Position numbers and translations under genes: made by a program
Origin: [Eubacterium] saphenum
GTDB lineage: Bacteria > Bacillota > Clostridia > Lachnospirales > Anaerotignaceae
Assembly: GCA_945912105.1 (NCBI GenBank)
Contig: CAMEBC010000007.1
Location: 19,471 to 83,470, forward strand
Direction: 5' to 3'
Length of the DNA: 64,000 nucleotides
The notes under the pieces: generated by a model
What the model saw: the letters and a program-made list of their open reading frames with translations, nothing else
Told to the model about the DNA's origin: nothing
The model's database searches: none
Shown here: positions 1-64,000 of the stretch, piece by piece
How the letters are laid out: each line of letters begins with the position of its first letter
How positions within the stretch are numbered: the stretch's first letter is position 1

Positions 1-62
1 GACATTTTTTGGTATAATATATTTATACCAAATTGTGGATTAAGATTTTGAAAGAGGTGAAA

Positions 63-812
63 ATGTTAATAATGATAGAAATAGATGAAAAGTATCAGCA
101 CTCAAGACAGGTTATTGAGTTTATTTATCAGGTTTGTAAAGAAAAATTTGGAACCGCATTTTATAGTCAACATATTAAAATTTTACAGCGGCTAAATGAA
201 GTGCCTGAAACGAAACCAATAAAATTTCATCCAGAATTAAGAATGGATGAAGATTTTATTGTGTATCTTTCGGCTAAAGATGGATTTTGGTGTCAAATAA
301 TATATCAACTTTCTCATGAATTAAGTCATGTTGCTATGGAATGCTATCCGAGAAAAAAGGAATTAAAGTGGATTAGTGAATGTTTGTGTGAATCAGCATC
401 AATATATGTATTGAGAAGAAGTATAGATTTTTTCCAGAATCAAAATTATGATGGATATAAAAAATATACATTATGTGTAGAAGAATATATAAATGATCAT
501 TTAGAAAAAAGCCAAACGCTTTCCAAAAAAGAAGTTAAGAAATACATCAATACCAATTTCGAATATCTAAGAAATGATCCGATTGAAGAAAATGAAATTG
601 GACGACCACGTAACAATATTATAGGAAAGCATTGGGCTGAGATCATTGAACGAAATCAAAATGGATGGAGCGCCATTTCCTTGTTTTCGGAAATTAAATA
701 TGAAAATATGGATGAGGTGAGGTTCTTTGACGATTGGTACAATAAATGTAGAAATAATAATGAAAAGATGTTTGTACGGGAGATTATAGAAACCATTTTT
801 AATATGGAGTAA
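63..812 (+). CDS. Hypothetical protein with gluzincin-like HExxH...E motif (putative zinc metallopeptidase)
   Basis: ORF 33..812. ATG at 63 follows a GAGGTG RBS. Motif QLSHELSHV is followed ~20 aa later by WISECLCESASIY, resembling the HExxH plus ExxA arrangement of MA-clan peptidases. The gene is visibly AT-rich compared with its neighbours. No named family recognised. Confidence 0.55.
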   Translation: MLIMIEIDEKYQHSRQVIEFIYQVCKEKFGTAFYSQHIKILQRLNEVPETKPIKFHPELRMDEDFIVYLSAKDGFWCQIIYQLSHELSHVAMECYPRKKELKWISECLCESASIYVLRRSIDFFQNQNYDGYKKYTLCVEEYINDHLEKSQTLSKKEVKKYINTNFEYLRNDPIEENEIGRPRNNIIGKHWAEIIERNQNGWSAISLFSEIKYENMDEVRFFDDWYNKCRNNNEKMFVREIIETIFNME

Positions 813-826
813 TGGTAGGATATGCA

Positions 827-1417
827 TTATAAGGAGTGGGAACTGCTAATTATTATTGTTTCCAACCTATCAACATCCCACTGTATCGTATAATACCCAT
901 TTGCTTCCGCTATTTCGATCACATGATTATCATATTCCCCGAAAGGCGGCCGAAAAAGATCCATCTCCACCCCTGTCAGATCTTTTACGTTCTGGTGGCA
1001 TTTTTGCAACTCCTGGGCGATCTGTTCAGAGGAGATCTGACTCATATGGGGATGTGTGGCAGAATGATTCCCCAGATCGTGACCTGCTTCTGCGATCTTC
1101 TTCACTTCATCAGGATACTTTTCGACCCAATAGCCGCAAAGAAAGAAAGTGGCTTTTACGTCATTTTCTTTTAAGATACGAAGGAGTTCATCTGTGTCCT
1201 CTGCACCCCAAGCGGCATCAAAACTGACAGAAACCTGCGGTTTTTCTGTTTGTACGCAATAAATTGGAAGTTTCCGTTCTGCACTGGCTGTCACCATAGC
1301 AGAAACCCTTGCGGCGGCAGGAGACAGGGCAAAGGCGGCAGATGCCAACAGCAGCCCACCCAACGCTAGGCAGCCTACCATCTTTTTGGTAATATGTATC
1401 GTTTTAAAAAATTTCAT
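827..1417 (-). CDS. Polysaccharide deacetylase (NodB/CE4, PdaB-like), apparently truncated at the 3' end
   Basis: ORF 827..1495. ATG at 1417 follows a GGAGGG RBS. Has an N-terminal signal/TM segment and the NodB motifs FDAAWG, HSATHPH, RPPFGEYD and WDVD. The ORF stops 15 codons after WDVD, before the last conserved motif of the fold. Confidence 0.7.
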   Translation of the reverse strand: MKFFKTIHITKKMVGCLALGGLLLASAAFALSPAAARVSAMVTASAERKLPIYCVQTEKPQVSVSFDAAWGAEDTDELLRILKENDVKATFFLCGYWVEKYPDEVKKIAEAGHDLGNHSATHPHMSQISSEQIAQELQKCHQNVKDLTGVEMDLFRPPFGEYDNHVIEIAEANGYYTIQWDVDRLETIIISSSHSL

Positions 1418-1513
1418 AGAAATCCCTCCGAGGGTTTTTACTAGCAGTATATTTCCCGAGTGGAAAAAAATGAACAGGAAAAGGGCACCTTTCAAGGTGC
1501 CCCCCTTTTTTTG

Positions 1514-1891
1514 TTAGTCACATTCAAAATCCAGTAGACTTTCGATCAGGGATGCCACCTGGAATCTATGTCTATGACCGTCTTCTTCTGTCCATGCGCT
1601 GGCAAAATGCACGTGTTTCCCATTGCCAACTTCGATAGCAGGGGAGGATGTACCACAAAATTCATGGAAATGGCCATCAGCAAAGTCTGTGCGGAATTTG
1701 ATTTCATGCACATGGCTGTCACCACACCGAATTGCTTCACCGGATACAGTAGCAAAACGATGGTTATGGCATTCTTCTTCTTCGTTGAAAACAGCTGTGC
1801 TGCCGGTGATTTCGTGAACGTGGCGCTGTCTTCTGCGGTCATTGCGGTCATTATCCCAGCCCCAGCAATTGCAGCGATCGAACTGACTCAT
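1514..1891 (-). CDS. YmaF family protein (His-rich, sporulation-associated)
   Basis: 125-aa ORF with repeated HVHE / HxH and GxT motifs typical of Bacillus YmaF-like proteins. Confidence 0.65.
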   Translation of the reverse strand: MSQFDRCNCWGWDNDRNDRRRQRHVHEITGSTAVFNEEEECHNHRFATVSGEAIRCGDSHVHEIKFRTDFADGHFHEFCGTSSPAIEVGNGKHVHFASAWTEEDGHRHRFQVASLIESLLDFECD

Positions 1892-2054
1892 GTTTTCTTC
1901 TCCTTTCGCTTTGGGTTATGCTATATCCTATGTAGCAGAACAAAAAAAAGGTGTATAACCTGTTTCCAATTGCCCAACTGAAAAAATCTTGCATACTCTA
2001 TGGCAAAAGAAATTTTCAAGAGCATAAATCAAGGAAACTTCCCCTACAGAACCC

Positions 2055-2082
2055 TTGCATTTTCTTTTTAATCTGCTACAAT
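2055..2082 (+). promoter_or_regulatory. Sigma-A-type promoter (TTGCAT-16 nt-TACAAT)
   Basis: TTGCAT at 2055-2060 and TACAAT at 2077-2082, about 45 nt upstream of the radical SAM start. Confidence 0.4.
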
Positions 2083-2127
2083 AAATAAGTTAAGAATTTT
2101 TTGTTTTTGCACAAAGGAGAAAGAAAA

Positions 2128-3282
2128 ATGGAAGAAATGGTGTTTCAGATTGGGCCCATCCGTCCCCCTAGTGAAGCAAACAGCTTGCTGCTGCGGGTAA
2201 CGGTAAACTGCCCTTGGAATAAATGCAAATTTTGTATGTTGTATAAAAAATACGATTTCCATACTCGCCCGGTGGAAGATGTCAAAAAGGATATCGATAC
2301 CATGGCAGAACTGCGTGATCGTATCTTACAGTATAAAAAAGACGGTGAATGGGATATCACTGCCATCAATCAGGATTATCAGTCCCTGACAACAGACGAC
2401 CAGCGCTGGTGTTACCATATGGTGTTCCGCTGGATGACAGAAGGCGACTGCAATTCTATCTTCCTGCAGGACGCTAATACCATGTGTCTGCGTGCCGACT
2501 GGTTGGCGGAGATCATCCGTTATGTGCGTGTGAAGCTGCCTGAAATCAAGCGTATCACTTCCTACGGCAGAGCCAATACTTTGGCGAAGATCAGCCCCGA
2601 GGATTATAAAATGCTGAAGGAAGCAGGCTTAGACCGTATCCACTCCGGCTATGAATCCGGTTCCGATAAGGTACTGGCTCTCATTGAAAAGGGCTGTACT
2701 CAGGAAGAACAGATCATCGGCGGCAGAAAGGTCAGAGAAGCAGGCATCGAACTGTCCATCTATTTCATGCCCGGTGTTGGCGGGAAAGAACTTTCCGATG
2801 ATAATGCCATTGAAACAGCGAAGGTCATCAATGCGGTAAACCCCAATTTTGTCCGTCTGCGTACTTTTGTTCTGCGTACCGGCTCTCTGATGGAAGAGGT
2901 GCGGGATGCCGGCGGCTGGACAGAAGATACTGATATGAACAAACTGCTGGAAATCAGAAAATTACTGGCGCATATCGACCCCACAAAAGCCAACGGCAAG
3001 ATCACCAGTGACCATATCATCAACCTGCTGCAGGAAGTCAATGGCGATATGGATACAGACCTGCCCTGGATGCTGGAATATATCGATTCCTTCCTGGCAC
3101 TGCCTGAACTGGAACAGAGAAAATATCAGCTGGCACGCCGTATGGGCTTCCCTCTGGACTGGAAGCAGCTTTGGCGCATGAAGGAAAGTGACAGACTGAT
3201 CATCGAAGATATGGCGAAAAATATCGTCGACGAAACTGAATGGGAAAAGAAACTCCATACCTATATGGATCACTATATTTAA
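2128..3282 (+). CDS. Radical SAM protein with non-canonical CX4CX2C cluster motif
   Basis: ORF 2101..3282. ATG at 2128 follows an AAGGAG RBS. N-terminal GPIRPPSEANSLLLRVTVNCPWNKCKFC. The rest is TIM-barrel-like (GYESGSD, FMPGVGG). No C-terminal Cys cluster (no SPASM domain). Confidence 0.8.
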   Translation: MEEMVFQIGPIRPPSEANSLLLRVTVNCPWNKCKFCMLYKKYDFHTRPVEDVKKDIDTMAELRDRILQYKKDGEWDITAINQDYQSLTTDDQRWCYHMVFRWMTEGDCNSIFLQDANTMCLRADWLAEIIRYVRVKLPEIKRITSYGRANTLAKISPEDYKMLKEAGLDRIHSGYESGSDKVLALIEKGCTQEEQIIGGRKVREAGIELSIYFMPGVGGKELSDDNAIETAKVINAVNPNFVRLRTFVLRTGSLMEEVRDAGGWTEDTDMNKLLEIRKLLAHIDPTKANGKITSDHIINLLQEVNGDMDTDLPWMLEYIDSFLALPELEQRKYQLARRMGFPLDWKQLWRMKESDRLIIEDMAKNIVDETEWEKKLHTYMDHYI

Positions 3283-3295
3283 GGAGGTGTTGTAG

Positions 3296-3499
3296 ATGAC
3301 AACGGAAACTCTTTTTACTGCGATCATCCCCGCAATCCTGATTTTTTGTCTGGTATTCTTCAATATCCGTAAAATGCAGAAACAGGCGAAAATCATGCGT
3401 ATGGAACAGGAAGGCAAATGCGGCAGCGGCTGTGCAGGCTGTGCCCATAGTGCCGGTTGCAATTCTCCTCAGAAAAAGGAAGATGAATTGAAGAAATAA
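3296..3499 (+). CDS. Small Cys-rich membrane protein (FeoB-associated Cys-rich family-like)
   Basis: 67 aa starting 14 nt after the radical SAM stop. One N-terminal TM helix, then GKCGSGCAGCAHSAGC. Confidence 0.55.
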   Translation: MTTETLFTAIIPAILIFCLVFFNIRKMQKQAKIMRMEQEGKCGSGCAGCAHSAGCNSPQKKEDELKK

Positions 3500-3500
3500 G

Positions 3501-3547
3501 AAAAAACCTCAAACCGTTTGTATTTCGAATTGGTTTGAGGTTTTTTT
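3501..3547. terminator. Bidirectional rho-independent terminator
   Basis: CCTCAAACC (3507-3515) pairs with GGTTTGAGG (3532-3540), flanked by an A-run and T7. Lies between convergent genes. Confidence 0.75.
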
Positions 3548-3551
3548 ATGC

Positions 3552-4274
3552 CTATTCTGTTTCTTTCGTTTTTGCTTCATGTTCGTTCCGATAGCGAGAC
3601 ATCAGCCCGTGGAACAGTTCTTCCGCTGTGGGTGGGGTGAAGCTGATGGCATTGGCGCCGGCTTCTACTGTTTTGCGGATGGTTTCACGGGAGGGACCGC
3701 CTGTAGCGATGATCGGCACATCGGGATATCGTTCTCGAATAATACGAACCACTTCCGGCGTGCGGGCTGCTGCGGATACATTCAAAATGCTGGTTCCTGC
3801 CTCTAGACGGGCATCGATATCTGTATTTTCATCCAATACTGTCACAACGATCGGAATATCTACCACACGGGCGATCTGTTCGATGACAGCATTGCTGGTA
3901 GGCGCATTCACCACCACTGCCATTGCTCCCAGTGCTTCCGCATCCTTTGCCAGCATAACAACACGGGCGCCTGTGGTGGTACCGCCGCCAACGCCGCAGA
4001 ATACGGGCAGGCTGGAAGTAGAAACGATGGCATCGGCAATGATCTGTTGGGGTGTAAAGGGATAGACAGCCAGCACTGCATCTGCATTGCAGTTGCGGAT
4101 GATGGCAATATCGGTGGAGAAGATCAGTGATTTGATGCGTCGCCCCATGATGACAATGCCGCTGGCAGCGTAGATTTCCTCTGGCATCGTTACAATATGA
4201 TGGCTTCTTAGTTTTGTTTGGACATGAGGGATCTTTTTCTCCAGTAGGACTTTTTTGTGATTCAAAGGCAACAC
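3552..4274 (-). CDS. Hypothetical TIM-barrel-like protein (phosphate-binding barrel, family not identified)
   Basis: 240-aa ORF. Gly-rich motifs CGVGGGTTTG and IIATGGPS resemble the phosphate-binding loops of ThiG/NanE/IGPS-like barrels. Start uncertain: TTG at 4265 has better RBS spacing than GTG at 4274. Confidence 0.55.
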   Translation of the reverse strand: MLPLNHKKVLLEKKIPHVQTKLRSHHIVTMPEEIYAASGIVIMGRRIKSLIFSTDIAIIRNCNADAVLAVYPFTPQQIIADAIVSTSSLPVFCGVGGGTTTGARVVMLAKDAEALGAMAVVVNAPTSNAVIEQIARVVDIPIVVTVLDENTDIDARLEAGTSILNVSAAARTPEVVRIIRERYPDVPIIATGGPSRETIRKTVEAGANAISFTPPTAEELFHGLMSRYRNEHEAKTKETE

Positions 4275-4476
4275 TTCCTTTCTTTTTTTGTAGATGTAGG
4301 TTTTTTGAAAAATTATGTAACTATCTTATGTAACCATTATACGTTGTAGGAGAAGCTGTTGTCAAGCAGATGGAGTTTTTGAAAAAAATGGGTGTGATCG
4401 GTCGGACTTGACAGAGATAAAGTTTGGCTATAAACTACAAGAAAGCATTTTTGTCAATTTATTGAATTTTGGAGTG

Positions 4477-5394
4477 ATGAATTTGGAGGCTTATATAGCT
4501 TTGATCTGTTCTCTTGTGCTGAATGCCGTTCTGTTGGTGCGCATGGGAAATAAGAAGGTGCGGGAACAGGAAAACAACGTAACAGAAGAAGAGATCCGCC
4601 AGATGGTAGATGCCGGCGGCGACAATGGCTCTATCGATGAAAACGAAAAAGAAATGATCAACAATATCTTCGAACTGAGCAATATTTCTGTGGGGAATAT
4701 CGCTACCCATCGAACAGATATTGTTGCGGTCCCTCTGGATGCCACACTGGAAGAAATCAAAAGCGTCATGGCAGAGGAAAAATATTCCAGAATCGTTGTC
4801 TATGATGATAATATCGATAATATCGTCGGTGTCTGTCATGTAAAGGATATGGTTAAATATATCCTTGCAGATGTGACCCGTGTGGAAGAAGGTCATTTCC
4901 ATTTGGAAGATATCCTGATGCAGCCTTATTTTATCCCTTTTTCCAAAAAGGTTGACGAGCTGCTGCAGGAAATGCAGCTGGAAAAGGTACACATGGCCAT
5001 CGTCATCGATGAATACGGCGGTACAGCCGGTATCGTCACTATGGAAGATATCATGGAAGAGATCTTCGGCAATATCTTTGATGAATATGATGTGGAAGAA
5101 GAAGAGGATATTACTTTGACAGAGGATGGGGTCTATCGCATCAACGGTACCACCGATCTGCAGGATGTGGAAGAACAGCTGGAGATCACCTTTGAAGAAA
5201 CCGAAGATTATGATACCCTTGGGGGCTACCTCATCGGTCAGTTGGGGCGTATCCCCGAAGAAGATGAAGCCATTGAGATCGAGCTCTGCGGCTGGCTGTT
5301 CCAGATCGAGGGCATCGAAGAAAAACGTATCGATAAGGTTTTTGCTACAAAATTACCAGAGGAAACAGTAGAAGAGTCTGTTTCCGAGGAATGA
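4477..5394 (+). CDS. CBS-pair plus CorC/HlyC-domain protein with a single N-terminal TM helix (CorC/CNNM family lacking a full DUF21 domain)
   Basis: ORF 4408..5394. Has the VTEEEIRQMVD and IDENEKEMINNIFEL linker, tandem CBS domains and a C-terminal transporter-associated domain. Start ambiguous: ATG 4477 or TTG 4499. Confidence 0.75.
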   Translation: MNLEAYIALICSLVLNAVLLVRMGNKKVREQENNVTEEEIRQMVDAGGDNGSIDENEKEMINNIFELSNISVGNIATHRTDIVAVPLDATLEEIKSVMAEEKYSRIVVYDDNIDNIVGVCHVKDMVKYILADVTRVEEGHFHLEDILMQPYFIPFSKKVDELLQEMQLEKVHMAIVIDEYGGTAGIVTMEDIMEEIFGNIFDEYDVEEEEDITLTEDGVYRINGTTDLQDVEEQLEITFEETEDYDTLGGYLIGQLGRIPEEDEAIEIELCGWLFQIEGIEEKRIDKVFATKLPEETVEESVSEE

Positions 5395-5417
5395 TTTTTT
5401 ATAAGGAGGAATGTTTT

Positions 5418-5930
5418 ATGTTAAATGAAAAAGTTGTGGAACTGCTGAATGATCAGATCGTAAAGGAATTGTATTCCGCTTACCTGTATCTGGATTTCTC
5501 CAATTTCTATTCTGAAAAAGGCTTGGATGGCTTTGCAAACTGGTATCGCATCCAGGCACAGGAAGAAAGAGACCATGCACTGCTGTTCTATGATTACCTG
5601 CACAACAACAGTGAAAAGGTAACACTGGGTGCTATCGATGCCCCCAGCGTGAAACTGGATGCACTGATGGATCCTCTGAAGGAAGGTCTGAAGCATGAAG
5701 AATACGTAACAGATCTGATCCATACCATCTACGCTGCTGCAAAGGATGTAAATGACTTCCGTACCATGCAGTTCCTGGATTGGTTCGTAAAAGAACAGGG
5801 CGAAGAAGAAAAGAATGCCAACGACCTCATCACAAAGATGGAACTGTTTGGCAGCGATCCTAAGAGCCTGTATATGCTGGATCAGGAACTGGGCGCAAGA
5901 GTATATTCTGCACCTTCTCTGGTTCTGTAA
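5418..5930 (+). CDS. Ferritin (non-haem, bacterial)
   Basis: ATG at 5418 follows an AAGGAGG RBS. Ferroxidase-site pattern: ELYSAYLYL, QAQEERDHA, EEY, QFLDWFVKEQGEEE. Confidence 0.9.
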   Translation: MLNEKVVELLNDQIVKELYSAYLYLDFSNFYSEKGLDGFANWYRIQAQEERDHALLFYDYLHNNSEKVTLGAIDAPSVKLDALMDPLKEGLKHEEYVTDLIHTIYAAAKDVNDFRTMQFLDWFVKEQGEEEKNANDLITKMELFGSDPKSLYMLDQELGARVYSAPSLVL

Positions 5931-5967
5931 TCAGTATTTTCTAAAAATCTGGCTTCATATGGTTTTC

Positions 5968-5999
5968 AAAAAGACACGGTTTTTTCCGTGTCTTTTTTT
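5968..5999 (+). terminator. Rho-independent terminator
   Basis: AAGACACGG pairs with CCGTGTCTT, followed by a T-run. Confidence 0.75.
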
Positions 6000-6059
6000 C
6001 ACCAAAAAATTTGTCCATACATACTCTGAAATAGAAAAGAACGAGAGGATGGATTTTCT

Positions 6060-6866
6060 ATGCCCAATAACAACTGGTATGAAACAAGTGAAGATATGAT
6101 GATGCCCCTGCCTTTGACAGCAGAACAGGCCAATGAAGCTGTAAATGAAAGGACATTGACGGAGGAAATGGTGGATGATACTGCCCGCCGCCGTTTTCCC
6201 AGCATCACTTTGCCCAATAATACCAATATCACTGTGATTCCCATCATCCCCGGTATCACCCTTTTTGGATATATCCGTTTTATGAACGCCAGCCCCGGGG
6301 AAACGAGGGTAGATATCTATGTCAATGGGCGGAAAGTGGCGTCCAATCTGCTGTATCGCAACTTTACGGAATATATGAAGGTCTTTCCCGGCTGGTACCG
6401 TATCGCCGTCTATGCCGCAGGCACCATCCGCAATCCTCTGACGGTAACGACACTGCAGGTGGAGGCAAACAGTATCACCACACTGGCAGTCATCGGCCTT
6501 TCCGGGGAAATCTCTACCTTAGCCATCAATGACAGCCGCCGTTTTTTGAATCGGAACCGGGCTTATGTGCGCTTTGTGCAGCTTTCCCCCAATGCACCTA
6601 CCATGGATGCCTACTGGGACGATGCCCTTGTGGTTTCCGAATTGAATTATCAGGATATCAGCCGATATATGACCACTGCCCCCGGCAGCCATAACCTGAA
6701 GATGCGAGATAGCCTCAGCGGGGCAAATTTGGTGGAACATCCTGATGTGAGGGTAGAGGGCGGCAAGGCTTATACCATTTATGTGGTGGGGGATATTACC
6801 GACAGAACAGGTCTGCAGGTTCTGATTCCTATGGAAGGCAATACCTATTTGAATTTTGGCGAATAA
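6060..6866 (+). CDS. DUF4397 domain-containing protein
   Basis: 268-aa ORF with two repeats of the pattern (I/V)RF(M/V)xxSPxxxxxDxY...(YRNFTEY / YQDISRY) typical of DUF4397. Confidence 0.65.
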   Translation: MPNNNWYETSEDMMMPLPLTAEQANEAVNERTLTEEMVDDTARRRFPSITLPNNTNITVIPIIPGITLFGYIRFMNASPGETRVDIYVNGRKVASNLLYRNFTEYMKVFPGWYRIAVYAAGTIRNPLTVTTLQVEANSITTLAVIGLSGEISTLAINDSRRFLNRNRAYVRFVQLSPNAPTMDAYWDDALVVSELNYQDISRYMTTAPGSHNLKMRDSLSGANLVEHPDVRVEGGKAYTIYVVGDITDRTGLQVLIPMEGNTYLNFGE

Positions 6867-6992
6867 GCTTCGATAAATTCAATGGATTTTTTTCTGAAAA
6901 AACTATACGGAAATGAAAATAATTGTTATAATAGCGACAATGGTGTGCCGCAAGGGGCGGCAGAAAGTACGATTGAAAAAAGGAGAATCATC

Positions 6993-8195
6993 ATGTTAAA
7001 AGGAAAAACCGTTGTTTTAGGTGTAACAGGCAGTATCGCTGCTTATAAAATGGCAAATGTTGCAAGCATGCTGGTGAAGATGGGCGCAGATGTTCATGTC
7101 ATCATGACACAGAATGCCTGCCAGTTCATCACACCTGTTACCTTCGAAACACTGACAGGCAATAAATGTATGGTAGATACCTTTGACCGCAATTTCCAGT
7201 TCCATGTTGCCCATGTTTCCATTGCGAAAAAGGCGGATGTGCTGCTGATCGCTCCTGCTTCTGCAAATGTGATCGGCAAGCTGGCAAATGGCATTGCGGA
7301 TGATATGCTGACAACAACAGCTATGGCCTGCACCTGCAAGACCATCATCGCGCCTGCCATGAATACCAATATGTATCATAATCCCATCCTGCAGGATAAC
7401 CTGAAAAAACTGGAAGGCTATGGCTATGAGATCATCGCCCCTGAAAAAGGTCTGCTGGCTTGCAGAGATATCGGCGATGGCAAAATGCCCTCTGAAGATG
7501 TTCTGGTAGGTCATATTGTCAGAGAGATCGCTTACGAAAAAGACCTTGCCGGCATGAAAGTGATCGTGACCGCAGGCCCTACCCAGGAAAGCATCGACCC
7601 TGTCCGCTATATCACAAACCATTCTACAGGCAAAATGGGCTATGAACTGGCAAAGGCTGCTATGCTGCGCGGTGCGGAGGTAACATTGGTCAGCGGCGTA
7701 ACCATGCTGGAAAAACCTCTGTTTGTGGATTTCGTGCAGATAACCAGTGCAGGGGATATGTTCGAAGCCATGAAAGCTCGTTTCCTGGATAACGATATCA
7801 TTATCAAAGCTGCAGCTGTTGCCGATTATAAGCCTAAAAATTACAACGATGAAAAAACAAAGAAAAAAGACGGCGATATGTCTATCGAGCTGGACAGAAC
7901 ACAGGATATCCTGAAATATATGGGGGAACACCGCAGAGAAGGGCAGTTCTATTGCGGCTTCTCCATGGAAACCCAGAATATGCTGGAAAATTCCCGTGTA
8001 AAGCTGGATAAGAAAAACATCGACATGGTTGTTGCCAATAACCTGAAAGTAGCCGGCAGCGGCTTTGGTACAGATACCAACGTTGTTACCATGATCTCCA
8101 AGCAGGAAGAAATCGAACTGGAACTGCTGACAAAAGAAGAAGTAGCCCATAAGATTCTGGATGAAATCCTGAAGCTGAAAGCGCTGAAAGGCTGA
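6993..8195 (+). CDS. coaBC: Bifunctional phosphopantothenoylcysteine decarboxylase / phosphopantothenate-cysteine ligase
   Basis: ATG at 6993 follows an AAGGAG RBS. Flavoprotein N-domain (GVTGSIAAYK, PAMNTNMY) and DFP C-domain (VTAGPTQESIDPVRYITNHSTGKMG). Confidence 0.9.
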   Translation: MLKGKTVVLGVTGSIAAYKMANVASMLVKMGADVHVIMTQNACQFITPVTFETLTGNKCMVDTFDRNFQFHVAHVSIAKKADVLLIAPASANVIGKLANGIADDMLTTTAMACTCKTIIAPAMNTNMYHNPILQDNLKKLEGYGYEIIAPEKGLLACRDIGDGKMPSEDVLVGHIVREIAYEKDLAGMKVIVTAGPTQESIDPVRYITNHSTGKMGYELAKAAMLRGAEVTLVSGVTMLEKPLFVDFVQITSAGDMFEAMKARFLDNDIIIKAAAVADYKPKNYNDEKTKKKDGDMSIELDRTQDILKYMGEHRREGQFYCGFSMETQNMLENSRVKLDKKNIDMVVANNLKVAGSGFGTDTNVVTMISKQEEIELELLTKEEVAHKILDEILKLKALKG

Positions 8196-8214
8196 TATGG
8201 AAATAGCATAATAA

Positions 8215-8255
8215 ATAAAATGACCCCCGCAGGAATTTCCTGCGGGGGTTTGTTG
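8215..8255. terminator. Bidirectional rho-independent terminator
   Basis: CCCCCGCAGG (8224-8233) pairs with CCTGCGGGGG (8239-8248), with A/T-rich flanks. Lies between convergent coaBC and icd. Confidence 0.75.
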
Positions 8256-8268
8256 TGTCCGATTTCTA

Positions 8269-9267
8269 TTAAAGTTTAGCAATGACTGCATCGGCAAATG
8301 CTTCTGTGGAGGCTGTGCCGCCCATATCCTGTGTCAGTGTTTTTCCTTCGGAAATGACTTCGGATACTGCTTTTTCGATGGCTGCCGCTGCTTTTGCTTC
8401 GCCCAGATGCGCCAGCATCAGGGAAGCGGAAAGGATGGCTGCTGTAGGGTTGATCTTATGCTGTCCTGCGATATCAGGGGCGGAACCATGGATAGGTTCA
8501 AAGATGGCGCCGTCTACACCAATATTCGCACTGGGGGTCAGACCCAAGCCACCTACCAGACCTGCGCACAGGTCGGAAACGATATCACCATAGAGGTTGG
8601 GGCAAACCAGTACATCGTAATCTTCGGGATGCATCACCAGTCTCATGCACATGGCATCCACGATGCTGTCGTTGAATTCGATCTGAGGATATTCCTTAGC
8701 GATCTGTCTTGCCACATCCAGGAACAGACCGTCTGTGCATTTCATGATATTTGCCTTATGTACGGCTGTGACTTTCTTTCTGCCTTCCCGTACTGCATAT
8801 TCAAAGGCGTAACGGCAGATGCGTTCGCAGCCCTTTCTTGTGATGAGCTTAATGCTTTCTGCGGCATCCTCGCCTACCATGTGTTCGATACCTGCGTAAA
8901 GGTCTTCTGTATTTTCACGGACGATCACCAGATCGATGTTGTCGTATCTTGTGATAACGCCGGGATAAGTTTTTGCGGGGCGCACGTTGGCATACAGGTC
9001 GAAAGTCTTACGCAGGGCAACGTTTACACTGCGGAAGCCTGTGCCGACGGGGGTGGTGATGGGGCCTTTCAGGGCAACGCCGTTTTTGCGGATGGATTCG
9101 ATGACATGGTCGGGCAGGGGAGTGCCATATTTTTCGATCATGGCTGCGCCTGCTTCCATTTCGTCCCACTGGATATCTACGCCAGTTGCTTCAACGACTC
9201 TTTTTGCTGCAGCAACGACTTCGGGGCCGCTGCCATCACCGGGGATCAAAGTTACTTTATGTGCCAT
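8269..9267 (-). CDS. icd: Isocitrate dehydrogenase (NAD-type; isocitrate/isopropylmalate dehydrogenase family)
   Basis: 332 aa, [17 protein letters not shown], and the GSAPDIAG motif of beta-decarboxylating dehydrogenases. The IDH assignment rests on operon context with aconitase and a citrate synthase-like gene. Confidence 0.7.
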
Positions 9268-9312
9268 ATTCTAACTTCCTTTCATCTTGAGGGTTTCACC
9301 TTCAAACTCCTA

Positions 9313-9421
9313 CTTAGGGGGTCACCCCCTAAGAACCCGATACTGCAGAAGCATGTATATGCTTCTGCAAATGGGGGTACAGGGGAATCATTCCCCTGTC
9401 GGGGTTTGGGGCAGAGCCCCA
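9313..9421 (-). other. Cluster of four consecutive GC-rich hairpins in the acn-icd intercistronic spacer
   Basis: H1 9313-9333 (CTTAGGGGG/CCCCCTAAG), H2 9344-9369 (TGCAGAAGCAT/ATGCTTCTGCA), H3 9379-9399 (ACAGGGGAA/TTCCCCTGT), H4 9407-9421 (TGGGG/CCCCA). Confidence 0.6.
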
Positions 9422-9424
9422 TAA

Positions 9425-11359
9425 TCATTTTCCTTCTTTTGTGTAGTTCAATAAGCCGCCTGCCAGCAGAATGTCACACTGTCTAGCGGAAATATTCAGT
9501 CTTGTGGGGATTTCTTCGCCTGTGCGAACCAGTGTCACCATTACATTCTGGCCTTCCACAGCGCCCTTGATCTGATCTGTTGCGTATTTGATGACGAATT
9601 CATCACCCAGCTTGATATTGTCATAATCCCATTCGTTTACGAATACCAGAGGCAGGATACCGTTGTTGATGAGGTTTGCCATATGGATACGGGCGAAGGA
9701 TTTCGCGATAACACCTTTTACGCCCAGCTGCAGAGGAGCCAGTGCCGCATGTTCACGGCTGCTGCCCTGACCATAGTTCTGACCTGCGATGATAAAGCCG
9801 CCGCCGGCTGCTTTTGCTCTTGCAGGGAATTCAGGGTCGCAGGGTGTCAGGCAATAATCTGCCAGATAAGGCACGTTGGAACGGAAAGGCAGGAGCTTTG
9901 CGTTAGAGGGCATGATGTGGTCTGTGGTGATATTGTCGTCCACTTTGATTAGCGCGCCGCCTTTGATCTCCTTGGGCACCTTTGTATTTTTAGGGAAGGG
10001 CTGGATATTGGGGCCTCTTACCACTTTCACACATTCCCCTTCGGGAGCGGGAGGAATGATGAGGTTATCATTTACCATGAAATGTTCGGGCATGGAAACC
10101 AGAGGTGCTTCGCCCAATGCGTGGGGGTCTGTCAGCACGCCTGCCAATGCACTGGCAACAGCTGTTTCGGGGCTGACAATGTATACCTGTGCGGATTTTG
10201 TGCCGCTTCTGCCTTCAAAGTTTCTGTTGATGGTACGCAGGGAAACGGCATTTGTTGCGGGAGCCTGACCCATACCGATACAAGGGCCGCAGCCACATTC
10301 CAAAATTCTTGCGCCGGCGGAAATGATATCTGCCAATGCGCCGTTGGCAGCCAGCATATTCATGACCTGCTTGGAACCGGGAGCGATAACCAGGCTCACA
10401 TCGGGATGTACAGATTTGCCTTTCAGGAGGGCAGCAACAGTCATCATATCTGTATAGGAAGAGTTTGTGCAGGAACCGATAGCAACCTGATCCACCTTCA
10501 GACCCTCGATGTCTTTGACCTGTTTGATATTATCGGGGGAGTGGGGGCATGCCACCAGAGGAGCGATCTCATCCAGTGCGATGGTCACTTCTTCATCATA
10601 TGTAGCATCTGCATCGGCGCTCAGTTCGATCCAGTCTTCGCCGCGGCCCTGGGCTTCCAGGAATTTCTTTGTCACTTCATCGGAAGGGAATACAGATGTG
10701 GTTGCGCCCAGTTCTGCGCCCATGTTTGTGATGGTTGCTCTCTGGGGAACGCTGAGGGATTTTACACCTTCGCCTGCATATTCCATAACCTTGCCTACGC
10801 CGCCTTTTACGGACAGTCTGCGCAGTACTTCCAGAATCACGTCTTTCGCTGTTACCCAAGGGGAAAGCTTGCCTGTCAGGTTGATTCTGCAAACCTTTGG
10901 CATTGCCAGATAGTAAGCACCGCCGCCCATGGCTACGGCAACATCCAGACCGCCTGCACCGATGGCCAGCATACCGATGCCGCCGCCTGTGGGGGTATGG
11001 CTGTCAGAGCCCAGAAGGGTTTTGCCGGGTTTGCCGAAACGTTCCAGATGTACCTGATGGCAGATACCGTTACCGGGTTTGGAGAAATAAATGCCGTGTT
11101 TGCTGGCAACTGTCTGGATATATTTATGGTCGTCTGCATTTTCAAAACCTGTCTGCAGCGTATTGTGGTCGATATAAGCTACAGATTTTTCTGTTTTGAC
11201 ACGGGGGATGCCGATGGCTTCAAACTGCAGATATGCCATGGTACCTGTGGAATCCTGTGTCAATGTCTGGTCGATCTTGATGGCGATTTCCTTACCGGCT
11301 ACCATTTCGCCGCTTACCAGATGATTTTTGATGAGTTTTTCAGTAATATTCATTCCCAT
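9425..11359 (-). CDS. Aconitate hydratase
   Basis: 644 aa. Fe-S ligand region GSCTNSS and CGPCIGMG; C-terminal swivel domain with GQNYGQGSSREHAA. Confidence 0.9.
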   Translation of the reverse strand: MGMNITEKLIKNHLVSGEMVAGKEIAIKIDQTLTQDSTGTMAYLQFEAIGIPRVKTEKSVAYIDHNTLQTGFENADDHKYIQTVASKHGIYFSKPGNGICHQVHLERFGKPGKTLLGSDSHTPTGGGIGMLAIGAGGLDVAVAMGGGAYYLAMPKVCRINLTGKLSPWVTAKDVILEVLRRLSVKGGVGKVMEYAGEGVKSLSVPQRATITNMGAELGATTSVFPSDEVTKKFLEAQGRGEDWIELSADADATYDEEVTIALDEIAPLVACPHSPDNIKQVKDIEGLKVDQVAIGSCTNSSYTDMMTVAALLKGKSVHPDVSLVIAPGSKQVMNMLAANGALADIISAGARILECGCGPCIGMGQAPATNAVSLRTINRNFEGRSGTKSAQVYIVSPETAVASALAGVLTDPHALGEAPLVSMPEHFMVNDNLIIPPAPEGECVKVVRGPNIQPFPKNTKVPKEIKGGALIKVDDNITTDHIMPSNAKLLPFRSNVPYLADYCLTPCDPEFPARAKAAGGGFIIAGQNYGQGSSREHAALAPLQLGVKGVIAKSFARIHMANLINNGILPLVFVNEWDYDNIKLGDEFVIKYATDQIKGAVEGQNVMVTLVRTGEEIPTRLNISARQCDILLAGGLLNYTKEGK

Positions 11360-11409
11360 ATTTTTTTCCTCCTCAGAAAAAATAAGATTTATCTTATGAT
11401 TTTTTGTGA

Positions 11410-12795
11410 TTAAAGGATGCCTGCCTGTTTTGCCAAATCAGGGAGCAGTTCGGACAGGGCAGCTTCCATTTCTTCTTCACTGATGAAGGTCATACGGCCA
11501 TCGCTGTACTGCTTGTCGACCCATTCCTTCAGGATGACAGTACGAGGGTCGTTTTTATCCAGCTTTTCGCTGTCTGTCAGCTTCAATGTCTGGTTCAGCC
11601 AGTAAGCAACGCCGGCCAGACCGGAGTTTTTATTCACTTCTACGCTCAGGGGACGGTTCAGCAGCTTGCCTGTGTTGAAGATGTTGTAGATCTCTTCATC
11701 CTTGGCAACGCCGTCTGCGTGGATGCCGGCTCTGGTCACGTTGAAGTCTCTGCCTACGAAAGGTGTGCGAGGGGGAATCTTGTAGCCCAGTTCTTTTTCG
11801 TAGTATTCAGCGATCTCTGTAATGACTGTGGTATCCATGCCGTCCAAAGTACCTCTCAGGGAAGCATATTCCATGACCATGGCTTCCAGAGGGGTGTTGC
11901 CTGTCCGTTCGCCAATGCCCAGCAGAGAGCAGTTGACAGAGGAACAGCCATACAGCCATGCAGTAGAAGCATTTACGACTGCCTTGTAGAAGTCGTTATG
12001 ACCATGCCATTCCAGCTGTTCACTGGGGATCTGGGCGAAGTGGTTGACACCGTAGATGATACCGCCCACGGAACGGGGCAGGGTAGCACCGGGGTAAGGT
12101 ACGCCATAGCCCATAGTATCGCAGAAACGGATTTTTACAGGAACCTGATATTTATCCATCAGCTTTTTCAGCTCTGTGGCAAAGGGAACAACACAGCCAT
12201 AGAAGTCGGCTCTTGTGACGTCTTCAAAGTGACAGCGGGGGGTGATGCCCATATCCAGCGCCGCTTCCACGATCTCCAGATAGCCTTCGATGGCTTGTTT
12301 TCTGGTTTTATGTAATTTATTGAAGATGTGATAGTCGGAACAGGAAACCAAAATGCCGCATTCGGGCATGCCCATTTCTTTTACCAGCTTGAAATCTTCT
12401 TTTGTGGCTCTGATCCAGCCTGTGATCTCGGGGAATTCAAAGCCCATTTCACGGCAGGCTTCGATGGCTCTGCGGTCATTTTCGCTGTAGAGGAAAAATT
12501 CGCATTGTCTGATCTTGCCCTTGGGGCCCCCCAGTCTGTGCATCATTTCATACAGTGTTTTGATCTGTTTCACTGTATAAGGGGCGCGGGACTGCTGACC
12601 GTCGCGGAAGGTGGTATCTGTCAGCCAGATTTCATCAGGCACATTCATGGGAACCTGACGATAGTTGAAAGTAACCTTGGGCACTTCATCATAGCTGTAG
12701 TTGTCGCGGTAAAGGTTGGGTTCGGGGATATCCTGCAGGCTGTACTTATATCGTCTCAGTTCCAGCAGGTTGGTTTTGTCATTATAAGTGATCAA
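11410..12795 (-). CDS. Homocitrate synthase / Re-citrate synthase family enzyme (HMGL-like); probable citrate (Re)-synthase by context
   Basis: ORF 11410..12840. TTG at 12795 has a GGAG RBS 8 nt upstream (alternative start 12840). Motifs LTDTTFRDGQQS and HGHNDF. Sits in the same operon as aconitase and IDH. Confidence 0.7.
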   Translation of the reverse strand: MITYNDKTNLLELRRYKYSLQDIPEPNLYRDNYSYDEVPKVTFNYRQVPMNVPDEIWLTDTTFRDGQQSRAPYTVKQIKTLYEMMHRLGGPKGKIRQCEFFLYSENDRRAIEACREMGFEFPEITGWIRATKEDFKLVKEMGMPECGILVSCSDYHIFNKLHKTRKQAIEGYLEIVEAALDMGITPRCHFEDVTRADFYGCVVPFATELKKLMDKYQVPVKIRFCDTMGYGVPYPGATLPRSVGGIIYGVNHFAQIPSEQLEWHGHNDFYKAVVNASTAWLYGCSSVNCSLLGIGERTGNTPLEAMVMEYASLRGTLDGMDTTVITEIAEYYEKELGYKIPPRTPFVGRDFNVTRAGIHADGVAKDEEIYNIFNTGKLLNRPLSVEVNKNSGLAGVAYWLNQTLKLTDSEKLDKNDPRTVILKEWVDKQYSDGRMTFISEEEMEAALSELLPDLAKQAGIL

Positions 12796-13168
12796 AGCTA
12801 TCACTCCTTCTATTGTTATTTGTTTGTTCCACAAGAACAACTGCTTTTGTATTGCTCTTTATATTTATAGAATATATCAATAAAACTATCTTTTGTCAAC
12901 AAAAATAATAAAAATACTTAATAAATGATTTTTTATTTATATAACAGTATGAAACTCTGAATTCTCAATATTTTAGAATGTTTAATAGAATATTTTATGT
13001 TTATAGATTAATTCAAAAATTGAATGTATTTAAGTTTAATATTGAAATTGATTCGGAAAATCTATAGATAAATTAATGAAACAAAAAGCGATATTTTGAC
13101 GTATTCTGTCATTTTCCTTTCTTCGCCATTATGGTATAATCTTTTTAGAAATTGTTTAGGAGGTCAAT

Positions 13169-13411
13169 ATGGAACAGAAAGAACTGAAAAGACTTCTGCA
13201 GATCACGCAGGAGATCTATGAAAAGAAAAACGAGGTTGATGCCACAGATATCTATAAAGCTGCGGGCATCACTGCCGCAGAAGCCAATGCGTTTATTCTG
13301 AAAGCAGAGGAAGAAAACCTTGCGGATGTGGTAGAGATCGATATGTGCTGTGGTGCGGATTATGTCATCAAAGGTCTGACGAAAAAAGGCCTGGCATTGA
13401 TCGCAGAATAA
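13169..13411 (+). CDS. Small hypothetical protein (80 aa)
   Basis: ATG follows an AGGAGG RBS, preceded by an extended -10 (TGGTATAAT) and followed by a terminator. No family recognised. Confidence 0.55.
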   Translation: MEQKELKRLLQITQEIYEKKNEVDATDIYKAAGITAAEANAFILKAEEENLADVVEIDMCCGADYVIKGLTKKGLALIAE

Positions 13412-13416
13412 ACAAA

Positions 13417-13451
13417 GAAAAGACCGCTTGAAAAAATCAGCGGTCTTTTTT
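13417..13451. terminator. Bidirectional rho-independent terminator
   Basis: AAGACCGCT pairs with AGCGGTCTT, with an A-run and a T-run. Lies between convergent genes. Confidence 0.75.
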
Positions 13452-13455
13452 GTGG

Positions 13456-14013
13456 TCAAAATAAATCCTGCAGTGCCTGCAAAAATAATTCTCTGTCCCA
13501 GCGGTTTTCTTCGGCAAGCCCTGTGTAGGGATTTCCGCCTTCCGAAAGGGCATATTCATCTCGTTCTTTTTCCAGCAAAGGGTCTCCCTGGCGGATGGCG
13601 CGGCAGAAGCGTTCCAGACAGGTATTTCGGAGATATTCCACATCCCCAAAACAGACTTCTTCAAACTGCTGCGACATGAAGGAAAGCAGCTCGCTGTCCG
13701 TCAGCAGGTCGAAGGATTCATTTTTATATTCGTAAAAGATATCCTGTAATTCTGTCAGTGTCTCTACATAGGTTTCCTGGGTGATATACGCAGAATCACA
13801 GAAGGCATCGATCAGGGCAGGCAGGATGCCTGCACCGAATTCCAGCCGTTCCTGCTGCCGCAAAGCAGTTTTCCGTTCGGAAAGGAGCAGCTTTGCATCG
13901 GCTTCCGTCAGGGCCAGCCCAAAGGCGGCAGTTTTACTGTTGCAGTCCAGCAAGCATGCCAGTTGTTTCTTTTCCTGTTCCAATTGCATCAATTCCATGA
14001 GATTTTCCTTCAA
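13456..14013 (-). CDS. Conserved hypothetical protein (from memory resembles DUF6323; unverified)
   Basis: 185 aa. TTG start follows an AAGGAGGG RBS, 14 nt after the stop of the upstream gene. Acidic, helical composition. Confidence 0.6.
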   Translation of the reverse strand: MKENLMELMQLEQEKKQLACLLDCNSKTAAFGLALTEADAKLLLSERKTALRQQERLEFGAGILPALIDAFCDSAYITQETYVETLTELQDIFYEYKNESFDLLTDSELLSFMSQQFEEVCFGDVEYLRNTCLERFCRAIRQGDPLLEKERDEYALSEGGNPYTGLAEENRWDRELFLQALQDLF

Positions 14014-14027
14014 ATCGATCCCTCCTT

Positions 14028-14855
14028 TTATACGATGTGAGACAGACAGTCCTTTTCCAGTCCCAGCCGAAGCTCTGCGGCAATATCCCCCACAGCATAT
14101 TCCAGATATGTTTCCATAGCTGTATCCTGCGGAAAATACTGGGCAAGGAACTGTTGGAAAAGGGTGGTAAGCTTTTCTTTCAAGGCTTCTTTTGACAGCC
14201 CATTGAGCTTGGTTCGCAGATTTTCATAATCAATATCGCTGAATCGTTCTTTTTCCTGATGGATATCCAGCAAAAGCAGGCAGAGCAGTTTTTTCAGCAC
14301 ATGATAGGGCAGGTTCAAAAACAGCCCTTCCCATTGGGGATGATGCTTGAAAAGGGCGGAACAGACAAATTCCTCGGAAAAACAACATAAAAACCGTTGT
14401 TCAATTTCAATACATTCCAAATAGGCCGCGATCCGATCAATGCCGCAAAGTGCTTCCAAGGGTAGAAGCAGAGGATAATCTAATGTGAGGATATGCTCCT
14501 GTGGGGCAAACAGAGGGTCATACCAGCGGAAAAAAGCAGGAAAGCCTTGAGCTATGGTTTCTTCATAGGCCCGATTCCCGTAGGAAGAGAAACGTTCCAT
14601 CATGGCATTGTATCGCTCTGCTGTCAGCTTTGTTTTTCTTAAGACTGCTTCATACCCAAGGGCATAGGCATCGGCGGCAGAAAGTACTGCCACGGGCAGG
14701 TCTGCAGAAGCATGTTCCATCTCCTGTATACAATATAGCACTGCTTCCATCAGCTTCTGTGCCGTCTCATAGGAAATAGAAGTGCTTTCGTTTCGTGTAT
14801 ACTTTCTGGAAAGGCTTTCTACGATAGGCAAAAGCTCTGCAAGTTCATATTCCAT
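14028..14855 (-). CDS. Conserved hypothetical protein (from memory resembles DUF6179; unverified)
   Basis: ORF 14028..14873. ATG at 14855 follows an AAGGAGGG RBS. Helical, Leu-rich. Appears translationally coupled to the downstream 185-aa gene. Confidence 0.6.
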   Translation of the reverse strand: MEYELAELLPIVESLSRKYTRNESTSISYETAQKLMEAVLYCIQEMEHASADLPVAVLSAADAYALGYEAVLRKTKLTAERYNAMMERFSSYGNRAYEETIAQGFPAFFRWYDPLFAPQEHILTLDYPLLLPLEALCGIDRIAAYLECIEIEQRFLCCFSEEFVCSALFKHHPQWEGLFLNLPYHVLKKLLCLLLLDIHQEKERFSDIDYENLRTKLNGLSKEALKEKLTTLFQQFLAQYFPQDTAMETYLEYAVGDIAAELRLGLEKDCLSHIV

Positions 14856-15104
14856 AGTATCCCTCCTTTTCATCTTTGGACTGTGATTATACAGCGGATA
14901 GCAGAGAGGAACAAGACTTGAAAAAATGGCGATTTTGTGGTAATATAAATACAGAAAAAATAAAAAAAATCCGAATTTTTCATGGTTTCATGTCAAATTC
15001 GGATTTTTTCTTTCCTTATGCTGAAATGACCGTCCCTTGCTATTTACAGATGCTTGTGCTATATTTAGAAATAAAATTCTTTCCTGGAAGAGGGGAAAGA
15101 ACAG

Positions 15105-15884
15105 ATGGGAGAGATCAAAATGACTGAGCGTTTTGAAGTGACTGTTCCTGTACCGGGGGGATATGAGGAACGTTATGTTTATATTTACTTGCCGAAATCT
15201 TATTTCCATCAGGAGGAAAGAAGATATCCTGTCCTATATATGTTCGACGGGCATAATGTGTTTTTTGATGAGGATGCGACTTATGGCAAATCTTGGGGAA
15301 TGGAACGATATATGGACCGTTCCCATACCCAGATGATCATTGTTGCGGTGGAATGCAGCCACGATCCCGATAATGGCAGATTGAAGGAATATGCGCCTTT
15401 TTCCTTCCGCAATCCGGAGGTTGGTGAGATCATTGGTACAGGCGAGAGGACTATGGATTGGTTTGCCTATGAATTGAAGCCATCCATCGATGAAAGCTTC
15501 CGTACCCTGCCCGGCAGAAACCATACCTTTATCGCCGGCAGTTCTATGGGCGGGCTGATGAGCCTGTACGCATTGATGCAGTATAATCATATCTATTCCA
15601 GGGCGGCAGCCTTGTCTCCTTCTTTGTGGACAGACCCCAGAAAGGTAAAGAATATGATCACCCGGGCAAAGCTGGATCCCCATACTATTTTATATATGGA
15701 TTATGGTTCTGAGGAATGGAAAAATCATAAAGGGATCCGCCGCTTGTTTGGCGATGTTTCCTATATGCTGATACAGAAAGGCGTTCTGCTGAACAGCCGC
15801 ATCGTGCCCTATGGAGAACATTGCGAAGCCAGCTGGGAACGGCAGATTCCTTTTTTTATGAAAACATTGTTGTATCGAGGATGA
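15105..15884 (+). CDS. Alpha/beta hydrolase, putative esterase family (esterase D / enterochelin esterase-like)
   Basis: YPVLYMFDGHN and nucleophile elbow GSSMGG, plus a C-terminal His region (GEHCEASW). Confidence 0.7.
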   Translation: MGEIKMTERFEVTVPVPGGYEERYVYIYLPKSYFHQEERRYPVLYMFDGHNVFFDEDATYGKSWGMERYMDRSHTQMIIVAVECSHDPDNGRLKEYAPFSFRNPEVGEIIGTGERTMDWFAYELKPSIDESFRTLPGRNHTFIAGSSMGGLMSLYALMQYNHIYSRAAALSPSLWTDPRKVKNMITRAKLDPHTILYMDYGSEEWKNHKGIRRLFGDVSYMLIQKGVLLNSRIVPYGEHCEASWERQIPFFMKTLLYRG

Positions 15885-15927
15885 ATAAACATTTTACAAA
15901 AGATATTTGAAAAGAACGGAGGTACCT

Positions 15928-17121
15928 ATGAAGAATTTTGTATTTATTTCCCCTAATTTCCCTACAAACTACTGGAGATTTTGCCGTGAATTGAAGAATA
16001 ACGGTCTGAATGTACTGGGCATCGGCGATCAGCCCTATGATGAGCTGAGCAATGATCTGAAAAACAGCCTGAATGAGTACTATAAGGTAAGCAGTCTGGA
16101 AAATGAGGATGAAGTTTACCGTGCAGTGGCTTTCTTTATTTTTAAATATGGCCGCATCGACTGGCTGGAATCCAATAATGAATATTGGCTGGAAAAAGAC
16201 GCTAAGCTGCGGACAGATTTCAATATCACATCCGGTTTCCAGACCGCCGATATTCCCCGCATCAAGTACAAATCCCAAATGAAGCAATACTATAAAAAAG
16301 CAGGTCTGGCTGTGGCTCGCTATTATCTGGTGAAAGATCTGGAAGGCTGTAAAAAGTTCATCAAAAAAGTGGGTTATCCCGTTGTGGCAAAGCCCGATAA
16401 TGGCGTAGGCGCATCCCATAATTTTAAAATTGAGAATGAGGAACAGTTGGTAGATTTCTATGGGAAGAGACACGAAGGTGTCACATATATCATGGAAGAA
16501 TTCGTAAACGGTCAGGTTTGTTCCTATGATGCCATTGTGGATTCCAAGGGTGACATTATGTTCGAAGCAGGCAATCTGACACCCGGCTCTATCATGGATA
16601 TGGTAAATAAAAATGATGACTGCAAATTCTGTATCCTGAAAGAATTGCCGGAGGATACAAAAAAAGCAGGCCGAGCAACGGTAAAACACTTCGGTGTAAA
16701 GAGCCGCTTCGTCCATCTGGAATTTTTCCGCCTGACACAGGATCAGAAAGGTCTGGGCAAGAAGGGCGATATCATGGGTCTGGAAGTCAATATGCGCCCC
16801 AGTGGCGGTTTCTCTCCCGATATGATCAACTTTGCCCACAGCACAGATGTTTACAAGATCTGGGCAGATATGATCGCTTTTGACAAATCCACAAAACCCG
16901 AAGGGGAACACAACTACTGCGCTTATGTTGGTCGGAAAGATGGCAAGGATTATGTGATGGATCACAATGCGGTCATGGAAAAATACGGCGCCAACATCAA
17001 AATGGCAGAACGTTTGCCCGATGCATTGTCTGCCGCCATGGGCAATCAGTTTTACATGGCAAATTTCCAGACAGAAGAAGAAATGAACGAATATTTCGAA
17101 ACGGTAACAGAACTGAGATAA
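15928..17121 (+). CDS. ATP-grasp domain protein (carboxylate-amine ligase type, substrate unknown)
   Basis: ORF 15907..17121. ATG at 15928 follows a GGAGG RBS. GYPVVAKPDNGVGA and EEFVNG are typical of ATP-grasp folds. Confidence 0.75.
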   Translation: MKNFVFISPNFPTNYWRFCRELKNNGLNVLGIGDQPYDELSNDLKNSLNEYYKVSSLENEDEVYRAVAFFIFKYGRIDWLESNNEYWLEKDAKLRTDFNITSGFQTADIPRIKYKSQMKQYYKKAGLAVARYYLVKDLEGCKKFIKKVGYPVVAKPDNGVGASHNFKIENEEQLVDFYGKRHEGVTYIMEEFVNGQVCSYDAIVDSKGDIMFEAGNLTPGSIMDMVNKNDDCKFCILKELPEDTKKAGRATVKHFGVKSRFVHLEFFRLTQDQKGLGKKGDIMGLEVNMRPSGGFSPDMINFAHSTDVYKIWADMIAFDKSTKPEGEHNYCAYVGRKDGKDYVMDHNAVMEKYGANIKMAERLPDALSAAMGNQFYMANFQTEEEMNEYFETVTELR

Positions 17122-17134
17122 ATGGCATAAAAAG

Positions 17135-17213
17135 AAGGACGGCATGAGAGGAGTCCCAATAAGAAAACAAAATGTTTCTTATTTCGGGACATCCTCTAAA
17201 GCCGTCCTTTTTT
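17135..17213 (+). terminator. Unusually long composite terminator hairpin after the ATP-grasp gene
   Basis: Outer stem AAGGACGGC (17135-43) pairs with GCCGTCCTT (17201-09), followed by a T-run. It encloses a ~22-bp imperfect hairpin: AGAGGA-GTCCC-AATAAGAAAACA pairing with TGTTTCTTATT-GGGAC-TCCTCT. Confidence 0.6.
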
Positions 17214-17248
17214 CGTTTTTATTTTTCTGTTCCGGATAATTCGCCGGC

Positions 17249-17770
17249 TCATTCAAACCCTTTTTTCGCAACGACTACGGCGATCATTTTATTCAAAACA
17301 GCCGCAGCGGCAATGGTACCCTGAATGATTGCGGCACATTCAGGAACAGGCCCCGACAGAATGGAAACGGTGATACCGGTAAATACCAGAGATACGCCGG
17401 AGTGGGGCAGCAGTGTAAATCCAAGATATTTCTGGACAGTGGGCTGCATCCCTGTGATTTTTGCCCCAAAACGTGCCCCGAAATATTTGCCGCAGGCACG
17501 AACCACAATATAAATAAGGGTATAAAAACCTGCGCCCAGAATAGCATGATAATCAAGGGGTGCCCCCAGATTCAGGATAACGATGATCATAAAAATGCCC
17601 AGCAGAGGGTTGAAATCACGGATGATCTGTTCCAGACGTTCTTCAGAGACCATGTTGGAGAAGGTAGCGGAAAACGCCATGCCCATCAGCATGAAATTCA
17701 GAAGAGGGGAGGGCATCAGGTATGTGTTGCACAAATATCCTACAAAAGCTGTTACAATGACCATCCCCAT
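17249..17770 (-). pseudogene. 5'-truncated cation:proton antiporter (Na+/H+ exchanger family) remnant
   Basis: The 173-aa ORF is made only of C-terminal-type TM helices (GAPLDYHAILGAGFYTLIYIVVRACGKYFG, GFTLLPHSGVSL). It has no RBS and overlaps the TetR ORF by 128 nt in another frame. Confidence 0.5.
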
Positions 17771-18236
17771 CAGGATGAGCAGTGTTTTCCCCTTGGGTGA
17801 TCCCTTCGCGCAGCTCTATGGAATGCAGAACCTGCCGATAGAAAGCTTTGTTCAAAGCATCAAGTTCTTTTCTTAAAGCAGAGATTTGGTCATACAATGC
17901 TTCCGGCGGTTGTAAAACAGCATCGAAAAAGATACGGGCTTCCATCTCATGCTCATTGAAAAATGCCATTCGCACCCGCATATATTTTTCCAGATCATTG
18001 CCGATCTTTGCTTCCTTAAAACAGTTTGTCAAAGCCCGAAAACATTCCGCAACACAGGCAAGGTATAAAGCATCTTTATTTTTAAAATTGTGATAGAGTA
18101 ATCCTTTTGGGATGCCTGCTTCACAAATGGCGTTCAGGGATGCCCCCCGATATCCTTTTGAACCAAATTCCTGCATAGCTTGGTGGAGTATTTTTTTCTT
18201 TGTCAATTCTGTTTTTTCTGCCTTTTTCATGTTCAT
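17643..18236 (-). CDS. TetR/AcrR family transcriptional regulator, C-terminus probably replaced by out-of-frame transporter sequence
   Basis: N-terminal HTH KKKILHQAMQEFGSKGYRGASLNAICEAGIPKGLLYHNFKNKDALY. After ...IELREGITQG the sequence becomes His/Cys/Gly-rich and coincides with the antiporter remnant read in another frame. Confidence 0.6.
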   Translation of the reverse strand: MNMKKAEKTELTKKKILHQAMQEFGSKGYRGASLNAICEAGIPKGLLYHNFKNKDALYLACVAECFRALTNCFKEAKIGNDLEKYMRVRMAFFNEHEMEARIFFDAVLQPPEALYDQISALRKELDALNKAFYRQVLHSIELREGITQGENTAHPDGDGHCNSFCRIFVQHIPDALPSSEFHADGHGVFRYLLQHGL

Positions 18237-18244
18237 CCTCCATT

Positions 18245-18262
18245 ATAGACCAACCAGTCTAT
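18245..18262. promoter_or_regulatory. Inverted repeat ATAGAC-N6-GTCTAT (candidate TetR operator)
   Basis: Perfect 6-bp arms at 18245-50 and 18257-62, immediately upstream of the TetR start codon. Confidence 0.35.
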
Positions 18263-18332
18263 TATGATGCAAAGGAAAGGAATAGTCAATCTTATTTTCC
18301 CTTTTCCCAAGACTTTTTGACAAAATTTGTAT

Positions 18333-18370
18333 AAAAAAACAGCATCGTCCACAATCCTGTGAACGATGCC
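18333..18370 (-). terminator. Rho-independent terminator of guaA
   Basis: On the minus strand, GCATCGT pairs with ACGATGC and is followed by T7. Confidence 0.65.
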
Positions 18371-18412
18371 ATTTCTGGTCGTGTTGCTATTTATTTGTTA
18401 TTAGATTCCATT

Positions 18413-19951
18413 TTATTCCCACTCAATGGTTGCGGGTGGCTTGGAAGTGATATCGTAAACGATACGGTTTACGTGTTTCACTTCATTGACGATACGAGTG
18501 GAAACCTTATCCAGTACGTCATAGGGAATACGTGCCCAATCGGCAGTCATAAAGTCTGTTGTTGTCACGCCGCGCAAAGCGATGGTATAGTCATATGTTC
18601 TGAAGTCGCCCATAACACCAACGGAACGAACATCAGTGATAACAGCGAAATACTGGTTGATATCTCTGTCCAAACCGGCTTTTGCGATCTCTTCCCGGAA
18701 GATGGCATCGGCATCCTGCAAAATAGCAACCTTTTCTTCTGTTACTTCACCAATGACACGCACGCCTAAGCCGGGGCCGGGGAAGGGCTGTCTCCATACC
18801 AGATATTCAGGCAGACCCAATTCCAGACCCATCTGGCGCACTTCATCTTTGAACAGCAGACGCAGGGGTTCGATCAGCTCTTCAAAATCAACAACGGAAG
18901 GCAAACCGCCTACGTTGTGGTGGGATTTGATGACTGCGGAATCGCCAAGGCCGCTTTCGATGATATCGGGGTAGATGGTACCCTGTACCAGGAAATCTAC
19001 TTTGCCGATCTTCTTTGCTTCATCTTCGAATACACGGATAAATTCTTCACCAATCAGTTTCCGTTTCTGTTCAGGGTCTGTTACGCCTTTCAATTTGCCA
19101 AGGAAACGTTCCTGAGCGTTTGCTCTTACAAAATGGGAATCGAAATAGCCGTCGAAGATCTGTTCTACTTCGTCGCCTTCGTTTTTACGCATCAGGCCAT
19201 GGTCAACGAATACACAGGTCAGCTGTTTGCCGATGGCTTTGGAAACCAAAGCAGCAACCACACTGGAGTCTACGCCGCCGGACAGGGCGCAAAGTGCCTT
19301 GCCATCGCCTACCTGTTCCCGGATGCGCTTGATCTGGTCTTCGATATAGTTTGTCATGGTCCAGTCGCCCTTGCAGCCGCAGACTTCAAAGAGGAAGTTG
19401 CGGATCATTTCAGAGCCTTTTGGTGTATGGTTTACTTCGGGATGGAACTGAACACCATAGAAGCCCTTTGCTTCACATTCGATGGCAGCTGCAGGGCAGG
19501 TAGGTGTCGTACCGATGACACGGAAGCCTTCGGGCAGTTCGGTTACATAGTCTGTGTGGCTCATCCAGCAGATTTCGTTTGCATCAATGCCTTTTAGCAG
19601 TTTGCTTGTGGTATCGAATTTCACTTCTGCTTTGCCATATTCGCTCAGCTCAGCAGCGTGACCAACCTTGCCGCCCAGCGTGTATGCCATCAGCTGACAG
19701 CCATAGCAGATGCCCAGCACAGGCACGCCCAGTTCAAACAGGGCAGGGTCAACCTTGGGAGAGGCTTCTTCATAAACGCTGTTGGGGCCCCCTGTGAAGA
19801 TGATGCCTTTGGGGTTTTTTGCTTTGATCTCTTCTAAGGATTTTTTCCAGGGCATGATCTCGCAGTATACGTGGTGTTCTCTGACACGGCGGGCGATCAG
19901 CTGGTTATACTGGCCGCCGAAGTCCAGAATGAGGATCATTTCTTGATTCAT
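18413..19951 (-). CDS. guaA: GMP synthase (glutamine-hydrolysing)
   Basis: 512 aa. GATase domain (GICYGCQ, HPE), ATP-PPase loop SGGVDSSV, and the C-terminal dimerisation domain ending PPATIEWE. Confidence 0.95.
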
Positions 19952-19982
19952 CGTATCCCTCCATTTGAATATCTTTTGTTTG

Positions 19983-20016
19983 AAAAATAGGAAAACCGTC
20001 GGTCAGGCCGACGGTT
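19983..20016 (-). terminator. Terminator-like hairpin inside the guaA leader
   Basis: On the minus strand, AACCGTCGG-cctga-CCGACGGTT is followed by TTTTCCTATTTTT. It lies ~30 nt upstream of the guaA RBS and downstream of the predicted promoter. Confidence 0.5.
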
Positions 20017-20039
20017 CGTCTGTCATCTTTACTTTATTA

Positions 20040-20068
20040 ATTTTAGCATAGGCGCAGTGGATTGACAA
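20040..20068 (-). promoter_or_regulatory. Sigma-A-type promoter for guaA (TTGTCA-17 nt-TAAAAT)
   Basis: Minus-strand -35 at 20068-20063 and -10 at 20045-20040. Confidence 0.45.
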
Positions 20069-20258
20069 GAGAAAACGTCGAGTTTAAGAGTATTTTTCCA
20101 TGGAAAAGGCTAAAATATTTCAGGAAAAAGTTATATTTTCATATGAAAAAATAGTTCTTTTGCATCAGTAAGAAAAAAGGGTATCTTGCGGATTTTGGGA
20201 AAAACAAGTATACTTTATTTGGTTATATTTTTTTTTATCAAAAGGAGGAGAGAATGTT

Positions 20259-21596
20259 TTGAGTTTTATTGAAAAAAGCTTTAAATTAAAGGAAAACAAA
20301 ACAACGTTGAAAACCGAGATCATGGCTGGTGTAACGACATTTATGACCATGGCGTACATTCTGGTGGTGAATCCCAGCATCCTGTCCGTCACAGGTATGG
20401 ACTATGGTGCATTGCTGACGGCAACTTGTATCGCATCTGCTCTGGGTACTTTCTTTATGGCGTTCTTTGCCAACTATCCTTTTGTTTTGGCTCCCGGTAT
20501 GGGGCTGAATGCCTACTTTGCGTATACGATCTGTGCCCAGTATGGGTATGGATGGGAAGTGGCTCTGGCTGCTGTATTTGTGGAAGGTATCATCTTTATC
20601 ATACTTTCTGCGGTCAATGTGCGTGAAGCTATCTTCAATGCGATCCCTGTAAACATGAAAAAAGCGGTCAGCGTGGGGATCGGTATGTTTATCGCCTTTA
20701 TCGGTCTGCAGAATGCAGGCGTTATTGTAAACAATCCAGCTACCTGTGTCAGTCTTGGCAACGTAAGATCCGTATCTGTTGCACTGGCACTGATCGGCAC
20801 GGTCATCACACTGGTACTGGTCATCAGAAAGGTAAAAGGGGCGCTCTTGCTGGGTATCCTGATTACATGGCTTTTGGGTATCGTCTGCCAGCTGAGCGGC
20901 ATCTATGTGGTAGATATCGAAGCAGGGGCATATTCTCTGATCCCCACAGGCGTCGTTTCTGCACCTCCCAGCATCATGCCCATTGCAGGCAAGCTGAGCT
21001 TCTCCGGTATTTCTATTTTTGATTTTATCGTGGGGATCTTTGCATTCCTGTTCGTTGACCTGTTTGATACACTGGGCACATTGATCGGTGTATCCACAAA
21101 AGCAGGCTTTTTGGATCAGGACGGCAAACTGCCCAGGATCAAAGGCGCACTGTTTGCCGATGCTTTGGCAACAACCATTGGTGCAGTTTTGGGTACATCC
21201 ACAGTAACTACGTTCGTGGAATCTGCCTCCGGTGTTTCCGACGGCGGCAGAACCGGTCTGACGGCTTTTACAGCAGGTATCCTGTTTCTGGTGGCACTGC
21301 TGTTCTCTCCTATCCTGACAACGATTCCTTCCTTTGCAACAACGCCTGCCCTGGTCGTTGTTGGTCTGATGATGGCAGAAAATGTGAGAGATATCGACTT
21401 TTCTGATTATACAGAAGGTTTCCCTGCATTTATGACGATCCTGATGATGGTTGTATGCTACAGCATCTCCGAAGGTCTGGTATTCGGTGTTATCTCCTAT
21501 GTCCTGCTGAAAGTATTCAGCGGCAGAAAGAGCGAATTGAACCCCGTGATCGTTATTATCGCTTTCCTGTTCTTCCTGAAGCTGATTCTTGGCTGA
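20259..21596 (+). CDS. NCS2 family permease (AzgA/PbuG-type adenine/guanine/hypoxanthine permease)
   Basis: 445 aa. TTG start 10 nt after GGAGG. N-terminus KENKTTLKTEIMAGVTTFMTMAYILVVNP is typical of AzgA-like purine permeases. Multiple TM segments. Confidence 0.85.
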   Translation: MSFIEKSFKLKENKTTLKTEIMAGVTTFMTMAYILVVNPSILSVTGMDYGALLTATCIASALGTFFMAFFANYPFVLAPGMGLNAYFAYTICAQYGYGWEVALAAVFVEGIIFIILSAVNVREAIFNAIPVNMKKAVSVGIGMFIAFIGLQNAGVIVNNPATCVSLGNVRSVSVALALIGTVITLVLVIRKVKGALLLGILITWLLGIVCQLSGIYVVDIEAGAYSLIPTGVVSAPPSIMPIAGKLSFSGISIFDFIVGIFAFLFVDLFDTLGTLIGVSTKAGFLDQDGKLPRIKGALFADALATTIGAVLGTSTVTTFVESASGVSDGGRTGLTAFTAGILFLVALLFSPILTTIPSFATTPALVVVGLMMAENVRDIDFSDYTEGFPAFMTILMMVVCYSISEGLVFGVISYVLLKVFSGRKSELNPVIVIIAFLFFLKLILG

Positions 21597-21605
21597 CCGC
21601 ACTGC

Positions 21606-21633
21606 TTGCATTTGAGGGGGAAAGTGTTATAAT
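21606..21633 (+). promoter_or_regulatory. Sigma-A-type promoter (TTGCAT-16 nt-TGtTATAAT)
   Basis: -35 at 21606-11 and an extended -10 at 21625-33, upstream of pfk. Confidence 0.45.
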
Positions 21634-21684
21634 GATAGGAAACAAACAAGGGGTATCCCTTTGGGGTAAGAAAGGAAGTTTACT

Positions 21685-22908
21685 ATGAAAAATCTTTTGG
21701 TTGCACAGTCCGGCGGCCCTTCCGCAGCCATCAATGCTACTTTGGTGGGCGTTGTGGAAAAAGGGCTTTCAGATAAAAATATCGGCAAGATCTATGGTGC
21801 GAAAAACGGCATCATGGGGATCCTGACGGATAAACTGATCGAACTGAACGACAAACTGGCAGACCCTGAAACGCTGCAGCTTTTGTGTCAGACACCGTCT
21901 TCTGCACTGGGCTCCTGCCGTATGAAGCTGTCCCATTGGGAAGAAAGTACCTTTGAATATGACAAGATCATCAAGATCTTCCGGAAATATGATATCGGTT
22001 ATTTCGTTTATATCGGCGGCAACGATTCTATGGATACCGTTCATAAACTGGCTGGATTCTGTGAACGGATGCATATTGATGATATTAAGATCATCGGTGC
22101 CCCCAAGACCATCGATAACGATCTGATGGAGACAGACCATTGCCCCGGTTTTGGTTCCGCGGCAAAATATGTGGCGACTACCATGTCCGAAATCTCCTGT
22201 GACTGTAACGTATACGCACAGCCCTCTATCACCATCGTTGAGATCATGGGCAGAGATGCAGGCTGGCTGACAGCGGCATCCGCTTTGGGCAGACTGAATG
22301 GTGATTCCGCTCCTGATCTGATTTATCTGTGTGAAAGACCCTTCTGTGTGGATCAGTTCCTGGATGATGTCAGAGAAAAAATGGCGGAAAAACATTCCAT
22401 CATCATCGCAGTCAGCGAAGGTCTCAAAAACGAAGAGGGCGATTATGTGACAGATAGTCTGTCTGACCGGGCGGCAGATGCCTTTGGTCACAAGATTCTG
22501 GCTGGCGCATCCCGTTATCTGGAAGAGATCCTGCGTTTTGAGATCGGCTGTAAGGTAAGAAGCATCGAGCTGAACGTAATGCAGCGCTGTGCTTCCCATG
22601 TGGCTTCCGCATCTGATATTTATGAAGCAAGAATGATCGGTGCCGCTGCTGCAGATTATGCAATTTCCGGCGGTACAGGCAAAATGGCCTGCCTCCGCAG
22701 AATTTCTACAAAACCGTATCGCTTTGAAATCGATTTTGTAGAGATCGAAAAGATCGCAAATCAGGTAAAAACCGTACCGGATGCATGGATCAACGAAGCC
22801 GGCAACGATGTGACACAGGAAATGATCGATTATCTGCTTCCTCTGATTCAGGGGGAACTGCCCTGCACATATAAAAATGGTGTTCCTGTTCATCTGAGAT
22901 TATATTGA
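21685..22908 (+). CDS. 6-phosphofructokinase (long, PPi/ATP-dependent PFK family)
   Basis: 407 aa. SGGPSAAINA, IGGNDS, PKTIDNDL and MGRDAGWL motifs. Confidence 0.85.
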   Translation: MKNLLVAQSGGPSAAINATLVGVVEKGLSDKNIGKIYGAKNGIMGILTDKLIELNDKLADPETLQLLCQTPSSALGSCRMKLSHWEESTFEYDKIIKIFRKYDIGYFVYIGGNDSMDTVHKLAGFCERMHIDDIKIIGAPKTIDNDLMETDHCPGFGSAAKYVATTMSEISCDCNVYAQPSITIVEIMGRDAGWLTAASALGRLNGDSAPDLIYLCERPFCVDQFLDDVREKMAEKHSIIIAVSEGLKNEEGDYVTDSLSDRAADAFGHKILAGASRYLEEILRFEIGCKVRSIELNVMQRCASHVASASDIYEARMIGAAAADYAISGGTGKMACLRRISTKPYRFEIDFVEIEKIANQVKTVPDAWINEAGNDVTQEMIDYLLPLIQGELPCTYKNGVPVHLRLY

Positions 22909-22954
22909 TATAGGAAAGAAAAATCTGCTGATGGGATTTTCTGCCCGTCAGACT

Positions 22955-22985
22955 TAGCCTTAGGCCTTTGGTCTAAGGCTTTTTT
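22955..22985 (+). terminator. Rho-independent terminator of pfk
   Basis: AGCCTTAG pairs with CTAAGGCT, followed by T5. The stem arms are identical to those of the gap terminator at 52771-52806. Confidence 0.7.
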
Positions 22986-23039
22986 ACGATGGTATAAAAG
23001 TCATTTTTCCTGTCCATACTCTTTCCAAGAGGTGGTAAT

Positions 23040-23582
23040 ATGCGAAAAGCAATAGCGTTGGCAGTTCTGTCCAGCTTTTTGCTCTGTTTGCTGGCTGGGT
23101 ATTATATTTCCCTGTGGATGGGGGAACGGGACAAGCAGATGGCAGCCGGGGCAGAAAGCCTGGATGTTCTGCAAACCCCAAAAGAGATCAATGCACAGAC
23201 GAAGATGATCTATCAATATTTTTATACCAGCGACCGTGTGACAAAGGAGCAGATCGAGCCTGCCCCCGATTTTCTTCAGGGCTTGAATCTGGAACAGCTG
23301 AAAAGTGTCTATAATGGCTGGCAGGTGGTTTTGTTTTCCCCCGAACGGGTGATTCTGCGCTGTAGCATAGACGGGCTGAGCAGCGAATCCTTTATCCTTG
23401 GAGAGGATGAGGGCTATCTGGCAATCTTTTATGAGGATGGGAATAAAGCAGTCCGCTTGAAAGAGCGGACGGATGTGCCCCTTTCTGCGCTGCCGGATGG
23501 GGAGGCACAACAAATCAGAGAAGGATTGCGGGTCACAGGGGAAGAAAATCTGGCGAAGCTTTTGGCGGATTATATGAGCTGA
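23040..23582 (+). CDS. Membrane-anchored protein with BofC-like C-terminal domain (sporulation-related?)
   Basis: 180 aa. N-terminal TM segment. The C-terminal GYLAIFYEDGN...LSALPDGEAQQIREGLRV...LLADYMS follows the BofC C-domain pattern, from memory. Confidence 0.45.
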   Translation: MRKAIALAVLSSFLLCLLAGYYISLWMGERDKQMAAGAESLDVLQTPKEINAQTKMIYQYFYTSDRVTKEQIEPAPDFLQGLNLEQLKSVYNGWQVVLFSPERVILRCSIDGLSSESFILGEDEGYLAIFYEDGNKAVRLKERTDVPLSALPDGEAQQIREGLRVTGEENLAKLLADYMS

Positions 23583-23649
23583 TTGTTTAGGAGGAATCCG
23601 TCTAGTCGGTTTCGTATTGCAGTAAATACAATCTGTCATGACTTTTTGC

Positions 23650-23678
23650 TGGACATTTTTCATCCCACGTGCTATAAT
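23650..23678 (+). promoter_or_regulatory. Strong sigma-A-type promoter (TGGACA-17 nt-TGcTATAAT) with no ORF behind it
   Basis: -35 at 23650-55 and an extended -10 at 23670-78. Confidence 0.45.
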
Positions 23679-23684
23679 AAGCTC

Positions 23685-23796
23685 GTGAAAACTCCCCAAT
23701 ATTTTCACTAACTTTGTGGCATTTTTGCCACGCAAACCCAATAAGAAATACCTTCTCTTTTTGAAGAAGAGCAGCCATCGGCAGGCTGCTCTTTTT
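23685..23796 (+). ncRNA. Candidate small RNA (~110 nt) bounded by a promoter and a terminator
   Basis: Predicted TSS near 23685. Internal hairpin GTGGCAtttttGCCAC. Terminator AAGAGCAGCC-atcggca-GGCTGCTCTT plus T-run at 23767-23796. No ORF with an RBS. Confidence 0.3.
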
Positions 23797-23837
23797 CATT
23801 TCGCAAAAAATATGATTTTGTTGAAGAAACGAAGAAA

Positions 23838-23867
23838 TTGACATGGTATCCATTCACAGATTATAAT
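23838..23867 (+). promoter_or_regulatory. Sigma-A-type promoter (TTGACA-18 nt-TATAAT) for the GH13 gene
   Basis: -35 at 23838-43 and -10 at 23862-67. Confidence 0.45.
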
Positions 23868-23907
23868 AGAAAAAATCAATCAATTTAGGACCAAGGTGGT
23901 GTAATTT

Positions 23908-25959
23908 ATGCCAGAGAACATTTCATCGGGCTTATCAATGACCGAGGACGATTTCCGCGTTCAGGCCATATATAGTGATGAAACAAAACAATTCCGCTCT
24001 CCCGCAGAGCCTTTGTCCACCGATGAAGTGGAAATTTCCATTCGTGTGGGCAAGGGGACATTTTCTGCTGTATTTCTATGCACAGCGGAAAGGGAATACC
24101 TGATGGAAGAAGTGGAGGAAGATGGAATTTTTGAATATTTCAAAACGACTCTACCTCCTGCAAAAGAGAAAACGACCTATTATTTTCGTCTGCAAAATGG
24201 CGATGAAGTTGGATTCTATACAAAATATGGGTATTTTGATGAATTTAAAAACGAAGGGGAATTTCAGATCATCCGCGATTACCAGACTCCTGATTGGGCG
24301 AAGGGTGCAGTCATGTATCAGATCTATCCCGACCGTTTCTGCAATGGTGATCCTTCCAATGATGTCAAGACTAATGAATATGTTTACCTGAAACGTATGG
24401 TGGAACAGGTGAAAAATTGGGATGCCCTCCCTTCGGCTACAGATGTGAACCATTTTTATGGCGGTGACCTGCAGGGTGTCATCGATAAGCTGGATTACTT
24501 GAAAGATCTGGGGGTAGAAGTGATCTATTTCAACCCGATCTTCGTTTCCCCAAGCAATCATAAATACGATGCGCAGGATTATCATCATATCGATCCCCAT
24601 TTGGGCAAGATCGTCGTTGATGGCGGTAAAGTACTGAACAACTGCGCCACAAGCAATGTGGGGGCGACTATGTACGCCACAAGAACCACAAGAGAAGAAA
24701 ACCTAACTGCTTCGGACAAGCTCTTTGCGGAGCTGGTGGAAAAAGCCCACGAAAAAGGCATCCGTGTACTTGTGGATGGTGTATTCAATCATTGCGGTGC
24801 CTTCCATAAATGGCTGGACAGAGAAGGCTTTTATAAAGGAACGGGAAAGGGTGCTTACCACTATAAGGACAGCCCTTATCATGATTATTTCTATTGGAAT
24901 GAAGATGGCACCTACGAAGGCTGGTGGGGCTATGAAAACCATCCGAAGCTGAATGAAGAGGGCTGCGAAGAACTGAAAAAAGAAATTCTGGAAATCGGCA
25001 AAAAATGGGTATCTCCGCCGTTTAACGTGGATGGGTGGCGGCTGGACGTTGCCGCAGACTTAGGGAAAACGCCTGAATTCAATCATAAATTTTGGGCGGA
25101 ATTTCGGGATGTCATCAAAGGGGTTTCCCCGGATAAGTTCATCCTTGCGGAGCATTATGGCGATGCCGCAAGCTGGCTGCAGGGAGATCAGTGGGATTCC
25201 ATTATGAATTACGACGCTTTCATGGAGCCTGTCACATGGTTCCTGACAGGGGTTTCCAAGCACAGCACAGAAAAACGGGATGATATGTATAATAATGCGG
25301 ATGTGTTCTGGTGTACGATGATCTATCAAATGGGCAAGCTGCCTTCTCAGGCCATTGCAACGGCGATGAATGAGCTTTCTAATCACGACCATTCCCGTTT
25401 CCTGACCAGAACCAACCGCCGTATCGGCAGATTGCAGACAGAAAACTCCGGAGATGCATCCGACGGGATCGATCCCGCAGTGATGCGGGAAGCCGTTCTT
25501 CTGCAAATGACATGGAATGGGGCACCTACGGTATATTATGGGGATGAAGCAGGTCTGGTGGGCTGGACAGACCCCGATAACCGCCGTACCTATCCCTGGG
25601 GCAGGGAAGATCACGAGATGATCGCATTCCATAAAGAAGCTATTTATTTGAGAAAGGAAAATCCTGTCCTGCGCCATGGCTCCTTGAAGCATCTCTATGG
25701 GGATTATGGCGTGATCGCCTATGGCCGCTTCGACAGAGAAGATAAATTCCTCGTTGCTCTGAATAATACAGAAGAAAGCAAGCAAATTTCTGTTCCCGTT
25801 TGGCAGATCGGTATGAAAGCCGATGGTTCTCTGGAAAACTGTTTGATGACCAATCGGGATGGCTTTACGGTTTTTGGGTTCCAGTGCCCTGTAAAAAATG
25901 GCTTGGCGGAACTGACGCTGCCTCCTAAGAGTGCAGCAGTATTGAAGGAAGTGGAATAA
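23908..25959 (+). CDS. Glycoside hydrolase family 13 enzyme (neopullulanase/cyclomaltodextrinase-like alpha-glycosidase)
   Basis: 683 aa. GH13 regions DGVFNHCG, GWRLDVA, AEHYGD and NHDHSRF, plus GGDLQG and an N-terminal accessory domain. Confidence 0.85.
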   Translation: MPENISSGLSMTEDDFRVQAIYSDETKQFRSPAEPLSTDEVEISIRVGKGTFSAVFLCTAEREYLMEEVEEDGIFEYFKTTLPPAKEKTTYYFRLQNGDEVGFYTKYGYFDEFKNEGEFQIIRDYQTPDWAKGAVMYQIYPDRFCNGDPSNDVKTNEYVYLKRMVEQVKNWDALPSATDVNHFYGGDLQGVIDKLDYLKDLGVEVIYFNPIFVSPSNHKYDAQDYHHIDPHLGKIVVDGGKVLNNCATSNVGATMYATRTTREENLTASDKLFAELVEKAHEKGIRVLVDGVFNHCGAFHKWLDREGFYKGTGKGAYHYKDSPYHDYFYWNEDGTYEGWWGYENHPKLNEEGCEELKKEILEIGKKWVSPPFNVDGWRLDVAADLGKTPEFNHKFWAEFRDVIKGVSPDKFILAEHYGDAASWLQGDQWDSIMNYDAFMEPVTWFLTGVSKHSTEKRDDMYNNADVFWCTMIYQMGKLPSQAIATAMNELSNHDHSRFLTRTNRRIGRLQTENSGDASDGIDPAVMREAVLLQMTWNGAPTVYYGDEAGLVGWTDPDNRRTYPWGREDHEMIAFHKEAIYLRKENPVLRHGSLKHLYGDYGVIAYGRFDREDKFLVALNNTEESKQISVPVWQIGMKADGSLENCLMTNRDGFTVFGFQCPVKNGLAELTLPPKSAAVLKEVE

Positions 25960-25960
25960 A

Positions 25961-26620
25961 ATGAACATCCTTTTTGAAGATGCGTATATACTGGCGGCAG
26001 TGAAACCCCAGGGGATGCCTTCCCAGGCGGATAAGACCGGCGATCCCGATCTGCTTTCCGAACTGGAAGCCTATGCGAAACAGCCCCTTGGCTTGCTCCA
26101 TCGTCTGGACAGGCCTGTGGGCGGTGTAATGCTTTTCGCAAAAACAAAGGCAGCCGAAGCTATCCTTGCCAAGGATTTACAGGAAAACAGATTAAACAAA
26201 CGATATTTGACGGTTCTCTGTGGGAAATTGCCTGCAGAACAGGGAACATTGGAAGATTATCTCCTGAAAAATGCCCGCACGAACCTTTCTGAAGTCGTCT
26301 CCAAAGACAGAAAAGGAGCCAAAAAAGCAATCCTGCACTATAAGCGGATTGCGGAGAAGGAAACGGATATGGGCTGGCTGACACTGGCGGAGATCAAGCT
26401 GGAAACAGGCAGACACCATCAGATCCGTGTGCAGACCTCCCACGCTGGCTTTCCCATCTGGGGAGACAGGAAATATCATAAAAATTTCTCCAAAAGGGGA
26501 AAAACGGACATCGCCCTTTGGTCTTACAAATTAGAAGGACTGCATCCCAAAACGAAAGAACCCTTTACCTTCGTTGCAAAACCCGAAAAAGAGCCTTTCT
26601 CCCTCTTTTTGGAAGATTGA
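25961..26620 (+). CDS. RluA family pseudouridine synthase (short form, no S4 domain)
   Basis: 219 aa starting 2 nt after the GH13 stop. HRLDRPVGGVMLFAKT and GRHHQIRVQ motifs. Confidence 0.8.
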   Translation: MNILFEDAYILAAVKPQGMPSQADKTGDPDLLSELEAYAKQPLGLLHRLDRPVGGVMLFAKTKAAEAILAKDLQENRLNKRYLTVLCGKLPAEQGTLEDYLLKNARTNLSEVVSKDRKGAKKAILHYKRIAEKETDMGWLTLAEIKLETGRHHQIRVQTSHAGFPIWGDRKYHKNFSKRGKTDIALWSYKLEGLHPKTKEPFTFVAKPEKEPFSLFLED

Positions 26621-26746
26621 AAGGAATTGTAAGAAATCGGCATCAAGTATCCTTTGCATTTTCCGGCATGATGGGATATAATATGAAATTGTATAGAAAT
26701 TACGAAAATAAGAGAACGATTTCGTTCTTTTATTTTCTCTTATAAA

Positions 26747-26773
26747 TTAGCAATCACAACTTTGATTGGCTAA
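26747..26773. promoter_or_regulatory. Imperfect inverted repeat TTAGCAATCA-N6-TGATTGGCTAA (CIRCE-resembling operator candidate) upstream of clpC
   Basis: 10-bp arms with one extra G in the right arm. The outer TTAGCA/GCTAA matches the outer bases of CIRCE. A TATAAA -10-like hexamer at 26741-46 abuts it. Confidence 0.3.
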
Positions 26774-26799
26774 CAAACCGACTGAGGAAGGTGAAAGAA

Positions 26800-29247
26800 A
26801 TGCAAGGCAAGTTTACAAAAAAAGCAAATGATGTTTTGGTCAGAGCCAAAGAAGCAGCAGCCAAACTGGGCAACGAATATGTGGGTACAGAACATATCCT
26901 GCTGGGGCTGACGCTGGTGCAGGAAAGCGTTGCCGCAAAGGCACTGGAAGGCCAAAATGTGACATATCATCAGGTGATGGAACGGATTTCCGAAATGAAT
27001 AAAGGAAAGACCAATTTTTCCATCCCCACGGATTTTACACCTCGTGCAAAACGGGTGGTAGACCTGAGCGTGCAGGAAGCCCTGCGCATGGGTACGAATT
27101 ATGTGGGTACAGAGCATATCCTGATCGCTCTGCTGCGGGAAACGGATACCATCGCCGTAAAGATCGTGACAGGTCTGGGTGTAAATATCCAGCGTTTATA
27201 TGAAGATATCATGGTGATGCTGGGGGAAAGCGAAGCACAGCCCGTTGGCACCATGGGAATGAACGCTAACGCCGAAAAAGAAGAAGTTTCCACAGCGGAA
27301 ACATTGGATAAATTCAGCAGAAACCTGACCGTGCTGGCAAAAAAGGGTAAATTTGACCCTATTGTCGGCAGAGATAACGAGATCGAGCGCATCGTCCAGA
27401 TTCTGAGCCGCAGAACAAAAAATAATCCCTGCCTGACAGGGGACCCTGGCGTGGGCAAGACTGCCATTGTGGAAGGGCTGGCCCAGAAAATCGCCGAAGG
27501 CAACATCCCCGATACCCTGAAAAATAAAAAGATCATTTCCCTGGACCTTTCTGCTATGGTGGCAGGCTCAAAATATCGTGGGGAATTTGAAGAACGCATG
27601 AAAAAAGCACTGGAGGAAGTCCGTGCTGATGGGAATATCATTCTGTTTGTGGATGAAATTCATACCATCATCGGCGCAGGTGCCGCAGAAGGGGCTATCG
27701 ATGCCTCCAATATCCTGAAGCCTGCCATGGCCAGGGGCGAGATCCAGCTCATTGGCGCCACTACTTTGGAAGAATACCGCAAGCATATTGAAAAGGATGC
27801 GGCCTTTGAACGCCGTTTCCAGCCTGTGCGGGTGGAAGAACCTACAGAAGCAGTTGCTATCCAGATGCTGACTGCATTGAAGGACAAATATGAAATGCAC
27901 CATAAAGTAACGATTTCCAAGGAAGCATTGGAGGCCGCAGTAAAGCTGTCTGCCCGCTATGTTTCCGATCGTTTCCTGCCGGATAAAGCCATTGACCTGA
28001 TTGACGAAGCTGCATCCCGTCTTCGCCTGCATGCCTACACTGCCCCCACAGCTGTGAAGGAACTGGAACAGCGTATCGCAGAAATGGAAAAAGAAAAAGA
28101 ATCTGCCATCAAAACAGAGGAATTTGAAAAAGCGGCAGCAGTGAAAAAAGCCCAGGATTCCCTGCGGGTCAGCCTGCGGGAAGCGAAAAAGGCGTGGGAA
28201 GTTTCTAATGACAGCGGAGAAGCAGTCGTTACAAAGGACGATGTAGCAGAAGTGGTATCCCGCTGGACAGGTATCCCCGTGCAGAGTATGAAGGAAGAAG
28301 AAAGCCAGCGCCTGCTACGCCTGGAAGAGACTTTGCACCAGAGAGTCATTGGTCAGGAAGAAGCAGTCAAGGCCATTTCCAAGGCGGTGCGTCGTGGTCG
28401 TGTTGGTCTGAAAGACCCCAACAGACCTATTGGCTCCTTCCTGTTCCTTGGTCCTACGGGCGTCGGCAAGACAGAGCTTTCCAAAGCGCTGGCAGAAGCC
28501 CTATTTGGGGATGAAAATGCTATGGTGCGGATCGATATGTCTGAATATATGGAAAAGCATAGTGTATCCCGTATGGTCGGTTCTCCTCCGGGCTATGTGG
28601 GCTATGAAGAGGGCGGTCAGCTCAGCGAAAAAGTCCGCCGCAACCCTTATTCTGTTGTTCTTTTTGATGAGATCGAAAAGGCTTCTCCCGAAGTGTTCAA
28701 TGTCCTCCTGCAGGTATTGGACGATGGTCATATTACCGATGGTCAGGGCAGAAAGGTCGACTTCAAAAATACCGTTATCATCATGACCTCCAATGCCGGT
28801 GCCCGCAGCATTGCAGCACCTAAACGCCTTGGCTTTACCAGCGTGGAAACGGCGGAACAAAGCTATGAGATCATGAAAAAGGGTGTCATGGATGAAATTA
28901 AAAATATCTTCAAACCCGAATTTTTGAATCGTATCGACGATATCATCGTGTTCCATCCTCTGGAAAAAGACGATATCGTGAAGATCGTAAAACTGATGAC
29001 AGATGTTCTGGCAAAACGTGTGAAGGAAAATATGGGCATCACCGTTTCTTTCACGGAAAAAGCCATCGAAAAGATCGCCGAAGAGGGCTACGATAAAGCC
29101 TATGGTGCAAGACCCCTCCGCCGTGCTATCCAGTCCAAGATCGAGGATGCCTTTGCGGAAGAATTCCTGCAGGGGAATTTTAAGGCAGGGGATAAGGTAT
29201 CCATTGGATTAAAGACCAATGGCTTCAGTTTTCGTGTTGTGAAATGA
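26800..29247 (+). CDS. clpC: ATP-dependent Clp protease ATP-binding subunit ClpC (class III stress AAA+ chaperone)
   Basis: ATG at 26800 follows a GAGGAAGGTG RBS. Two Clp_N repeats, two Walker A boxes ([16 protein letters not shown]) and a middle coiled-coil/UVR-like segment. Confidence 0.85.
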
Positions 29248-29434
29248 ACCTGAATTTTATTCAAAAGATTTGAAAAAATTGACTATACCTAAAGTGCATT
29301 TTGTGGTATAATATCTAAATATATAGCCTGCCCAATTTGGCTGTATAAACAATAAAGTTCAAACCAGTCTGCGGCTGCATCCTGATAAGCTGCCGCAGGC
29401 GAAACACGATAGAGAAATGACTGGAGGTACTGAA

Positions 29435-29848
29435 ATGGCAGTAATCGAAGAATTGATCAGACAGGAAGACAACGGCACAATCAGCTTCGGCAATCACTTG
29501 ATGGATGAAAAGAAAAAAGTCCTGGATTTCGAAGTCAACGGTGATTTGTATAAAGTAAAAACCTTCAAAGAGATCACAAAGCTGGAAAAGAACGGGAAGA
29601 TGCTTCTGGAAGCAGTTCCCGGCGCAACCGTACATAATTTCGGAATGGATGAAAAAGGTGCACACTTCACAGTAGAAGGGGAAGAAGACGTTCAGATCAC
29701 AATGGAGCTGGAGCCTGAAACAGAATATAAAATTTTGATCGACGATGTAAACGTTGGGAAAATGAAAACAAACCTGGCAGGCAAGGTAACCTTTAGCGTA
29801 GAGCTGCAGAAAAATGCTCCTTCCGTTGCAATCGAAAAAATCGGCTAA
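29435..29848 (+). CDS. Hypothetical protein (137 aa)
   Basis: ORF 29417..29848. ATG at 29435 follows a GGAGG RBS, and a terminator follows at ~29858-29893. No family recognised. Confidence 0.55.
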   Translation: MAVIEELIRQEDNGTISFGNHLMDEKKKVLDFEVNGDLYKVKTFKEITKLEKNGKMLLEAVPGATVHNFGMDEKGAHFTVEGEEDVQITMELEPETEYKILIDDVNVGKMKTNLAGKVTFSVELQKNAPSVAIEKIG

Positions 29849-29893
29849 TGTACACCAAAGTGGACTGTAATCTTGATTACAGCCCACTTTTTG

Positions 29894-30021
29894 CTATGAA
29901 AGCGTTGTCAAAGCAAACGGAGAAATGACTGCTGGCAGACATTTTCTTGTTTGCATTTGACAACCTGATGACATTCGTAAGGCAAAGCCTTACGAATGTC
30001 ATCAGGAATTCGCTTTCATAG
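29894..30021 (+). other. 128-nt nested palindrome folding as a three-way junction (candidate structured RNA or DNA element)
   Basis: Closing stem CTATGAAAGCG (29894-904) / CGCTTTCATAG (30011-21). Hairpin B 29905-29963 (14 bp plus an extension). Hairpin C 29964-30006 (19-bp perfect stem, loop CAAAG). Confidence 0.6.
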
Positions 30022-30059
30022 TATTGCAGAAGAATTGTCAAATGGAGGACTGATGGAGA

Positions 30060-31442
30060 ATGAAAGTCAAAACAGTCTATAAATGTGCCAATTGTGGATA
30101 TAAAAGCCCAAAATGGGCAGGAAAATGTCCGGATTGTGGTGAATGGAATACACTGGAAGAGACGGAAGAAACAAAAAGCGGCGCCAAAGCGGCAAAAACC
30201 GCTGTGAAACATCCTATTTCCCGCTTATATGAAGTAGAAGCAGGGAACGACCAGCGTCTTTTGACAGGCATCACGGAATTCGACCGTGTCATGGGCGGCG
30301 GTATCGTTCGCGATTCTGTTACCATCATCACATCGCCCCCCGGCGGCGGCAAATCGACCCTGTCTTTGATGGCGGCTTCCGCTCTGGCAAAGCAGGGCTA
30401 TCGAGTGCTGTATGCTTCCGGGGAGGAAAGCGACAGTCAGATCAAAAGCCGTGCAGACCGTATTCTGGAAAATATTGAAGAAAATATCTGGATTCTGGCA
30501 GATACTTCCATGGATCGGGTTTTGGAAGCCATCACGGAAACAGACCCCGATTTTATGATATTGGACAGTATCCAGACCTTCTCTCTGGCAGAATTTTTGC
30601 CTTCCCGTGCAGGCAATCCCACCCAGACCATGGAATGTGCATCCGCATTGGTGGCACAGGCAAAGAATAAAAAACGCCCCAGGGCAGTTCTGATGATCGG
30701 GCAGATGAATAAAAGTGATGAGATCGCAGGGCTTCGTGCCTTGGAGCATTTGGTGGATGCGGTGCTGGTTCTGGAAGGGGAAGGGGCCGATGAGCTGCGC
30801 TGTCTGGTGGCAACAAAGAATCGCTTTGGCAGCACTGGGGAAATGGGCTTTTTTACTATGACAGAAACGGGATTGGCTTCTATTGAAAATCCGTCAGCAT
30901 ATTTTGTAACAAAACGGGAAAAGGGCGATGCTGTTTCCGGCAGTGCCATTGCAGTGCTGCGGGAAGGTTCCCGCCCTGTTATTGCGGAGATCGAAAGTCT
31001 GGTTTCCCCGTCCTTCACGCCATATCCTTCCCGCATCAGCGAGACCATGAAAAAGGATACCATGAATACGCTGATATCCATTCTGGAACAGCGGGGGGGC
31101 ATCAAGCTTTACGATAAAAACGTGGTAGTCAAGACTACAGGCGGTCTGCAGCTGAAGGAACAGGCCGTGAATCTGGCTGTTCTCATGAGCATCGCCTCTT
31201 CTGTATATGATAAACCTATCCCTGCCGGCTGGGCGTTTATCGCCGATGTTGGCCTGACGGGAGAATTGAAACGGGTGCCTTCCATGGAAAGTCGTGTGAA
31301 GGAACTGGATCGCATGGGCTTTGAAAAAGTATTCATTCCCGCTGGGGGAATGCGTGAGATCAATCTGGAGAATATCCAGGTGGTCGAGGCAAAATTTTTG
31401 TCACAACTTCTAAAGGATGTCTTTGGAAAAAAAGGAAACTGA
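30060..31442 (+). CDS. radA: DNA repair protein RadA (Sms)
   Basis: N-terminal zinc ribbon CANCGYKSPKWAGKCPDCGEW, Walker A GGGKST, KNRFG motif and a Lon-like C-domain. Confidence 0.95.
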   Translation: MKVKTVYKCANCGYKSPKWAGKCPDCGEWNTLEETEETKSGAKAAKTAVKHPISRLYEVEAGNDQRLLTGITEFDRVMGGGIVRDSVTIITSPPGGGKSTLSLMAASALAKQGYRVLYASGEESDSQIKSRADRILENIEENIWILADTSMDRVLEAITETDPDFMILDSIQTFSLAEFLPSRAGNPTQTMECASALVAQAKNKKRPRAVLMIGQMNKSDEIAGLRALEHLVDAVLVLEGEGADELRCLVATKNRFGSTGEMGFFTMTETGLASIENPSAYFVTKREKGDAVSGSAIAVLREGSRPVIAEIESLVSPSFTPYPSRISETMKKDTMNTLISILEQRGGIKLYDKNVVVKTTGGLQLKEQAVNLAVLMSIASSVYDKPIPAGWAFIADVGLTGELKRVPSMESRVKELDRMGFEKVFIPAGGMREINLENIQVVEAKFLSQLLKDVFGKKGN

Positions 31443-31632
31443 CTGAAAAATCCTTGTTTTGTCCATGTTGTATAGACATAAGCGTTTCTTATGAGGGACA
31501 ATGTGATTTTTTAGTTTACGAATAGGGATTCCTGTATTATAATAGAGAGAAAACTATACTTTGGTAAACTTAGCCAAAATGGTATTTGAAAATAAAGTGT
31601 TATGTACAAATAGCGAAAAGGAGGTAATTCCC

Positions 31633-34600
31633 ATGCAGGAGGTACAAATTAAAAAATTCAAAAAAGTACTCGTTGCAAACCGTGGCGAGATCGCCATTCG
31701 TGTGTACCGTGCCCTGAATGAATTGGGCATTCAGACAGTAGGTATTTTCTCCAAGGAAGATAAATACGCACTGTTCCGCACAAAAACTGATGAAGCTTAT
31801 ATGCTGAACCCTGAAAAGGGTCCCTTGGACGCATATCTGGATATCGATAATATCATCAAGATCGCTAAGGCGAAGGGCGCAGATGCCATCCATCCCGGTT
31901 ATGGCTTCCTGTCCGAAAATCCTGATTTTGTAGAAGCCTGCGAAAAAGCGGGAATCGCTTTCATCGGCCCTAATGTAGATGTTATGTACAAAATGGGCGA
32001 CAAAATCTCTTCCAAGAAAATGGCCATCGAATGTAATGTGCCCATCATCCCCGGTGTTGACCACGCAGTCAGAAGCCTGGATGAAGTCATGGAAGTTGCA
32101 CAGACCGTAGGCTATCCCGTTATGCTGAAAGCCTCCAACGGCGGCGGCGGTCGTGGTATGCGTATCGTAAATTCCGCAGATGAAATGCCTAAGGAATTTG
32201 AAGAAGCAAGAAACGAAGCCAAAAAAGCCTTTGGTGATGATAAGATCTTCGTAGAAAAATATCTGCGTGACCCCAAACATATCGAAGTACAGGTTTTGGG
32301 CGATAAATACGGCAATGTGGTCCACCTGTTCGACCGTGACTGTTCCGTACAGCGCCGTCACCAGAAAGTAGTGGAATTTGCTCCTGCTTTCACAGTAAGC
32401 CAGCCTGTACGGGAAAAGATTTTGGCAGACGCTGTACGCCTGACCAAATACGTAGGCTACAAAAATGCCGGTACACTGGAATTCCTGGTGGATGCCGATG
32501 AAAATTACTACTTCATCGAAATGAACCCTCGTATCCAGGTTGAACATACTGTAACAGAAGAAGTTACAGGCGTAGATATTGTTCAGGCGCAGATCCTGAT
32601 CGAAGAAGGCTACCCTCTGAGCGCACCTGAAATTGGCATTTCTTCTCAGGATGATGTGAAATGCAACGGCTATTCCATCCAGCTTCGTATCACAACAGAA
32701 GACCCTGCAAACAACTTTATGCCCGATACAGGCAAGATCAGCGTATATCGTTCTCCTGCCGGCAATGGGATCCGTCTGGATGGCGGCACAGCCCATACAG
32801 GCGCAGAAGTAACCCCTTATTACGATAGCCTGCTGGTTAAGATCATCGCCCACGACAGAACCTTCGCAGGGGTTACCAGAAAAGCGGTTCGTGCGATCAA
32901 AGAAACTCGTATCCGTGGCGTAAAGACCAACATTCCTTTCCTTGTCAACGTACTGCAGAGCGATACTTGGAATGCTGGCAAATGCACGACAACATTCATC
33001 GAAAAGACACCCGAACTGTTCCATATCGTTCTGGGCAAAGATAGAGCAAGCAAGATCGCTGAATTTATCGGTAATCAGATCGTAAACGAATCCAAGGGCA
33101 AGAAGCCTGAATTCGATCCCATCATTGTGCCTTCCTTCGGTAAGGCAGAAGATGGTTCTACCATTCCTGTACAGGGTGCAAGGGATGCCTTCCTGAAAAT
33201 GGGTGCGAAGGACTTTACCCAGTCCCTGCTGAAGGAAAAACGCCTTTTTGTAACAGATACGACCATGCGTGATGCCCACCAGTCCCTGATGGCAACTCGC
33301 CTGCGTACCAACGACCTGATCGCTGCGGCTCCCGCGACCAATATGGCCATGGCAAACGCCTTCTCCGTAGAGGCATGGGGCGGTGCAACCTTCGACGTTG
33401 CTTATCGTTTCCTGAAAGAATCTCCCTGGATCCGTCTGCAGCAGCTGCGGGAAGCAATGCCCAATACACTGATCCAGATGCTGCTGCGTGCTTCCAATGC
33501 CGTTGGGTACGCAAACTATCCCGATAATGTGGTACGTGAATTTATCAAAATATCCGCAGAACGGGGCGTTGACGTATTCCGTATCTTCGATAGCCTGAAC
33601 TGGCTGGAAAATATGAAGATGCCTATTGAAGAGGCCCTGAAAACAGGCAAGATCGTAGAGGGTGCTATCTGCTACACAGGTGATATCCTGGACCCCAACG
33701 AAACAAAATATACACTGGACTACTATGTACGCAAAGCGAAAGAACTGGAAGCTCTGGGCTGCCATACTTTTGCCATCAAAGACATGGCTGGTCTGCTGAA
33801 ACCCTATGCAGCAAAGAAACTGTTCAGCACACTGAAGGAAGAACTGCATATTCCTCTGCACCTGCATACCCATGATACAACAGGCAATGGTGTCAGCACA
33901 GTGCTGATGGCCGCAGAAGCAGGCGTGGATATTGCCGACCTGGCGATCCAGTCCATGTCCTCTCTGACTTCTCAGCCTTCCATGAATGCGGTTGTAGAAG
34001 CACTGAAGGGCACAGAAAGAGATACCGGTCTGGATACAGAACAGTTGACAGAACTGAGCCGTTACTATCAGGGTGTACGTCAGATTTTCACAGGCTTTGA
34101 AAGTGAAATGAAGACACCCAATACAGAAATCTACAAATATGAGATCCCTGGCGGTCAGTATTCCAACCTGCTGGCACAGGTTAAAGCTATGGGCTCTGCT
34201 GATAACTTTGAAGAAATCAAACACCTGTATAAACAGGCAAACGACCTGTTGGGCAATATCGTAAAAGTAACACCTTCCTCTAAAGTTGTAGGTGATATGG
34301 CGATCTTTATGTCTAAGAATGGTCTGAATAAAGACAATATCCTGACAGAAGGCGCAGAATTGTCCTATCCCGATTCCGTAGTGGACTATTTCCTGGGCAA
34401 TATCGGTCAGCCCGAAGGCGGTTTCCCTGAAGAACTGCAGAAGATCGTTCTGAAAGGCCAGAAACCTATTGAAGGCAGAGCAGGTGCTTTGATGGAACCT
34501 GTTGACCTGGAAGGTATCAGAAAATACCTGGAGGAAGCACATTCCATGAAATCCATCAACCCCAGAAATGTCATCTCCTATGCCCTGTATCCCAAGGTAT

Positions 34601-35097
34601 ACGATGATTACTGCAAACACTGGGAATACTACACAGACGTATCTAAACTGACCAGTGATGTTTACTTCTTCGGTCTGGCAAAGGGCGAAGAAACCTCCAT
34701 CGAAATCGGCGAAGGGAAAAATATCCTGATCAAATATATTGATATGTCTGAACCCAACGCAGAAGGCTTCCGTTCCCTGACCTTTGAAATCAACGGCGTA
34801 ATGCGTGAGATCAAAGTTCTGGATAAGCATCTGGAAGTTAAGAGCGATGGTAAGCTGAAAGCAGATAAGAATAATCCTTTCCACCTTGGCTCTTCCATCC
34901 CCGGTACCATTTCCAAAGTACTGGTAAAAGAGGGCGAAGAAGTGAAGAAGAACCAGCCTCTGCTGACAGTAGAAGCAATGAAGATGGAAACATCCATTGT
35001 TGCAAACCAGGATGGCGTGATCGACAAGATTTACGCAAAAGAAGGAGAAAAGGTAAACCAAGGCGACCTGCTGGTTTCCTTTGTACAGGAAGCATAA
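31633..35097 (+). CDS. pyc: Pyruvate carboxylase
   Basis: ORF 31561..35097. ATG at 31633 follows an AAGGAGG RBS. Biotin carboxylase domain (NRGEIAIR, EMNPRIQVEH), carboxyltransferase domain (DTTMRDAHQS, HTHDT) and the biotinyl motif EAMKME. Confidence 0.95.
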   Translation: MQEVQIKKFKKVLVANRGEIAIRVYRALNELGIQTVGIFSKEDKYALFRTKTDEAYMLNPEKGPLDAYLDIDNIIKIAKAKGADAIHPGYGFLSENPDFVEACEKAGIAFIGPNVDVMYKMGDKISSKKMAIECNVPIIPGVDHAVRSLDEVMEVAQTVGYPVMLKASNGGGGRGMRIVNSADEMPKEFEEARNEAKKAFGDDKIFVEKYLRDPKHIEVQVLGDKYGNVVHLFDRDCSVQRRHQKVVEFAPAFTVSQPVREKILADAVRLTKYVGYKNAGTLEFLVDADENYYFIEMNPRIQVEHTVTEEVTGVDIVQAQILIEEGYPLSAPEIGISSQDDVKCNGYSIQLRITTEDPANNFMPDTGKISVYRSPAGNGIRLDGGTAHTGAEVTPYYDSLLVKIIAHDRTFAGVTRKAVRAIKETRIRGVKTNIPFLVNVLQSDTWNAGKCTTTFIEKTPELFHIVLGKDRASKIAEFIGNQIVNESKGKKPEFDPIIVPSFGKAEDGSTIPVQGARDAFLKMGAKDFTQSLLKEKRLFVTDTTMRDAHQSLMATRLRTNDLIAAAPATNMAMANAFSVEAWGGATFDVAYRFLKESPWIRLQQLREAMPNTLIQMLLRASNAVGYANYPDNVVREFIKISAERGVDVFRIFDSLNWLENMKMPIEEALKTGKIVEGAICYTGDILDPNETKYTLDYYVRKAKELEALGCHTFAIKDMAGLLKPYAAKKLFSTLKEELHIPLHLHTHDTTGNGVSTVLMAAEAGVDIADLAIQSMSSLTSQPSMNAVVEALKGTERDTGLDTEQLTELSRYYQGVRQIFTGFESEMKTPNTEIYKYEIPGGQYSNLLAQVKAMGSADNFEEIKHLYKQANDLLGNIVKVTPSSKVVGDMAIFMSKNGLNKDNILTEGAELSYPDSVVDYFLGNIGQPEGGFPEELQKIVLKGQKPIEGRAGALMEPVDLEGIRKYLEEAHSMKSINPRNVISYALYPKVYDDYCKHWEYYTDVSKLTSDVYFFGLAKGEETSIEIGEGKNILIKYIDMSEPNAEGFRSLTFEINGVMREIKVLDKHLEVKSDGKLKADKNNPFHLGSSIPGTISKVLVKEGEEVKKNQPLLTVEAMKMETSIVANQDGVIDKIYAKEGEKVNQGDLLVSFVQEA

Positions 35098-35120
35098 GTT
35101 CTTCCAATATATATCTTTTC

Positions 35121-35318
35121 AGCACACCTCATAACGTCGCATCCAAATAAGAAAACATCTAAAACGGATAAATCTTTGATTTTCAAGGATTTATCCGTTT
35201 TTTGCAGAATGGGTAAGTTTTCTTATTTGGAATGTCGCTGGCAGTTCCCCTTAAGAAATCAATAAACGATTAAAGAATGTTTTCTTAAGGGGAACTACAG
35301 AATGGGTGTGCTTTTTTT
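35121..35318 (+). repeat. Copy 1 of a ~200-nt structured module (terminator nested in a three-way junction closed by a second terminator stem)
   Basis: P1 35121-28/35305-12 plus T7. P2 35142-56/35217-31 (15 bp). Inner terminator hairpin 35161-35201 plus T-run. P3 35243-58/35281-96 (16 bp). Homologous to 54098-54296. Confidence 0.7.
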
Positions 35319-35420
35319 CGTGCCTTTGAAAGGATAGATTGTCCTGAAAAGGGGTTTATGATAGAATATTTGTATACAATAACCTTGACGAACTTTTTTA
35401 TATAAGAAAGGACGAATCAA

Positions 35421-36725
35421 ATGAGTTGGAAAAATATGTTTACAGGCAAAATTTTAACTGCCGATGAAGCAGTTGGCTATATTAAATCCGGCGATACCAT
35501 TTCCATCGCCAATGCCAGCTCCGAACCCTTTGCGCTGTCCGATGCACTGGCAAGAAATGCAGAAAACTATACAGATGTGAATGTCAATTTTCTGTTGTCC
35601 CTGCGCAAGGAAACCCCTTACATGGCACCCGGTATGGAAAAACACGTCCGTTTTACAGGCTTTTTCCTGAGCGGCAGCACAAGAGAATGTGTGAAAAGCG
35701 GCAGAGCAGACTATATGCCCGGTTTCTTCCATCAGTATCCTGCGATGCTGGAAGCCCGCGGCGGTCTGGATGTGCTGATGATTTCCATTTCCGAACCCGA
35801 TGAACATGGCTGGTGCTCCATGGGTACCTGTATCGATCATCTGCCCTGGGCAAGAGACAATGCAAAACTTGTTATTGCACAGCTGAATAAAAACATGCCT
35901 CGCGTCATGGGGGATGCTTTCATCCATCTGCGGGATATCGATATCATTGTAGAAGAGGACAGACCTATGCCCACGCTGACGCCTCCTGTCATTACGGATG
36001 TGGAAAAGAAGATCGGCGAATACTGTGCATCTTTGGTCAACGACGGAGATACGCTGCAGCTGGGGATCGGCGGTATCCCTGATGCAGTTGTAACATTCCT
36101 GAAGGATAAAAAAGACTTGGGTCTGCATACAGAGATGGCAGCTGACGGTATTGTTGACCTGATCAAAAGCGGCGTTATCAATAATAAGAAGAAAACACTG
36201 CACAGAGGCAAATGTATTGCCACATTCGCCGCAGGCACACAAAAGCTGTATGATTACCTGGATGATAACCCTTGCTTCGAACTGCATGGTGTGGATTACG
36301 TCAACGATCCCAATGTGATCGCGAAAAATGATAATATGGTTTCTATCAACTCTGCTATTCAGGTAGACCTGATGGGTCAGATCAACGCAGAAGTGGTAAA
36401 AGGAATGCAGTTCAGCGGCGTAGGCGGTCAGGTGGACTTCATTCGTGGGGCCACCATGAGCAAAGGCGGCAGAGCCATCATTGCACTGCCTTCCACAGCA
36501 GCAGGCGGCAAGATCTCCAAGATCGTACCTTTTATCGACCATGGTGCTTGTGTGACCACTCCTCGTACAGAAGTCAATTATGTTGTTACGGAATACGGCA
36601 TTGCTCAACTTTGGGGCAAAACACTGCGGGAAAGAGCAAAAGCCCTCATCGCTATTGCCCATCCTGATTTCAGGGAAGAACTGGCAGAAGAATACGAAAG
36701 ACGCTTTTTTGAAAAACTGAATTGA
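35421..36725 (+). CDS. Acetyl-CoA hydrolase/transferase family protein (4-hydroxybutyrate / butyryl-CoA:acetate CoA-transferase-like)
   Basis: 434 aa. SGVGGQVDFIRGA and LHTEM motifs of the family. Substrate not determinable from sequence alone. Confidence 0.8.
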   Translation: MSWKNMFTGKILTADEAVGYIKSGDTISIANASSEPFALSDALARNAENYTDVNVNFLLSLRKETPYMAPGMEKHVRFTGFFLSGSTRECVKSGRADYMPGFFHQYPAMLEARGGLDVLMISISEPDEHGWCSMGTCIDHLPWARDNAKLVIAQLNKNMPRVMGDAFIHLRDIDIIVEEDRPMPTLTPPVITDVEKKIGEYCASLVNDGDTLQLGIGGIPDAVVTFLKDKKDLGLHTEMAADGIVDLIKSGVINNKKKTLHRGKCIATFAAGTQKLYDYLDDNPCFELHGVDYVNDPNVIAKNDNMVSINSAIQVDLMGQINAEVVKGMQFSGVGGQVDFIRGATMSKGGRAIIALPSTAAGGKISKIVPFIDHGACVTTPRTEVNYVVTEYGIAQLWGKTLRERAKALIAIAHPDFREELAEEYERRFFEKLN

Positions 36726-36735
36726 TCAAAAAATA

Positions 36736-36759
36736 AGCACCCCGTTAGGGGTGCTTTTT
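36736..36759 (+). terminator. Rho-independent terminator
   Basis: AGCACCCC-gtta-GGGGTGCT followed by T5. Confidence 0.75.
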
Positions 36760-36968
36760 GTATGCAGAAATTATATTATACGGAAGAGTACAGGAACAAA
36801 GTGGTTTCTGTATGGAATCCGCAGGGCGGGCTTTGCTCGCCCGAGGAAAACAGGAAGTTTCAAGGCATTTATGCCGCTGGAACTTATCTGTTTATACTTC
36901 TGTCTCACAACTCGAAATCCCATTGGGGGCTTTGCCGCAAATGGATTTCGAGTTAGGCGCTTAGCGCC

Positions 36969-37553
36969 TTATTTACCAATGGAACGTTTGTAAGCTTCTA
37001 CTTCCTCATCTGTCAGAGGTTCCAGTTCCTTGGGATCCATCCATCTTACCCAGATACGATCCTGCATAGCGGAAATATCCAAGGGAGTATCAAAGGAATC
37101 TTTATCAATGGGGATCACTGTGTCATTGTCGCCATTGAACATGATTTCGAAGGGCTTATAAACGCCGTCTTCAAATACCAGCATATCGGAAGAGAAGAAG
37201 TTCAGGGCGCCGCCTTCGCTCAGCAGGTGTTTTTCCAGTGCTTCCATGTCGGGGAATGTTACAACCATCCAGTCACCCTTTGTATCGGAGTAATCGAACA
37301 GCTGCAGACCGTGGAAATCGATTTCTTCTTCGCCTGTCATGCCCTTATCCTCATTCGCTTTTCCTTTCATTACAACGGGTGCGCCATTTTTACCATCTCT
37401 CAGGATTTCGGTACCTGCCTGGAACGTATTTACAAAGCTGTTGATTTCGTTTGTTCTGAATTGGGAACGGATCTGGGCGATCATGCCATATTCACTGTTA
37501 TCATAGCAAATAGAAGCAACTTCATTCCAAAATTCATTTAATGTCTTGATCAT
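36969..37553 (-). CDS. Hypothetical protein (194 aa)
   Basis: Clean ORF with normal codon usage and an acidic, soluble-looking product. No family recognised. Confidence 0.55.
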   Translation of the reverse strand: MIKTLNEFWNEVASICYDNSEYGMIAQIRSQFRTNEINSFVNTFQAGTEILRDGKNGAPVVMKGKANEDKGMTGEEEIDFHGLQLFDYSDTKGDWMVVTFPDMEALEKHLLSEGGALNFFSSDMLVFEDGVYKPFEIMFNGDNDTVIPIDKDSFDTPLDISAMQDRIWVRWMDPKELEPLTDEEVEAYKRSIGK

Positions 37554-37610
37554 TTTTATTACCTCCGTATCAAATCAAACTCATTACCTGTTATCATACT
37601 AGCATTTTGT

Positions 37611-38258
37611 TCATTCTGTCAATAGATATTCGTTCGGTCGGCCCATTTGAAAATAATGTTCCGGTATCTTTCCGCTGAAGATCAGATCGGCCAGCATGAT
37701 TTTTCTCTGTAAAGTCAATGTTTCCTGATAAAGAGGGTTTACGATCTTTATTTCCATGGAAAGATCCAGCCAGATCTTATAATTGATCTGATTGATGCCT
37801 ACGGAAGTAAAGTCCGTTTCATAATCTACCTTTGCCATGCCCATAGGGATGAGGGTAAAAGGGATTTCCGGCCCCATATTGGAAAAGAAGCTCCAGTTGG
37901 TAGCCGCACCAATGGGGATATGTATCACTTCTTTTGGCAGATCCTGCAATCTTTGGGTCACATCAGAGCTGAGCAGACTGCAAAACCGATTCACCAACGC
38001 TGTATTCGCTGTATAGCTTTCCCCGTCCTCTTCCCGGATCAGAAGGGAGGAGGCAGAAAAATCGGTATCTTCCAGAATATCTGCTGTTGCTTCATCAATG
38101 ATCTGGTTCGCCAAAGCCTTGCACTGCATGTGAGAAATCTCCTTCAAGGGCGGAAGAAATCTATTTTCCAAAAGGGCAAACAGCAGGAAAGACAGACATA
38201 GGACAAGCAGAAAGAGCAGTAAGAATCGATTTTTACGCTTTCTTCGTTTTTTCCTCAT
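37611..38258 (-). CDS. yunB: Sporulation protein YunB
   Basis: ORF 37611..38279. ATG at 38258 follows a GGGAGGGG RBS. Basic N-terminus plus a TM helix. Overall YunB-like layout (QCKALANQIIDEA..., IPIGAATN, KIVNP). Confidence 0.6.
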   Translation of the reverse strand: MRKKRRKRKNRFLLLFLLVLCLSFLLFALLENRFLPPLKEISHMQCKALANQIIDEATADILEDTDFSASSLLIREEDGESYTANTALVNRFCSLLSSDVTQRLQDLPKEVIHIPIGAATNWSFFSNMGPEIPFTLIPMGMAKVDYETDFTSVGINQINYKIWLDLSMEIKIVNPLYQETLTLQRKIMLADLIFSGKIPEHYFQMGRPNEYLLTE

Positions 38259-38511
38259 AGGCAGCCCCTCCCTTTGCAATGATATGAACAGAGAATAGAA
38301 AACATGTTTTCGTGAAATCCTTCCATTTTACCCATCTTAAAGAAAAAATAAACAAAGCTTATAAAAGATATTAGACTCCATTTGTGAAAATCTCTTTCTT
38401 TTGCGGCAAAAATTTGTTATAATCAAAAAGTATAATGTTTGTAAAGTGGCGGTTTGTGAATTTATTTCCAACCGTTTGGTAGTGAAAAGGACAAACAGGA
38501 GGCTTTATACT

Positions 38512-41232
38512 ATGAGTGAATCTCAACACAGGAGGAGATCCTCGGATGGTTCCGGCAGTAGAACCGGCTCTGGCGGAAGAAGAAGCTCTTCGGGCAGAAG
38601 CAGTTCGCAGCGGACCAACCGCACATCCTCCAGAAATACATCAAACAAAAAACGCAGAAAGCGCAGAAAGAAGCGTACGGTAAACGGCAGAATCGGGAAA
38701 GTATTGCTGGTCGTTGCAGTAGTGATTGGCTTTGCCGTGGCAGGTGCCGTTCTGGGTACTGTCTTTGGTATCCTGCAAAGCACGGATATGCTCAACACAT
38801 CCGATGTTATGCCGGACTCCTACACCTCTGTTATCTACGATGCTGATGGGGAGGCGGTGGATAAGCTCCATGGCTCGGAAAACCGTGAATATGTGAAGCT
38901 GTCTGCGATTACGAAAAACATGCAGAACGCAGTCGTTGCCATCGAGGACGCCCGGTTCTACGAGCATAACGGCATTGATATACGCGGTATCATGCGTGCA
39001 GTGGTGGAAAATATCAAGACCATGAGCTTCTCTCAGGGGGCAAGTACCCTGACTCAGCAGGTCATCAAAAATGATGTGTTGGGAGACAATGAAAAGAGGA
39101 TTACCAGAAAAATAAAAGAACAGTATCTGGCGGTTTCTTTGGAAAATGCACTGGAAAAACAGCTTGGTTCCAAAGAAGAAGCCAAAAAGTATATTCTGGA
39201 GCTGTATCTAAATACCATGGCGCTGCATCATGGTCTCCATGGCGTAGAATCGGCGGCACAGTATTACTTTGGCAAGCATGCCAGCGAACTGACACTGGCA
39301 GAATCCGCATGTATTGTCGGTATCACGAAGAATCCCAGCAAATATGCACCGGATGTAAACGAGGAAGAAAGCCGCAATCGTCAGCTGACGGTTCTGAAGA
39401 AAATGCTGGAGTTGGGTTATATTACCCAGGAAGAACACGACGCAGCTGTGGCAGAGGACATATATGGGCATCTAGTCTGCAAGGAAAATGCGGAAGAAGA
39501 GGGCAACGCAAACCACAACTGGTTTGTGGAGGCTGCTGTGCAGCAGATTAAGGCGGATCTGGTGGAAAAGAAAAACATGACAGAAGCCCAGGCATCTAAC
39601 CTGATCTATAGCGGTGGCCTGCAGATCCATACGACTATGGACAGCAGTATGCAGGAAACTGCGGAAGCAGCTATGAAGAATGATAATCTCTTCCCTGCAG
39701 GGGATGGCTCTTTGGATGTAACCTATCTGATCTCTGTATTGGATACGGAAAATCCCGATGAAAGCAGCAATCAGTCCCATTATGAAAAGAAAACGACAGC
39801 GACCAGTCAGGCTGAAGTGGACGCTTTTGTGGAATCGGTAAAGGCAGAATTGCTGGATGATACCCATACACTGGTTCTGGATAAGCTGACTGTCTCTAAA
39901 TCCCTGCAGGCGGCTATGGTCATCATGGACCAGAGCAACGGGGAAGTGAAGGCACTGGTTGGCGGTCGCGGCGAAAAGCCCGGTGATTCTGTATTCAACC
40001 GTGCCACACAGGCATTGCGTCAGCAGGGTTCTGCAATGAAGCCTCTGGCAGCTTATGCGCCTGCTATTGATACGGGACTTCTGATGCCCGGTTCTATCAT
40101 CGTAGACGAACCTGTTACATTCGGCAGCTGGTCCCCTAAAAACTGGGATGGCAAATTTATCGGACCTACTACTGTGCGTAAAGGGATTTGGCACTCTATG
40201 AATATTCTGGCAATCAAAGCCTTTAATATGGTAGGTGCAGATACCGCTTATCAATATCTGTTGGATTTTGGATTTACTACGATTGATGAAAGAGATAAAG
40301 CGGCTACAACTGCTTTGGGCGGTTTGACGCAGGGCGTTTCTACTTTGGAAATGACAGCAGCATACGCCACCATCGCCAATGGCGGTACGTATTATGAGCC
40401 TATGTTCTATACGGTCGTATACGACCATGACGGCAATGTTCTGTTGGATAACAGTGATCAGGAAACACATAGAGTGCTGAAAGAAACGACAGCATTCCTG
40501 CTGACGGATATGATGCGGGATGTTATTACAAAAGGTACCGGTACCCAGGCAGCCATCAGCGGCATGAACGTAGCCGGTAAGACCGGTACGACCAACGATA
40601 CCGTTGACCAGACCTTCTACGGCTATACACCATATTATACAACAGGCATTTGGATGGGCTATGATACACAGAAAGAAATGAAGAATGTAAATAATGCCCA
40701 TTTGAAGATTTGGAGAACGGTCATGAGTGAAATTCATTCTGATCAGGGATTGAAGAATAAGGAATTTGAAAAGCCGGATGGCTTGACAACACGCTCTTGC
40801 TGTGCAGCATCGGGCATGACACCTACAGATTTGTGCAGCAGTGATTATTATGGCTATGGCGTAACCAGCGACTATGTAACTACCGATTTCAAGGGCGGCA
40901 GTGGCGGCGGCTCCTGCACCATGCACAAATCCTATACGATCTGTAGGGAAAGCGGCAAAATTGCTTCGTCGAATTGCCCTGCGGACAGCACTATGCAGGT
41001 GGTATTGGCAGTAGACAGCAGCGGCAATATCGAAGGCAAGCCTACGACCATCCCTGATGGCAAGCTGGATATCAAGGTGAACGAGACCTGCAATCTGCCC
41101 CATACAGGCGGAGCAACGACAGATCCGGAACAGCCGGAAACACCTTCTGATCCGGAAGAAAGCGAATCCAATGGTGGGGTACAGATCCCCGATGATGAGC
41201 TTTGGGGTGGCGGAGACTTTGGTATACAGTGA
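38512..41232 (+). CDS. Class A penicillin-binding protein (PBP1A family transglycosylase/transpeptidase)
   Basis: ATG at 38512 follows a GGAGG RBS. Ser/Arg-rich cytoplasmic tail and a TM helix. GT51 motifs (AIEDARFYEHNGID, GASTLTQQ), transpeptidase motifs (SAMKP, KTGTT) and a Cys-rich C-terminal extension. Confidence 0.9.
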   Translation: MSESQHRRRSSDGSGSRTGSGGRRSSSGRSSSQRTNRTSSRNTSNKKRRKRRKKRTVNGRIGKVLLVVAVVIGFAVAGAVLGTVFGILQSTDMLNTSDVMPDSYTSVIYDADGEAVDKLHGSENREYVKLSAITKNMQNAVVAIEDARFYEHNGIDIRGIMRAVVENIKTMSFSQGASTLTQQVIKNDVLGDNEKRITRKIKEQYLAVSLENALEKQLGSKEEAKKYILELYLNTMALHHGLHGVESAAQYYFGKHASELTLAESACIVGITKNPSKYAPDVNEEESRNRQLTVLKKMLELGYITQEEHDAAVAEDIYGHLVCKENAEEEGNANHNWFVEAAVQQIKADLVEKKNMTEAQASNLIYSGGLQIHTTMDSSMQETAEAAMKNDNLFPAGDGSLDVTYLISVLDTENPDESSNQSHYEKKTTATSQAEVDAFVESVKAELLDDTHTLVLDKLTVSKSLQAAMVIMDQSNGEVKALVGGRGEKPGDSVFNRATQALRQQGSAMKPLAAYAPAIDTGLLMPGSIIVDEPVTFGSWSPKNWDGKFIGPTTVRKGIWHSMNILAIKAFNMVGADTAYQYLLDFGFTTIDERDKAATTALGGLTQGVSTLEMTAAYATIANGGTYYEPMFYTVVYDHDGNVLLDNSDQETHRVLKETTAFLLTDMMRDVITKGTGTQAAISGMNVAGKTGTTNDTVDQTFYGYTPYYTTGIWMGYDTQKEMKNVNNAHLKIWRTVMSEIHSDQGLKNKEFEKPDGLTTRSCCAASGMTPTDLCSSDYYGYGVTSDYVTTDFKGGSGGGSCTMHKSYTICRESGKIASSNCPADSTMQVVLAVDSSGNIEGKPTTIPDGKLDIKVNETCNLPHTGGATTDPEQPETPSDPEESESNGGVQIPDDELWGGGDFGIQ

Positions 41233-41280
41233 TAGTTTCCAGATTTTGAACTGCTGAAAAGGGAATTTAAAACGAATGTA

Positions 41281-41317
41281 AATAGGGAAGATCCCGATGG
41301 ATTTTCCCTATTTTTTT
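41281..41317 (+). terminator. Rho-independent terminator of the PBP gene
   Basis: AATAGGGAAGATCC pairs with GGATTTTCCCTATT, followed by a T-run. Confidence 0.7.
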
Positions 41318-41389
41318 ATTTTGAAGTAAATGAATGCCCCGGAGGAGAAATCAAATAAAAAAGCTCCTCTATCAAAGAGGAGCCTGTTT

Positions 41390-42781
41390 TCACTGAGCTT
41401 TATTCAACTGTTCTAGTGCGTTTCTTACATTACTGATCTGATTGGATTCGGGGAATTCGCTGATGATGCGGTTATAATATTTCTTTGCTGTGTCATTATC
41501 CCCATCTTCTTCTGCGATTTTTGCGAGATAGTAGATTGCATCATCTACGAAGTTTTCATTGCTGGTATAATTTAATGCTGTTTCCAGATAAGTTTTTGCT
41601 TCTGTAAAATTGTTGCTGAGGAACTGACTCTTGCCTTTTGTATAATAAGCATCGGCCGCTTTCGGGTAGGCAGTTGTTTTTACAGAATTATATTTTGAAA
41701 GGTCTTCTTCGTTGAAGCTTACGGTATCGATGGAATCCAGCGTGGAAACGCAGGCTTCATAGTCGCCATCTGTCATCTGCGCTACGGCTGTTTCCAACAA
41801 TTCCAAGTTTGCCTGCTTGTTTTCTTCACTGCGGAGCAATTTATTTTCTTCCTGCAGTTTTGTCAGCTCCGTACGCATTTCAAGAACCTCTTCCGGTGTC
41901 ATATTGGTTTCCCCGGCATAGTTTTCTACGGCTGTTTCCAGTTCTTTGATTTTTGTATTTTTGCTTTCATTCAAAGCAGGAACGATCAAAACAAGAATCA
42001 CGATGGCCGCAGCCGCGATACCTGTCAAAAATGCCAGCAAATCCCGTTTTTCCAACACACTGTTGGTCTTTTCCTTTCGTTTATAACGGGGAATGGGGGG
42101 ATTGCTGTCGGTTTTCTTTACGCTGACAACTGATTTTGCCTTTTCCTGCTTCTTCAGGGGGGAAGGGACAGGGGAATTGCCGATCAGCTGAGCATAATGA
42201 AGGGCAATAGGATTGCGAATATCCCGTCTCAGCACAATATCATTGAAGTGCTGGGCACGTTTGATATTTTTATCCTCAATGCAGCAAAGGGTCATCAAAT
42301 TATAAGCATCCAGAAAATCAGGATTGTTGTCGATGGATTTTTTCAGCTGGATGATAGCAAGGTCATCGCTGCCCTGTTTCAAATAATTGATCGCCTGGTT
42401 ATACATACGAATGGCATCGTTGCATTTTTCCATCTCTCTACCATTTTTCTGAAGATAATCGATATAGCCGGAGGCTGCGTTGCCTTCCGGCAGAATAGAT
42501 GTGCTGATGATCCAATGCTTCAGGGCATCGCCGATCCGACCTGTTTCACAATAGATCAGACCAAGCAGGTTTCTTGCCTGTACGTTGTTTTTATCAAAAA
42601 GAAGGCTTTGTTCCAGATTTGCCGCTGCGCCGGAAAGGTCTTTTTCCTCTGCCAGGCCAAGGGCTTCGTTATACAAACGGATGGATGCGCTGCGCGCTTT
42701 ACGGAACACATATACATCGACCCCACAGTCGGGACAATGGAAGCCCTCGAAAAATTCAAAACCGCAATTCGGGCATTTCAT
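41390..42781 (-). CDS. Zinc-ribbon / TPR-repeat membrane protein
   Basis: N-terminal CPNCG...CPDCG, TPR-like repeats, a central TM helix (LLAFLTGIAAAAIVILVLIV) and further C-terminal TPR-like repeats. Confidence 0.7.
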   Translation of the reverse strand: MKCPNCGFEFFEGFHCPDCGVDVYVFRKARSASIRLYNEALGLAEEKDLSGAAANLEQSLLFDKNNVQARNLLGLIYCETGRIGDALKHWIISTSILPEGNAASGYIDYLQKNGREMEKCNDAIRMYNQAINYLKQGSDDLAIIQLKKSIDNNPDFLDAYNLMTLCCIEDKNIKRAQHFNDIVLRRDIRNPIALHYAQLIGNSPVPSPLKKQEKAKSVVSVKKTDSNPPIPRYKRKEKTNSVLEKRDLLAFLTGIAAAAIVILVLIVPALNESKNTKIKELETAVENYAGETNMTPEEVLEMRTELTKLQEENKLLRSEENKQANLELLETAVAQMTDGDYEACVSTLDSIDTVSFNEEDLSKYNSVKTTAYPKAADAYYTKGKSQFLSNNFTEAKTYLETALNYTSNENFVDDAIYYLAKIAEEDGDNDTAKKYYNRIISEFPESNQISNVRNALEQLNKAQ

Positions 42782-42799
42782 GTCATTCTCTCCTTTATC

Positions 42800-42952
42800 T
42801 TACTCCTGAGGGGGTGCCTGCTTTTTTTCTTTCGCGATATGCTGTAAAATATCCAGCAAATCCTGCATCTGAGAAGGGTGCAGGGATTCTTCGATTTGGT
42901 CGATCTCCATAATGGGCTGGAATCTACTCAATTCATCTTTAAAATTAAACAC
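42800..42952 (-). CDS. Small ORF (50 aa) below the ORF-track cutoff, between folC and the TPR gene
   Basis: GTG at 42952 lies 7-8 nt after GGAGG. Product VFNFKDELSRFQPIMEIDQIEESLHPSQMQDLLDILQHIAKEKKQAPPQE. The stop is 18 nt before the TPR gene start. An alternative ATG gives 36 aa. Confidence 0.4.
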   Translation of the reverse strand: MFNFKDELSRFQPIMEIDQIEESLHPSQMQDLLDILQHIAKEKKQAPPQE

Positions 42953-42968
42953 GGGTCATTCCTCCGTT

Positions 42969-44267
42969 TCAAATGCTTCTGTTGGAAATATAGGTTCTCA
43001 TGGCGCCGATCATATAAAGAGAACCACAGCAAAGGATGATACCATCGGCAGGGGTGATAGAAAGGGCTTTTTCGTAAGCGTTTTCAATCTCTTTTTCTGT
43101 ATAGATCGTGCCTTTATGATTGGAAATGGAACGCGCCAGAGAAAAAACGTCCAGCTTTCGTTCGCTGTGGGGTTCTGTCAGGATGACAGAACCGGCATAG
43201 GGGAGGATATACTCCGCCATCTTATGGTATTCTTTGTCGCCCAAAACGCCAAGAATCAGGGTGACTTTTCTGTCTTTGAAATAGATGGAAAGGGATTTCG
43301 CCAGCTGTGCGATACCATCAGCATTATGGGCACCATCCAGGATCACCAAAGGCTCTCTGCCGCAAATCTCCATTCTGCCTGCCCAATGAGTATTTTTCAA
43401 CCCCTGGCGGATCGCCGTTTCGGAAAGAGTCAAACATCTTTTCCTGAGAACATTGCAGGCTTCCAGAACAGCCACACAATTGCCGATCTGATAAGACCCC
43501 AAAAGGGGCAATTCCAGATTTTCCAAAGACATCGATTTATTTTTGACAGAGAAAACAGTCCCTTCCAGCGTTTGCGAAGCGACATCGATCTCTGCATCAT
43601 TCAAACAATAGAATGGAGCATCCATCTGGTCTGCCACATCCTTGATTATATTATATACTATATCATCCTGAGAATACAACACCACTGGGCAATTTTTCTT
43701 GATGATGCCTGCCTTTTCTGCGGCGATCTCTTCAATGGTATCCCCAAGAAAATCCGTATGATCGATACTGATGGACATAATGAGAGAGAGAAGGGGGGCA
43801 GGCACGACGTTTGTAGCATCATATTTGCCTCCAAGACCTACCTCTAAAATTAATACATCCACCTTCTGTTCGGAGAAATAGTGAAATGCCGCCCCGGTGA
43901 CGATCTCAAAGAGGGTAGGCACAGGCTTGCCCTCTGCCGCCAGTTCCTCGCAGATTTCCTTCATCAAAGTGATCTCTCTGGCAAAATCATCATCGGAGAT
44001 CTCCGCACCATTGATGAGGAAACGTTCGTTATAGCGTTCCAAATGGGGAGAGGTATACGCTCCGACGCGGTATCCTGCTTCTTTCAGGATGGAAGCAAGC
44101 ATGGCAACAGCAGAACCTTTCCCGTTCGTTCCTGCGATATGGATCATGGGAAGCTTCTGCTCGGGGTTCCCCAGCTTTTCACAAAGTAATTCTATACGTT
44201 CCAGCCCAGGTACAGAACCAAAGCCGACTTCTTCTTCTAAATAATGGATACACTCTTGATAATTCAC
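42969..44267 (-). CDS. folC: Bifunctional folylpolyglutamate synthase / dihydrofolate synthase
   Basis: 432 aa. P-loop HIAGTNGKGS; Mur ligase middle and C-terminal domains (DGAHN). Confidence 0.9.
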   Translation of the reverse strand: MNYQECIHYLEEEVGFGSVPGLERIELLCEKLGNPEQKLPMIHIAGTNGKGSAVAMLASILKEAGYRVGAYTSPHLERYNERFLINGAEISDDDFAREITLMKEICEELAAEGKPVPTLFEIVTGAAFHYFSEQKVDVLILEVGLGGKYDATNVVPAPLLSLIMSISIDHTDFLGDTIEEIAAEKAGIIKKNCPVVLYSQDDIVYNIIKDVADQMDAPFYCLNDAEIDVASQTLEGTVFSVKNKSMSLENLELPLLGSYQIGNCVAVLEACNVLRKRCLTLSETAIRQGLKNTHWAGRMEICGREPLVILDGAHNADGIAQLAKSLSIYFKDRKVTLILGVLGDKEYHKMAEYILPYAGSVILTEPHSERKLDVFSLARSISNHKGTIYTEKEIENAYEKALSITPADGIILCCGSLYMIGAMRTYISNRSI

Positions 44268-44446
44268 GGAAATTCTCCTCTCGATTTTTTTCCATTTTTC
44301 ATTATAGCAAAGCTAAGGATTTCTGCAATAATCTTAAGAAAAATGAAAAAGAAAAAGTTGAATTCCTTTATATTGTAAGAAAAGGTTGTAGGATAAAGGA
44401 GAAAAATGTATAATAATATGATGGAATGTAGAAAGGAGCATCACGT

Positions 44447-45859
44447 ATGGATGATAGATTCGACAGAGAAAATGAATACTCCGAAACCAGATATCCTCGG
44501 AGAGAAAGATATACCATAGATGGGAATACAAGATATCCTGTCAGAGAAGAGCGTCAGCCTCTGCGCAGTTCCCATGAACACACAAGCATCCCTAAAAGAG
44601 AAGAGCCTGTGCAGGAACAAAACAGCTTTACAGAATATGAACAGCGGGCAGCTGCCAGACGGGCGGAATTTTCCAGAGAGACAAGAGAAGCCTATCAGGA
44701 AGAAACACGCAGGGAACGTCCTGCCAGAGAAGAACACCCTCCCAGAGAGGGACGCCCCGCCAGAGAAAGCAGAAACTATTCTTCTGCCCCCCAAAGAAAA
44801 AGCAAGCATCGGAAGAAACGTCATCTGACAGGCTTTGCAAAAGGGCTGATCGTTCTGGTGGTGGCTCTGATCGTGGGGCTGATTTCCTTTACATTTATGA
44901 ATCACCTCATGAATCCGCCCACAGAAGAAGTTGATCTGACAGGCCAAACTGTCACCATTACTATTCCTGAAGGAGCGGGCACAGAAGAAATTGCCAAGGT
45001 CCTGAAAGAAAATAAGCTCATCAGCAGCGTCTTCGGCTTCAAGATGACCAGTAAGCTGGAAGGATTCGACGGTACCTATAAGCAGGGTACCTATGAAGTG
45101 GATACAGGGCTGACAAAACGTCAGATCATGGAATTGCTGCAAAGCGGCAAGGTTGCGGCAAATCTGAAAATTACCATCCCCGAAGGGTATAACGTGCAGC
45201 AGATCGCCGCAAAGGTTGCGGAAACGGAAATCTGTACGGCAGAAGAGTTCATCAGCGAATGCAACAATGGCACCTTTGATTACGATTTCCTGAAAGATCT
45301 GCCCGACAGAGAATATAAACTGGAAGGGTATCTCTTCCCGGATACCTATTTCCTCCACGAAAGCATGACAGCCCACGATATCATCAATGCAATGCTGGCT
45401 CGCTTTGATAAAATGTATACAAAAGAGTATCAGAAAGCCGTTGAAGAAAGCGAATATTCTTTGGATGAGATCGTGACCATCGCTTCCATGATCGAAAAAG
45501 AGATCAAGGTTGCCGATGAACGCCCCAGAGCTGCCGGTGTTATCTATAATCGTCTGAAAGAGAATATGTCCCTTGGTATCGATGCCACAGTATTGTATGC
45601 CGTTGGAAAAACCTCCGGTGAACTGACACAGGACGACCTGAACATAGATTCTCCCTATAATACGAGAAAAAATCAGGGATTACCGCTGGGGCCTATTTCC
45701 AACCCCGGGGAATCTTCCTTTAAGGCCGCCCTTTATCCCGAAGAAAACAATTATCTGTACTATGTTGTAGAAGCAGTGGGCAAAGATAACCACGTTTACT
45801 GCGAAACTTACGACGAATTCCTGGCAGCAAAGGCGGCATATAATGCCAGTGCCCAGTGA
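44447..45859 (+). CDS. mltG: Endolytic murein transglycosylase MltG (YceG family) with a long Arg/Glu-rich N-terminal tail
   Basis: TM helix after ~130 disordered residues. YceG motifs (LEGYLFPDTY, ASMIEKE, NTR...GLP.GPISNPG). Confidence 0.85.
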   Translation: MDDRFDRENEYSETRYPRRERYTIDGNTRYPVREERQPLRSSHEHTSIPKREEPVQEQNSFTEYEQRAAARRAEFSRETREAYQEETRRERPAREEHPPREGRPARESRNYSSAPQRKSKHRKKRHLTGFAKGLIVLVVALIVGLISFTFMNHLMNPPTEEVDLTGQTVTITIPEGAGTEEIAKVLKENKLISSVFGFKMTSKLEGFDGTYKQGTYEVDTGLTKRQIMELLQSGKVAANLKITIPEGYNVQQIAAKVAETEICTAEEFISECNNGTFDYDFLKDLPDREYKLEGYLFPDTYFLHESMTAHDIINAMLARFDKMYTKEYQKAVEESEYSLDEIVTIASMIEKEIKVADERPRAAGVIYNRLKENMSLGIDATVLYAVGKTSGELTQDDLNIDSPYNTRKNQGLPLGPISNPGESSFKAALYPEENNYLYYVVEAVGKDNHVYCETYDEFLAAKAAYNASAQ

Positions 45860-45880
45860 TAGAAAATAGGAGAGAAGAAC

Positions 45881-46588
45881 ATGAACTATGTAACTGATGA
45901 TACAATGAATGCCTATCTTCGTACGGTACAGCCGATGTATGACGGCGTACTGGGCGAGATCCAGAAGGAAGCTATGGCTGCGGAGGTTCCGATCGTGCCT
46001 CCAGAAGTGGCACGCTTTCTGAGTGTTCTGCTGACCATGCAGAAGCCTAAAAATATTTTGGAGATCGGTACAGCTGTTGCCTTTTCCGCAGGGCTCATGT
46101 GCCGCTATCTGCCGGAAGAGGGCACTGTGACCACCATCGACCGCTATGAAGTGATGCTGAAAGATGCTCGTGTGAATATCAAGCGCATGGGGCTGGAAGA
46201 TAAGATCAAAATTCTGGAAGGGGATGCGGCGGATATCCTGCCTACCTTGGAAGGTCCCTATGATGTGATCTTCATGGATGCGGCAAAGGGGCAATATCAG
46301 GCGTTTCTGCCCCACTGCCTGCGGCTTTTGCCTGTGGGCGGCCTGCTGATCGTGGATGACGTGCTGCAGGGCGGCACCATCGCCCAGACCCGCTTCAGCG
46401 TGCCCCGCAGACAGCGTACTATCCATAAGAGATTAAGAAATTTCCTGTGGGAGATCACCCACCACGATGCACTGGAAACCTCCATCATCCCCATTGGTGA
46501 CGGTGTTGCCCTGTGCTATAAGAAAAAAGAGATCGAATGGAAAGAACCCGAAGCTAAAACAGAAGGAGAAACTGATGATGCAGAATAA
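45881..46588 (+). CDS. Class I SAM-dependent O-methyltransferase (YrrM/TrmR-like)
   Basis: ILEIGTAVAFSA SAM-binding motif and DMIFMDA-type motif (VIFMDAAK). Follows mltG as yrrM does in Bacillus. Confidence 0.7.
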   Translation: MNYVTDDTMNAYLRTVQPMYDGVLGEIQKEAMAAEVPIVPPEVARFLSVLLTMQKPKNILEIGTAVAFSAGLMCRYLPEEGTVTTIDRYEVMLKDARVNIKRMGLEDKIKILEGDAADILPTLEGPYDVIFMDAAKGQYQAFLPHCLRLLPVGGLLIVDDVLQGGTIAQTRFSVPRRQRTIHKRLRNFLWEITHHDALETSIIPIGDGVALCYKKKEIEWKEPEAKTEGETDDAE

Positions 46589-47828
46589 AAAGAAACTGGA
46601 ATTGCTGGCACCTGCCGGTGATCTGGAAAAACTGAAGATCGCTGTACTCTATGGTGCAGACGCAGTCTATATTGGCGGTGAGGCTTATGGTCTCAGAGCC
46701 AAAGCAAAAAACTTTGATATGGACACCATGGCAGAAGGGGTAAAATTTGCCCATGACCATGGCGTTAAGGTATATGTGACAGCCAATATTTTTGCCCATA
46801 ACCCCGATTTTGAAGGCATGGCGGAATATTTTAAGGCAGTGGAAGCCATCGGCGTGGATGCCCTCATTATTTCTGATTTAGGTGTATTCTCCGTTGCAAG
46901 GGAAGCTGTTCCCAATATGGAGATCCATGTTTCCACGCAGGCAAACAACACTAACTACAAATCCGCGCAAATGTGGTATCAGCTGGGTGCCAGACGTGTG
47001 GTGGTTGCCCGTGAGCTTTCTATGACAGAGATCAGACAGATCCGTGACAGCATCCCGGAAGATATGGAGATCGAAGCCTTTGTCCATGGTGCCATGTGTA
47101 TTTCCTATTCCGGCAGATGCCTGCTGAGCAACTATCTGGCAGGCAGAGATGCCAATAAAGGGGCTTGTGCCCACCCTTGCCGCTGGAAATATCATCTGGT
47201 GGAAGAAACCAGACCCGGCGAATATATGCCCATCGAAGAAAACGAAAGAGGAACTTATATTTATAACTCCAAAGACCTGTGTATGATCGAGCATATCCCC
47301 GATATCGACAAAGCGGGCATTTACAGCCTGAAGATTGAAGGCCGCATGAAAACACCCTTCTACGTTGGCACAGTGGTAAAAGCCTATCGTCAGGCCATTG
47401 ATGATTATTACGCAGACCCGAAGCGCTACGAAGAACGTCTGCCTTACTATCTGGCAGAGGTTTCCAAGGCAAGCCACAGAGAATACACTACTGCTTTTTA
47501 CTATGGCAAGCCTGACGGCAACCAGCAGGTATATACAAACAACTCCTATATCCGTGAATATGATTTCATCGGCATGGTGCAGGAAGATTGGGACGAAAAT
47601 ACAGGCTTCGCCGTTGTGGAACAGAGGAATAAATTCTCCGTTGGGGAAGAGATCGAAGTGATGCCTGCCAAAGGGGATTCCTTCTCCATGGTCGTTACGG
47701 AGATCTTCAATGAAGCAGGGGAACAGGTAGATTCCGCCCCCCATCCCCAGGAGATTTTGAAGGTAAAATTCGACAAACCTGTGAAAAAATTCGATATGCT
47801 CCGCAAAATTCCTACAGATACAAAATAA
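46575..47828 (+). CDS. Peptidase U32 family protein (YrrO/TrhP-like)
   Basis: ORF 46467..47828. ATG at 46575 follows a GAAGGAG RBS and overlaps the upstream gene by 14 nt. ELLAPAG and EAFVHGAMCISYSGRCLLS motifs. Confidence 0.8.
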   Translation: MMQNKKKLELLAPAGDLEKLKIAVLYGADAVYIGGEAYGLRAKAKNFDMDTMAEGVKFAHDHGVKVYVTANIFAHNPDFEGMAEYFKAVEAIGVDALIISDLGVFSVAREAVPNMEIHVSTQANNTNYKSAQMWYQLGARRVVVARELSMTEIRQIRDSIPEDMEIEAFVHGAMCISYSGRCLLSNYLAGRDANKGACAHPCRWKYHLVEETRPGEYMPIEENERGTYIYNSKDLCMIEHIPDIDKAGIYSLKIEGRMKTPFYVGTVVKAYRQAIDDYYADPKRYEERLPYYLAEVSKASHREYTTAFYYGKPDGNQQVYTNNSYIREYDFIGMVQEDWDENTGFAVVEQRNKFSVGEEIEVMPAKGDSFSMVVTEIFNEAGEQVDSAPHPQEILKVKFDKPVKKFDMLRKIPTDTK

Positions 47829-47893
47829 AAAACTTGATTTTCTGTCGAAATAAAGATATCCTAGAAGTATCCTAATGAAAGAATGGTAAAACT

Positions 47894-48319
47894 ATGGAAT
47901 TGACACAATGTATCAACTATTTGCTGACAACTTCACAGCATACGGTTTTCCAGTATCTAAGTGGAAAACTCTCCGAATATGATCTGACACCATCTCAGTA
48001 TGGTGTGCTGAGCTGTTTGTGGCAGAAAGAATTTGCAACACCAAAACAGATTTCCGAGATCCTTTGCCTGGAAACTTCTACAATTTCCGGTGTATTGGAC
48101 AGAATGCAGAAAAAAGGCCTTATCGACCGTGTGATCAATCGGGAGGACAGAAGAGAAGTTCGTGTCGTTCCAACGGAAAAGGGCAAGCAGCTGCAGGAGC
48201 CTATTACAAAGATCATTGATGAAGTAAATGAAGAAGTTTTGAAATGTTTTACAGAAGAGGAAGTTGCCGCATTGAAAAATGCATTGCGCGTCATTGCGGA
48301 TGGTAGCCATTTTAAATAA
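47894..48319 (+). CDS. MarR family transcriptional regulator
   Basis: 141 aa. Winged helix: LTPSQYGVLSCLW...TPKQISEILCLETSTISGVLDRMQKKGLIDR. Confidence 0.85.
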   Translation: MELTQCINYLLTTSQHTVFQYLSGKLSEYDLTPSQYGVLSCLWQKEFATPKQISEILCLETSTISGVLDRMQKKGLIDRVINREDRREVRVVPTEKGKQLQEPITKIIDEVNEEVLKCFTEEEVAALKNALRVIADGSHFK

Positions 48320-48403
48320 GAAGAGTTGAGCGGGCCTGGTTTCAGGTCTGCTTTCTTTTTTTGAAAGGAAAAGAAAAAGGGTATGTAGCAGGGCAGAGCC
48401 CTG

Positions 48404-49087
48404 TTATTCGTTTAAAGCGGCATTGAGTTTTTTCAATGCCTTTTTTTCGATGCGGGAAACGTAGGAACGGGAGATACCCAGCCTTTCCGCAATTTCCTGC
48501 TGGGTCAGTTCATCCAGATTCCAAAGGCCATAGCGCAGTGTGACTACGATCTGTTCCCGTTCCGAAAGTTTTTCCTGTATGGCTTTCAGCATCTTCTGGG
48601 ATTGCAGGGAAAGCTCCAGCTGGTCGGCAAAATCGGGAGTATCGCTGTTGATGACATCCAACATGACGATCTCGTTGCCGTCTCGGTCTGTGCCGATGGG
48701 CTCATGGAGGGAAATATCATTTTGGAATTTTTTCGAAAGCCGCAAAGACATCAAAATTTCATTTTCGATACAACGAGAAGCATACGTAGCCAAGCGTATG
48801 CTTTTTTCATTGTCATAAGATAGGATCGCTTTGATCAGCCCAACGATACCGATAGAGATCAGTTCTTCTGAATCTCTTTGAATATTGTTGTATTTTTTGG
48901 CGATGTGGGCGACCAATCGCAGATTGTGTAAGATCAATTCCTGTTTAGCGGCTTCCTTCTCTTTTTCGGTGCCATTTTTGAATTGCAGAAGGAAGCGCTG
49001 CTCCTCTTCCTTGGACAGTGGTTTTGGAAAAGAGCCCGAGGAAGAAAAAGCACAGCAGCAGGGGATACATAGCAGAAACAGGAGCAC
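48404..49087 (-). CDS. sigK: Sporulation sigma factor SigK (pro-sigma-K), uninterrupted
   Basis: ORF 48404..49096. GTG at 49087 lies 8 nt after GGAGG. Hydrophobic pro-sequence, then FPKPLSKEEE, HNLRLVAHIAKK, RCIENEILM and GISRSYVSRIEKKAL, matching B. subtilis SigK better than SigE. Confidence 0.8.
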   Translation of the reverse strand: MLLFLLCIPCCCAFSSSGSFPKPLSKEEEQRFLLQFKNGTEKEKEAAKQELILHNLRLVAHIAKKYNNIQRDSEELISIGIVGLIKAILSYDNEKSIRLATYASRCIENEILMSLRLSKKFQNDISLHEPIGTDRDGNEIVMLDVINSDTPDFADQLELSLQSQKMLKAIQEKLSEREQIVVTLRYGLWNLDELTQQEIAERLGISRSYVSRIEKKALKKLNAALNE

Positions 49088-49187
49088 GGAGCACACCTCC
49101 GATCAAGGGGATATTCTATTTTATGGGAAAGATGTGCTGTCTGTGCGTGTCTGAATGAAAGATTTTGTGTCCAAAATCCTTGGGGGG

Positions 49188-49194
49188 TGTCGAA
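49188..49194 (+). promoter_or_regulatory. Spo0A-box-like heptamer TGTCGAA upstream of spoIIAA
   Basis: Exact match to the 0A-box core, ~80 nt upstream of the spoIIAA start. Single site only. Confidence 0.3.
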
Positions 49195-49273
49195 GAAGGC
49201 AGGAAGTTGCGGTGAAAAGAGACAAAAAACAGGTATTCCATCAGGTATTATTTGAGAAAAGGAGGAATTTTTT

Positions 49274-49633
49274 ATGGAATTGAAATTCAAACGAAAAAAT
49301 AAAACACTCATCATACAAATATCCGGGGAGATCGACCATCATACCGCTGCAGAACTGCGCCGCCAGACGGAAAGTGCATTTGAACAAATGGGCGGGCGAA
49401 ATATCATCTTCGGCTTTCAGGAAGTGACCTTCATGGATAGCTCCGGTATCGGCGTAATGATCGGGAGATACAAACAAATCCAGTCTCTGGGCGGGCGCAT
49501 TGCCATTGCCTGCCCCAATGAAAAAATAGAGGAGATCATCCGCCTTTCGGGGCTTTCCCGCTTACTGCCATCCTTCCCGACCCTAAAGGAAGCCATTGCC
49601 TATGCAGAAGGGAGGGAAAGTGATGCAGTTTGA
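49274..49633 (+). CDS. spoIIAA: Anti-sigma-F factor antagonist SpoIIAA (STAS domain)
   Basis: 119 aa. ISGEIDHHTA and the phosphorylatable FMDSSGIGV motif. First gene of a spoIIAA-AB-sigF arrangement. Confidence 0.85.
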   Translation: MELKFKRKNKTLIIQISGEIDHHTAAELRRQTESAFEQMGGRNIIFGFQEVTFMDSSGIGVMIGRYKQIQSLGGRIAIACPNEKIEEIIRLSGLSRLLPSFPTLKEAIAYAEGRESDAV

Positions 49634-50051
49634 TAACGAAGCCCGTGTTTTTTTCAGCGCAAAATCGGAAAATGAAAGCTTTGCCCGTTTGTTTGCCGCA
49701 GGCTTTCTGACACAATTAGACCCCACCATTTCCGAACTAACGGATGTAAAAACGGCTGTTTCCGAAGCAGTTACCAACGCTATCATCCATGGATATGAGA
49801 ATGATATAGGCATGGTGGAGCTGTTCTGCGGCTATGTGGGAAAACATATTTACATAGAGGTGGCAGATACAGGAAAGGGGATTGAAAACGTAGAACAGGC
49901 ACGAGAGCCCCTTTACACCTCCAAGCCCGAGATGGAACGTTCCGGCATGGGCTTTACTATTATGGAAACCTTCATGGAAAATGTTCGCATCGAAAGCAGG
50001 GTAGGCGAAGGTACTCGTATCTTTATGGAAAAAAACCTTGCAAAGGAGTGA
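49623..50051 (+). CDS. spoIIAB: Anti-sigma-F factor SpoIIAB (serine kinase)
   Basis: ATG at 49623 follows a GGGAGGG RBS and overlaps spoIIAA by 11 nt. GHKL ATPase motifs EAVTNAIIHG, DTGKGI, SGMGFT. Confidence 0.85.
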   Translation: MQFDNEARVFFSAKSENESFARLFAAGFLTQLDPTISELTDVKTAVSEAVTNAIIHGYENDIGMVELFCGYVGKHIYIEVADTGKGIENVEQAREPLYTSKPEMERSGMGFTIMETFMENVRIESRVGEGTRIFMEKNLAKE

Positions 50052-50055
50052 TTCC

Positions 50056-50769
50056 ATGGAGCATATCTATGAGTGCATCAGAAGGGCTCAGGCAGGGGAT
50101 GCAGCTGCCAAAGACCAATTGCTGCAGGAAAATTCCGGCCTCATCTGGAGCGTTGTACGGCGTTTTAATGGGCGTGGGGAGCAGGAGGACTTATATCAGA
50201 TCGGCGCCATCGGGCTTTTAAAATGCATCGAAAAATTTGACATCAGCTATGACGTAAAATTTTCCACATACGCAGTTCCTATGATCATGGGTGAGATCAA
50301 ACGGTTTCTCAGAGATGATGGGACGGTGAAGGTCAGCCGTAGCCTGAAGGAACTTTCTTATCGTGCGAAAAGACTGCAGGAAAAAGTATTAAAAGAGGAA
50401 AATAAGGAATTGACTCTGCAGGAAATGGCAAACCTATTGGAAGTGGAAAAAGAAGAACTGCTCTTGGCATTGGAATCGGGACGAGAGGTGGAAAGTCTCT
50501 ATGCTTCCCAGGCAGGAAGCGGCGGAGATACGCCGCTGCAGCTGATCGATAAACTGGCGGATACCAGCGAAAATGATAAAATGATGGAGAGGCTTTCGTT
50601 GATGGAAGCACTGGAACATTTAGATGCGAAAGAAAGACAGATCATCACCATGCGATATTTTCAGGACAGGACGCAATCGGATGTGGCAAAGTGTATCGGC
50701 ATCTCTCAGGTACAGGTCTCCCGAATCGAAAAACGGGTGTTGTCCCAAATGCGGGAAGCATTGGAATAA
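50056..50769 (+). CDS. sigF: Sporulation sigma factor SigF
   Basis: ATG at 50056 follows an AAGGAG RBS. Sigma-70 regions 2-4 (DLYQIGAIGLLKCIEKFD, YAVPMIMGEIKRFLRDD, GISQVQVSRIEKR). Operon context. Confidence 0.85.
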   Translation: MEHIYECIRRAQAGDAAAKDQLLQENSGLIWSVVRRFNGRGEQEDLYQIGAIGLLKCIEKFDISYDVKFSTYAVPMIMGEIKRFLRDDGTVKVSRSLKELSYRAKRLQEKVLKEENKELTLQEMANLLEVEKEELLLALESGREVESLYASQAGSGGDTPLQLIDKLADTSENDKMMERLSLMEALEHLDAKERQIITMRYFQDRTQSDVAKCIGISQVQVSRIEKRVLSQMREALE

Positions 50770-50770
50770 A

Positions 50771-50802
50771 AAAGACAGGATTTATCCTGTCTTTCGTTTT
50801 TA
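50771..50802 (+). terminator. Rho-independent terminator of the spoIIA operon
   Basis: AAGACAGGA-tttA-TCCTGTCTT followed by a T-rich tract. Confidence 0.7.
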
Positions 50803-51171
50803 TAGCTTTCTGCCGCATTTGGGGCAATATTCATATTCGGGAGTCAAAAGAAACCCACAGTCGGGGCAGTTGTTGGTACTGCTGCTGTCCATCCCAACGA
50901 TAGTCAAATCTTCTTCCCGCAGGGTCACGGCTTCTCCCCGTTCGATAGAGCGTCCCATCTCCTGATCGATGGCATAGACGGTATTGCAGCAATTGGAAAC
51001 AGCGTAATACTTTTTGCCCCACTTGAAAAGAGGGATGAAGAAGAAACTGAAATAGGTATAAACCATAAAAACAGAAATACTGCTGTAACGTCCGCATTTT
51101 TTGCAGATCATCGTCTGGCGAAAGAAATCAAAGTCTTTTCTCCCTTGGGCGATCCCGCCAATAAATATCAT
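50800..51171 (-). CDS. Zinc-ribbon domain membrane protein
   Basis: 123 aa. CKKCG...(TM helix)...CPDCG...CPKCG. Confidence 0.6.
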   Translation of the reverse strand: MIFIGGIAQGRKDFDFFRQTMICKKCGRYSSISVFMVYTYFSFFFIPLFKWGKKYYAVSNCCNTVYAIDQEMGRSIERGEAVTLREEDLTIVGMDSSSTNNCPDCGFLLTPEYEYCPKCGRKL

Positions 51172-51209
51172 AAAAACACATCCTTAACATGAAAATTTTG
51201 CGAATTCAT

Positions 51210-51238
51210 TTTACAACTACTGGTTAACATGATAAAAT
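51210..51238 (+). promoter_or_regulatory. Sigma-A-type promoter (TTTACA-17 nt-TAAAAT) for the 33-codon ORF
   Basis: -35 at 51210-15 and -10 at 51233-38. Confidence 0.4.
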
Positions 51239-51281
51239 AATTCCAAGTGAAAAGCAACTATTTTCTGGAGGAGGGGAGAAC

Positions 51282-51383
51282 ATGAAAGTATCTCGTTTGG
51301 TTGTAAGCGCAGTGTCTCTGGCAGTTTCCGCAGCTCTGCTGACTCTGAGCATCATCGATTTGATCCACATCGATGAATATTGA
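51282..51383 (+). CDS. Small hydrophobic peptide (33 aa), below the ORF-track cutoff
   Basis: ATG follows a very strong GGAGGAGGGGAG RBS. Product MKVSRLVVSAVSLAVSAALLTLSIIDLIHIDEY. Has its own promoter and a downstream long imperfect hairpin (~51440-51490). Confidence 0.5.
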   Translation: MKVSRLVVSAVSLAVSAALLTLSIIDLIHIDEY

Positions 51384-51616
51384 GTTTGAATAAAAAATGA
51401 AAAACAGGAAAAACTGTTAGTAGTTATTCCGGAAAATCCAAGTGTTTGGCGGGAGAAAAGCAGCAATTTGCATCTATTTCTTTCGCCAAAACTTTTATTT
51501 AGGTACGCTTTATGTACTTTTTCGGAAAATAGGCAGTTTTTTCTATTTTTTTGTTGTGAAAATAATATTTTGTGGTATACTATGGGTGATAGGACGTTTT
51601 TGATGCCGATAGATAA

Positions 51617-52669
<1,053 letters not shown>

Positions 52670-52770
52670 TTAGAAGTTTCGCATAAAAAGGCTTTCGAAG
52701 ATGATATTCAATGAAACTGCTTGCAGGAGCAGGGAAATGGATCGGACGAAAGCAGCTAGCGAGAAAATAT

Positions 52771-52806
52771 AGCCTTAGATTCTACGAGTCTAAGGCTTAT
52801 TTTATG
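52771..52806 (+). terminator. Rho-independent terminator of gapA
   Basis: AGCCTTAGA pairs with TCTAAGGCT, followed by a T-rich tract. Same arms as the pfk terminator. Confidence 0.65.
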
Positions 52807-53005
52807 TTATTAAAAAGTCAAGCAGAAAAATAGGACAAAATCTGTCCCACTTTTTTGTCCAGAATCACGAAAGGGACGTTTTTCGTCCCACAGAAATGAC
52901 CAGTTTGTATAAATCCAGTCGCATTTCTCCAATCTTTTCCTGTGTAGACTTCTGAAAAATGATAAATTGCAAATTTCGCGGTTTTTTTTCCTTTTGTTGT
53001 GGTAA

Positions 53006-54085
<1,080 letters not shown>

Positions 54086-54097
54086 TTAACGCAATAT

Positions 54098-54296
54098 AAA
54101 AAAGAGTCCGCAATGGCGCATCCTTAGAAAAAAACATGAAAAGGGGATGAATCCTTATATTTTAAGGATTTATCCCTTCATTCTTTTTCAATGTTTATTT
54201 TCTTCTAAGAAATGTCGCTCGCAGTTCCACTTAAGAAATCAACAAATCATAAAATCAATGTTTTCTTAAGCGGAACTACATAAGGACTCTTTTTTT
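54098..54296 (+). repeat. Copy 2 of the ~200-nt structured module
   Basis: P1 AAAAAGAGTCC (54099-54109) / GGACTCTTTTT (54284-54294) within a T7 run ending at 54296. P2, the inner hairpin (54141-54178) and P3 (54223-38/54261-76) sit in the same order as in 35121-35318. The 3' half is ~87% identical by eye. Confidence 0.7.
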
Positions 54297-54385
54297 GTTG
54301 GAAGGGCGAATGGGAAACTATTTTCACCGCACAAGCGATAAAAAGAGCCATCGTTCCTTTTGTGGATCAAGGCTCTTTCTTGTAT

Positions 54386-54751
54386 TCAAATCATTTTCGC
54401 CAAAGAATGTCCGATGAAAATACCGACCAGACAGCTAAGCACACTCAGCAGAATATAAAAGATACCTGCAAAGGTCTGTCCGCCTTCCAGAAGCTGAAAG
54501 GCTTCCAAAGAAAAAGTAGAGAAGGTGGTAAAGCCACCGCAAAGACCAGTTTTCCAGAACAGCATCGTGTGACTGGAAATCTTTTTTCCATTCAACACCA
54601 TGCCAGCCAGAAAACCAATAAGCAAGGCACCCAAAATATTGGTCACCAGTGTTAAAAGCGGAAAGGAGATGCGGCAGGGCATCAAACTGATCAAATAGCG
54701 CAGCAGAGCACCAATGCCGCCGCCCAGCATTACAAAAATTCCGTTCATCAT
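54386..54751 (-). CDS. crcB: Fluoride efflux channel CrcB/FluC
   Basis: ORF 54386..54772. ATG at 54751 lies 10 nt after the response-regulator stop. GGGIGALLRY and GLCGGFTTFSTFS motifs. Confidence 0.85.
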   Translation of the reverse strand: MMNGIFVMLGGGIGALLRYLISLMPCRISFPLLTLVTNILGALLIGFLAGMVLNGKKISSHTMLFWKTGLCGGFTTFSTFSLEAFQLLEGGQTFAGIFYILLSVLSCLVGIFIGHSLAKMI

Positions 54752-54761
54752 ATCAATATCC

Positions 54762-55463
54762 TCAAGGTTCATCGATCATACGGTAGCCAATGCCAACTTC
54801 TGTAAAAATATATTCAGGAGAAGCAGGATTTTTTTCCAGTTTTCTGCGGATATTTGCCATATTTACCCGAAGGATCTGATTATCCTTGACCGCATAGGGA
54901 CCCCACAGTTCTGTAATGATAAAATCATATGTAAGAACACGACCGGCACTTTTCGCCAACAAAGATACGATCTTGAATTCAATCTGCGTCAGATGAACTT
55001 CTTTGCCATCTACTGTTACCTGGCGTTTTCCAAAGTCAATGGTCAGGCCTTTTGTAGAAAAGACATCACTGGTGGGGGCACCGTTGTTATTTTTTGCGCT
55101 ATGGCGCAAAGCTGTACGGATACGTGCCAATAATTCAGATGTACCAAAAGGTTTGCAAATATAGTCATCTGCGCCCAGATCCAATGCCTCTACCTTATCA
55201 GATTCTTCCCCACGGGCAGAAACTACGATCACAGGAACAGACGACCATTCTCTGATTTTTTTCAGGATCTCCATGCCATCCATATCCGGCAGACCCAAAT
55301 CCAGCAGGATCAGATCCGGACAATGGGATGGGATCATAGAAAGGGCTTCACTGGCTGTTTTTGCCACCAGAGGCGCATATGTATTGGCTTTTAATGTCGT
55401 TGCAATGAAGTTACAGATGGCATCTTCATCTTCGATGATCATTACTTTGATTTTATTCGGCAT
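54762..55463 (-). CDS. OmpR-family response regulator, KdpE-like
   Basis: 233 aa. DLILLDLGLPDMDG and SARGEESDKVEALDLGADDYICKPF closely follow the KdpE pattern. Winged-helix C-domain. Confidence 0.8.
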   Translation of the reverse strand: MPNKIKVMIIEDEDAICNFIATTLKANTYAPLVAKTASEALSMIPSHCPDLILLDLGLPDMDGMEILKKIREWSSVPVIVVSARGEESDKVEALDLGADDYICKPFGTSELLARIRTALRHSAKNNNGAPTSDVFSTKGLTIDFGKRQVTVDGKEVHLTQIEFKIVSLLAKSAGRVLTYDFIITELWGPYAVKDNQILRVNMANIRRKLEKNPASPEYIFTEVGIGYRMIDEP

Positions 55464-57012
55464 ATTCTTTGCCTCCTTTCATGGGCAGTACAAAGGAAAA
55501 GCTTGCACCGCCATCCAAATTATTTTTCACAAAAATATTGCCGTCATGGGCTAAAATAATCGATTTGCAGATAGAAAGACCGATACCGATGCCACGGGTG
55601 GAATCGCTAGACCCTTTTTGTGGGTTCCCATCAAAAATATCAGGAATACGGGAAGGATCGATCCCTTTGCCATGATCTGAAATGGTAAAGACGGCACCGC
55701 TTTTTTTCTTAGAAACCTTTAGACTGATGGGCAGGGTGCTGCCGGAATGGCGAATGGCATTTTCCATCAGATTGATCAATACTTGTTCGATCAAAGTTGC
55801 ATCCATAGGCACCAGCAGTACTTCCTCAGGCACTTCGACATTGATACAGGAACCGGGGAAACGCTTGCGAATACGGGAAACCGCTTCGCTGACGACTTCT
55901 TCTATGATCTCTTCCTGTTTTTTCAAGGTTGCTGTACCGCCGCTGATCCTTGTGACAGAAAGCAGATTTTCCACCATATGGACCAACCATTCCGCATCAT
56001 GCTGGATATCTGTCAGCATTTTTCTGCTTGTTTCTTCGCCAATTTCGTCGCCATTTTCCAGCAACGTTGTAGCAGAACCAATAATGCCGGTCAGTGGAGT
56101 GCGCAGATCGTGGGAAACAGCCCGAAGCAGATTGCTTCGCATTTTTTCTTTTTCTGTTTCCAAAAGGATTTTCTGTGCCTTTTCATTTGCCTGCTGCTTT
56201 TCCAGAGCTAAAATAGTCTGAGAGATCATGACATTGATAAAACTGAATGTATCATCGAGAAGCAGCTTGGTATCATCAAAGATAAGCCCGACTACGCCGT
56301 ATTTTTTTTCTTCTGTGGCAATGGGGAAGTAAGTTCCCTTACAGTTCCGTGTGGCATTTTCAATCTCCGCACCAACGGGGCGACATTCTTCAAAAGCTCT
56401 GCAAGCGACCTGTTTTTCCAAAATACTGGAGAAGAACTGCTCATCTTTCTCATTGGAAGCCCGTACCACATGCTTGATATCCTCCATAGGAGAACCGAGA
56501 TAGAGCACGACACTGCATTGGTTTGCCTCATGGAAGGAATCCGCTGCCATACCGATGATGGTATCTACATCTACAGCCGTTAGAATAGCTGTACTCATTT
56601 CGTTCAATGTTTCCGCTCTTTTTTTGCCTGTGGCAGAAATAGCCGCCGCTTTTTTTACCTTTGCTGTCAAAGCACTGACCAGAACAGACATCAAAAGCAT
56701 GATGGAAAATGTGATGGGGTAGCCGGTGATGGTAAAGTTCAGGGCAAAATAAGGGAAGGTAAAGAAGAAGTTTACCCCAATAACACCGCCGATAGAAGCC
56801 AAGATCCCCCATAGATAACCACTGGTCATAAAAGAGATCAGAGCAACCCCCAACATATATACGCCAAAAATATTGTCATTCATGACAGATGCCTGATTCA
56901 GCAAAAGGGCAAAGCAGGTGGCGATCATATATACAAGAAGCGTCCGGGTAAAATCCAGAAACAATGCCAAACTATCAAAATTGTTTAAGAATCTTTTAAT
57001 ACGTTTTTTCAT
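55453..57012 (-). CDS. Sensor histidine kinase, KdpD C-terminal type (DUF4118 membrane domain plus HisKA/HATPase), lacking the N-terminal KdpD/Usp sensor domains
   Basis: 519 aa. Four TM segments with a GVNFFFTFPYFAL-type DUF4118 signature, H-box AVSHDLRTPLT, N/G boxes. Overlaps the response-regulator gene by 11 nt. Confidence 0.8.
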   Translation of the reverse strand: MKKRIKRFLNNFDSLALFLDFTRTLLVYMIATCFALLLNQASVMNDNIFGVYMLGVALISFMTSGYLWGILASIGGVIGVNFFFTFPYFALNFTITGYPITFSIMLLMSVLVSALTAKVKKAAAISATGKKRAETLNEMSTAILTAVDVDTIIGMAADSFHEANQCSVVLYLGSPMEDIKHVVRASNEKDEQFFSSILEKQVACRAFEECRPVGAEIENATRNCKGTYFPIATEEKKYGVVGLIFDDTKLLLDDTFSFINVMISQTILALEKQQANEKAQKILLETEKEKMRSNLLRAVSHDLRTPLTGIIGSATTLLENGDEIGEETSRKMLTDIQHDAEWLVHMVENLLSVTRISGGTATLKKQEEIIEEVVSEAVSRIRKRFPGSCINVEVPEEVLLVPMDATLIEQVLINLMENAIRHSGSTLPISLKVSKKKSGAVFTISDHGKGIDPSRIPDIFDGNPQKGSSDSTRGIGIGLSICKSIILAHDGNIFVKNNLDGGASFSFVLPMKGGKEYAE

Positions 57013-57154
57013 AGGTATTCTCCCAATCTGTATGAAAAGTTATTAAGATATTATACAACATATTACAGAGAAAAGGAATGAAGAAGTTCTAAAGATTGCA
57101 TCAGGCAGCATGGAAAATTCCGACGAAATAAGATGAAAAAGAGAAAATGCTGCA

Positions 57155-57183
57155 TTGCAAAGGCTTTTATAGTTTGTTATAAT
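57155..57183 (+). promoter_or_regulatory. Sigma-A-type promoter (TTGCAA-17 nt-TGtTATAAT)
   Basis: -35 at 57155-60 and -10 at 57178-83. Flanked by AATGCTGCA repeats. Confidence 0.45.
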
Positions 57184-57225
57184 ATTCAAGAATGCTGCAA
57201 TTTTTAGTAAAGGAGATATACGCAA

Positions 57226-58482
57226 ATGAAAAAACCTTTCGTTTCTTTAGAACAGGCAAAAAAAATCATCGAACAATACCCCACACCCTTCCATCTGTAT
57301 GATGAAAAGGGTATCCGCGAAAATGCAAGAAAGGTAAATGAAGCATTTTCCTGGAATAAGGGTTTCAAAGAATATTTCGCAGTAAAAGCTACCCCTACGC
57401 CCGGCATCCTGCAGGTGCTGAAAGAAGAAGGCTGCGGCGCAGACTGCTCTTCTTATACAGAACTGGTCATGTCCGAAGCAGTAGGGTATAAAGGACATGA
57501 TATCATGTTTTCTTCCAACGTGACACCTGCGGAGGATTTTGTGAAAGCAGCGGAATTGGGCGCCATCATCAATTTTGACGATATCACACATATTCCTTTC
57601 TTCGAAAAGCTGGCTGCCATTCCCGAAACCGTATGCTGCCGCTACAATCCCGGTGGTTTTTTCCAGGTGAGCAACGGCATCATGGACAATCCTGGTGACG
57701 CAAAATATGGCATGACAAAGGAACAGATAAAGGAAGCCTTTAAAATGCTGAAGGAAAAGGGTGCAAAGCACTTTGGTATCCATTCCTTCCTGGCAAGCAG
57801 CACAAAATCCAATGATTATTATCCTATGCTGGCTAAGATCTTGTTTGAACTGGCAGTAGAACTGAAAAATGAACTGGATATCCATATCGCATTCATCAAC
57901 TTGTCCGGTGGTGTTGGCATCCCTTATGAACCTACAGAAACTCCTTGTGACATTATGGCCATCGGCGAAGGGGTAAGAAAGGTTTATGAAGAGGTACTGG
58001 TGCCCGAAGGCATGGATGATGTAGCTATTTTCACAGAAATGGGTCGTTTCATGCTGGCTCCCTATGGTGCACTGCTGGCAACGGCTATCCATGAAAAACA
58101 TATCCACAAAGAATATATCGGTCTGGATGCCTGTGCTGCAAACCTGATGCGTCCTGCCATGTATGGTTCTTATCACCATATTACCATTCTGGGCAAGGAA
58201 GATGCTCCTTGTGACCATAAATATGACATTACAGGTGGTTTGTGTGAGAATAATGATAAATTTGCCATCGACCGTATGCTGCCTGAAATCGAAATCGGCG
58301 ATATCATTTATATCCACGATACAGGTGCCCATGGTCACGCAATGGGTTACAACTACAACGGCAAGCTGCGCTCCGCAGAATTGCTGCTGAAAGAAGACGG
58401 CAGCGTGGAAATGATCCGCAGAGCCGAAACCCCTGCAGACTATTTTGCAACCTTTGACTTTACAGGTCTTTTCGATAAATAA
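57226..58482 (+). CDS. Fold-type III PLP-dependent decarboxylase (diaminopimelate decarboxylase family)
   Basis: 418 aa. TPFHLYDE, FAVKA (PLP lysine) and the C-terminal beta-domain CENNDKF. Substrate (DAP versus another basic amino acid or polyamine precursor) not resolvable by eye. Confidence 0.7.
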   Translation: MKKPFVSLEQAKKIIEQYPTPFHLYDEKGIRENARKVNEAFSWNKGFKEYFAVKATPTPGILQVLKEEGCGADCSSYTELVMSEAVGYKGHDIMFSSNVTPAEDFVKAAELGAIINFDDITHIPFFEKLAAIPETVCCRYNPGGFFQVSNGIMDNPGDAKYGMTKEQIKEAFKMLKEKGAKHFGIHSFLASSTKSNDYYPMLAKILFELAVELKNELDIHIAFINLSGGVGIPYEPTETPCDIMAIGEGVRKVYEEVLVPEGMDDVAIFTEMGRFMLAPYGALLATAIHEKHIHKEYIGLDACAANLMRPAMYGSYHHITILGKEDAPCDHKYDITGGLCENNDKFAIDRMLPEIEIGDIIYIHDTGAHGHAMGYNYNGKLRSAELLLKEDGSVEMIRRAETPADYFATFDFTGLFDK

Positions 58483-58502
58483 TGAAAGAAATCCTCGCAT
58501 AA

Positions 58503-58536
58503 GAAAAAGGAGTTGGAATTTCCAACTCCTTTTTCT
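58503..58536. terminator. Bidirectional rho-independent terminator
   Basis: GGAGTTGGA-attt-TCCAACTCC with an A-run and a T-run. Lies between convergent genes. Confidence 0.75.
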
Positions 58537-58547
58537 GCTCTTATTTC

Positions 58548-59879
58548 TTATTTCAGATGTGTGTTTTTGTATTCTTCACGAATATCATCGGGAACTAAGC
58601 TGCCGCCTGTAGCCCAAGGGATATGTGTGGCATTTGCCATTTTGTCTTCCAGACCCATTTTTTTGATGTAAGCCTGTACTTTTTCATCCTTCAGCATGAT
58701 AGGACCCCAGAAGGATGCACATGCGGAGGGTTCGATAAAGATATCTTCTGTTGCAACCAAGTCTCTCATCAGATCATAGAGGTGGTAGTCTTCCAGAGTC
58801 ACTTCACCGGACAGCAGGTTATTCATCACGCCGCCAACAAAACCGGAAGCGCGGCCAACTGCCAGACCATCTGCATGGGTCAGACCTGTCAGACCGAAGT
58901 CTTTTACGCATACTTCATTCTGCAGACCGGAGGCCATACCAACCAGCATACAAGGTGCCTGTGTAGGTTCTACAAAGAAAATGTGTACATTATCGCCAAA
59001 CAGCTTCTTGAAGCCGAAAGCAACACCGCCGGGTGCACCGCCTACACCGCAGGGGATGTATACGAACAGGGGATGGTCAGCATCCACTGTGATATTTTTT
59101 TCTTCGAACTGTTTCACAATACGTTTTGCTGCTACTGCATAGCCCAGGAACAGAGTGATGGAGTTTTCATCATCTACGAAATAGCTTGTAGGGTCAGCAT
59201 CGGAATTTTTACGGCCAACTTCTACGGCTTTGCTGTAGTCATCTGCATATTCAACAACCTCTGCGCCTCTCTGACGAAGCAGGTCTTTTTTCCACTGTTT
59301 TGCATCAGCAGACATATGAACGATAACATGGAAGCCCAGAGCCGCACTCATGATACCGATGGACATACCCAGGTTACCTGTGGAACCAACCTGAATCTTG
59401 AATTTGCTGAAAAATTCTCTGAATTCGGGGGAAGCAAATACGCTGTAGTCATCGCCTTCCTTCAGCATACCATGTTCCAGAGCCAGATCTTCAGCATGTT
59501 TCAGAACTTCATAGATACCACCACGGGCTTTGACAGAACCGGAAATTGCCAGATGGCTGTCCTGTTTCAGGAAAAGCTTGCCGGGGATAGAAGTATCATA
59601 TTCTTCTTCCAATTTCTTCTGCATGTTAGGGATATATGTCAGAGGAGATTCAATCAGACCATTTGTAGGGACTGTTTCAGGGAATTTTTTCATCAGGAAA
59701 GGTGCGAAACGAGCCAGTCTTGCTTCTGCATCATCGATATCAGCCATAGTGATATTGATCTTTGCCATAGCATCATCTGTTTTTTCCAGGTTTTCATTGA
59801 TCCAAACAACTTCTTTGGCTTCTGAAACCTGTTTCAAAAGGTCAACGTTTTTCACCTTGCTCCAAAGTTCATTACTCAT
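58548..59879 (-). CDS. dsdA: D-serine ammonia-lyase
   Basis: ORF 58548..59903. ATG at 59879 follows an AAGGAGG RBS. LFLKQDSHLAISGSVKARGGIYEVL matches the DsdA PLP-lysine region. ~443 aa. Confidence 0.8.
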   Translation of the reverse strand: MSNELWSKVKNVDLLKQVSEAKEVVWINENLEKTDDAMAKINITMADIDDAEARLARFAPFLMKKFPETVPTNGLIESPLTYIPNMQKKLEEEYDTSIPGKLFLKQDSHLAISGSVKARGGIYEVLKHAEDLALEHGMLKEGDDYSVFASPEFREFFSKFKIQVGSTGNLGMSIGIMSAALGFHVIVHMSADAKQWKKDLLRQRGAEVVEYADDYSKAVEVGRKNSDADPTSYFVDDENSITLFLGYAVAAKRIVKQFEEKNITVDADHPLFVYIPCGVGGAPGGVAFGFKKLFGDNVHIFFVEPTQAPCMLVGMASGLQNEVCVKDFGLTGLTHADGLAVGRASGFVGGVMNNLLSGEVTLEDYHLYDLMRDLVATEDIFIEPSACASFWGPIMLKDEKVQAYIKKMGLEDKMANATHIPWATGGSLVPDDIREEYKNTHLK

Positions 59880-60062
59880 AAAATATGCCTCCTTTATGAT
59901 CATAGGTTGTATTTTAATAGTAACATATCAAATTCACCTCTGCAAGATAAATGTAAAAATATGAAAAAATCTTGATTTTTCAAGGATTGACAGGAAAAGT
60001 CGAAACCTGTAAAATAAAAAAATGATGAAAAGTTTTTTACAATTTAATAAGGAGGTCTTTTT

Positions 60063-60686
60063 ATGGAAAGAGTAAGGCAATTTTTTTCTGCGATCCTGGC
60101 TGGTATGCTGATCGGTATGGGTGGAACTGTGTTTCTTTCTCAGTCCAATCCTGTGGTAGGCAGCTTCTTGTTTGCCATCGGTCTGTTTACGATCGTTGTA
60201 TTCCAGCTGCATCTTTTCACCGGCAAGGTGGGCTACACCCCCTTCCAGAAGCCTGTGTATCTGATCGAACTGGCGATCACATGGCTGGGGAACCTGGTTG
60301 GGACAGGGATCACGGCATGTATGGTAAGAAACAGCCGCATTTATGAGGGGATGGCTGAAAGAGTGGCTGGCATTGCCGAAGTCAAATTGGCAGATAATTT
60401 TCTCAGCCTTTTCCTTCTGGCAATTTTCTGTGGTATGCTGATGTTTATTGCCGTAGACTGTTTCCGCAATGTGCAGGGTTCTACACTGCGTTTCATCGGT
60501 GTATTCATTCCTGTTATGGTCTTTATCCTGAGCGGCTTTGAACACGTAATTGCAAATATGTTTTATTTCAGCTTGGCTGGCGCATGGAGTGCCCATTGTC
60601 TGGCAGCTATCATTGTAATGACACTGGGCAATGCAGTAGGCGGTATGCTGATTCCGGTATACCTGAAAGTATTTAAGATAAGATAA
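60063..60686 (+). CDS. Formate/nitrite transporter (FNT) family protein, short form
   Basis: 207 aa. Six TM segments. LFTGK and GFEHVIANMF signature. Confidence 0.7.
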   Translation: MERVRQFFSAILAGMLIGMGGTVFLSQSNPVVGSFLFAIGLFTIVVFQLHLFTGKVGYTPFQKPVYLIELAITWLGNLVGTGITACMVRNSRIYEGMAERVAGIAEVKLADNFLSLFLLAIFCGMLMFIAVDCFRNVQGSTLRFIGVFIPVMVFILSGFEHVIANMFYFSLAGAWSAHCLAAIIVMTLGNAVGGMLIPVYLKVFKIR

Positions 60687-60733
60687 GAAAAAGGGAGACA
60701 CAAAGTCTCCCATTTCTTTTGAAAAGGAGATTT

Positions 60734-61783
60734 ATGGAAGAACTGAAACATATCGTGGAACCTTTGGTGCAATGGTATCATGAAAATAAAAGAGACCTGC
60801 CCTGGAGGCAGACGAAAGACCCTTACCGTATCTGGGTATCGGAGATTATGCTGCAGCAAACGAGAGTAGAGGCGGTAAAGCCCTATTACGAGCGGTTTCT
60901 GCAGACTTTGCCTACGGTGAAGGATCTGGCAGAAGCTGATGAAGAGACGATCCTGAAGCTTTGGGAAGGCTTGGGGTATTATAGTCGTGTCCGCAATATG
61001 CAAAAAGCTGCCATACAGGTCATGGAGGAACACGGCGGATCCTTTCCCGCTGATCAGAAAGCCCTGCTGAAGCTGAAAGGCATCGGGCCATATACGGCTG
61101 GGGCAGTGGGCTCTATTGCTTTTTCTTTGCCCATCCCCGCGGTGGATGGGAACGTTCTGCGTGTCATGTCCAGAATCACTGCTGATGCAGCGGATATTTC
61201 TTTGCAGGCAACGAAAAAGGAATGGGAAGAACGATTGACAGAGATTATGCCAACAGATTGCCCCGGAGACATGAATCAGGCTTTAATGGAACTGGGTGCA
61301 ACGGTTTGCTTGCCCAACGGCGCACCGAAATGCGGTATTTGCCCTATGCGGAAATATTGCGAAGCATATCGCAAAAATCAGACCATGTTGTATCCTGTGA
61401 AGGCAGAAAAGAAAGCTCGCACATTAGAATATCTGAATGTCTTTTTCTGTGTAGATGGGAACAAAATCGCCATTGGCAAACGTCCTAAAAAAGGTCTGCT
61501 TTCCGGTTTATGGGAATTGCCTAATGGAAAGCGGGATATGGCACCTCTAGCGATTTTGCAGGAAATGGGTATCCTGCAGGCAGAATTGATCCCCATGAAA
61601 AATCAGAAACATATTTTCACCCATGTGGAATGGCACATGGACTGTTATTTTGTAAAAGTATTGAAGAAAATAGATTCCGATCTGCTGTGGCTGACAAAGG
61701 AAGAAGCCGAAGCATCCTTTGCACTACCTTCTGCATTCAAAAAAATCTGGCAGGAAGGGATAGAAAGAATGGGGCATGACTGA
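60734..61783 (+). CDS. mutY: A/G-specific adenine DNA glycosylase MutY
   Basis: ATG at 60734 follows an AAGGAG RBS. LPWR...PYRIWVSEIMLQQT, GLGYYSR, HhH GIGPYTAGA, Fe-S cluster CLPNGAPKCGICPMRKYC and a NUDIX-like C-domain. Confidence 0.9.
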   Translation: MEELKHIVEPLVQWYHENKRDLPWRQTKDPYRIWVSEIMLQQTRVEAVKPYYERFLQTLPTVKDLAEADEETILKLWEGLGYYSRVRNMQKAAIQVMEEHGGSFPADQKALLKLKGIGPYTAGAVGSIAFSLPIPAVDGNVLRVMSRITADAADISLQATKKEWEERLTEIMPTDCPGDMNQALMELGATVCLPNGAPKCGICPMRKYCEAYRKNQTMLYPVKAEKKARTLEYLNVFFCVDGNKIAIGKRPKKGLLSGLWELPNGKRDMAPLAILQEMGILQAELIPMKNQKHIFTHVEWHMDCYFVKVLKKIDSDLLWLTKEEAEASFALPSAFKKIWQEGIERMGHD

Positions 61784-61933
61784 AACATTTTTTCAGGAAA
61801 ATAGATTCAGCACAATACACAAAAAAATCATCAAAAAGATTGTTAAATAAGAATAATTATCGGTTGTTTTTTGTTTTCAAACAGAGTATAATAAATAAGT
61901 CATAGAGAAAAGATAGGATAAGGAGGGACAAGC

Positions 61934-63034
61934 ATGACTTGCGTCAGAGTGGCTAAAATGGAAGATAAAGCTGACTTTTACAGGCTGTGGAAGATTTGCT
62001 TTGGTGACAGCGATGCTTTCTGCCATTGGTTTTTCGAAAACCGCTTTGCACCTGCCTATTCTATCGTTTTGGAAACGGAAGGGGAGGTTGCCAGCTGTAT
62101 GCAGGCATTCCCTTATGCATTGCGTATCCGTGGGAAAGAAGTCCCCGGGGCGATGCTCTGCGGCGTTTCTACCCACCCCAGCCATCGGAAAAAGGGCTTT
62201 ATGGGGCAGATTTTCAGTTATGAAATGAATCATTTGCGAGGAAAAAACTGCATTGTTGCGCCCCATACCCCGGCGGTGCTGCCCAGCTATTTTTCCTTTG
62301 GGCACTTGCCTGTAGCAGATGCAAAATATCTGGAATGTGAATGTGTTCCTTCCTTTGAAACTTCCGTAGAACTGGTTTCCATAGAAGAAAAGGATTGGGA
62401 CAAGCTGTTTCCTTTATATGAACGTTTTGCGGCAAACTATAGCGGCATTATTTGGCGCACAAAAGAAGATTTTCTTCGGAAAGCTGCAGACTATGCTGCG
62501 GACGGCGGAAAATGTGCTGCATATATTAAGAATAACGAGATCAAAGGCTATGCCTTTTATTATCAGACAGAGGAAATGCTCCTTTGCGTAGAAGCAGCAG
62601 CAGAGGATGGATATTATCATAGCCTGATGGAAGGGCTGCTCGCCTGTGGCAAGGGGTTGGCGTTTTCTGCGAAGCTTCCGCCGGAATTATATCTTTCTTT
62701 TCCCTTTGGGAAATTGACAATAAAGCAGAAAGGGGTCATGGGACTTTGCAATGGGCCTGCACTGTTGGAAGCTCTTGATCTGGAAATTCCGTATGGCTTT
62801 AAAATGAATGACCATGTGGTTCCGGAAAACAATGGCATCTTTGATTTTCAGGGAAACCACTATGCAAGCGATCCTGTATTTGAGATTTCCGCAGGTCATC
62901 TTCTGCAGATTTTGGTAGGGTATCATTCCCTTCGTGAATTAGAAAAAGAAATTGTAGTCTTCGACAAAGAAAAATTCGACAGAATCAATGCTCTTTTGCC
63001 GAAGCAGAATTGTTATATTATAGATGAATATTAA
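61934..63034 (+). CDS. GNAT family N-acetyltransferase (Eis-like, with a C-terminal SCP2-like domain)
   Basis: 366 aa. GVSTHPSHRKKGFMGQI acetyl-CoA loop. Length and layout resemble Eis-type enzymes. Confidence 0.6.
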   Translation: MTCVRVAKMEDKADFYRLWKICFGDSDAFCHWFFENRFAPAYSIVLETEGEVASCMQAFPYALRIRGKEVPGAMLCGVSTHPSHRKKGFMGQIFSYEMNHLRGKNCIVAPHTPAVLPSYFSFGHLPVADAKYLECECVPSFETSVELVSIEEKDWDKLFPLYERFAANYSGIIWRTKEDFLRKAADYAADGGKCAAYIKNNEIKGYAFYYQTEEMLLCVEAAAEDGYYHSLMEGLLACGKGLAFSAKLPPELYLSFPFGKLTIKQKGVMGLCNGPALLEALDLEIPYGFKMNDHVVPENNGIFDFQGNHYASDPVFEISAGHLLQILVGYHSLRELEKEIVVFDKEKFDRINALLPKQNCYIIDEY

Positions 63035-63052
63035 AAAATGGAGGCAATCTTT

Positions 63053-64000
63053 ATGCCAAGATGTTTGGAATGTGAAAAAAATAAAATAGAAAATAATACA
63101 GCGGAACTGGTTTTCAAGCCCATTACTCTTGATATAAAGAAAACCATCGATTCCTATACAAAGCCCTGGAAGCTGGAATGTTCCGATCTTTCCTTTGCCA
63201 ATCTCTTTATTTGGGGTGCCGACGGCAAGATGGAATATGCGGAAAAAGACCAGGTGCTGTATATCAAACTGGATTTTGAAGGCGTGCCTGTGTTTCTTTG
63301 GGCACCCATCCCTATGTATGGTGCAGAAGTGGATTATCGTAAGGCAATTTATGACGGTATCGAATATATGAGAAGCATTGGCACAGAGCCTACCTTCCGT
63401 TCCGTCTGGACACCTTTTCGGGATAAAATGCTGGAAGCCTGCCCCGAGCTGTTCTCCGTCCCTACAGATATTGCCTGGGATTATGTTTATTCCAGAGAAA
63501 GCCTGGCGACTCTGAAAGGCAAAAAGCTGCATGGGAAACGCAACCATATCAATAAATTCCTTTCAAAGTATCCTGATTTTGAATACAGAAAACTGGACAA
63601 ATCCATGATCGAAGATTGTATCGCCCTGTACGATCAGTGGATCGAAGAAAAGGATGAAAAAGAATCAAAATCTATGGAGGATGAAAAGAGATCTGTTCAG
63701 CTGGCGCTGCACAATATGGAAGAACTGGGGTTGACCGGCGGCACCATCTATATCGATGGTAAGCTGTGTGCTTTTACTGTCGGCGAACGACTGCATCCTC
63801 ATATCCAGCTGATCCATATCGAAAAAGCAAATACAGAATACGAAGGTATTTTTCCCATGATCAATCAGCAGTACATCCTGCATGAATGTGAAGGAGTGGA
63901 ACTGGTGAACAGGGAAGAGGATATGGGCATCGAAGGGATGCGAAAAGCAAAACGTTCCTATAATCCCCTGAAAATGGTAGAAAAGTATATGCTCAGTACC
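63053..64000 (+). CDS. DUF2156 (phosphatidylglycerol lysyltransferase C-terminal-like) domain protein, truncated by the window end
   Basis: ATG at 63053 follows a GGAGG RBS. The frame stays open to the window end (316 codons). Contains the LKGKKLHGKRNHINKF motif. Absent from the ORF track because no stop lies inside the window. Confidence 0.6.
   Translation, partial: MPRCLECEKNKIENNTAELVFKPITLDIKKTIDSYTKPWKLECSDLSFANLFIWGADGKMEYAEKDQVLYIKLDFEGVPVFLWAPIPMYGAEVDYRKAIYDGIEYMRSIGTEPTFRSVWTPFRDKMLEACPELFSVPTDIAWDYVYSRESLATLKGKKLHGKRNHINKFLSKYPDFEYRKLDKSMIEDCIALYDQWIEEKDEKESKSMEDEKRSVQLALHNMEELGLTGGTIYIDGKLCAFTVGERLHPHIQLIHIEKANTEYEGIFPMINQQYILHECEGVELVNREEDMGIEGMRKAKRSYNPLKMVEKYMLST

Follow-up and report, generated by a model that had tools for sequence, protein, structure and literature searches.

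A small repeat element that appears to insert into the loops of intrinsic terminators in Anaerotignum and other Clostridia

Each of the two strongly folded modules in the window (the whole 64-kb stretch of DNA analyzed here), one after pyc and the other after the second gap gene, is in our reading an intrinsic, largely bidirectional terminator that carries a non-autonomous mobile DNA element of about 170 nt in its loop, and we put the probability of this reading at roughly 85%. The earlier note on this DNA had listed three candidate roles, one of them a mobile element targeting terminator loops. It is this option that is supported, by empty sites, by insertions in both orientations, and by outer stems that vary from copy to copy.

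Architecture of the two modules

The features of copy 1 (35121-35318, after pyc) are as follows.

35121..35128, + strand: 5' arm of P1, the 8-bp outer stem that belongs to the pyc host terminator (AGCACACC; pairs with 35305-12)
35129..35135, + strand: leftover loop nucleotides TCATAAC, left of the insertion, from comparison with the empty site L041 and the filled sites L012, L055 and L056
35136..35302, + strand: inserted element, 167 nt, subfamily A1 (GTCGCATCC...GGAACTACAGAA; nhmmer match)
35137..35236, + strand: P2, a long imperfect hairpin around the inner hairpin (arms about 35137-56 and 35217-36, core arms 35142-56 and 35217-31; stem of 15-20 bp)
35161..35203, + strand: inner terminator-like hairpin, 18 bp plus T6, borne by the element (hairpin proper 35161-35201)
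35243..35296, + strand: P3, an imperfect palindrome (AGTTCCNCTTAAGAAA(T)CA ... TG(T)TTTCTTAAGNGGAACT; arms 35243-58 and 35281-96, with an A-rich loop of 22 nt)
35305..35318, + strand: 3' arm of P1, pyc host terminator (GGTGTGCT, 35305-12), with T7 (35312-18)

Copy 2 (54098-54296, after the second gap gene) is laid out in the same way.

54098..54114, + strand: 5' arm of the gap host terminator (AAAAAAGAGTCC) with the leftover loop GCAAT
54115..54283, + strand: inserted element, 169 nt, subfamily A2 (GGCGCATCC...GGAACTACATAA; nhmmer match)
about 54141-54178, + strand: inner hairpin, from the fold
54223-38 and 54262-77, + strand: arms of P3, from the fold
54284..54296, + strand: 3' arm of the gap host terminator, GGACTC, with its T-run, from the fold and the empty site L052

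Folded as RNA with ViennaRNA, 35115-35325 gives a three-way junction as its minimum free energy (MFE) structure, with P1, P2, the inner hairpin, and P3 exactly where the earlier note had drawn them. The MFE of copy 1 is -84.6 kcal/mol, against -41.5 +/- 4.0 in dinucleotide shuffles (z = -10.9; 0 of 200 shuffles as low), and as DNA the sequence takes an equal architecture on both strands (z = -11.1 and -10.0). The second copy, also pointed out from the letters alone, takes on the identical layout when folded (-75.5 kcal/mol, z = -9.7) and shares 82% of its aligned positions with copy 1; both P2 and the inner hairpin contain compensatory changes between the two. Both match the family profile in nhmmer, copy 1 over 35136-35299 (E = 2e-37) and copy 2 over 54115-54281 (E = 3e-38). 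Copy 1 is 96% identical to L012, which occupies the same site, and 90% identical to L007, at another site in another genome; for copy 2, the identity is 91% with L014 and 89% with L015, two copies that occupy different loci. These two are the only copies within the window, and partial matches at 59958-88 and 62826-56 were rejected as copies, the former being a promoter-region palindrome and the latter coding sequence.

Empty and filled terminators

The sequence of the outer stem P1 is different at every copy, and an A-run and a T-run flank each of them. At the site orthologous to copy 1, short plain terminators without the element are found in L038, L039, L041, L042, and L057 (GGCACAC-TCCATTTGGG-GTGTGC-T7 in L041), and the pyc intergenic region measures 144-176 bp in empty relatives versus 323 bp in the window. 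The closer strains L012, L055, and L056 are filled at this site. Such a comparison with pyc orthologues lacking the module had been suggested beforehand.

The site of copy 2 is empty in a strain of the same species, L052, whose GAPDH is 100% identical and whose crcB neighbor is the same; the terminator there reads AAAAAAGAGTCC-GCTA-GGACTCTTTTTTT (GAGTCC-GCTA-GGACTC-T7). Presence of the element is, hence, polymorphic within one species. In the more distant Anaerotignum loci L032-L037, the empty site is GAGAGTCC-ATATGTAT-GGACTC-T7. The filled allele and the empty allele of the same species differ in the loop (GCAAT... versus GCTA), so the exact breakpoint of copy 2 is unreadable from L052. For subfamily B (described below), a paralogous empty terminator, AACACCATGC-TTTC-GCATGATGTT, occurs in L022 and is filled in L016 and L005; relative to L022, the element is the sole gain, with no loss and no target duplication.

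Both terminator arms are intact at nearly all sites. Judging from these alignments, the module is an insertion, and the suspicion that some 175 nt had been placed inside the loop of an ordinary terminator is demonstrated by the orthologous empty sites. By folding on themselves, P2 and P3 bring the split halves of the terminator together again as P1, and the three-way junction is therefore a by-product of the geometry of the insertion.

The repeat family and its distribution

A genome scan with the P3 core as the pattern, over one genome per species, returned 12 true relatives, and an nhmmer profile added three further copies inside the fetched loci. The search for more copies in related genomes, also proposed in advance, accordingly yielded about 15 independent sites in genomes of Anaerotignum, Lachnospiraceae, and Clostridia, a small sample in which the P3-based pattern favors copies with an intact P3. 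Six other matches of the genome scan were rejected on inspection: in L008, L017, and L018 the match is an operator-like palindrome that precedes a sugar-kinase-like gene, and L009, L011, and L013 are tandem repeats. Anaerotignum lactatifermentans DSM 14214 has three copies in a single 8-kb locus, one Lachnospiraceae metagenome-assembled genome (MAG) has four loci with the element, and several Clostridia MAGs are hosts as well. By its GAPDH and CoA-transferase homologues, the window belongs within Anaerotignum or beside it.

The elements are 136-186 nt long and have no ORF. They fall into at least two subfamilies, A (GGCGCATCC ... ATGTCGCTNGCAGTTCC ... GGAACTACATAA) and B (AGGGGCTKCTTCAT ... 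AGCCGTCGCAGTTCC ... GGAACTTGCTTT). Besides full-length copies there are a 136-nt variant without the inner hairpin (L005/L016), a derivative with P2 only (L010 83-163, L010c), and one with P3 only (L022/L024/L028); L001b, L010b, the P2-only L010c, and the P3-only L022 are decaying copies. Copies that are 90-96% identical occur at different loci, both within one genome (MAG BRZ_CE bin39) and between genomes, and such identity at different loci is, as far as sequence comparison can tell, a sign of recent mobility.

Searches outside these genomes were largely empty. A metagenome scan gave only the Anaerotignum tRNA-locus copy and its variants, with no new insertion sites and with one empty site gained; a scan of viral contigs with the 3' half of P3 gave three chance matches only; and BLAST of the element against plasmid and phage collections gave no match. 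The Rfam 15 covariance models did not match anywhere in the window at the gathering threshold, and at a permissive E-value the best sub-threshold matches at the locus were generic hairpins. The structure had been described as matching no named RNA family, MITE, or IS end, and it is still without a name after these Rfam, plasmid, and phage comparisons. Likewise, a literature search for a MITE of terminator loops found only analogues (SPRITE, IS1272, and REP-targeting insertion sequences of the IS110 family), and the repeat family appears to be previously unnamed and seemingly undescribed.

Anatomy of the element

The element consists of two imperfect palindromes, P2 and P3, placed in tandem; they are related, and AAGAAA(A/T)CA...TGTTTTCTT is present in both. 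The upper stem of P2 (AAGAAAACA/TGTTTTCTT) is conserved in sequence, and its lower stem covaries between the subfamilies, with compensatory double changes in 5 of 16 pairs over 14 copies. The earlier note had suggested looking for covariation, and here it is found: the P2 score was reached by 0 of 500 column shuffles, and 97.7% of P2 cells are paired versus 42-62% when the partners are slid. P3 is invariant in sequence, partly as an ascertainment effect of the P3-based search pattern, except at a central N.N position that is CG, GC, UA, GU, CA, AC, or CC across copies and is often unpaired. Its upper stem is the upper-stem motif of P2 with a constant T.T mismatch, and a CTTAAG palindrome lies inside each of its arms. 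Judged from the alignment, the P2/P3 structure is under selection. The identity of P3 with an integron attC site was considered and rejected, as its base, GTTCCNC ... GNGGAAC, puts AAC/GTT at the outer and not the inner end of the stem.

All full-length copies have the inner hairpin in homologous form. Its tip, (A)AATCCTT..AAGGATT(T), is conserved, its lower stem covaries, and its flanks are T-rich or A-rich, with a T-rich 3' side. It is dispensable, being absent from the 136-nt variant.

The left end and the reverse-complemented right end form an imperfect subterminal inverted repeat of about 20 bp, with up to 17/20 matches (L004); for 9 of 14 copies, no more than 1 of 500 shuffles does as well. 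The repeat begins 6-8 nt inside each end of the element, and the right end has in addition a conserved short tail of 6-7 nt, 3' of P3. A DDE element would not usually have such a tail outside its right inverted repeat, and this counts against a DDE reading.

Target geometry and junctions

In silico removal of the element restored a plain hairpin centered on the insertion point at 12 of 14 sites. Seen in the element's orientation, 11 of the 12 interpretable sites were entered at the 3' end of the loop or 1 nt from it. On this reconstruction, the target is almost exclusively the terminator hairpin, usually at the junction of the loop with the 3' arm.

The element is co-oriented with the terminated gene at three independent sites (copy 1, W1; copy 2, W2; and L007) and antisense to it at six or more (at least L002, L010a, L010b, L014, L015, and L016). 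The L016 element lies behind a tRNA operon. The neighboring genes are unrelated between copies, with no link to any gene function, and the local GC skew, a weak proxy for the replication strand at this small number of sites, is positive at about half of the loci and negative at about half.

Across copies, the termini show no TG..CA-type ends and no fixed-length target-site duplication (TSD). Fixed duplications of 2, 3, 4, and 7 nt were each tried and rejected, as were an IS3-like TG..CA boundary and a GG or AG core of the serine-recombinase kind; none of these models fits all copies. A likeness of the subfamily A ends (right TACATAA, left GCGCAT) to dif/Xer half-sites was also discarded as unsupported, since it does not extend to subfamily B and the target sites are not dif.

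A different kind of similarity, not uniform among the copies, was found at the junctions. At 3 of 6 subfamily A sites, the right junction repeats, fully or nearly so, the 7 nt with which the copy's own left flank ends (7/7, CATAACG, in L012/L055; 6/7 in L015; 6/7 in L001), and own pairings exceed cross pairings (permutation p = 0.005); at W2, L014, and L007 the right junction is CATAAG whatever the flank. The junction identity in this subfamily spans 3-7 nt and is present in some copies only. Subfamily B is without an own-flank signal (p = 0.73), and only its last one or two bases track the flank; its right-end consensus, TTGCTTT, is found again as the left flank of the L005/L016 site (ATGCTTTC). 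The last three bases of the left flank are AAT, AAC, AGA, AAA, or TAT in subfamily A and GTT, TTC, TTT, CTC, GTA, or ATA in subfamily B. The sole biased flank position is -2, where the target has A in 5 of 6 subfamily A sites and T in 6 of 7 subfamily B sites (Fisher p = 0.03), mirroring the subfamily's own right end (..TAA versus ..TTT). The subfamily A matches resemble a duplication or an overlap sequence. Overall, these similarities are compatible with an overlap or coupling sequence, or with the recognition of loops that resemble the single-stranded tail of the element.

At the target cut, and likewise at both ends of the inserted element, a short single-stranded stretch passes back into a helix. 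Because the cut and the ends have this strand/helix geometry in common, a structure-specific enzyme acting on folded DNA is suggested.

Discussion

Several known systems resemble the family in part. IS1272/TnSha1, of the IS1182 family in staphylococci, targets terminator hairpins without sequence specificity or duplication and in both orientations, and many of the targeted hairpins are verified transcription terminators (PMC4923244). IS1272 is an autonomous 1.9-kb DDE insertion sequence whose cut falls within the stem, with loss of part of the hairpin (PMC4923244). Our element shares with it a Firmicute host, the hairpin or terminator target, the lack of sequence specificity and of a TSD, and both orientations; in contrast, it has 136-186 nt and no ORF and enters at the loop/3'-arm junction, leaving both arms intact with no deletion of the stem. 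The likeness concerns target behavior. By analogy, IS1272/TnSha1 is the closest documented system and the sole one with the same target behavior.

Insertion in the loop of an extragenic palindrome is also a property of IS1397 and ISKpn1, IS3-family elements that enter REP loops. Moreover, in L043, from an Anaerotignum relative, an IS3-family insertion sequence sits exactly in the loop of a CoA-transferase terminator, with the 4-nt loop TAAT duplicated. Those insertion sequences have TG..CA terminal repeats and a duplication of 3-4 bp, whereas the element lacks canonical tips and a duplication of fixed length. With the IS200/IS605-derived PATEs and the REP/REPIN-RAYT systems it has in common a small, non-coding sequence without canonical terminal inverted repeats (TIRs) or a fixed TSD, imperfect palindromes near both ends, and an extragenic location at the 3' ends of genes. 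Unlike them, it has no fixed target tetranucleotide, no strand bias in the local GC skew of these few sites, and far larger hairpin loops; a Y1 or RAYT gene was not found, and its palindromes are in tandem rather than in the REPIN arrangement.

SPRITE, BOX, and RUP in Streptococcus pneumoniae are interspersed, modular, and strongly folded repeats enriched at gene 3' ends, and SPRITE is terminator-like (PMC3049150). The element is likewise a strongly folded Firmicute repeat at gene 3' ends. However, SPRITE is a repeat beside genes and not an insertion inside the loops of pre-existing terminators, BOX and RUP have TIRs, and the element has no sequence similarity to any of the three. For class C group II introns, too, intrinsic terminators reportedly serve as structural targets. 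The insertion point of these introns is immediately beyond the stem of the terminator, and they are ribozymes of at least about 700 nt, with or without a reverse-transcriptase gene; by Rfam, nothing in the element is intron-like. A classical bacterial MITE derived from a DDE insertion sequence would agree with a small, non-coding, multi-copy element that is polymorphic in its presence, whereas the fixed-length TSD of such a MITE is missing. The earlier note would have counted it against its description if the module had clearly matched some known repeat or MITE family that has terminal inverted repeats and target-site duplications; the copies have no canonical TIRs and no fixed TSD. Taken together, the family is best filed as one of the small non-autonomous bacterial repeats, set apart by its nucleotide-precise targeting of terminator loops and its built-in terminator.

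Candidate enzymes and alternative readings

A recombinase supplied in trans may bind the P2/P3 repeats and act on the folded target hairpin, as a cruciform or in single-stranded form, cutting where single strand re-enters helix. No full-length or autonomous relative was present among the matches of the genome and metagenome scans. No candidate transposase emerged from the window or from any fetched locus. In the window, Pfam on about 50 ORFs showed no transposase or recombinase, the IS1182-type domains (DUF772 / DDE_Tnp_1_6) included; all ORFs with a match (E <= 1e-5) are housekeeping, and several are without a match. Our leading guess for the enzyme, tentative and with the odds somewhat against it, is a transposase of the IS1272 kind (IS1182 family), which would target hairpins and make no duplication.

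It is also conceivable, although doubtful, that the family is a new class of structure-guided "stealth" element. Such an element would recognize the single-strand/helix junction of a terminator loop, insert without duplication or damage, restore the terminator by its own folding, and bring a spare one. Its enzyme could be an uncharacterized hairpin-specific recombinase with a substrate logic (two tandem imperfect palindromes plus a loop-like 7-nt tail) unlike that of DDE, HUH, or known tyrosine systems.

We consider it unlikely that the element is a PATE of the IS200/IS605 type or a REP/RAYT-like repeat, in which case an HUH Y1 transposase would bind P2 and P3 as left and right ends and move the element in single-stranded form. 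The lack of canonical terminal inverted-repeat tips and of a fixed TSD agrees with it, as do the two related imperfect hairpins on the same strand near each end, the conserved spacer of about 7 nt between the right hairpin and the right end, the ability of either strand to fold as single-stranded DNA, and the subfamily-specific base at -2 that mirrors the right end. On the other hand, the left flanks are variable, with no fixed 4- to 5-nt target, and the left end is too close to the foot of P2 to leave space for a guide tetranucleotide. Nor is there a replication-strand bias in GC skew, measured locally at few sites, and tblastn of the window and the fetched loci with IS200 and IS608 TnpA sequences returned nothing. 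Known TnpA substrates (IS608/ISDra2) have hairpin loops much smaller than the 22-90 nt seen here.

A tyrosine recombinase or transposase (Tn554-, Tn916-, or integron-like) with a 6- to 7-nt overlap or coupling sequence, carried over in part from the previous site, is improbable too. It would account for the right-junction heptamers of L012/L055, L015, and L001 that repeat their own left flanks, for the CATAAG shared by W2, L014, and L007 regardless of flank, for the TTGCTTT consensus of subfamily B that recurs as the left flank of the L005/L016 site, and for the lack of both a fixed TSD and canonical TIR tips. Nevertheless, an integrase gene and arm-type sites were not identified, the own-flank signal is absent from subfamily B in a set of few sites, and P3 does not fit the attC R''/R' consensus (RYYYAAC/GTTRRRY).

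The prospects are poorer for a domesticated host element, in which P2 and P3 bind a host protein (insulator, nucleoid, or RNA-binding) or serve as an improved or regulated terminator under selection, with no active parasite involved. The near invariance of P3 across genera, the CTTAAG palindrome in each of its arms, the terminator-like hairpin supplied by the element, and the retention of the insertion at the orthologous sites W1, L012, L055, and L056 could be read in its favor. Against it are the presence/absence polymorphism within a species, the decaying copies (L001b, L010b, L010c, L022), the lack of a tie to gene function, and the share of the P3 invariance that stems from the search pattern.

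Finally, a structured RNA of the sense strand, i.e., a 3'-UTR module or 3'-derived sRNA of the highly expressed genes pyc and gap with P1 as a covarying closing stem, is very improbable and largely refuted by the orientation and empty-site data, despite its very stable RNA fold, the covariation of P2 and the inner hairpin, and the co-orientation of both window copies with the upstream gene: the element is antisense at L002, L010a, L010b, L014, L015, and L016, it follows unrelated genes and a tRNA operon, the same loci are empty in a strain of the same species and in relatives, P1 plus the leftover loop rebuild whole ordinary terminators once the element is removed, and Rfam gives no match. The preference of the earlier note for such a sense-strand RNA does not withstand copies in both orientations behind unrelated genes and a tRNA operon, and the variety of these upstream genes also speaks against its tie to highly expressed genes. 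Its argument from U-G pairs on the plus strand fails as well, as copy 2 has an A.C in P3 that is G.U on the minus strand only, and other copies contradict the argument too.

Consequences for the host and significance

Returning to the terminator-loop element, the RNA polymerase coming from pyc would meet, in the co-oriented copy 1, first the element's hairpin and U6 at about 35161-35203, and this inner hairpin should stop pyc transcription at about 35203. Any read-through would meet the re-formed P1 and U7 at 35305-35318; the promoter-like site of the next gene lies at 35339-35367. The insertion should be nearly neutral for the host gene, the element-borne terminator making it almost harmless, and because of this near neutrality such sites are likely tolerated.

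These observations explain a class of long, extremely stable "3'-UTR structures" in gut Clostridia that an annotator might otherwise mistake for sRNAs or riboswitch-like RNAs, and the family can now be modeled and masked in annotation. It is a clear instance in which DNA secondary structure directs transposition, here into a terminator loop and with nucleotide-level precision at the loop/3'-arm junction, and the insertion seems designed to be harmless, with the terminator re-formed and a spare one supplied. Together with the IS3-family insertion sequence of L043 and with IS1272, the family suggests, by analogy, that in Firmicutes the terminator hairpin generally serves as a safe haven for insertion. 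The presence/absence polymorphism is usable as a strain marker for Anaerotignum in metagenomes. Once identified, the mobilizing enzyme could give a tool for structure-guided integration, and the interest would be high if it were true that this enzyme is a new kind of hairpin-guided recombinase.

Short matches and degenerate relatives of the element

Two stretches of the window, 59958-59988 and 62826-62856, match the inner-hairpin tip over a short length (ATCTTGATTTTTCAAGGAT-like). Inspection led us to reject both as copies of the ~170-nt element: one proved to be a palindrome in a promoter region, and the other belongs to coding sequence. Degenerate relatives were found at two loci fetched from other genomes or metagenomes:

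L039 2518-2587: left half of P2 with a remnant of the inner hairpin, after a CoA-transferase gene
L001 1622-1801: diverged copy without the inner hairpin and with P3 decayed, lying beside a terminator and not within one

Variants at the tRNA locus

The tRNA-Thr/Tyr/Met locus of genomes resembling A. lactatifermentans, read on the minus strand, contains duplicated units:

L016 4740-5150: locus of the 136-nt variant lacking the inner hairpin
L022 5040-5560: locus of the P3-only variant

Each unit has a tRNA-like 3' end, GGTTCAAATCCCTGCACCCC, for which neither ARAGORN nor Rfam made a call, and in each a conserved G-rich stretch containing GGTCGCAG adjoins the terminator. In the P3-only variant (L022, L024 and L028), the causative deletion is marked by a 7-nt microhomology, GTCGCAG, with the linker between P2 and P3 of the element. 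A further copy, at about 2880-3040 of L023, shares its left flank (AACACCATGCTTTC) with the L016 site and differs in its right flank (GAAAGCGGCTTTTTG), which suggests either that two copies recombined or that the assembly is chimeric.

The gap locus and its neighbors

Window 51620-52669 and 53066-54085: tandem pair of GAPDH paralogues
Window 54386-54772: crcB (fluoride channel) gene, between the second gap gene and a response regulator
L054 1140-1284 (ENA ERZ27235130): corresponding region of another strain, whose GAPDH protein is the same as that of the window

The paralogues are about 75% identical in DNA over long stretches (in-window repeat families D1, D8, D12, D16 and D17), and their tandem arrangement is kept in relatives. 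The crcB gene is found at this position in the window and in the same-species strain L052. Anaerotignum relatives L032-L051 lack it, and their intergenic region here spans only ~100 bp. In L054, divergence begins directly 3' of the gap stop codon, at the end of taattaacgcaat, and three distinct short GC-rich hairpins (aaccacgcc..cgtggtt, ccagccc..gggct and agccagcg..cgctggct) replace the gap terminator; they may represent another repeat family or a rearrangement.

An IS3-family insertion in a terminator loop

L043 5826-7105 (ENA ERZ16021068, an Anaerotignum relative): IS3-family insertion sequence, with HTH_21/rve ORFs

This insertion sequence, with TGAACCGATCC at one end and GGATCGGTTCA at the other, sits precisely within the CoA-transferase terminator loop and duplicates the 4 nt of that loop (TAAT): AAAGCACCTC-[TAAT]-IS-[TAAT]-GAGGTGCTTT. 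The orthologous position in the window is ~36735-36756. Terminator loops in this genus are used by this second element, unrelated to the ~170-nt one.

Follow-up and report, generated by a model that had tools for sequence, protein, structure and literature searches.

A probable small mobile repeat lodged in terminator loops of Anaerotignum-like Clostridia

The structured module that follows the gap and pyc genes in a 64,000-nucleotide stretch of [Eubacterium] saphenum DNA (the whole of which is here called the window) is very probably a small (~170 bp), non-coding, non-autonomous mobile repeat, resembling MITEs and REPs, that has lodged in the loops of terminators as a selfish insertion and is not a dedicated regulatory RNA. 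The repeat is restricted to one narrow clade of Anaerotignum-like Clostridia, and we regard it as a new family among the small structured mobile repeats known from bacteria, with an unusually precise site, the tetraloop of a terminator.

The copy downstream of gap (copy 2) spans positions 54098-54296 on the plus strand, the ORF on its 5' side being assigned to GAPDH by Pfam and crcB being located on its 3' side. It reads, in order, as a run of six A residues, the arm AGAGTCC (54103-54109), a stretch of ~175 nt, the arm GGACTCT (54284-90) and a run of seven T residues (54290-96), the first of which doubles as the final base of the GGACTCT arm. Its start lies 12-13 nt past the gap stop codon (54083-85), in agreement with the ~13 nt given in a preliminary description of this DNA, which had also noted the architecture shared with a second copy, likewise found here. 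The A-run with the 5' arm (54098-54109) and the 3' arm with the T-run (54284-54296) form the enclosing stem, P1; the 5' arm recurs in the orthologous loci L047, L048 and L045 of relatives, all of which lack the core, with an extended form in L016, and the 3' arm and T-run are identical to those of L047, L048 and L016. What we read as the leftover terminator tetraloop, GCAA, occupies 54110-54113, and the net insertion, a core of ~170 nt, occupies 54114-54283 (nhmmer against the seven-copy profile, E = 3e-50). The AA at 54112-13 recurs at 54282-83, and the boundaries of the core are ambiguous by these 2 nt.

RNAalifold, applied to an alignment of the seven copies described below, predicted three helices with 57 pairs, all placed here on the plus strand. 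Helix 1, together with the pair counts, delimits P2, the outer stem of the left hairpin, with a 5' arm at 54115-54135 and a 3' arm at 54197-54219, the latter including the invariant junction TGTCGCT that joins the left hairpin to the right one, P3. Helix 2 is an inner hairpin followed by a T-rich tail (54140-54179), in which a terminator scan flags 54142-54178; an A-run precedes and a T-run follows this hairpin in all copies, so that it resembles an internal, bidirectional terminator. Helix 3 corresponds to P3 (54223-54277), with an invariant T·T mismatch and an A·C mismatch in copy 2, and a CTAC at 54276-54279 covers the last two paired bases of P3 and extends two bases further. The P2 and P3 units are related in sequence, each being preceded by CGCA(G)T(T)CC and each carrying CTTA(GA)AGAAA / TTTCTT(CT)AAG arms; P3 measures ~60 nt, and P2 with the inner hairpin ~100 nt. 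With its flanking runs, the inner hairpin occupies 54140-54190 in copy 2 (the T-rich tail at about 54180-54190) and 35161-35207 in copy 1. In each of the seven copies the T·T mismatch sits close to the apex of P3 (54239-54261; GAAA-T-CA ... TG-T-TTTC), and hairpins that are read by a protein typically show conserved mismatches of this kind.

Copy 1, at 35121-35318, follows an ORF assigned by Pfam to pyruvate carboxylase (pyc). On the plus strand, the 5' arm of its enclosing stem, GCACACC (35122-35128), is homologous to the stem GGGCACGC-GAAA-GCGTGCC of the empty locus L050, and the 3' arm GGTGTGC with its T7 run (35305-35318) was placed by sequence, fold and comparison with L050; between them lies the core (35133-35302; nhmmer E = 1.7e-49), which is filled in the orthologue L003 and empty in L050, L051 and L052. 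The two window copies align at a mean column identity of 82% and fold with minimum free energies of -71.2 (copy 2) and -84.1 kcal/mol (copy 1), at z = -9.7 and -11.5, none of 200 dinucleotide shuffles being as stable; a 32-nt core pattern has exactly two matches in the window, where none is expected. The base changes reported earlier between the copies were all recovered. The P1 arms are unrelated yet paired (GCACACC/GGTGTGC in copy 1, AGAGTCC/GGACTCT in copy 2), and AAAT:ATTT in P2 is replaced by TTAG:CTAA (CCAAATAAG/CTTATTTGG in copy 1, CCTTAGAAA/TTCTAAG in copy 2). Furthermore, the basal pair of the inner hairpin turns from C-G to G-C and one A-T pair from A-T to G·T, and P3 with its linker matches at 61 of 70 positions, the single A·C mismatch being in copy 2.

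The nature of P1 emerges from relatives, which were reached through homologues (GAPDH, CoA-transferase and, for the closer relatives at gap, crcB), the trimmed GAPDH itself having no exact match on record. After gap, the empty loci L047 and L048 read AAAAAAGAGTCC-GCAA-GGACTCTTTTTTT (in short form AGAGTCC-GCAA-GGACTCT), with the stem of the window and a tetraloop in the place of the core, and the window itself reads AAAAAAGAGTCC-GC-AA-[TGGCGCATCC...GGAACTACAT]-AA-GGACTCTTTTTTT. Empty L045 reads AAAAAAGAGTCC-GTAA-GGGCTCTTTTTT (AGAGTCC-GTAA-GGGCTCT), with one T·G wobble in the stem. Relatives with 94-95% identical GAPDH hold a plain terminator and no core, for example L006 and L016 (AAAAGAGAGTCCATATGTATGGACTCTTTTTTT), the empty gap terminator of L016 reading GAGAGTCCATATGTATGGACTCT. 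Altogether, the core is missing at the gap site in L045, L047, L048, L049, L040, L041 and L006-L025. After pyc, L050 and L051 carry GGGCACGC-GAAA-GCGTGCCTTTTTT straight after the stop codon, the short terminator of L052 is a different one, and the filled sites, in the window and L003, read GCACACC-[core]-GGTGTGC. All empty sites come from metagenome assemblies, of which three independent ones agree at gap and two at pyc.

Because the empty sites keep the stem around a loop of only four nucleotides (GCAA, GTAA or GAAA), P1 of copy 2 is the ancestral gap terminator and the core a net insertion of ~170 nt in its tetraloop, which bears out the earlier proposal that P1 belongs to the local terminator and that the conserved core sits inside it. 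The P1 arms and T7 match the gap terminator of L047, L048 and L016 and resemble the pyc terminator of L050; moreover, P1 has the features of a Rho-independent terminator, a G+C-containing stem and a T-run directly after the gene, homologous to the terminator of relatives, and it is closed in the minimum free energy fold of all seven copies. The dinucleotide AA stands on both sides of the core in 7/7 copies and once in each of the empty loops, and the pair may represent a duplication of 2 bp, a crossover dinucleotide or a part of the element itself. In L001 (5388-5400 and 5578-5590), P1 has decayed to four pairs and the T-run is interrupted (TCTATTTTTATT), which fits relaxed selection on the outer terminator once an inner one exists.

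The preliminary description knew only the two copies in the window. A pattern of 21 bases from the junction and P3, searched in species-representative MAGs, recovered five more in three related Clostridia MAGs and at three further loci, bringing the family to seven copies at five loci in four genomes, each copy being enclosed by a stem and a T-run. L001 and L005 belong to one uncultured Clostridia MAG, L003 to another, and L002 (SFGI01000005.1) and L004 (SFGI01000001.1) to a MAG labelled [Eubacterium] saphenum. L001 is the gap orthologue of copy 2 and L003 the pyc orthologue of copy 1; L002, L004 and L005 follow genes for an anti-sigma factor, a SnoaL-like protein and a GNAT-like protein, respectively, and the upstream genes of the five loci, pyc and gap included, are functionally unrelated. 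The closest relatives in GAPDH and CoA-transferase bear the name Anaerotignum sp., in keeping with a position of the organism in the Anaerotignaceae (Lachnospirales). The SFGI01 MAG holds both of the subfamilies described below, the element being otherwise found only in Anaerotignum-like genomes, and the taxonomic label of this MAG may be wrong.

In every copy the core runs from about AA-N-GGCGCATCC to GGAACTACAT-AA inside its own locus-specific stem and T-run, the enclosing stems of the three further loci being GGACATGATC/GATCATGTCC (L002), GAGGATGTCC/GGACATCCTC (L004) and GCAAACTCA/TGAGTCTGC (L005). The left edge is AA-N(1-2)-GGCGCATCC in 7/7 copies (with GTCGC in copy 1 and GGTGC in L001), and the right edge is AA throughout, preceded by CTACAT in five copies, by CTACAG in copy 1 and by CCTACT in L005. 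Outside the core the loci have nothing in common, the P1 arms being unrelated from locus to locus, and every copy, at all five independent loci, is oriented as its upstream gene. Core identity is 72-95% overall and resolves two subfamilies, A (copy 1, L003, L002) and B (copy 2, L001, L004, L005), with 88-95% identity within and 72-77% between them. Each occupies more than one locus, and the two occur together in the window genome and the SFGI01 MAG; cores that are 93% identical are found inside unrelated stems, at different loci and in different genomes. The exact-pattern scan detected just one or two copies per genome, five independent insertion sites are known, and searching ~647 kb of related loci with the seven-copy profile added a single truncated copy, in L043. 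A metagenome scan with a gapped anchor pattern returned 14 loci, all of them chance matches by nhmmer, and the element was found neither in viral contigs (two patterns) nor in plasmids and phages (blastn).

Across this family, the integrity of the hairpins is kept up. Standard pairs make up 97% of cells, slid controls falling to 41-56% paired, and seven pairs in the seven-copy alignment have changed on both sides; between the two window copies, divergence is 18% in paired columns versus 44% in unpaired ones. The compensated pairs nevertheless represent few independent events, because five of the seven mark one and the same split between A and B, three of these being adjacent in P2, and template switching in a quasi-palindrome could have yielded some of the changes at once.

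A preference for one strand is not apparent. The A-U to G-U change in the inner hairpin had been put forward as a pair that forms only in plus-strand RNA, an argument that fails on both the wobble counts and the fold energies: variable G·T cells on the plus strand number six and A·C cells, which are G·T on the minus strand, nine (five of them in copy 2), and the cited pair takes the states A-T, G-C, G·T and A·C across copies. In each of the four B-type copies the more stable fold is that of the minus strand (in copy 2, -77.6 versus -71.2 for the plus strand), and in the A type the plus strand folds slightly better. Copy 2 also differs from its orthologue L001 at 9.6% of stem and 6.6% of non-stem positions, and it is probably an old, decaying and drifting copy, since its stems have diverged as much as the remainder. 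Of the earlier claim of selection on structure, the part that stands is thus that pairing is constrained within the family; the part that would make the module a functional plus-strand RNA is not supported, given the few events, the missing strand signal and the unconstrained comparison of copy 2 with L001. Since both subfamilies have established themselves at several loci, the most fitting reading of the compensated stems is that the element needs them for its propagation or tolerability, and not that they serve a gene-specific RNA function. Additionally, the element would seem dispensable for gap expression, because it is absent where the flanking genes are ~98% identical.

These observations bear most directly on the alternative that the module is a functional 3' UTR RNA of the plus strand (an mRNA stabiliser, a 3'-UTR-derived sRNA or a regulator of read-through), selected for its structure and spread only secondarily, which we consider unlikely. 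Such an RNA would account for the very stable fold (z about -10), for the nearly complete pairing with its seven doubly changed pairs, and for stems that diverge less than loops between subfamilies, as RNA function also predicts; the element, moreover, always lies on the sense strand just past a stop codon, hence is transcribed up to the first effective terminator, and its gap and pyc copies have been kept in at least two lineages each. It is difficult to reconcile, however, with the absence of the element from genomes that are otherwise nearly identical around it, with host genes unrelated in function, with the excess of A·C over variable G·U cells and the better minus-strand fold of the B type, or with the lack of stem constraint between copy 2 and its orthologue. 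The internal terminator-like hairpin would, furthermore, stop many transcripts short of the P2 3' arm and of P3, and the element matches no Rfam family. Rfam 15 gave zero matches in the window at gathering thresholds and nothing meaningful for either copy at E <= 10, the best sub-threshold scores, 26.7 bits (cut-off 47) and 24 (cut-off 49), being generic hairpin matches.

A coding element was rejected as well. The seven copies have no length-conserved ORF and no good ribosome-binding site. Their sole common frame, MSLAVPLKKS..., begins at the invariant ATGTCGCT junction in 7/7 copies (54212-54283 on the plus strand in copy 2, where it stops at a TAA on the right edge of the element; 35232 onward in copy 1), and with a length that varies from 13 to 23 codons and no proper ribosome-binding site it is probably not a gene. 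No promoter-like site was found in the element.

The history of the gap site was approached with a neighbour-joining tree of the neighbouring response-regulator and kinase genes (2.25 kb), which gave (((window, L046), L045), (L001, L043)), then L047, L049, L040 and L041, with L006/L016 as outgroup. The site is filled in the window, L046, L001 and L043; empty L045, which shares 98.5% identity with the window in gap and 97.9% in regulator and kinase, is nested among these and shows no scar. An empty site inside a filled clade implies two events, either one insertion and a clean loss or two insertions at the same position, and allele replacement by recombination may be an alternative to both. The GTAA loop of L045 (10255-10275, minus strand of the locus) is the remainder if G[CAATGG...CTACA]TAA loses the bracketed part, and it is a possible excision footprint, equally explained by a single C-to-T change from GCAA. 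The Logan contigs of L046 and L043 both stop inside the element (L043 10435-10552; L046 4718-4844), the breaks lying at the inner hairpin in one case and within P3 in the other, which is consistent with assemblies that end at a repeat present in multiple copies in those samples.

The same loci speak to a reversed polarity, in which the core would be ancestral to these terminators and repeatedly deleted, an old structured terminator module in the course of being lost. L045 does resemble a clean loss within a filled clade, and deletion between the flanking AA repeats is conceivable, but many independent exact deletions would be needed (at gap in L047, L049, L040, L041, L006 and L016, at pyc in L050 and L052), each restoring a perfect short terminator. 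Such repeated deletions, starting from a filled ancestor and affecting all other lineages, make for a far less parsimonious account, and the 93% identical cores in unrelated stems would be left unexplained, so that we hold this reading to be very improbable. As the preliminary description had already argued, a one-off segmental duplication in this genome followed by random drift, for which the mere two copies in the window might speak, is refuted by flanks that share nothing, by differing P1 arms, by the five copies at three other loci in three other genomes and by an A/B difference common to several genomes.

Read as a mobile repeat, the element finds its nearest counterparts among MITE-like structured repeats at gene ends, such as Correia/NEMIS, ERIC, RUP, Bcr1, EFAR/Efa-1 and, most of all, YPAL and CIR (Delihas 2008, PMC2229807; Petrillo et al. 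2008, PMC2267715). YPAL is 168 bp long, has internal in place of terminal inverted repeats and targets that span or adjoin dyad symmetries, and CIR consists of two hairpin arms and a linker (PMC2229807); Efa-1/EFAR and other stem-loop families are present in Firmicutes (PMC2267715). Like the repeats of this group, the element is 100-200 bp long, non-coding and A+T-rich, with a transcript of long stem-loops. It lies just 3' of genes and, as expected of a classical MITE, is small, non-coding and present in several copies (seven at five loci), with filled and empty sites among relatives (empty at gap and pyc). In contrast to MITE-like repeats, it lacks TA ends and the terminal inverted repeats of 15-30 bp, its termini being unrelated, and has at most a 2-bp AA repeat; it sits exactly in a terminator tetraloop and in one orientation, at low observed copy number and with no known cognate IS. 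A comparison of the left end with the reverse complement of the right end revealed only a subterminal motif of 11-13 nt, CTTA(GA)AGAAAACAT, located 13-19 nt in from each end. The lack of terminal inverted repeats and of a clear target-site duplication prevents assignment of the element to a transposon superfamily.

REP families usually number tens to hundreds of copies. With REP/BIME repeats the element shares hairpin units 3' of coding regions, the lack of inverted terminal repeats and scarless presence or absence. In a possible parallel to the GTAG REPs, its P3 unit closes at the base with CTAC (GTAG in the opposite strand). This CTAC is found in 7/7 copies (shifted by 1 nt in L005), the left unit having ATGTC, and a lone tetranucleotide could be due to chance. 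Unlike REPs, the element has units of ~60 and ~100 nt as opposed to 20-40, well outside REP size; its left unit is untagged, the units are arranged head-to-tail and one contains a nested terminator-like hairpin, and no RAYT gene was detected among the 30 window ORFs scanned. For some GTAG/CGTC-tagged REP families, a location within small palindromes of the host has been reported (Di Nocera et al. 2013, PMC3733652). An IS200/IS605-derived (PATE-like) origin is compatible with hairpins near both ends, the lack of terminal inverted repeats and the nested empty allele of L045; a conserved target of 4-5 nt beyond AA/TT could not be defined among the copies.

IS1397/ISKpn1-type and IS110-type elements insert specifically in the loop or centre of REP palindromes. 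These, unlike the element, are full insertion sequences with a transposase and use one repeated target sequence; the element's target stems differ completely between sites, so its recognition of the stem is not sequence-specific. An IS110 bridge-RNA reading was dropped, by sequence reasoning, over these wholly different stems, and an integron attC reading over the absence of R'/R'' boxes. Class C (IIC) group II introns are described, in a passage of Waldern et al. 2020 (PMC7306698) that cites Robart et al. 2007, as homing to intrinsic terminators. They resemble the element in using the terminator stem-loop, known by its structure more than its sequence, as a low-cost hiding place, and hence in being indifferent to the function of the neighbouring gene. 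They differ in inserting after the hairpin and not inside the loop, and in being large ribozymes with a reverse-transcriptase ORF, whereas the element measures 170 nt and has no length-conserved ORF and no Rfam intron match.

How a mobile repeat of this kind would come to its sites may be sketched as follows. The core is inserted in the apical tetraloop of an existing Rho-independent terminator, at the AA then found on both sides, and would fold on itself into two related hairpins and a terminator-like inner hairpin of its own. The split arms of the host terminator would still pair as P1, preserving termination of the host gene and making the loop a near-neutral safe haven, and the site is probably tolerated because the compact fold and the element's own terminator keep the host gene terminated. 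If the inner hairpin acts as a bidirectional terminator, many gap and pyc transcripts may lack the 3' half of the element. The conserved, compensated hairpins would then be the recognition feature of the mobilising enzyme, what keeps insertions tolerable, or both.

Mobilisation would most likely occur in trans, by an enzyme that handles hairpins. Our first, tentative candidate is a single-strand HUH/Y1 transposase of the IS200/IS605-RAYT type, because of the hairpin ends, the lack of inverted terminal repeats, the scarless empty allele and the GTAG/CTAC tag; when a terminator is extruded as a hairpin, its loop would be the only single-stranded target for such an enzyme. A serine recombinase with a 2-bp AA crossover seems less probable still. 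The ORF of an autonomous partner would be expected between ...AANGGCGCATCC and GGAACTACATAA..., or between the P2 and P3 hairpins. Pfam showed no transposase or recombinase and no Y1_Tnp among the 30 window ORFs scanned, no cognate insertion sequence with matching ends was present in the window or in the ~647 kb of related loci, and the other parts of the window consist of syntenic housekeeping genes. We give a small chance to homing to terminator loops by an undescribed mechanism, with shape recognition of the extruded hairpin and of the AA of a GNRA-like tetraloop, in one orientation and with neither scar nor terminal repeats, and/or to domestication of the element as a portable 3'-end module, in which a bidirectional terminator and protective hairpins would set the 3' ends and stability of mRNAs.

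For RNA-motif discovery, the case is a caution that a structured RNA with apparent covariation, located just past a highly expressed gene, can turn out to be a selfish repeat whose hairpins are conserved for the element's own propagation or tolerance. It also offers a clean example of a mobile element that finds shelter in an intrinsic terminator's loop. Filled and empty alleles occur naturally and differ by exactly the element; they are ready-made for testing the effect of a 170-nt loop insertion on termination, and such pairs may help to find the enzyme by which hairpin-bearing repeats are mobilised in gut Clostridia.

The surroundings of copy 2 show two further features. The crcB gene (54386-54772, minus strand) separates gap from the response-regulator gene in the window, L001, L040, L041 and L045-L049, and L006-L025 lack it; its 11-nt overlap with the end of the regulator gene (54762-55463, minus strand) makes it look like the last gene of the kinase-regulator operon, and no fluoride riboswitch was found by Rfam in the whole window. 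Upstream, two GAPDH genes lie in tandem on the plus strand (51620-52669 and 53063-54085), ~390 nt apart, an arrangement that is conserved in all relatives examined.
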